A stretch of DNA of 26,022 bases from an uncultured Deferribacteres bacterium (GTDB taxonomy: Bacteria > Zhuqueibacterota > Zhuqueibacteria > Zhuqueibacterales > Geothermadaptataceae), in the NCBI GenBank assembly GCA_964014485.1, contig CAXHAT010000112.1, positions 1-26,022 of the forward strand. Reading direction: 5' to 3'. Both the position numbers and the translations under genes were made by a program. Positions within the stretch are counted from its first letter, which is position 1. Every line of letters begins with the position of its first letter. Below the pieces are notes generated by a model, which saw only the letters and a list, made by a program, of their open reading frames with translations, had not been told where the DNA came from and searched no databases. Shown here piece after piece: positions 1 through 26,022 of this stretch.

Positions 1-2225
1 GTCATGACGTGAGCCAGTTTTCCAGCGAGAAATCGGTCGTATTCGCTGGCGTAGCCGCCCAACTGAAATTGATAGAATCCCGATTGCAGCGTCGCATAAC
101 CGGGCTTGCCCAAAACCGGAATCGCGGTTCGCACCGGCGGCGGCATGTAACCCGCCTCCGACAAGTGAACGACCGTTTGCTTCGCGACCGACAACCGCCG
201 TTTGGCGTTCATGACGACGCAGGTGCTTGGTTTCAGCAAACCAAGCTCAATCGCTTCGAGCGCGCTGGTTGAAACGCGCGCCATCGCAATGGTTTGAACG
301 GCGTTCAGCAGAAAAGGCTGAAGTTCATTCGGGCGGTCGGACGCGGCACGTTCAGCAGCTTGCGCGGTCATATGAACCGTGCCGCAAGCGCCGGGAATAA
401 TGCCCACGCCCAGTTCGACCAAGCCAACATAGGATTCCAGCGCGGCGACAGATTGTGCGCTTGCCATCGTAAACTCGCAACCGCCGCCCAAAGCCATACC
501 TTGCACCGCCGTGACAACCGGCTTGCGTGCATAGCGAATGCGCTGCATCATGTTTTGCGTATTGGCGATGGACTTGCCGATCAGGTCAAATTTCTTTTCC
601 ATCAGCGCGAAGGCCATTCCGCCGAGATTGGCGCCCAATGAAAAATTCGCGCCGTCGTTGCCAATCACCATGCCGTGAAAATCGTTGTTCTCGACAAAAT
701 CAATCGCTTCGTAAATGCTCTGTGTCACGTTGGCGGTGAGGGTGTTGGCTTTGGAGTGTAAATCGAATTGCGCTACGTCGTCACCCATGTCGAGCAACGC
801 CGCGTCGTCGCGTTTCCAGATCGTACTTGATTCCTTTTTGACAATCATCGCCGTGGTCAATTCATCCGCGGGCGGCGCATCGACGGCATAGCCTGATCCC
901 GGCACATAAACTTCCTGCTCGCCGTTTTCATTTTCGCGGTAAAAAGCAGTCATTCCTTGCGCCTTCATTTCGCTTATCCAGCCCGGAATTTCGACGCCGT
1001 TTTTTTCGAGATCATTAAGAATTCGCTCAAAACCGAGTGCGTCCCACGCTTCGAACGGGCCGAACTGCCAGGCAAATCCCCAGGAAATACCGCGATCTAC
1101 GTCAACCGGACGGTCAGCGATTTCGGGGATGCGTCGAGCGCAATAGCCGATGAGATCGAGCAGCGTTGCGCGCGTAAATTCCCCGGCACGGCCTGCGTCG
1201 GCGTAGAGCGCATTCAAGCGCGCCTTGGCGCCGCCCGCTTTCCAGATCGGTTTCAAATCGCCGAGATTAAGCGACTTTGCCGGTTCGTATTCAAAGGTTT
1301 CGAGATTGAGCGAAAGAATGTCTTTGCCGACTTTTTTGTAAAAGCCCTGTTTCGTTTTGGCGCCCAGACGTTTTTGCTCGATCAGTTTTCGCAAAACCGC
1401 TGGCGCTTTGTGACCTTCGCGGCTCTCGTCGTCAGGAATGGCTTCGTAAAGATTGTCAGCGACATAAAGCGCTGTGTCCAGCCCAACCACGTCGGCGGTG
1501 CGGAAGGTGGCGGATTTGGCGTGACCGATGATCGGCCCGGTGAGCGCGTCAATTTCTTCAATTGTGTAATCGCCGTCGGTGAAAAAGCGGATCGTCTGCA
1601 TCGAAGCGTAGTTGCCGATGCGGTTGGCGATAAAATTCGGCGTATCTTTGGCGGTGACGATGCTTTTGCCCAAATGAACGCGCCCGAACCATTTGAGTCG
1701 TTCGAGAATCGCGGGATCAGTGTTTTCAGTGGGGATGATTTCAAGCAGTTGAAGATAGCGCGGCGGATTGAAAAAATGCGTTCCAAGAAATCGGCGTTTA
1801 AAATCGTCCGAGCGTCCGTCGGCGATTTGATTGATCGGCAGGCCGCTGGTGTTGGTGGAAATGACGGCGTTTTTTTGCGCGGTTTGCTCGATTCGCGCCA
1901 TCAAACCTTGCTTAATATCGAGCTTTTCGACGACGACTTCGATGATCCATTCCGCTTCGGCGACGCGATCAAAATGTTCATCGAAATTTCCAAGCGTGAT
2001 CCGTTTTGCCGCAGCCGAATTGGCAAACGGCGCCGGCTTGAGCTTTTGAATCATCTTGAACGCGCCCTCGACGACGGCGTTTTTGTTGCCGCTTGGAGCC
2101 GGAATATCCAAAAGATGGACGGACAATCCGGCGTTCGCCAAATGCGCCGCGATGTGCGATCCCATCACGCCCGCCCCCAACACGGCGGCGGTGCGAAATG
2201 GGAGGTGATTATTGGGGTTTGGCAT
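1..2225 (-). CDS. 3-hydroxyacyl-CoA dehydrogenase / enoyl-CoA hydratase family protein (FadN-like), 3' end truncated by the window edge
   Basis: Manual minus-strand translation from ATG at 2225 gives MPNPNNHLPFRTAAVLGAGVMGSHIAAHLANAG (Rossmann GxGxxG), then IEVVVEKLDIK, STNTSGLPI, GTHFFNPPRY, KDTPNFIANRIG, all HADH signatures. It is missing from the ORF track, presumably because no stop is reached in the window. The long + strand ORFs here are its antisense shadows. Confidence 0.92.
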   Translation of the reverse strand, partial: MPNPNNHLPFRTAAVLGAGVMGSHIAAHLANAGLSVHLLDIPAPSGNKNAVVEGAFKMIQKLKPAPFANSAAAKRITLGNFDEHFDRVAEAEWIIEVVVEKLDIKQGLMARIEQTAQKNAVISTNTSGLPINQIADGRSDDFKRRFLGTHFFNPPRYLQLLEIIPTENTDPAILERLKWFGRVHLGKSIVTAKDTPNFIANRIGNYASMQTIRFFTDGDYTIEEIDALTGPIIGHAKSATFRTADVVGLDTALYVADNLYEAIPDDESREGHKAPAVLRKLIEQKRLGAKTKQGFYKKVGKDILSLNLETFEYEPAKSLNLGDLKPIWKAGGAKARLNALYADAGRAGEFTRATLLDLIGYCARRIPEIADRPVDVDRGISWGFAWQFGPFEAWDALGFERILNDLEKNGVEIPGWISEMKAQGMTAFYRENENGEQEVYVPGSGYAVDAPPADELTTAMIVKKESSTIWKRDDAALLDMGDDVAQFDLHSKANTLTANVTQSIYEAIDFVENNDFHGMVIGNDGANFSLGANLGGMAFALMEKKFDLIGKSIANTQNMMQRIRYARKPVVTAVQGMALGGGCEFTMASAQSVAALESYVGLVELGVGIIPGACGTVHMTAQAAERAASDRPNELQPFLLNAVQTIAMARVSTSALEAIELGLLKPSTCVVMNAKRRLSVAKQTVVHLSEAGYMPPPVRTAIPVLGKPGYATLQSGFYQFQLGGYASEYDRFLAGKLAHVM

Positions 2226-2262
2226 TTTCTCAACCTTTTTCTGGAATTCTTAAAAACGCAAC

Positions 2263-2518
2263 AAAGGAGTGCAAAGCTTGCTTTGCTTTTGCTCGATTTT
2301 AACAAGAACGCGCTCGCCGGGGATTTTCTCCCCGCTCGGCCGGCTTAGAATCCCCGGCGGAACCAATGCCCCAAGGATTGCATCCCGCCTGAGCCTGGAG
2401 AGGCGGATGCAAGCCGCACGACATGGGTGCGTCGGGGATTCTACGAAAGTCAAGCGGGCAGAAAATCCCCGACGAGCACAACCGCTATTGATTTGCAAGG
2501 CAAGCCTTGCACTCCTTT
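2263..2518. repeat. Nested REP-like composite palindrome (~255 bp)
   Basis: Outer inverted pair GGAGTGCAAAGCTTGCTTTGC (2266-2286) / GCAAGGCAAGCCTTGCACTCC (2495-2515). Middle inverted pair ~2312-2368 / ~2422-2477. Central stem TTGCATCCCGCCT (2378-2390) / AGGCGGATGCAA (2401-2412). Confidence 0.9.
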
Positions 2519-2530
2519 TACAACAAGCCA

Positions 2531-2545
2531 TTGAACACTGTTCAT
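2531..2545. promoter_or_regulatory. Putative TetR operator upstream of the fadN-like gene
   Basis: TTGAACACTGTTCAT, a near-perfect palindrome that differs by one base from the reverse complement of the site at 3198-3212. A minus-strand TTGACT lies at 2550-2555. Confidence 0.7.
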
Positions 2546-2566
2546 TCCCAGTCAAAAAAATAGGCG

Positions 2567-3175
2567 TTACGCCGGAACAACCAAGTCTTTCAAATGCAGC
2601 GTCGAGATTTGCTCGACGGCGGTGTTGATAAAATCTTCTTCGCGAATGATGTGATCGATGCGTTTGGCGTGCATCAATGTGATCACGCCGTGCAAGTAAG
2701 ACCAGATCAAATTAGCAGAGACATAGCTATCGACGCGCTTGAAAACGCCCTCGCGAATGCCGTCTGAAACAACTTCAGCGATGATCTCCAGCGCCCGTCG
2801 AGCGCGGCGATATTTTTCCGCCGGATAGCGCGCCATGCGCTCGGCGTTCAGGGTGAACATAATTTCATAATATTCAGGGTTTTCGATCCCAAAAGAAATG
2901 TAAGCCTTGCAGAATCCCCGTAAGCGTCCGACGGCGTCATTAAATGCACCGTTTAATCGTTCCGCGCGCAAAATCAGCATCTCGAACCCTTCTTCAATCA
3001 AAGAATGAACGAGTTCATCCTTATCCTTAAAATAAGAATAGAGCGAGCCGACGCTGCACCCGACTTCACGCGCGATCATGCGCATGGAAACGCGCGTAAC
3101 GCCTTCCTGAATTAAGAGATGACGCGCCGCAGTCAAAATGCGCCGTCGTAGATTCGTTGTTGTTGATTGAACCAT
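2567..3175 (-). CDS. TetR/AcrR family transcriptional regulator
   Basis: 202 aa. N-terminal HTH RILTAARHLLIQEG...SMRMIAREVGCSVGSLYSYFKDKDEL, and a C-terminal WSYLHG (WHG-type domain). Confidence 0.95.
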   Translation of the reverse strand: MVQSTTTNLRRRILTAARHLLIQEGVTRVSMRMIAREVGCSVGSLYSYFKDKDELVHSLIEEGFEMLILRAERLNGAFNDAVGRLRGFCKAYISFGIENPEYYEIMFTLNAERMARYPAEKYRRARRALEIIAEVVSDGIREGVFKRVDSYVSANLIWSYLHGVITLMHAKRIDHIIREEDFINTAVEQISTLHLKDLVVPA

Positions 3176-3197
3176 TAAATTGTCTGCGAATGAAAAT

Positions 3198-3240
3198 TTG
3201 AACAGTGTTCAAGGATAATGAACCTGTAATTCTGTGTCAA
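3198..3240 (-). promoter_or_regulatory. Sigma70-type promoter of tetR with overlapping palindromic operator
   Basis: Minus strand TTGACA (3240-3235), 17-nt spacer, TATCCT (3217-3212), immediately followed by the palindrome TTGAACA-N-TGTTCAA (3198-3212). Confidence 0.75.
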
Positions 3241-3299
3241 GCTTTTTATAGTTCACTCCCCTCGAAATGGGGCCGGAATGTTCTTGGGGGTAGTTGAGT

Positions 3300-3378
3300 T
3301 TTTTGACGGGATCAACTGGATTGACTGGCTCGAGGAACAAGAAAACGATCCGGTTGATCTCGTTAATCCCGTCAAAAA
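3300..3378. repeat. Inverted repeat element with 9-nt periodic arms (family copy 1)
   Basis: TTTTTGACGGGATCAACTGGATTGACTGG ... CCGGTTGATCTCGTTAATCCCGTCAAAAA. Related sequences occur at 12236-12267 and 20238-20424. It lies just downstream of the ABC permease stop and may terminate transcription. Confidence 0.8.
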
Positions 3379-3398
3379 TCACCTGTTTTTACTTTGTC

Positions 3399-5789
3399 TT
3401 ATTCAAAACGCAGCGTCTCTATTGGATTGGTTTGAGCCGCTTTGATGGATTGAAAAGCGGAGGTTAGAACAGCGATGGTCGCAGTAAATAACCCGGCGAG
3501 AATGAACACGCTCACCCCTGGAGTGGTGTGGAAAGCATAATTTTGCAGCCACAAATCGAGCAGATAATACGTCAACGGCCAAGCCAGCACAAAGGCGAGC
3601 CCGACTGGAAACAGAAAAGATCGCAACAGTTGCAACGACAGGCCCGTGACGGTGGCGCCAAGCGTTTTTCGAACGCCGATTTCCTTTGTTTTTTGAGCGA
3701 CGGTAAACGACACCATAGCGAAAAGCCCCATGCCAGCGAGCACAATGGCTAATACGGCGAAATAGCCGCTCAGCAAACCGGTGTTTTGTTCCGTCTCGTA
3801 CAGTCGGGCAAAGTTTTCATCCACAAAAAAGTAGTCCGGTTCACGCCTCTGATCGACTTTATGCCAGATCGTGCGAATTTTTTCTATGTGGTCGGCCATG
3901 TTGCCTTGCGCCAGTTTGACGGACATCATGCTGTTGAAGCTCTCACCAGTTGGCCGATAAATATGTATCAACGGCGCGATATCCGTTTCCAAGGATTGCC
4001 AGTTAAAGTCCTTGACCACGCCAACGACGGTCAAAGCGCTTTCCCCGCGATAGACCGTTTTACCTACCGCCGTCTGCCAGTTCATCGCCCGCATCGCCGT
4101 TTCATTGATGATAATGGCGTTCTCGCGGTCAGTTGCAAAATCCGGCGAAAAGTTACGCCCCTCAAGCCATTCCATTTCGAACAGATCGAAATAAGCTTCG
4201 TCAACAGCGGCGACTCTCATACGCAGCGGCTCCGGCTGACTCCAGTCTTCCGGACGCGCGAATGTATTGAAGCCGCGATAATTTCCAGGCACAGCCGTTG
4301 AGGAAGAAACGCCCAGAACGCCCGCCGTTTGCAGCAGTTCGTTGCGCAGCGCCAGCAGTTTTCCGCTTCCCGCCTCGCGGTCTTCAAAATCACCGGCGCT
4401 GACGTTTAACACCACGACGTTTTCCCCGCTGAAATTCATATCGCGGTGCAGCATGAACTGAATTTGTTTATACACCACGCCCGTGCTCATGATAAGCATA
4501 ATCGACAGCGTGAATTGAACGACCAACAAGCCGTTGCGCAGCCTTCTCCCCGAGGCGGCCGGGTTGTTTTTGAAATGGCCTTTGAGAGACTCGACGGGCT
4601 GAAAACGGGACAAGAAAAGCGCAGGATAAACACCGGCGCAAAAACCGACGAACAAGCTCAATCCGGCGAGCATCAAAAGGGCAAAGCTACTGCCCAGATA
4701 ATCGATCGTTAAAGACAGATTGAACAGATCATTGAAGAACGGGAGCAACGCTTCGGCGATGAGCACGCCGAGCAGTAACGCAATCGAGCTGATGATCAGT
4801 GATTCGCCGAGAAACTGGCGGACGAGCTGCCCGCGCACCGCGCCCATGACCTTGCGCATGCCGATTTCACGGGCGCGCTCAAGAGAACGCGCCGTCGCCA
4901 AGTTCATAAAGTTGATCGCGCCAATCAGCAAAACGGTCAACGCGACGCCGGAAAAGATAAATGCGTAACGATCGCTGTTGGTGAAATGATTGTGCATTTC
5001 GGTGAGCGGCAGGAATCGAAGGCTGTGGTTTTTGCTGCCGTTCGGGCCGTCCTGTCCCCAGATTTTCTCGACGAGCCGAGGGAATTGCGCTTCGAGCGCG
5101 TCTTTCGTTGATTTACCGTCCAGAAGAACGTAGGTGTCGAGAAATGACCCGCCCCAATTTGTGTTTGCGCTCTCGTCTTCAGGATCGATGACGCTATCGA
5201 ACGGCACGACGATATCGAAATCAATGTTGGAGTTTTCCGGGATATCCGCCAGCACGCCGGAGACGACATAATCCGTTTCATGATTGAGATTAAGCGTTCT
5301 GCCGACGGGGTTTGCATCGCCGAAGTACTTCGTCGCCATTTCCTGTGTCAGAATTGCCGAATAACGCTCATGCAAAGCGGTTGAAACGTCGCCGGATTTC
5401 AGAGGAAAGTCGAACACACGGAACAAGCTCGGATCGGCGTAAGTGACGAAGTCCTGAAACGTCCTGTCGCCGACGCGCACCCAGCGGTTGCGCGTGAACA
5501 TACGCACGCCGTCAATAATGCCGGGATACGTGCTGCGCATCTCTTCCAGCAGCGGAACCCAGGTGTCGTAAACCAAACGCACGCCGACGCCGGTGCGGCG
5601 CTCCTTGTAGACGAAATGAATTTCATCCGCTTTTTTATGGAAAGCGTCATAAGTCAACTCATGGCGTACGTAGAGAATGATCAGAATACTGGACGCAAAG
5701 CCCAAAGCCAGCCCGATGATATTGATAAAAGCGTAGCTTTTGGATTTTCGCAGATTTCTGAGAGCAATTTTGAGATAATTTTTAAACAT
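3399..5789 (-). CDS. ABC transporter permease, MacB/FtsX family (duplicated MacB-PCD + FtsX domains)
   Basis: 796 aa, starting MFKNYLKIALRNL...INIIGLALG. Two FtsX motifs (RAREIGMRKVMGA; KTKEIGVRKTLGA) and a C-terminal AAQTNPIETLRFE. AGGAG/GAGG upstream. No ATPase gene in the window. Confidence 0.95.
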   Translation of the reverse strand: MFKNYLKIALRNLRKSKSYAFINIIGLALGFASSILIILYVRHELTYDAFHKKADEIHFVYKERRTGVGVRLVYDTWVPLLEEMRSTYPGIIDGVRMFTRNRWVRVGDRTFQDFVTYADPSLFRVFDFPLKSGDVSTALHERYSAILTQEMATKYFGDANPVGRTLNLNHETDYVVSGVLADIPENSNIDFDIVVPFDSVIDPEDESANTNWGGSFLDTYVLLDGKSTKDALEAQFPRLVEKIWGQDGPNGSKNHSLRFLPLTEMHNHFTNSDRYAFIFSGVALTVLLIGAINFMNLATARSLERAREIGMRKVMGAVRGQLVRQFLGESLIISSIALLLGVLIAEALLPFFNDLFNLSLTIDYLGSSFALLMLAGLSLFVGFCAGVYPALFLSRFQPVESLKGHFKNNPAASGRRLRNGLLVVQFTLSIMLIMSTGVVYKQIQFMLHRDMNFSGENVVVLNVSAGDFEDREAGSGKLLALRNELLQTAGVLGVSSSTAVPGNYRGFNTFARPEDWSQPEPLRMRVAAVDEAYFDLFEMEWLEGRNFSPDFATDRENAIIINETAMRAMNWQTAVGKTVYRGESALTVVGVVKDFNWQSLETDIAPLIHIYRPTGESFNSMMSVKLAQGNMADHIEKIRTIWHKVDQRREPDYFFVDENFARLYETEQNTGLLSGYFAVLAIVLAGMGLFAMVSFTVAQKTKEIGVRKTLGATVTGLSLQLLRSFLFPVGLAFVLAWPLTYYLLDLWLQNYAFHTTPGVSVFILAGLFTATIAVLTSAFQSIKAAQTNPIETLRFE

Positions 5790-5986
5790 GGCCTCGCTCC
5801 TTTCCTCGTTTTGGCGTTCACGACATTGGTTTGACCCGGGGAACGGCGGGAAGGTTCAGGGGTGAGAATAGTTCGTTCTCTCAATCATTCATTGGTTGCA
5901 CCCAATCCGGTTAAATATTGGTTCAACGGCAACGCGCCAGGATTATCTTTCTCTAACTCGAATTATTCGCAACTGTCCATACTTCC

Positions 5987-7300
5987 ATGTCTTCAAAAAA
6001 AACCGAACTCAAACGCGATCTCAATTTGCTCGACTCGACGATGATCAATGTTGGAACGATCATCGGCTCCGGCATTTTTCTCGTTCCGACGACCATCGCA
6101 CAATATCTGGACGCTTCGTTTTGGGTCATCCTGGTCTGGATCATCGGCGGCGTGATCACGCTTTTCGGCGCGCTCTCCATGGCCGAACTTGGGGCGGCAA
6201 TGCCGCGCGCGGGAGGGCAATTCGTTTACCTCAAAAAAGCTTACGGAGAAATTTGGGGCTATCTCTACGGCTGGGCGACGTTCGCCGTCATCAATACGGC
6301 TGCAATAGCTGCAATCACAGTGGCCTTCGCAACTTATCTTGGCTATTTTGTCGATCTCACCGCTTTAGAAATCAAAGTCGTCGCTATTCTGAGCATCGCG
6401 ATTTTAACGACGATCAATTACTTCGGCGTCAAGTCCGGAGCGAGAACGCAAAACGCTTTTACCTTCGTCAAGGTGGCGGCGATTCTGGGGCTGATTGTAG
6501 TGAGTTTTTTGCTCAAAGGCGGATCGTCGCAAAACTTTGTTCCGGTGTTGTCAGACAATACATTTACTTCGCTCATCGGCCCTTTCGGCCTGGCAATGGT
6601 CGCCGTGTTGTGGTCCTACGACGGTTGGATTCACGTCACTTACGTCGCCGGCGAAATCCAAAAGCCGCAGCGAAACATTCCGCTCTCCTTGCTTTTTTCC
6701 ACGCTCATTGTTCTTGGAATTTATCTCATGATCAACCTCGCCTATATTTATGTGCTTTCGCTCGATAAAATGGCGGGGTCGGAATTGGTCGCGGCGGATA
6801 CGGCCGCTGCGATGCTTGGCAGCGCTGGCGCTTCGCTCATCACCGTCGCCGTTCTGGTCTCAACATTCGGCGCGGCAAACGGATTTATTCTCGCCGGTGC
6901 GCGCATTTATTACGCGATGGCCAAAGAAGGCGTCTTCTTTGCGCCGGTCGCGAAAGTCCATCCGGAATACCGCACGCCCGCAGTTTCGCTCATTGTGCAA
7001 GGCGCCTGGAGCAGCCTGCTCGTTTTATCAGGCACGTTTAATGATCTCATCACTTACGTCGTGTTCGCCTCGTGGATTTTTTACGCCATGTCCTGCAGCG
7101 CCGTCCTCGTGCTGCGTAAAAAAGCGAAAGACCTGGATCGTCCGTACAAGGCGTGGGGCTATCCGATCACGCCCCTCATTTTTATTCTATTCTCCGCCTT
7201 CCTCGTCGGTAACACCATCATCGAAGACCCGAAAAACGCCCTCATCGGCGCCGGAATCGTTCTCCTCGGCCTGCCGCTCTATTTCTACTTCCGAAAGTAA
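5987..7300 (+). CDS. APC superfamily amino acid permease (LAT/SteT-like)
   Basis: 437 aa, about 12 hydrophobic segments. Motifs GTIIGSGIF, AELGAAMPRAGG, WSYDGW, AGEIQKPQRNIP, RPYKAWGYP. Confidence 0.95.
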   Translation: MSSKKTELKRDLNLLDSTMINVGTIIGSGIFLVPTTIAQYLDASFWVILVWIIGGVITLFGALSMAELGAAMPRAGGQFVYLKKAYGEIWGYLYGWATFAVINTAAIAAITVAFATYLGYFVDLTALEIKVVAILSIAILTTINYFGVKSGARTQNAFTFVKVAAILGLIVVSFLLKGGSSQNFVPVLSDNTFTSLIGPFGLAMVAVLWSYDGWIHVTYVAGEIQKPQRNIPLSLLFSTLIVLGIYLMINLAYIYVLSLDKMAGSELVAADTAAAMLGSAGASLITVAVLVSTFGAANGFILAGARIYYAMAKEGVFFAPVAKVHPEYRTPAVSLIVQGAWSSLLVLSGTFNDLITYVVFASWIFYAMSCSAVLVLRKKAKDLDRPYKAWGYPITPLIFILFSAFLVGNTIIEDPKNALIGAGIVLLGLPLYFYFRK

Positions 7301-7489
7301 AAAAACATAGGTGCAGCGTTAAAACAACCGATAGCATCGAATGTCATTCTGGAAGAATCTATTTTGAATACGTGGCTGCAAGTCTCCTTCTAAATGCCAT
7401 CATGCCGAGGCGTGAACTTTCCATCTGAGAACAATCATGTGCAGATCGCTTCTAACCGGCTGCATCAAAACGCTCACCCGACATTTCGC

Positions 7490-7518
7490 TTGACAACCCT
7501 CCCATCCCACTGTATTTT
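7490..7518 (+). promoter_or_regulatory. Putative sigma70 promoter of ggt
   Basis: TTGACA (7490-7495), 17 nt, TATTTT (7513-7518), about 50 nt before the likely ATG at 7568. Confidence 0.5.
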
Positions 7519-7567
7519 GAAAAATTCGCAATTGATTCCAGTTCCAAATGATTCGAGGGAGAGAACG

Positions 7568-9280
7568 ATGTTGAGGCAAATGCTCAGACCAGTCGCGGCG
7601 ACACTGCTTTTTACGATTTTCGGCTTATTCACTGGTTTATTCGCTGAAGGCGGACGCATTCCGGTGCGCGCCAAAAACGGCATGGTCTCCAGCACTTCCC
7701 GCTTGGCGTCAGAAGTCGGCGTTGAAGTGCTGAAAAGCGGCGGCAACGCCATCGATGCAGCAGTTGCGACGGCGTTTGCATTGGCCGTGACCTGGCCTTC
7801 CGCCGGAAATATCGGCGGCGGCGGTTTTCTCGTCTATTACGGCGCGGACGGTACAACGACCACCTTCGACTTTCGTGAAAAAGCGCCGCTTGCCGCGACC
7901 GAAACCATGTACCTCGACGAAAACGGCGAAATTAAAGACAACTCGAATCACGCCGGCGCGCTCGCGACCGGCGTTCCCGGCACTGTGGCCGGGCTGGCAT
8001 TGGCGCATGAAAAATTGGGCACGAAAAAATGGGGCGATCTCGTTCAACCAGCCATCACACTTGCCGAAAAAGGCTTTCCCACCACCTGGGCGCTGCACGA
8101 CGCGATGAATTTTCTGCAGCCCTATTTCGAAAAATATCCCTCGACGGCAAAAGTTTTTCTCAAAAACGGCAAGCCGCACGAGCCGGGGGAAACCTGGAAA
8201 CAAACTGATCTCGCCAACACGTTGAAGCGCATCAAGAAGCAGGGACGGGACGGATTTTACAAAGGGGAGACGGCACGCTTGATCGCGAAATTCATGCAGG
8301 AAAACGGCGGAGTGATTACGGAAAAAGACCTGGCGCGTTACGAAGCGATTGAGCGCAAACCGATCAAGGGAACCTATCGCGGCTATGACGTGATCGGCAT
8401 GCCTCCGCCAAGTTCCGGCGGCGTGGCGGTGGTGGAAATGCTCAATATTCTGGAAGGCTACAACCTCAAGGAAATCGGCCACAACTCCGCGCTCTACCTG
8501 CACCTGCTCACCGAAGCCATGCGCCGCGCTTTCGCTGACCGTGCAAAGCACTTAGGCGACCCGGATTTTAATCCCGATATGCCGATTGAGCGCCTGACCT
8601 CGAAAGAACACGCTGAAAAGCTGCGCAGCACCATTCAAATGTTCATCGCCTCCAACAGCGACGTTGAGAAATTCAACTGGCCGCACGAGAGCAGCGAGAC
8701 CACGCATTTCTCCGTGGTGGACGGCGAGGGCAACGCCGTTTCGCTCACTTACACTCTCGAAAACAGCTATGGCAACAAAATGGTAGTGGAAGGAGCGGGC
8801 TTTTTGCTCAACAATGAAATGGGCGACTTCAACGCCATTCCCGGCCACACCGATGAGCGCGGGCGCATTGGCACCAAGCCTAACCTCGTGGCGCCGGAAA
8901 AGCGCATGCTTTCGAGTATGAGTCCGACGATTCTCGCAAAAGACGGCAAACCCGTGCTGGTCATCGGCAGCCCTGGCGGACGGACGATTATTAACACGGT
9001 GCTGCAAGTGATTCTCAACGTGGTTGACCACGAAATGAACATCGCGCAGGCCATTGAGGCGGGGCGCATTCACCACCAGTGGTTCCCGGACGTGACGTTT
9101 TTAGAGCCGAGCACAACCACGCTGGACTCCAGACAATTGTTTGAAAACATGGGTCACAAAACCGGCCAACGCGGTTTTGCCCAGGGTCGAGCGATGGGCA
9201 TTTTCATTGACCACGAAAAAGGCATACTCTACGGCTCAGCCGATTCCCGCAGCCCCGACGGTGCGGCGGTGGGGTATTGA
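7568..9280 (+). CDS. ggt: Gamma-glutamyltransferase (secreted/periplasmic)
   Basis: Motifs GGNAIDAAVA, GNIGGGGF, DFREKAP, PPPSSGG, autocleavage site ETTHFSVVD, LNNEMGDF, KRMLSSMSP, GSPGG. Start moved from 7394 to ATG 7568 because of a GAGGGAG RBS and the signal-peptide-like MLRQMLRPVAATLLFTIFGLFTGLFA. Confidence 0.96.
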   Translation: MLRQMLRPVAATLLFTIFGLFTGLFAEGGRIPVRAKNGMVSSTSRLASEVGVEVLKSGGNAIDAAVATAFALAVTWPSAGNIGGGGFLVYYGADGTTTTFDFREKAPLAATETMYLDENGEIKDNSNHAGALATGVPGTVAGLALAHEKLGTKKWGDLVQPAITLAEKGFPTTWALHDAMNFLQPYFEKYPSTAKVFLKNGKPHEPGETWKQTDLANTLKRIKKQGRDGFYKGETARLIAKFMQENGGVITEKDLARYEAIERKPIKGTYRGYDVIGMPPPSSGGVAVVEMLNILEGYNLKEIGHNSALYLHLLTEAMRRAFADRAKHLGDPDFNPDMPIERLTSKEHAEKLRSTIQMFIASNSDVEKFNWPHESSETTHFSVVDGEGNAVSLTYTLENSYGNKMVVEGAGFLLNNEMGDFNAIPGHTDERGRIGTKPNLVAPEKRMLSSMSPTILAKDGKPVLVIGSPGGRTIINTVLQVILNVVDHEMNIAQAIEAGRIHHQWFPDVTFLEPSTTTLDSRQLFENMGHKTGQRGFAQGRAMGIFIDHEKGILYGSADSRSPDGAAVGY

Positions 9281-9476
9281 AACAAGATGAGCCTGTCTTA
9301 TCAATCGATCAATGCACAAACGTATGAATTTGACTATGCCTTCAATTGCCGAGCTTCTGGATAAATTAAGTGAAATCCAGGAAACTGAAACCGTTGAATT
9401 TGAGCTTCTTTCACGCAAAAATCGAGCGAATGCTTTGATTAATCTCTTGTTTGGAAGCCCTCAAAAAACAGAAAAA

Positions 9477-9545
9477 ATTTACCCAAAAGGTAAATAACCC
9501 TTGATGCATACCTTTCGCAAATTTATATTTACCCGAAAGGTGAAT
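9477..9545 (+). promoter_or_regulatory. TA operon promoter flanked by two palindromic operators
   Basis: ATTTACC-caaaa-GGTAAAT (9477-9495) and ATTTACC-cgaaa-GGTGAAT (9527-9545) flank TTGATG (9501-9506)-17 nt-TATATT (9524-9529). Confidence 0.75.
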
Positions 9546-9572
9546 ATTTGCATCTCGCAATAAGGGGATTCA

Positions 9573-9875
9573 TTGGAAGTTCGGTTTAAGACGCGAAAGC
9601 TTCAGAAACAATATGAAAAGTCGCGCGAAGCAGAGAAAAGCTATGGAAAACAAGTTGCGCGCAAATATATCCAACGAATCAACATCATAAAACGAACTCG
9701 CGATATTAAAGAGTTGCGCGGATTGCCCGCATTACGTTGCCATGAGTTAAAAGGAAATCGTCTAGGGCAGTGGGCGATCAATTTAACAGGGCGTTATCGA
9801 TTAATATTCACGTTAACAGGGCAAAAGTTGGAAATTGTACGAATCGAGGAGGTGAGCAAACATTATGATGATTGA
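9573..9875 (+). CDS. higB: Type II toxin, HigB-like (RelE/ParE superfamily, plasmid maintenance killer type)
   Basis: 100 aa, very basic. RCHELKGNRLGQWAINLTGRYRLIF is typical of HigB. TTG start after AAGGGGA; toxin-first order; overlaps the next gene. Confidence 0.88.
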   Translation: MEVRFKTRKLQKQYEKSREAEKSYGKQVARKYIQRINIIKRTRDIKELRGLPALRCHELKGNRLGQWAINLTGRYRLIFTLTGQKLEIVRIEEVSKHYDD

Positions 9876-10953
9876 AGAAGATGTCCGCTCTGACCTGGCG
9901 ATCCCTCCCGGCGAGTATCTTGAAGAAGTACTTTTTGAATTGGGCATGACTAAGGACGAATTGGCTCGCCGCATGAGTCGTCCCGCCACAAAATTCAGCG
10001 CTGTTTACACCGGCGACAAGGCCATAACTTCAGAGACGGCCTTGCAGTTAGAAAAAGTTGTCGGCGTACCTGCACATATTTGGTCGGAGCTGGAATCTGA
10101 GTATCGCTTAACTCTTGCCCGCAATCAACAAGCTCGCGATGCTGAGAAACTTCGAGATGAGCGCGGTTTGGTCGCAAAGTTTTGTTATTCGGAACTCGTC
10201 AAACTCGGCTATGCCGCAAGGCAAAGCAAGGCGGTTGAAAAAGTTCGCGAGCTGCAGAGTTTCTTTGGAGTGACTTCTCTGAAAAATATACCGACTTTGA
10301 AACGTTATCAAGCTGCGTTTCGACAAGGGAAAGGTCGACGGTCACCGGAAGCGACCGCTGCTTGGCTGCGAATCGGCGAATTAGCCGGACAAAAAGCGAC
10401 GCTTCCGCCTTTCAACAAAAAAGGGCTTCAGAAGGCGCTTCTTGATATTCGAAAACTGACCCGCTTGTCGCCTGAGGAATTTGAGCCTCGGTTACACGAA
10501 ATCCTGTCAGGGGTCGGCGTCGAGTTCGTCTTGTGCCCCCATCTACCAAAAACTTACTTGCACGGCGCTGTTTTCTGGCTGGGGAAGAATAAAGCCGTGC
10601 TTATGCTGACTATCCGAGGAAGCTGGGCGGACGTCTTTTGGTTTAGCCTTTTCCATGAAATTGGTCACCTGTTGTTGCACAACAAGCAAACCGTTTTTCT
10701 GGAAGGAGATAGACAAGATCAAGAATTTGAAACCGCTGAACACGAAGCTGATCGGTTTGCCGCCGACACATTAATTTCTTCAGATGCGTACAAGTCTTTT
10801 GTAGACACCAAAGCGTTTTACCCTCAAGACATTAAAACATTTGCAAGCCGTTTGGAAATTGATCCGGGAATTGTCGTCGGTCGATTGCAGCATGACCGCT
10901 GCATCAAAAACGCTTGGCATAACGATCTACGTAAGAGGTACAAGTGGAAATAA
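9865..10953 (+). CDS. higA: HigA-family antitoxin with Xre HTH fused to an ImmA/IrrE metallopeptidase domain
   Basis: 362 aa. AIPPGEYLEE...GMTKDELARRM...ITSETALQLEKV is a HigA-type HTH. C-terminal FWFSLFHEIGHLLLH (HExxH) and EHEADRFA. Confidence 0.9.
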   Translation: MMIEEDVRSDLAIPPGEYLEEVLFELGMTKDELARRMSRPATKFSAVYTGDKAITSETALQLEKVVGVPAHIWSELESEYRLTLARNQQARDAEKLRDERGLVAKFCYSELVKLGYAARQSKAVEKVRELQSFFGVTSLKNIPTLKRYQAAFRQGKGRRSPEATAAWLRIGELAGQKATLPPFNKKGLQKALLDIRKLTRLSPEEFEPRLHEILSGVGVEFVLCPHLPKTYLHGAVFWLGKNKAVLMLTIRGSWADVFWFSLFHEIGHLLLHNKQTVFLEGDRQDQEFETAEHEADRFAADTLISSDAYKSFVDTKAFYPQDIKTFASRLEIDPGIVVGRLQHDRCIKNAWHNDLRKRYKWK

Positions 10954-11017
10954 AAAGCGCTTCGAAGCGAGGATTCAGCAACTCGCTCGATCTCGATCCG
11001 CTTGTTTTTTGATAATA

Positions 11018-12208
11018 TCATACCTGCCTTGAATCTCGAATCAAATTCAATTCTTCGGAAGATATTTTCTCATCGTATTCGACAGCGTCCGGCTTGACGC
11101 GGATGACGTTTTGCAGTTTTTGGGTGATCGCGTTTCGTCGTTCAGGCTCGATTTTCGTTTCGAGCGTTTGGATGATTATTTTGAGAAAATCCCGGTCGTC
11201 AACGCGCGAGACGCGGGCGGCGAAGCCGGTGCATTCCGGGAAGGACTTGAGCGCGTCGGTAATTTGGCGCGGGTGGACGAACATGCCGCGCACTTTTACC
11301 GCGTCGCCGGTGCGGCCAAGCCAGCCGGCAATTCTAGGGGCGTTCAATCCGCACGAACACGGCTCCAGCATTATTTTCGAAAGATCGCCTGTTCCGAATC
11401 GAATGAGCGGGTAGGTCTGGTCGAATAACGTGACCACAATTTCGCCCGTCTCTCCATCGTCAACCGCCAATCCTGAATTCACATCGACAATTTCCAGCAG
11501 CAAACCCGAAGCGATGTGCATCCCTTCCTTTTGCGCGCATTCAAAAGCAATCGCCCCCACGTCCGCCGTGCCGTAGCTTTGAAAAGCGTCGATTCCTTGT
11601 GCGACAAATGCTTCCTTCTGGTGCGGCAAAAACGCTTCGCCGCCGAGCAAGGCTTTTTTAATCGTTAGCGTCGCGCCGGTTTCTTCGGCTTTTTGCAGCA
11701 GGGTCATTAAAAAACTCGGCGTACCAACGTAGCCGGTCGCTTGCAAGTCCGCCGCGATTTGCACCTGCAACTCGCTGTTGCCGACGCCTGTCGGAACCAC
11801 GACGGCGCCGACGGCGCGCAGACCGTCGTCAAACATGAACCCGGCGGGGGAAAGGTGGTAGGAAAAGGTGTTGAGCACGACGTCGCCCTTGCCGAACCCG
11901 GCGGCTTTGAGCGCCTCCGCCCAGCGCCAATAATCTTCGCCGCGCCCTTGCGGGTCATAAATCGGCCCCGGCGACTGAAAAACGCGTTTCAATTCTTCCA
12001 CGCTTTGCGCCAGATTTCCCCCAAACGGCGGGGCTTGCTTTTGCAAATCGACGAGGCTTTCTTTGCGCAAAACAGGAATTTTGGCAAAGTCAGCCATCGT
12101 TCGAATTTGCTCCGGCTCGAGTCCGGCTTGTGCCATTCTTCCTCGAAAAGCGGGCGCTTTTTCGTGCGCGTGTTTGATGATTTCTTGCAGTTCAGTCGAA
12201 ATTTTCAT
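11018..12208 (-). CDS. Phenylacetate--CoA ligase family protein (PaaK-like AMP-binding enzyme)
   Basis: 396 aa. Motifs FSYHLSPAG, GTPSFL, GGEAF, YGTADVG, YPLIRFGTGD, GRTGDAVKVRGMFVHP. Confidence 0.9.
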   Translation of the reverse strand: MKISTELQEIIKHAHEKAPAFRGRMAQAGLEPEQIRTMADFAKIPVLRKESLVDLQKQAPPFGGNLAQSVEELKRVFQSPGPIYDPQGRGEDYWRWAEALKAAGFGKGDVVLNTFSYHLSPAGFMFDDGLRAVGAVVVPTGVGNSELQVQIAADLQATGYVGTPSFLMTLLQKAEETGATLTIKKALLGGEAFLPHQKEAFVAQGIDAFQSYGTADVGAIAFECAQKEGMHIASGLLLEIVDVNSGLAVDDGETGEIVVTLFDQTYPLIRFGTGDLSKIMLEPCSCGLNAPRIAGWLGRTGDAVKVRGMFVHPRQITDALKSFPECTGFAARVSRVDDRDFLKIIIQTLETKIEPERRNAITQKLQNVIRVKPDAVEYDEKISSEELNLIRDSRQV

Positions 12209-12235
12209 GGTTTTCTCGATTTTAGCAGAGGTTTG

Positions 12236-12293
12236 TTTTTGACGGAATTTACTTGATCAACGGGATTAGAAGCAAAGCAAGCTTTGCACTCCT
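12236..12293. repeat. Composite of a half 9-mer-periodic element and a GGAG-REP hairpin
   Basis: TTTTTGACGGAATTTACTTGATCAACGGGATT (12236-12267) directly followed by GCAAAGCAAGCTTTGCACTCC (12272-12292), the exact reverse complement of 2266-2286. Confidence 0.85.
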
Positions 12294-12301
12294 GTTCGTT
12301 G

Positions 12302-13651
12302 TTACAACCAACGCTTGACGAGTTTGCACAGCTGGCGCTGAGGCCGCAGTCTGCCCGGTACCTGAGCGAGACCGTCAGCGGGAAGGAGGATGTTTTCCGG
12401 GTCGTCTCGCAGCGTTGCGAAGAAGCGCCGAATCTCTTCGACAACGCATTCGTCGCTGGTTTCGAGCATCGCTTCGGCCAAGCGGTCGTGTGCGGCCCAC
12501 TCAAAATTATAGCTGCCCAGCCAGGCAATCTTGTCATCGATGAGTACAAATTTTGTGTGCTGCCCTTGCAAATGCTCGTGGATCACGATCTCGTTTTTGA
12601 GCATCGGGCGGTAGCGCGCCGCCGCCGCCAGCCATGCCAAATTGGTCGCTTCGAGCGCCTCGCGGTGCGAATGATGAATCTCGATTTGAACGCCGCGCCG
12701 CGCCGCTGCAACGACGGCGCGGAACAACGAAGGAACCGGCTTGTAGTAAAAACTGGTGAGCAAAACGCTCGTTTTTGCCTGCTCAATGGCATTGATGAGC
12801 TTAGTCGTGAGCGTATTTTCGTCGCGTTGCAAGAAGGGACTAAAAAGCGAAGAATCGCAGCAGGGGTTGAACGTATGATACTTGAACTGAATTTGTTTTT
12901 TCGTTTGTTCAGCTCTCGCGAGTCCTTGCAAAAGTTCGAGGTCATCGCGTTCCGGCGCCTCCAGAATTTGCATGAGATCGGCGAGCATGACCGCGCTCAA
13001 TTTTCCGCGTACAGCGACTGAAAATTCCATCCATTTTTCGAACGACATTTGCGAAATATTGCTGCTGCCAAAGATCGCTTCGCCTTTTTCCGAGACCTGG
13101 ATTTTGATGTGGTAGCCTGATCCCAGCCAGTTTTGCAACCGGCGTTGCGGGCGATAAATCAAGACTGTCGCCCCGGTGTTCCTGAGCTGCTGCAAGCGTC
13201 GGTGCAATTCTTCGTGCGCCGCCTTCGTCATGATCGCACGCGTGAGCCATTGTCCGAATGCATCGATGATGAGCGTCACCCGAACACGGCGCCGCACGGC
13301 TTGATCAAGCGCGTCCAGGAATTCCTTGCCATAGTCGTCAAACTCAAGGTAGTAGGTTGAAATGTAGAGAAAATGTTCAGCCTCGCGCGCCATTTTCATC
13401 CGCGCTTGCCACTCTGCCCTGCGGTCCAGAAGCATGGTAAAAGCGCTTGCGAAAGTTGAGATTGGGGCAGAAAATGAAATAGGCGATTTCGCATTCACTT
13501 GAGGCATGCGGCCGTTCAAAAGGCGGTCATCCAGCGCCTCGTTGTCAGGCTTAAGAACCAGCGAACCTTTATTCTCCAGGTCAGGAGAAGTTCTTTTAGA
13601 ATGACGCTTGACGGTCTTTTCGGGCAAATTGCTGTGCGTCACACCATCCAA
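12302..13651 (-). CDS. Phospholipase D superfamily protein (cardiolipin synthase/PssA-like, two HKD modules); start uncertain
   Basis: YHIKIQVSE...GSSNIS and QHTKFVLIDDKIAWLGSYN; also ISTYYLEFDDYG, RRRVRVTLIIDAFG. The start could be TTG 13651, GTG 13642 (GTGA overlap with the SDR stop) or ATG 13507. Confidence 0.85.
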   Translation of the reverse strand: MDGVTHSNLPEKTVKRHSKRTSPDLENKGSLVLKPDNEALDDRLLNGRMPQVNAKSPISFSAPISTFASAFTMLLDRRAEWQARMKMAREAEHFLYISTYYLEFDDYGKEFLDALDQAVRRRVRVTLIIDAFGQWLTRAIMTKAAHEELHRRLQQLRNTGATVLIYRPQRRLQNWLGSGYHIKIQVSEKGEAIFGSSNISQMSFEKWMEFSVAVRGKLSAVMLADLMQILEAPERDDLELLQGLARAEQTKKQIQFKYHTFNPCCDSSLFSPFLQRDENTLTTKLINAIEQAKTSVLLTSFYYKPVPSLFRAVVAAARRGVQIEIHHSHREALEATNLAWLAAAARYRPMLKNEIVIHEHLQGQHTKFVLIDDKIAWLGSYNFEWAAHDRLAEAMLETSDECVVEEIRRFFATLRDDPENILLPADGLAQVPGRLRPQRQLCKLVKRWL

Positions 13652-14361
13652 CCGCCGGTGACTTTGATGTTGGCGCCGGTGATGTAGGACGATTCTTTTT
13701 TCAACAAAAAGAGCACGGCGTTGTTTATGTCGTCGTACTGAGCGTAGCGGCCAGCGGGGATGTTTTCAAGACCGGGCTTCCAGGTGGAGTTGTCAAGAAT
13801 GCCCGGAGAAACGGCGTTGACAGTGATGTTGTGTTTGGCGTAGGTGACGGCAAGGCTTTTGGTGAGGACAAGCACGCCGGTTTTACCGACCATGTAGGGC
13901 GTGATTTCAGGCCAGGGGGAGATCATGTCCGCCGCCGAATCCGCCATATTGATGATACGTCCGAATGATTGTTTTACCATGTACGGCAGTGCGACGTGGC
14001 AAGTATGAAAAGTTGAGGTCACGGTCGTGCTGAGTAAGAAATCCCACTCTTCCGGCGTGGTTTGGTCGATGTTTTTGACCAGATAATTGCCGACGTTGTT
14101 TACAAGAATATCGATGCGTCCGTTTGAGGCGATAATCCGTTGAAAAATGTTTTTAACCTCGGAAATCTTTGCCAAATCCCCGCCAATCGCCTGCGCCGTT
14201 CCGCCCTGGTCAGCAATATTTTGCACGACTTCCGCCGCTTCATTTTCGCTGTTTCTGAAATGGACGATGACATGCGCGCCTTCCCGCCCTAACGCAAGCG
14301 CTATGGCCTTTCCCGTTCTCTTTGCACTTCCAGTGACTAACGCAACTTTTCCTTTAAGCAT
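13639..14361 (-). CDS. Short-chain dehydrogenase/reductase (pteridine reductase/FolM-like cofactor motif)
   Basis: 240 aa. Motifs ALVTGSAKRTG, DILVNNVG, catalytic YMVGK, NAVSPG, YITGANIKVTGG. Confidence 0.92.
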   Translation of the reverse strand: MLKGKVALVTGSAKRTGKAIALALGREGAHVIVHFRNSENEAAEVVQNIADQGGTAQAIGGDLAKISEVKNIFQRIIASNGRIDILVNNVGNYLVKNIDQTTPEEWDFLLSTTVTSTFHTCHVALPYMVKQSFGRIINMADSAADMISPWPEITPYMVGKTGVLVLTKSLAVTYAKHNITVNAVSPGILDNSTWKPGLENIPAGRYAQYDDINNAVLFLLKKESSYITGANIKVTGGWMV

Positions 14362-14409
14362 CTATGTCAAAAAAATTGTGCTTCCAGACTGTGTTTTATA
14401 TGTTCATGA

Positions 14410-14613
14410 CTCTCTACCTGACACTTTTTGTAAACAGCATTTTCGAACCGTTGAAAGGTCCCGATTTTGTCATTCTGACGGAATCTTTGTTATCGCCCAG
14501 TGCAGATCATGCTCAAAAGTTCAAGGGTCGATCCAAAAGATGCTTCCAGCATGACAATTCAGGCTTCTTACGCCAGTTTTAGAAGCCTAGACAAAAAGTG
14601 TCAGGTAGTGAAT
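14410..14613. mobile_element. MITE-like element, family A copy 1
   Basis: Terminal inverted repeats CTACCTGACACTTTTTG (14414-14430) / CAAAAAGTGTCAGGTAG (14592-14608). Aligns end to end with the reverse complement of 18707-18933. Non-coding. Confidence 0.85.
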
Positions 14614-14678
14614 GTTCGTGAAACTATTTGACACAGTCTAAACATGCAAGTCGAACGGCTTGAACTATGGAGGAAGCA

Positions 14679-15143
14679 ATGGCGAAGGAAATCGAGCGAA
14701 AATTTCTGGTAAATGAACAAAATTGGGGCGAGTTGGGGGACGGCTCGGCTTACAAGCAGGGCTATATCCCAACTTCCGGCAAAGCCGCTGTTCGGGCGCG
14801 CGTTGCAAAAGGAAAAGGTTTTCTGACTATTAAGGGCCCAAGCGACGGCGCGACGCGGGCGGAGTTTGAATATGAAATTCCTGTTCAAGACGCTTCAGAA
14901 ATCATCGATTCCCTCTGCCTGCAGCCGGCGATTGAAAAAACGCGCTATAAAATCAAGTATGCCGAAATGATTTGGGAAGTCGACGTTTTCGACGGCGAAA
15001 ACGCGGGCTTGACTCTCGCCGAAGTCGAATTAGAGCACGAAAATCAAGAGGTCGAATTGCCCGACTGGATTCGCGAAGAAGTCACCGACGATGAGCGTTA
15101 TTCAAACGCCTACCTGGCGCAAAAGCCATTTAAGAAGTGGTGA
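14679..15143 (+). CDS. CYTH domain protein (triphosphate tunnel metalloenzyme / class IV adenylate cyclase-like)
   Basis: EIERKFLV (ExExK), QGY, LTIKG, EFEYEIP, IEKTRY, WEVDVF, AEVEL, EEVTDDERYSN. Start set at ATG 14679 because GGAGG lies at 14669-14673. Confidence 0.95.
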   Translation: MAKEIERKFLVNEQNWGELGDGSAYKQGYIPTSGKAAVRARVAKGKGFLTIKGPSDGATRAEFEYEIPVQDASEIIDSLCLQPAIEKTRYKIKYAEMIWEVDVFDGENAGLTLAEVELEHENQEVELPDWIREEVTDDERYSNAYLAQKPFKKW

Positions 15144-15154
15144 GAACGCGGTTT

Positions 15155-15257
15155 GGATTGTTGGATTGTTGGATTGTTGGATTGTTGGATTGTTGGATTG
15201 TTGGATTGTTGATAAACCCGACTTCACAAATCCAATAATCCAACATTCCAGCAGCCA
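15155..15257. repeat. Tandem (GGATTGTT)7 plus a degenerate inverted arm between convergent genes
   Basis: Seven perfect 8-mers at 15155-15210, then ACAAATCC AATAATCC AACATTCC (15226-15249), which approximate the reverse complement AACAATCC. Confidence 0.92.
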
Positions 15258-15266
15258 ATCGGCAAA

Positions 15267-16778
15267 TCAATTCTCTGCGACATTGACATCAAAAGCGCCA
15301 GTTAAAACGTTTCCGGCACGTTTGACTTGAACCCAAACTCGATACTGACCCGCAACGGAAAACTCGTATGGAAACGCAACGTGCGAAGCGGTCGGCGCGT
15401 GCATGCTGTGATCCATCATCGACATGTCGTGCTGCATTTCGCCGCCTTCTGTTTGTGATGACTCGAATTTTTGCTGCGCGGCCATGGAAATGCTTCCCGT
15501 CGGATGGAGATGCACAAAAACGGAACCGTCGGTGCGAGAAATTGCGGCGTGACCCAGCATTCCCATGTAGGGCTCAAGTTTGGCGGGCCGTCCGTCAGGA
15601 TCGATCACTTCAAAGCGCAAGTTCGCCTCCTTCCCGACCTTTAAAACATCTTCTCGCCATTGCATGACGGAACTGTCGCTCAGTTGAAAAGAAAGCGCAA
15701 GGTCTTCACTCGCAGGCAGTACCGCTTCTGCGGCGGACGTTGCGTTCAAATGCCAGGAATCATCAACATCGGCGCTTAGACCGGAATCTGCGGGCGCGGC
15801 GTCCGGGAGTAAATCCGGGACGTCGACCGTATCGGTCAAGGTTTGGGCAAATCCGCTTTCATGAGTAATGTCGGCATAGACGCGATAGCTTCCGGCGGGC
15901 AACGGCGGCACAAGCACTTCGAACGAAACGGAATCGAGACGGACGGGATGGATGTGAGCAAAAGCGTCCAACTGCGGTTCGCGAATAATGAACATGTGCA
16001 TGAGCTTGCCGTGATCGGGGATGAGTGGCGTCCAGCGCCCGGCTTTCCAATCTTCGTCTTCAATCGTCAACTTCAAGATGCGCTTGTCGCCGTCCGTTCG
16101 AACGTCGGTTGAGATTTCGAACGGTTTGTAAATGTCGTCGCGATAGTCGTTGTCGATGCTGTCCCACCACGCTTTGCCGCCGAATAAAATCAGGCTGAAC
16201 ACCGCCGTCGCACCGACCATGCTGAAGCGAGAAACCCAGATGCGGCGTTTACTTGGTTTTTCACTCGGACCAAGCATACTTTCACGCACCGCCGCACCTA
16301 CGATAGTCACGCCGCCTGCAAACAAAAGGACGCCGAGGACGATTAGAATCGTACTCATCAAACCGTCCATTTCCGTCGTAGTCGTCGCCAGAGAAACGAC
16401 CGGGACGATGACCGTTCCTTCGCCGTCCGGGCCTTTGACGAAGACATGAACGCTGTAGGAACCGGATGTCATCAGCCACAACTCGGCTGTGTAAAGACCT
16501 GTCTCGCCGCGCACCGGCACGGCGGGATCCGGGGATGGCGAGCCTTCCAAACCAACGTCCCAGCGCACGGGGCGCACAGTGACTTGCTCGATATTCTCGC
16601 CTTTGACGCGAACGGTAATTTCAGCCAAGCCTGGCACTACGCCGGGCGGACGGATAATCACGCGCGTATCATATGGACCGGCCTTGCCTTCGAAAAACAC
16701 GTTGAGATCGCCAACATGACCGTAAAACGGAAAGACGACCAGCAGGAGCAGGCTAATTTTGAAAAACTTCATCGTCAT
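15267..16778 (-). CDS. Exported, two-TM-anchored His/Met-rich putative copper-binding protein (503 aa)
   Basis: Start reassigned to ATG 16778, which overlaps the upstream stop (ATGA). Signal peptide MTMKFFKISLLLLVVFPFYG then HVG; TM segments at ~143-164 and ~180-204. Duplicated motifs DHGKLMHMF..AHIHP..GSYRVY and YMGMLGHAA..VHLHP..GQYRVW, and a MQHDMSMMDHSMH tract. Confidence 0.85.
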   Translation of the reverse strand: MTMKFFKISLLLLVVFPFYGHVGDLNVFFEGKAGPYDTRVIIRPPGVVPGLAEITVRVKGENIEQVTVRPVRWDVGLEGSPSPDPAVPVRGETGLYTAELWLMTSGSYSVHVFVKGPDGEGTVIVPVVSLATTTTEMDGLMSTILIVLGVLLFAGGVTIVGAAVRESMLGPSEKPSKRRIWVSRFSMVGATAVFSLILFGGKAWWDSIDNDYRDDIYKPFEISTDVRTDGDKRILKLTIEDEDWKAGRWTPLIPDHGKLMHMFIIREPQLDAFAHIHPVRLDSVSFEVLVPPLPAGSYRVYADITHESGFAQTLTDTVDVPDLLPDAAPADSGLSADVDDSWHLNATSAAEAVLPASEDLALSFQLSDSSVMQWREDVLKVGKEANLRFEVIDPDGRPAKLEPYMGMLGHAAISRTDGSVFVHLHPTGSISMAAQQKFESSQTEGGEMQHDMSMMDHSMHAPTASHVAFPYEFSVAGQYRVWVQVKRAGNVLTGAFDVNVAEN

Positions 16779-17944
16779 CTTTTCACCCCCGCCATCCAAT
16801 TGCCCCACCACAACCCAAGCCGTGCTGAGACGACGGCCAAAAGCGCGGCTATGCCCAATCCGCGAATCAAAGTCATGCCGCTTTCGGCGCGCCAATGACG
16901 GTACCACCAATCGCCTGGGCGGTTAAAATAGCTGAACTCATGACCGGCAAAAAACCAGTTTCTCGCGTATTCCGTCAGCATAAAATTGCTGAAAAACCAT
17001 TGCACGACAAAGAAAACCGCCATGAAGGAAACGCCCAAAATAACGGACAATCGCCAGTCGCGGTTTGAACCGAACCTGCGTATCCAAAAATCGATAGCGA
17101 GCGCCGGGATAACCATGAGCATGGGAAACTTCGGCGGCACCATGTGATCGACCGGGTTATAAATCGGCGCTAACTTGGGTTCAGCGGAAAAAAGCGGGAG
17201 AATCCAGATCATCAGGCAGGAAATCGCCATGTAGCCCAGCGCCGCCGTGGTTGCCGGCCAGCGAAGAATTGAGGCCCGCGCCGTCGCGACCAACAATATT
17301 GTGTAAGCGCCCCCGGCGATCATGTAGAAACGCGTCTGGTGCATCTGCGCCGGTTGGCTGTATTCCATCGTCAATGTGGCCACGATGAGCACGAGAATAC
17401 CGCCGATGTAACCATAAATTCCAGCGTACACGTTTTTGAGTTTGCCCTCGTTTCGATTTTGCTCTGAAAGCACCAGCAAGAAAGCTCCGAGAACGAGCGC
17501 AATAATTCCCGCAGCCAGCAGCGTATGCGGCGGACTGATGATTTTGACGTCAAGGCCGTAAGCGTTGTGCCACCAATCGTCAAACGGCGCCGAGGTGAGC
17601 ATGGCAATGGCGCCCCAAATACTTAGCCATGCGCCGATTGGGCCGCGAAATCCCCAAAACCGAACAGAGGCGTTTTTTTCTTCAAGCGTGCCGCGAAAAG
17701 TGGTTTTCAGCACCAGCCAGCCGCCTGAGATTCCGCCAAGTACGCCGCCAAGATAAATGGCCATGTGCGCCGGCGTCCAGAAAGTGTCGCGACCAATGGT
17801 TCGATGCCACGAAATGTCCCAGATTACGCCGACGATGATACTCGTCGCGCCTAAGGCGACCGCATAGATAAACCAGGGGATTGCAGCAGCTCTTTCATGA
17901 ACCGTCGCTGTAGATTTCGCGGACGGGCGGATCGCGGATTCCAT
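16775..17944 (-). CDS. Polytopic membrane protein with two D-x3-H...H metal-site motifs (PmoC/AmoC-like)
   Basis: 389 aa with many hydrophobic helices. WDISWHRTIGRDTFWTPAH (D43/H47/H60) and FDDWWHNAYGLDVKIISPPH (D122/H126/H140). GGAGA RBS upstream. The CDS is secure; the family call is an inference. Confidence 0.85.
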   Translation of the reverse strand: MESAIRPSAKSTATVHERAAAIPWFIYAVALGATSIIVGVIWDISWHRTIGRDTFWTPAHMAIYLGGVLGGISGGWLVLKTTFRGTLEEKNASVRFWGFRGPIGAWLSIWGAIAMLTSAPFDDWWHNAYGLDVKIISPPHTLLAAGIIALVLGAFLLVLSEQNRNEGKLKNVYAGIYGYIGGILVLIVATLTMEYSQPAQMHQTRFYMIAGGAYTILLVATARASILRWPATTAALGYMAISCLMIWILPLFSAEPKLAPIYNPVDHMVPPKFPMLMVIPALAIDFWIRRFGSNRDWRLSVILGVSFMAVFFVVQWFFSNFMLTEYARNWFFAGHEFSYFNRPGDWWYRHWRAESGMTLIRGLGIAALLAVVSARLGLWWGNWMAGVKR

Positions 17945-18247
17945 CGCTTCTCCAATATGTTTTGAGTCAGGACGCCAATCAGTGAATACGAGTCAGTTTG
18001 TTAGTGAGAATACACGAAAAAATTTATATTCTCGCAACAGATTAATTCTTGAAAAAAGTTTTCCATTTAAGCGACAAGCTGGTCTATATATTGCTTGACA
18101 TTCCACCGAATTCGACTAACTTCAGGCATGAAACAAGATGTAAGCTTTCTCTCGAATTCAAAGATTTGAAATTGAGTTCAAAAATGCCTGCAAAAGTACA
18201 AAGTCGAGATTGTTTAACGATTCACAAAGCGTAAGAATAGCCCGCAA

Positions 18248-18667
18248 ATGAGACAACAAATTCGACTGATTACAATTCTGACGATACTCTGTTCGGTATC
18301 GATCACTTTTGCCGATCTCAATTTGAAAGAATTTTCCCTCGAGCCCGGATATAACAAAGTGACGGTCCGCTGGGAAGTGCAGGGTGAAGCGGATTTGAGA
18401 GGCTATGAATTACAGCGAGGGTTGACAGACCGGGATTTTTCCAAAGTCACTTTTGTGAAACCCAGCGAAGCCTCAGGCCCGTTAAAAAAATACGAATACG
18501 TCGACAAGTCTGTCTTTAAACAGAGCACGACCGGGCGTTCCTACTACTACCGCCTGAAAATGGTCAACACTGACGGCTCTGCTAAATTCTCAAAAGTTGA
18601 AAAAGTCATCCCCACCATTTCCAGCGCACGCCAAACCTGGGGCAGCATCAAGGCGATGTTTCGCTAA
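18248..18667 (+). CDS. Small secreted beta-sandwich (FN3-like) protein with C-terminal TWGxIK motif
   Basis: 139 aa. Signal peptide MRQQIRLITILTILCSVSITFA; VTVRWEV..GYELQR..YEYVD..YYYRLKMVNTDG pattern; ends ARQTWGSIKAMFR. Confidence 0.8.
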   Translation: MRQQIRLITILTILCSVSITFADLNLKEFSLEPGYNKVTVRWEVQGEADLRGYELQRGLTDRDFSKVTFVKPSEASGPLKKYEYVDKSVFKQSTTGRSYYYRLKMVNTDGSAKFSKVEKVIPTISSARQTWGSIKAMFR

Positions 18668-18706
18668 AATACCCTTCCTATTTTCAAACAATATTTCAAC
18701 TTCGGG

Positions 18707-18933
18707 ATTCACTACCTGACACTTTTTGTCTAAGCTTCTAAAACTGGCGAAAAAGGCCGGAATTGTCATGCTGAAAGCATCTTTTTTCATCCGTACCCTT
18801 GAACGTTTGAGCATGACCTGTAATGGGCGATAACAAAGATTTTGCTTCGCCGGCCTTTGGCTCTGCAGAATGACAAAACGGGACCTTTAGACGGCTCGAA
18901 AATGCAGTTCACAAAAAAGTGTCAGGTAGAGAG
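18707..18933. mobile_element. MITE-like element, family A copy 2 (inverted relative to copy 1)
   Basis: CTACCTGACACTTTTTG (18712-18728) ... AAAAAGTGTCAGGTAG (ending 18929). The interior matches the reverse complement of 14410-14613, with an extra ~20 nt in the internal GTCATTCTG hairpin. Confidence 0.85.
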
Positions 18934-19095
18934 CTTCGGAATCAAACGCTTCAGCGTTTGCAAAGACCGATCTTTCCTGACAAACGTCGAATAGCCATCG
19001 TACTTGGGTCAAGCGATTTTTCTTGCCCTTCCTTTTGAAAACAATTATTTCTTTCCTGCCTCTTTCCTTCACAAGAATCCAGGAGTCGTGATACA

Positions 19096-20217
19096 ATGAG
19101 TTCGAATCGTTTGAAACGCGAGGCTGCATTTATAGCCCAAATTACTTGCTTTGCCTTTTTGTGTTTGGGCCAATTAAATGCGCAATCTTTAGAAAAGCAT
19201 TATCCAAAAATGGCCGCCGAAATCGTGCGCGCGCTGCAGCCTTCTTCCGGCGAAAGAGCGATTCTTCGCTATGATCCGCAAACCCTTCCCGGCCTTGAAA
19301 AAGTCGTTCAAAAAGCGCTTAAGAAAGCCGGGGCGAAGGTTGCGCTCCTGCGCTACGATCCGGTCAGCGATTTTAAAAAACGGCTTGAAAACGCAGATAT
19401 TTACGTCTGGCTTCCCGCAGGCCCGACCGTGGCCAGGTCTGCTGAAGAAGGCGCGGCGCTGTTTGACTGGCTGATGAATCAAAACGGCAGGCAAGTGCAT
19501 TTTCACTGGGGCGACGGCACCCGCGGCCTTGACGGCGAAAACGGCGAGCACTCCACAGCTTACGATCAGGTTTATTTGGACGCGCTCAACATTGATTACC
19601 AGGCGCTCAACGCGCATCAGGAAAGGGTGATCGCCGCTCTGCGTCAGGGGCAAATCACGGTCACAACGCCGGAGGGAACACACCTGACTTTCGAAATCGG
19701 CGACCGACATGCGACGCGGCAAAACGGTGACGCTTCCAAAGCGCGAACTGACACAGAGCCAGTTCCTATCGGCAGGGAAATGGAACTCCCAGCGGGAGCC
19801 GTTAGAGTCGCGCCGATTGAAGAGACCGTGAGTGGCACACTCTTCATTCCTGAAGTTCGTTTTGGCGGCGAAGTCGTCCGGGAATTGGAGTTGCGTTTTT
19901 CGGAAGGGCAAATCGACCGTTTCTCCGCCGAAGAAGGCGAGGAAGCGTTCCGTCAAGCGTTAGAAGCCATGCCCGCGCTCAAATATTTTCGTGAAATCGG
20001 GATCGGCTTCAATCCAAAGCTTGTCACGCCGTCGGGAGAAAAGTGGGTCGCTTACTACGGCTATGGTACTGGAATCGTCCGGCTGGCGCTTGGGAACAAT
20101 GAAGAAATTGGCGGCGAAGTGCGTGGAAATGGCGTCCGTTGGCTGTTTTTCCGTAACGTCTCAATCAGCATTGGTGAAACCGAAGTCATGAAAGACGGAG
20201 AATTCGTTCTCAAGTAA
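19096..20217 (+). CDS. Secreted peptidase M29 (aminopeptidase T-like) fold protein, metal ligands apparently degenerate
   Basis: 373 aa with a signal-peptide-like N-terminus. ITVTTPEGTHLTF, ELPAGAVRVAP, LRFSEGQI, REIGIGFNP, LALGNN follow the M29 pattern. Confidence 0.75.
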   Translation: MSSNRLKREAAFIAQITCFAFLCLGQLNAQSLEKHYPKMAAEIVRALQPSSGERAILRYDPQTLPGLEKVVQKALKKAGAKVALLRYDPVSDFKKRLENADIYVWLPAGPTVARSAEEGAALFDWLMNQNGRQVHFHWGDGTRGLDGENGEHSTAYDQVYLDALNIDYQALNAHQERVIAALRQGQITVTTPEGTHLTFEIGDRHATRQNGDASKARTDTEPVPIGREMELPAGAVRVAPIEETVSGTLFIPEVRFGGEVVRELELRFSEGQIDRFSAEEGEEAFRQALEAMPALKYFREIGIGFNPKLVTPSGEKWVAYYGYGTGIVRLALGNNEEIGGEVRGNGVRWLFFRNVSISIGETEVMKDGEFVLK

Positions 20218-20237
20218 AATTCAGTAAGAACCAGTAG

Positions 20238-20424
20238 TTTTTTTGACCGGATTAACGAGATCGACTGGATTTTATCGCATTTCTTTCTCCAGTCAATCAA
20301 AACAAGAAGCCAAGTCGAAGACATTCATGGTTTTCGTGATCACGGAATCGCCGGTCTCACGATGTCTAACATTTGTTTGAAGTGCTGGTTCATCCTGTTA
20401 ATCTTGTTGATCCAGTCAAAAAAA
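20238..20424. repeat. Inverted repeat element with 9-nt periodic arms (long copy, ~120 bp spacer)
   Basis: TTTTTTTGACCGGATTAACGAGATCGACTGGAT (20238-20270) ... ATCCTGTTAATCTTGTTGATCCAGTCAAAAAAA (20392-20424). Same family as 3300-3378. Confidence 0.8.
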
Positions 20425-20470
20425 GAGCAGCCGCACATAGTATTCAACATAGAAGAATTCAGGATTTTCA

Positions 20471-20986
20471 ATGAACCCAATGAAGTGGACGAGCCGGGCT
20501 TTTGAATTCACTTTGCAGGAAGGCGTTTATCCGTGCGTCGTCGAAAGGCTGCGCGGCGCGCCGGTGCGAATCGAAGAATTGACGGCAAACGTTCCACATG
20601 AACTTTTAACAAAACGGGACGGCGAACGCTGGTCGTTTCAGGAGCATATCGGTCATCTGCTTGACCTCGACGACCTGCACGAGCGAAGACTTGATGAGTT
20701 CCTACAAAACGCCGAAAAATTGAGCCCGGCGGACATGACAAATCGTAAAACCTGGCAAGCCCATCATAACCAAACGGAGATCGCCGCACTGCTGGAGGCG
20801 TTTCGCGAAAACCGCCTGCGTTTTGTCGCACGCCTTGAAGCGGTTTCCGAAGAGGTTGTCGGCAGAACGGCGCAGCATCCTCGCCTTAAGCAGCCAATGC
20901 GCTTGATTGACATGGTTTACTTTACCGCCGAGCACGACGATCACCATATTGCGTTGATGCGAGCTATTCTTAACACTGTCTCTTAA
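20471..20986 (+). CDS. DinB/YfiT superfamily protein (putative metal-dependent thiol transferase)
   Basis: 171 aa. WSFQEHIGHLLD and EHDDHH supply the three-His DinB metal site. Confidence 0.9.
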   Translation: MNPMKWTSRAFEFTLQEGVYPCVVERLRGAPVRIEELTANVPHELLTKRDGERWSFQEHIGHLLDLDDLHERRLDEFLQNAEKLSPADMTNRKTWQAHHNQTEIAALLEAFRENRLRFVARLEAVSEEVVGRTAQHPRLKQPMRLIDMVYFTAEHDDHHIALMRAILNTVS

Positions 20987-21015
20987 TTCTCAAAACGCTT
21001 TTTTACTTTTCCATC

Positions 21016-22395
21016 ATGATCGATACAAATCACAAAATCGTCCCTGAAAACCTACGACCGGCATTAGAAAATTTCTGGCGGTTGTCAGGCGAAAAAATCA
21101 TCGCAATTGAGCGCGAATTCGATGCTTCGCAAGGTGCGCCCGTCTACACGGTAAAAGGAAAATATACCACGCGCGGCTGGACGGAATGGACGCAAGGCTT
21201 CCAATACGGCGCCGCGTTGCTGCAATTCGACGCCACTGGCGACGAAAACTTTCTCCGAATCGGCCTCGAAAAAACGCTCGAACGCATGGCGGGGCACGTT
21301 ACGCACACCGGCGTGCATGACCACGGCTTTAATAACGTCAGCACCTACGGCAACCTGCTGCGCTTGATGAACGAAGGGCGGATTCCGGAAGACCGATGGC
21401 AACGAGCCTTTTTAGAAATGGCGCTAAAATGCTCAGGCGCGGTGCAAGCCGACCGCTGGACGCAGCTTCAGGACGGTCTAGGCTATATTTACTCTTTCAA
21501 CGGCCCCCACTCTCTCTTCGCGGATACGATGCGCACCTTGCGCGCGCTCGCCGTCGCTCACCAGCTCAACCATGTTCTGATGGGCGAAAACGATGCGCGA
21601 ATTTCTCTTCTTGGCAGGCTCATCGCTCACGCTAGAACGACCGCAAAGTATATTGTCTTTTTTGGCGAAGGGCGAGACGGCTACGATACGCGCGGCCGCG
21701 TCGTTCACGAATGCATTTTCAATTTGAACGACGGCAATTTTCGGAATCCTAGTACACAACAGGGCTACACGCCGTTTTCAACCTGGACGCGCGGGTTGGC
21801 GTGGGTGATGTGCGGCTTCGCGGAGCAATTGGAATTCCTGGAAACGCTGGACGATGAAGGCTTTTTAGAATTTGGCGGGAAGGAAATCGTCACCGAAACA
21901 ATGCTGGAAGCGGCGCGTGCTACCTGCGATTTTTACATTCAAAACACGCCGAGCTGCGGTGTGCCGTATTGGGACACAGGCGCGCCAAATCTCGATAAAA
22001 TCGAAAATTATTTAGAAAAGCCTGCCGATCCGTTTAATCGGTACGAACCTGTAGACAGCTCCGCCGCCGCGATTGCCGCGCAGGGACTTTTGCGACTCGG
22101 CAAATATCTTGGAGACTCTGACGGCGCTCAATACACAAACGCGGGACTCAGAATTATGCAGACTTTGCTCAGCGCACCGTACTTGAGCGCCGCGCCTGAG
22201 CATCAAGGCTTGATTTTGCACTCCGTTTATCACTGGCCAAATCGGTGGGATTACGTTCCGGCAGGGCAAGAAATCGCGTGCGGCGAATCAACGATGTGGG
22301 GCGATTACCATGCACGCGAATTAGTTCTTTACATGCAGAGAATCATCGAGTGGAAACCATACCACACCTTTTTCTCTTCTCCAACACAAGCTTAA
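21016..22395 (+). CDS. Glycoside hydrolase family 88-like protein (unsaturated glucuronyl hydrolase fold)
   Basis: 459 aa. WTQGFQYG, HDHGF, FADTM, QGY...STWTRGLAW, VPYWD, DSSAAAIAAQGL, WGDYH match GH88 motifs. No signal peptide. Confidence 0.85.
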   Translation: MIDTNHKIVPENLRPALENFWRLSGEKIIAIEREFDASQGAPVYTVKGKYTTRGWTEWTQGFQYGAALLQFDATGDENFLRIGLEKTLERMAGHVTHTGVHDHGFNNVSTYGNLLRLMNEGRIPEDRWQRAFLEMALKCSGAVQADRWTQLQDGLGYIYSFNGPHSLFADTMRTLRALAVAHQLNHVLMGENDARISLLGRLIAHARTTAKYIVFFGEGRDGYDTRGRVVHECIFNLNDGNFRNPSTQQGYTPFSTWTRGLAWVMCGFAEQLEFLETLDDEGFLEFGGKEIVTETMLEAARATCDFYIQNTPSCGVPYWDTGAPNLDKIENYLEKPADPFNRYEPVDSSAAAIAAQGLLRLGKYLGDSDGAQYTNAGLRIMQTLLSAPYLSAAPEHQGLILHSVYHWPNRWDYVPAGQEIACGESTMWGDYHARELVLYMQRIIEWKPYHTFFSSPTQA

Positions 22396-22457
22396 CAGCT
22401 TGATTCCAGAATGAGGCCGGACGCTCAATTCTCCCGAAAAATGTCTCGCGATCCGGC

Positions 22458-24482
22458 TTATGCGCTCAAGACGCGCCGCGCTTCCGCAATGACATTTTCA
22501 ACGGTAAAACCAAATTCCGGCATTAAATCTTTAGTTGGCGCCGATTCGCCAAACCGATCTACGGCGATAATTCCCATCTCGTTCGAACGCCCGGTAAATC
22601 TATGCCAGCCTTGTGAAGCGCCAGCCTCGACGACGACGCGCGCTGTGACGGATTCCGGCAAAACGTTCTCAATATATTCCGCGTCTTGCCGCAGAAATTC
22701 TTCGACGCACGGCATGCTCACCACCCTCGCCTGAACGCCTTCGTTTTTCAACGTTTCGAAAGCGCCGAGACAGAGCTGCACTTCCGATCCCGTTCCAATC
22801 AAAATCACATCCGGGGCGTTATCGCAATCGGCAAGGACGTATCCGCCGCGCCTGAGTCCCTCAGCGGAGGCGTATCGGGTGCGGTCAAATGTTGGGACGT
22901 TTTGCCGCGTCAGCATAAGCGCGACGGGCCGATCAGTGACTTGCATCGTGTATCTCCACGCTTCGGCAGCCTCGTTTGCGTCCGCCGGACGGACAACGTC
23001 CAAATTCGGCATAGCGCGCAAGGCGGCAAGATGCTCGACCGGCTGATGCGTCGGCCCGTCTTCACCGAGAAAAATGCTGTCGTGGGTAAAAACGTAAATG
23101 GTCGGCAAGTTCATCAACGCAGCCAGTCGAATTGACGGACGCATGTAATCGGCAAATTGCAGGAACGTCGCCGCGTAGGGTCGCATTTTGCTCAAAGCCA
23201 TGCCGTTCAGGATCGCGCCCATCGCGTGTTCGCGAATGCCGAAGTGCAGGTTTCGCCCGTCGTAAACGTCTTTTTGAAAGCTCTCGGCCCCATCGATCAG
23301 CGTCTTGGTTGACGGAGCCAAATCCGCTGAACCGCCCATAAGCCAGGGAACATGTTTCGCGACGGCGTTCAGCGCTTTGCCGCCTGTTGCGCGGCTGGCG
23401 GCGCCCTTTTTATCAGCGGAAAAAGTCGGCATGTCAGCGTCCCACCCTTCCGGCAATTTGGCCCCTTGTAACATTTGAAATTGTTCTGCGAGCTCAGGAT
23501 GCGCGTCAGCGTACGCCTGGAATTTATCTTGCCAGCCGGACTCCGTCTTGGCTCCACGCTCCAGCGCCGATTTTTGGTACGCCTTCACAACTTCAGGCAC
23601 GTGAAAATGCTGTTCCGGGTCCCAGCCGTACGCTCTCTTGGTCGCTTTAACTTCTTCTTCGCCCAACGGTTCGCCGTGCGCTCCCGCTGTGTCCTGCTTT
23701 TTGGGACTGCCCCAACCGATGTGACTCTCCGCGACAATCAATGACGGCTTGCCTTTGAAATCGATGGCGCTTTGCATCAATTCCGAAAAGCCGTCTGTGT
23801 CATTAGCGTCTTTCAAACGAAGCACATTCCAATCCAGCGCTTCAAAACGCGCTGCGACGTCTTCGCTAAACGCGAGATCCGTGCCGCCTTCAATCGTGAT
23901 GCGATTGCTGTCATAAATCCAAATCAAATTGTCCAGACCAAGATGCCCGGCCAGAGAAGCCGCTTCATTGGAAACGCCTTCCATCATACAGCCGTCGCTG
24001 GCAATGGCGAAAATATTGTAGTTGATAATTTCGTGTCCGGGGCGGTTAAAATAGGCGGCCAGCCATTTTTCGGCAATCGCCATCCCGACGCTGTTTCCCA
24101 CGCCTTGTCCCAGAGGGCCCGTGGTCGTTTCCACGCCGGGTGCAAGTCCGAATTCCGGGTGGCCGGCGCAAATGCCGTGCAATTGCCGAAAATTCTTGAT
24201 TTGATCCAGCGAAATATCATAGCCGCACACATGCAAAGCGCCATAAAGCAACATCGACGCGTGACCGGCGGAAAGCACGAAGCGATCACGATTCGGCCAG
24301 TCGGGGTTGGCCGGATTGTGGCTCATGAACCGGTCATACAATGTAAACGCGATCGGGGCCAAAGCCATCGGCGCGCCGGGATGGCCGGAATTCGCGCGCT
24401 GAATCGCATCTATTGAAAGCGTTCGTATCGTATCGATGCAAGTCTGCTCTTGCGCCTTTTTATCAGAATGTTGTGCGGTCAA
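22458..24482 (-). CDS. tkt: Transketolase
   Basis: 674 aa. SGHPGAPM, RDRFVLSAGHASMLLY, GHPE, TTGPLGQG, SDGCMMEG, FGIREHAM, THDSIFLGEDGPTHQP. TTG start after AAGGAG. Confidence 0.98.
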   Translation of the reverse strand: MTAQHSDKKAQEQTCIDTIRTLSIDAIQRANSGHPGAPMALAPIAFTLYDRFMSHNPANPDWPNRDRFVLSAGHASMLLYGALHVCGYDISLDQIKNFRQLHGICAGHPEFGLAPGVETTTGPLGQGVGNSVGMAIAEKWLAAYFNRPGHEIINYNIFAIASDGCMMEGVSNEAASLAGHLGLDNLIWIYDSNRITIEGGTDLAFSEDVAARFEALDWNVLRLKDANDTDGFSELMQSAIDFKGKPSLIVAESHIGWGSPKKQDTAGAHGEPLGEEEVKATKRAYGWDPEQHFHVPEVVKAYQKSALERGAKTESGWQDKFQAYADAHPELAEQFQMLQGAKLPEGWDADMPTFSADKKGAASRATGGKALNAVAKHVPWLMGGSADLAPSTKTLIDGAESFQKDVYDGRNLHFGIREHAMGAILNGMALSKMRPYAATFLQFADYMRPSIRLAALMNLPTIYVFTHDSIFLGEDGPTHQPVEHLAALRAMPNLDVVRPADANEAAEAWRYTMQVTDRPVALMLTRQNVPTFDRTRYASAEGLRRGGYVLADCDNAPDVILIGTGSEVQLCLGAFETLKNEGVQARVVSMPCVEEFLRQDAEYIENVLPESVTARVVVEAGASQGWHRFTGRSNEMGIIAVDRFGESAPTKDLMPEFGFTVENVIAEARRVLSA

Positions 24483-24585
24483 AATGTTTCTCCTTTGTTT
24501 CCTGGTATAACTTCACGGCAATGAAAAGCCTATCTTAAAAAAATCATTCTGCAATCAAATGAAATCCGGCCAAATGCAATTACTG

Positions 24586-24900
24586 ACTGATGTTACGCGC
24601 CAGCTATGAAACCAGAGAAACTTCTGTTAAAGTCATTCCCGCGCAGGCGGAAATCCAGTCAATCGCGCACTGCCCCTGGATTCCCGCCTGCCAGGCTGTT
24701 GCAGAATAGAAAATTTCTCAATCGCGGCCTTAATTTGTGAAGCGAATGAGCGATATAGTTGCACGTGGGAAGCTCGCTGTAGCTTTGTCGCGAATTTTAT
24801 TAGGCGTGATCTTATGGAAAATCTATTCTGCAACAGCCTGCTGCGCGGGAATGACGTAAAAGCGCCGTTTCGGAAATTTCCAAGAGTGCGTAACATCAGT
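24586..24900. mobile_element. Outer MITE-like element (TIR ACTGATGTTACGC) containing a REP-like doublet
   Basis: ACTGATGTTACGC (24586-24598) / GCGTAACATCAGT (24888-24900), flanked by TACTG on both sides (24581-24585, 24901-24905). Internal GTCATTCCCGCGCAGGCGGAAATCCAG (24632-24658) and its interrupted inverse (24676-24691 + 24845-24855). Confidence 0.75.
24692..24840. mobile_element. 149-bp MITE with perfect 19-bp TIRs and a 4-bp target duplication
   Basis: CAGGCTGTTGCAGAATAGA (24692-24710) / TCTATTCTGCAACAGCCTG (24822-24840). CTGC is duplicated at 24688-24691 and 24841-24844; removing the insert restores CTGGATTCCCGCCTGCGCGGGAATGAC. Confidence 0.88.
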
Positions 24901-24941
24901 TACTGATTTCGATACATTTCTGAATTTTTCTAAAAACCTGT

Positions 24942-24989
24942 TTGCATAACGGTTATCTATTTCGTATACATATCAATAAATCTTGATAT
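24942..24989 (+). promoter_or_regulatory. Promoter and 20-bp palindromic operator of the ArsR-methyltransferase regulator
   Basis: TTGCAT (24942-24947)-17 nt-TATACA (24965-24970), overlapped by ATATCAA-taaatc-TTGATAT (24970-24989). Confidence 0.72.
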
Positions 24990-25021
24990 AGTGATTCCGA
25001 ACAATTCACTAATTCAAACCT

Positions 25022-25966
25022 ATGCTGAAAATCTTCAAAGCGCTTGCTGATGAAACACGACTGCGACTTATGGGCGTTTTGTCTCAAGGCGATTTTAACG
25101 TTAACGAACTCCTTGAAATTCTGCGCATGGGACAAAGCCGCATCTCCCGCCATCTGAAAATTCTTGCTGAGAGCGGCTTGGTTACTCATCGGCGTGAAGG
25201 CAACTGGATTTACTACGGCTTACAGAATCCCAACGGCGATTTTGAACTTAAAACGGCGATTGGGCTGGCGGTCAAGAGTGCCGGAACGCTTGAAACGCAC
25301 AACGCTGACCTGCAAAACATCGAATCGGTCGTTCAGCACAGGCGCACGCTTTCCACCAAATATTTCAACGAAATCGGCTCGAATTGGGAAGCCTTGCAGC
25401 GCGATATGCTCGACGCTGAAGAATATCGGCGACGCGCCGTCGAACTTTTGCCGCAAGATCGGGAAACCGTGGTCGATCTGGGCGTAGGGTCTGGGCTCAT
25501 TCTGCCAAGCCTGCTCAAGCGCTTTCAAAAAATCATCGCGGTCGACGCTTCGCAGACCATGCTGAAAATAGCGGCAAACTTCATTTCTGAAAACGTGCCG
25601 GAACGTACGGAACATTGCCATTTTCGCCTCGGCGAACTGGAACACTTGCCCATCGAAGACAATTCCGCTGACGCCGCGATTGCGTCAATGGTTTTGCATC
25701 ACGTCTCTAATCCGCTGCTGGCTATGCAAGACGCACAAAGAATTTTGCAGCCCGGCGGCTCGTTTGTCATCGCCGATTTATTCCAGCATGACATGGAGGA
25801 GATGCGCGAGAATTTCGCCGATTTATGGTTGGGGTTTCAGCCGGCTGATCTCGAAAAATGGCTCAAGCGGGCGGGATTTCGCGTCAAACACTCTGAAGTT
25901 TTGGATCAATCTGAACGTTTGAAAGTCGTGCTCATAAAAGCTCAAAAACCTTACGCTTCGGAGTAA
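25022..25966 (+). CDS. ArsR-family HTH fused to a class I SAM-binding methyltransferase domain (SahR/SamR-like SAM-cycle regulator)
   Basis: 314 aa. FKALADETRLRL...GQSRISRHLKILAESGLV..RREGNWIYY (ArsR), then VVDLGVGSG, IIAVDAS, MVLHH, LQPGG, FADLWLGF. Confidence 0.92.
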   Translation: MLKIFKALADETRLRLMGVLSQGDFNVNELLEILRMGQSRISRHLKILAESGLVTHRREGNWIYYGLQNPNGDFELKTAIGLAVKSAGTLETHNADLQNIESVVQHRRTLSTKYFNEIGSNWEALQRDMLDAEEYRRRAVELLPQDRETVVDLGVGSGLILPSLLKRFQKIIAVDASQTMLKIAANFISENVPERTEHCHFRLGELEHLPIEDNSADAAIASMVLHHVSNPLLAMQDAQRILQPGGSFVIADLFQHDMEEMRENFADLWLGFQPADLEKWLKRAGFRVKHSEVLDQSERLKVVLIKAQKPYASE

Positions 25967-26022
25967 CTCATGTTACGCGCGGCAGCGCACATGCTGAGTC
26001 TTGGAGCAAAGTTTATCTCATT

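Follow-up and report, generated by a model that had tools for sequence, protein, structure and literature searches.

The 26,022-nucleotide window analysed here, from an uncultured Deferribacteres bacterium (GenBank assembly GCA_964014485.1, contig CAXHAT010000112.1), encodes a membrane protein and an adjacent partner that, in our interpretation, form a distant two-gene relative of the copper membrane monooxygenases (pMMO/AMO), working as a membrane redox enzyme. Taken as a whole, this statement has, in our estimate, a probability of about 0.5, and its parts differ in strength. The homology of the membrane protein to PmoC and PmoA, along with its architecture, appears highly probable, and the interpretation of the complex as an enzyme, which extends to the identity of the metal, to redox chemistry, and to the source of the electrons and the substrate, is a tentative proposal that falls somewhat short of an even bet. 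The membrane protein, P0001, would combine two subunits in one chain, helices 1-4 corresponding to the CuC/CuD region of PmoC and the last six to PmoA, and would form a complex with the protein of the next gene downstream, whose translation is coupled to its own; this partner, periplasmic and held by a membrane anchor, would start with His once mature. Beyond the motifs that had been observed earlier, the PmoA-like half (residues 165-389) and the coupled partner gene are new.

The gene of P0001 (16775..17944, minus strand) is an open reading frame of 389 codons for a protein with ten helices, all of them long in the AF2 model (pLDDT 93.7, pTM 0.91). The family is large: its homologues fall into at least 7869 clusters (90% identity), all of which, where they are named at all, are called 'hypothetical'. 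A single-sequence search against Pfam and NCBIfam gave no match at E<=1, AmoC, PmoA and CopD included; phmmer against the PDB returned chance matches only, at E 1.5 or worse; the ESM Atlas search recovered the protein's own family only; and Foldseek with the whole model yielded no match at E<=1e-3. No paralogue was found in the genome that carries P0001, where a second weak match to AmoC (L001) turned out to be an unrelated membrane protein. Promoter and terminator scans gave nothing above shuffled controls.

The two Asp-His-His motifs, which the first-pass annotation had placed at 17525..17818 and equated with the copper sites CuC and CuD of PmoC, are located exactly there, the codon of D43 starting at 17818 and that of H140 ending at 17525. 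Motif 1 (17765..17818, minus strand; D43-x3-H47-x4-R52-D53-x6-H60) runs from the last part of helix 1 into the beginning of helix 2, reads W42-D43-I-S-W-H47-RTIGRDTFWTPA-H60 in translation and is the equivalent of CuC, whereas motif 2 (17525..17581, minus strand; D122-x3-H126-x13-H140) runs likewise out of the end of helix 3 into the first part of helix 4, reads F121-D122-D-W-W-H126-NAYGLDVKIISPP-H140 and is the positional equivalent of CuD, with Asp for Asn. The translation bears out the reported ligand spacings of 4+13 and 4+14 as well as the 79 residues from D43 to D122, and the patterns D-x3-H-x12-H and D-x3-H-x13-H each occur once in the window, at these motifs (six frames, 52,040 residues). 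On the PmoC side, the ligand numbering and spacing given in the first-pass annotation agree both with true PmoC genes and with the available text of PMC12576850, in which CuC consists of Asp156, His160 and His173, CuD of Asn227, His231 and His245, and Arg165 lies nearby. In PmoC of five methanotroph genomes, the motifs take the form D-GTW-H-QTVIRDTDFTPS-H and N-EFG-H-TRWFMEELFVAPL-H, and the distance from Asp to Asn is 71 residues, precisely the inter-motif distance that had been cited for comparison.

The motifs are conserved across the family. Among 52 full-length homologues chosen from the matches listed (120 and 150), with fragments and most near-duplicates left out, D43 is retained in 52, H47 in 43, H60 in 51, D122 in 51, H126 in 46 and H140 in 46, and the accompanying R52 and D53 are kept in 42 and 46, respectively. 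All six ligands are canonical in 42 of these diverse sequences; the set is altered in the other 10. When the alignment of the 52 homologues was compared by hhalign with one of 30 PmoC/AmoC sequences (Prob 81.1%, E 1.2e-5, 102 columns; P0001 residues 42-155 against columns 140-246 of the 290 in the PmoC profile), the six ligands and the Arg-Asp pair fell in register with CuC and CuD, as the motif comparison had predicted. For CuC, D43 pairs with Asp, H47 with His, R52 with Arg, D53 with Asp and H60 with His, all invariant in the 30 PmoC/AmoC sequences; for CuD, D122 pairs with Asn, H126 with His and H140 with His, the two histidines being in register with PmoC H203 and H217. The first hairpin by itself matches the PmoC CuC hairpin at 95.5% (E 1.5e-8), with W, R, D, T, F, T and P in common among the residues outside the ligand set, and the hairpin of motif 2 by itself shows no significant match to the CuD hairpin (0.75%, E 0.075), the equivalence of motif 2 to CuD following from register and spacing. 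The family profile run against all PDB sequences retrieved three AmoC chains as its sole matches (E 1.2e-4 to 2e-4), and the Pfam AmoC model weakly matches 11 of the 52 homologues (best E 0.0011); P0001 itself scores 14.7 bits in the genome search, below the Pfam threshold of 26.7.

The motifs belong to the N-terminal four-helix bundle (17450..17887, minus strand; residues ~20-165), which resembles the metal-site half of PmoC and in the AF2 model comprises helices 24-49, 58-84, 103-129 and 138-164, with about 20 residues preceding helix 1. What it shares with PmoC/AmoC (PF04896; for example, 7S4H chain C, 9leg_C, 9pxf_G and 9cl6_C) is Asp-x3-His-x12-His followed, some 70-80 residues on, by (Asn/Asp)-x3-His-x13-His, the Arg-Asp after the first His, and a four-helix layout with the motifs at the ends of helices. 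It also differs: the roughly 125 N-terminal residues of PmoC, with the helices before the metal-site region, have no counterpart in P0001, and the bundle of P0001, unlike PmoC, is fused to a PmoA-like domain. In the predicted structure, the two motifs occupy matching ends of the helix pairs 1/2 and 3/4 in the bundle, which accords with the proposed placement of the ligands on one membrane face, and the conserved polar residues of the model (D43, H47, H60, D122, H126, H140, E194, H202 and H267) likewise cluster at one face. The suggestion that the pseudo-symmetry of the two sites reflects an ancestral internal duplication also gained support, given that hairpin 20-92 matches hairpin 97-168 at 91.8% (hhalign, E 7.4e-7); in PmoC, in contrast, the duplication is not visible (0.2%). 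The best match of the N-terminal half in the wide VIA search was cytochrome b561 (Z 11.8, rmsd 3.2, 165 residues aligned), and a cytochrome b561-like, haem-binding identity was considered and set aside, the match being taken as that of a generic helical bundle; the lists show one chain per entry, so that the PmoC chain could not appear separately.

The C-terminal six-helix domain (16778..17449, minus strand; residues ~166-389) has a fold like that of PmoA/AmoA. In the second VIA comparison, the 12 highest-ranking matches were all PmoA or AmoA, with Z 11.7-12.8 over 190-214 aligned residues, the next, unrelated match standing at Z 8.2; in one example, chain 9cl6_B, model residues 173-388 align with chain residues 30-246 (Z 12.3, rmsd 3.8, 190 aligned), and a Z of about 12.5 is to be read as lying under the level of about 13 where helical bundles become safe. 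The top Foldseek matches of P0001 were PmoA chains as well (prob 1.00, TM by target 0.51-0.56), at E 0.039 or worse. At the sequence level, the C-terminal half aligns almost end to end with 42 PmoA/AmoA sequences (hhalign 65.7%, E 5.8e-5, 199 columns), as against 1.5% with a shallow alignment of eight PmoA sequences, and the cross-controls are low (0.3% for the N-terminal half against PmoA, 0.07% for the C-terminal half against PmoC, 0.3% for PmoC against PmoA). Within the common fold of PmoA/AmoA (PF02461; for example, 3rgb_B, 7s4h_B and 9cl6_B) and residues 173-388 of P0001, P274 and D285 pair with an invariant Pro and Asp. Unlike PmoA/AmoA proper, the domain has no Pfam match, its sequence identity to them is 12-14%, and it shares its chain with the PmoC-like bundle.

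The partner gene (15267..16778, minus strand) encodes 503 amino acids with a signal peptide and a mature start at His21, and its start overlaps the stop of the first gene in an ATGA (16775..16778, minus strand; ATG 16778-16776, TGA 16777-16775). Its AF2 model (pLDDT 88.7) consists of a β-sandwich (27-129), two transmembrane helices (139-166 and 177-215) and two further β-sandwiches (222-320 and 341-501). Ten residues, H21, D255, H256, H261, H275, H277, M407, H410, H423 and H425, are invariant in 30 of 30 partner sequences. The two genes are predicted to encode a complex, with an ipSAE of 0.81 (0.81, 0.82 and 0.79 in the separate runs; 0.02 for the best of three controls), a mark that 116 of 157 solved complexes attain, compared with 2 of the 215 mismatched pairs; the agreement of contacts is 95% or higher and the partner is modelled at pLDDT 84. 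Both motif loops of P0001 contact the exported N-terminal domain of the partner in this prediction, R52 and residues 124-133 touching the conserved V47, P49, G50, W101 and M103.

In layout, the partner is like PmoB/AmoB (PF04744), which likewise has an N-terminal His after signal cleavage, a β-sandwich, two transmembrane helices and more β-sandwich, and likewise comes last in its operon; the available text of PMC11725843 states that the CuB site of PmoB employs the N-terminal His. The order of a C-like, an A-like and a bitopic periplasmic protein is colinear with xmoCAB (one pmoCAB example compared). The partner nevertheless has three β-domains against two in PmoB, and its N-terminal domain contains no invariant His besides H21, so that it lacks a CuB-type His-x-His, such motifs being found in domains 2 and 3 instead. 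No sequence similarity of the partner to PmoB was detected by hhalign (0.4%), and PmoB was absent from the three fold-search lists obtained for the partner, which are full of generic Ig-like folds. xmoCAB has separate PmoA and PmoB genes, whereas in each of 80 related loci (80 of 80) the family of P0001 comes as a unit of two genes, with the partner directly downstream of the membrane-protein gene.

The properties of the partner lend themselves to a different interpretation that, in our view, is possible although distinctly less probable than the enzyme relative, namely, that the two genes form a copper acquisition or trafficking module, in which the partner captures periplasmic copper and the Asp-His-His sites of P0001 store, relay or import it, in the manner of CopC/CopD or YcnI/YcnJ. 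The fold of the partner N-terminal domain is structurally closest to CrdA, which determines copper resistance in H. pylori (Z 9.8, rmsd 2.6, 99 aligned), with CopC at Z 8.1, but these values are within the range of generic Ig-like domains, and a carbohydrate-binding module scores Z 9.9-10.2. The partner profile also matches CrdA among the PDB sequences (E 0.015); Pfam YtkA weakly matches 7 of 30 members of the partner family, at 22.7 bits and thus under the cut-off of 25.9. The invariant N-terminal His has counterparts in CopC and YcnI (the latter the subject of PMC8424229), and CopC/CopD, YcnI/YcnJ and CrdA show the same pairing of a His-start periplasmic domain, apparently Ig-like in the partner, with a polytopic membrane protein, differing in that the partner has two transmembrane helices and, in addition, a pair of His-rich domains. 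The lack of linked redox or substrate genes and the wide spread of the module in heterotrophs fit a trafficking role, too. Against such a role, P0001, unlike CopD (PF05425), matches no Pfam family at E<=1; its conserved polar residues are predicted to lie at one face, with no path across the membrane; and a relay would leave the retention of an entire PmoA-like domain unexplained.

The interpretation as a relative of pMMO/AMO suggests a specific arrangement of the centre. The two Asp-His-His triads would lie next to each other at the bundle's periplasmic end, beneath the N-terminal domain of the partner, and would hold a single metal ion or two, copper being the most likely, with the His-start and the His/Met-rich domains of the partner possibly loading or tuning the metal. 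The available text of PMC11725843 identifies the CuC/CuD pocket as pMMO's active site, with CuD 5.7 Å from CuC, and that of a preprint (10.64898/2026.08.31.748207) describes CuC and CuD as both occupiable in a dicopper centre, with quinol as the proposed reductant. The complex could be a membrane redox enzyme that is supplied with electrons by the quinol pool, in line with what has been proposed for AMO, and acts on a membrane-soluble or periplasmic substrate; quinol as the reductant would explain why no linked redox-partner gene is needed.

A metal other than copper is another option, and an unlikely one: each triad would be a 2-His-1-carboxylate site, and the pair would make up a di-iron or mixed-metal membrane centre. 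Triads of this type are typical of Fe(II) enzymes, such as non-haem iron oxygenases. The replacement of the CuD Asn by Asp, which the first-pass annotation had noticed and thought might signal a different metal preference, indeed holds throughout the family, with Asp in 51 of the 52 homologues and Glu in the remaining one, compared with Asn in all 30 PmoC/AmoC sequences, and variants in which Glu or Gln takes the place of His (DEH-DQQ, 3 of 52) offer harder ligands. However, the homologous sites of pMMO/AMO hold copper (PMC12576850 and PMC11725843, in their available text), and the partner displays the traits of a copper protein, including the N-terminal His, His-x-His and Met motifs, and the CrdA/CopC-like matches. 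Finally, convergence or chance as the origin of the likeness to PmoC and PmoA, with P0001 as a helical membrane protein of other descent that has two metal- or haem-binding His pairs, is in keeping with the lack of Pfam matches, with Foldseek E values that all exceed 1e-3 and with a generic bundle, cytochrome b561, as the best wide-search match of the N-terminal half, but appears very improbable in the face of three independent signals that agree on one enzyme and follow the order of its operon, of the non-ligand residues held in common with the CuC hairpin, and of cross-controls that all stay below 1%.

The module is widespread in heterotrophs and common in soil bacteria; a collection with one genome per species yielded no fewer than 578 matching stretches. 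In the 80 related loci, no third conserved neighbour gene was found: two larger neighbour clusters proved to be antisense shadow ORFs rather than conserved genes, and the next real cluster is present in at most 6 of the 80. Nor do the related loci contain a metabolic neighbour that would point to a substrate, or a linked redox gene. True AmoC is absent from the six host genomes searched, and, judged by the gene content of these six, the hosts do not belong to the oxidisers of methane or ammonia. No description of the P0001 family or of remote CuMMO relatives was found in the freely accessible literature searched.

A more far-reaching evolutionary scenario, which we regard as speculative, is that the family is a single-chain relative of the CuMMO ancestor, in which a duplicated hairpin bundle, a PmoA-like domain and a His-start subunit make up a dicopper-capable copper membrane oxygenase present in very many soil heterotrophs. 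If so, CuC and CuD of PmoC would be diverged twins, descended from a single duplicated hairpin. The family could serve to root CuMMO phylogenies and, should this ancestral relationship be true, would constitute the first true CuMMO outgroup. On the practical side, PmoC's CuC/CuD pocket, currently regarded as the seat of catalysis in both pMMO and AMO (PMC11725843), is fragile and difficult to investigate, and a two-gene family from heterotrophs could offer a system for that centre that is simpler and perhaps easier to handle. These observations also raise the question of what role such a centre plays in bacteria that live without oxidising methane or ammonia.

The membrane protein P0001 (389 aa) is encoded by a single minus-strand open reading frame (window positions 16775..17944) that encloses both of the Asp-His-His motifs described in the first-pass annotation. 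On translation, these read D43-ISW-H47-RTIGRDTFWTPA-H60 and D122-DWW-H126-NAYGLDVKIISPP-H140, and the interval originally assigned to them, 17525..17818, is exact, running from the first base of the D43 codon (17818) to the last base of the H140 codon (17525). Both spacings are unique in the six-frame translation of the window (52,040 residues): D-x3-H-x12-H is present at motif 1 alone, and D-x3-H-x13-H at motif 2 alone. The PmoC copper ligands with which the motifs had been compared, namely, CuC (Asp156/His160/His173) and CuD (Asn227/His231/His245), are numbered identically in PMC12576850, which also places a hydrogen-bonded Arg165 close by, and the true PmoC of five methanotroph genomes contains the motifs DGTWHQTVIRDTDFTPSH and NEFGHTRWFMEELFVAPLH at a separation of 71 residues.

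P0001 has no match in Pfam or NCBIfam. Among 52 hand-picked full-length family members (30-60% identity, fragments excluded), 11 weakly match Pfam AmoC (best E 0.0011), and the profile of this alignment recovers three matches only among all PDB chain sequences, all AmoC, across motif 1 (E 1.2e-4 to 2e-4). When aligned by hhalign with 30 PmoC/AmoC sequences (Prob 81.1%, E 1.2e-5, 102 columns), the family pairs D43/H47/R52/D53/H60 with the CuC Asp/His/Arg/Asp/His and D122/H126/H140 with the CuD Asn/His/His, that is, all six ligands and the Arg-Asp pair are in register; the proposed reading of these motifs as PmoC-type sites holds. Hairpin 1 alone matches the CuC hairpin at 95.5% (E 1.5e-8), with non-ligand residues common to both. 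Hairpin 2 is in register with the CuD hairpin, yet scores only 0.75% (E 0.075); what supports the CuD equivalence is its register, spacing and topology, not a sequence signal of its own. Compared with each other, the hairpins of the P0001 family are plainly duplicates (91.8%, E 7.4e-7), in line with the ancestral internal duplication suggested previously, whereas in PmoC, the likeness between the CuC and CuD hairpins is no longer detectable (0.2%).

The second half of P0001 is PmoA-like, on lines of evidence that are each moderate and that jointly indicate the same subunit over the same extent. In a Foldseek search with the whole model, no row reaches E<=1e-3; PmoA chains lead (3rfr_B, E 0.039, prob 1.00), with a TM by target of 0.51-0.56. 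The top 12 VIA-align rows are all PmoA or AmoA (Z 11.7-12.8, the next unrelated entry at Z 8.2), and the cleanest match, 9cl6_B (Z 12.3, rmsd 3.8, 190 aligned), pairs model residues 173-388 with chain residues 30-246. No similarity to an 8-sequence PmoA alignment is detected by hhalign (1.5%); against 42 PmoA/AmoA sequences, the C-terminal half aligns almost end to end, across 199 columns (65.7%, E 5.8e-5), and the cross-controls are low (N-terminal half to PmoA, 0.3%; C-terminal half to PmoC, 0.07%; PmoC to PmoA, 0.3%).

The AF2 model of P0001 consists of ten long helices (pLDDT 93.7, pTM 0.91). Motif 1 spans the end of helix 1 and the start of helix 2, and motif 2 is placed likewise in helices 3 and 4, so that the bundle of four helices holds both at one end, on one predicted membrane face. 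Under the positive-inside rule, the N-terminus, loops 85-102 and 164-170, and the C-terminus would be cytoplasmic, and both motif loops periplasmic.

The adjacent partner gene (15267..16778, minus strand, 503 aa) overlaps the P0001 stop codon in an ATGA, and its homologue lies directly downstream in 80 of 80 related loci, with the window's other neighbours present in 0 to 5 of these and no third conserved gene found beside the pair. In 30 aligned partners, the mature N-terminus is an invariant His (consensus A|HVGSP), and D255, H256, H261, H275, H277, M407, H410, H423 and H425 are also invariant. In the partner model (pLDDT 88.7), one β-sandwich precedes the two TM helices and two more follow them, so that the partner resembles PmoB in architecture and operon position; hhalign yields 0.4% with PmoB, which is absent from the lists of three fold searches, and the pair falls below the sequence thresholds of all three CuMMO subunit families. 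Solved folds nearest to the N-terminal domain include CrdA (Z 9.8) and CopC (Z 8.1), as well as a carbohydrate-binding module (Z 9.9-10.2). Of the PmoB copies taken from methanotroph genomes, most (L118, L116, L121, L124) have no His where the signal peptide ends (..AVQGMGAKSQEA..), and one (L120) does (..AWA|HGERSQEA..); this fits PMC6215863, where verrucomicrobial PmoB is without the N-terminal copper site. Divergent from the pair is the gene for a small exported 139-aa protein (18248-18667, plus strand), which matches fn3 weakly and is present in none of the 80 related loci.

Structure prediction supports the binding of P0001 to the partner: against 0.02 for the best of three controls, the ipSAE of the pair is 0.81 (runs 0.81, 0.82, 0.79), a mark that 116 of 157 solved complexes attain, as do 2 of 215 mismatched pairs. 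These counts are only roughly valid because our own alignments were used. Contact agreement is at least 95%, with a partner pLDDT of 84. The predicted contact of R52 and residues 124-133 with the partner's exported N-terminal domain agrees with the positive-inside topology; residues 91-97 and 383-389 contact the loop between the partner's TM helices.

The family is large, with at least 7869 homologue clusters at 90% identity, all hypothetical where named, 2173 representatives at 50% identity (E<=1e-3), and relatives in at least 578 stretches of a one-genome-per-species collection. Literature searches for the family or for remote CuMMO relatives, largely of open-access papers, yielded no description of it. 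By their record titles, the 80 loci kept come from Gemmatimonadota, several orders of Acidobacteriota, Verrucomicrobiota, Methylomirabilota and Eisenbacteria; L059, in a record titled Klebsiella pneumoniae MAG, is probably a mislabelled bin, given that the remaining titles all name soil or sediment phyla. In one homologue cluster, P0109 (496 aa), a further Cys-containing domain (PF06155) is fused to the N-terminal side of the PmoC-like bundle. In the window's own phylum, the profile matches this genome only (1 of 167 searched; 1 of 105 of high quality). The GC content of the pair (15267-17944), 0.52-0.55, matches that of the window, and relatives of a transketolase from this contig occur within the phylum at 46-68% identity. 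Lateral acquisition of the pair long ago may thus be likelier than a binning error for the contig.

The ligands are conserved in the 52-member alignment (D43 52/52, H47 43/52, H60 51/52, D122 51/52, H126 46/52, H140 46/52; among non-ligands, R52 42/52, D53 46/52, W125 52/52), with all six canonical residues together in 42 members and ten exceptions. The latter include three DEH-DQQ and three DQH-DHH sets (sub-groups P0151, P0190, P0200 and P0195, P0227, P0269), and these correlated changes suggest a variant with another metal or none.

The partner's features favour the main rival reading, in which the pair would relay or take up copper in the manner of CopCD or YcnIJ. Iron is a possible metal, since both triads of P0001 are of the 2-His-1-carboxylate type. 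A methane or ammonia monooxygenase operon is ruled out, as true AmoC is absent from this and five other host genomes and the neighbours are ordinary (FadB-like gene, TetR, MacB/FtsX, permease, GGT, PLD, SDR, CYTH, M29, DinB, transketolase, ArsR-methyltransferase). A preprint (10.64898/2026.08.31.748207) describes co-occupied CuC-CuD and a proposed role of quinol in the reduction of bacterial AMO. We propose that P0001 and its partner would form a two-subunit, periplasm-facing metal centre within a CuMMO-like membrane scaffold, the metal being most likely copper, possibly dinuclear, and that the complex may act as a redox enzyme supplied from the quinol pool.
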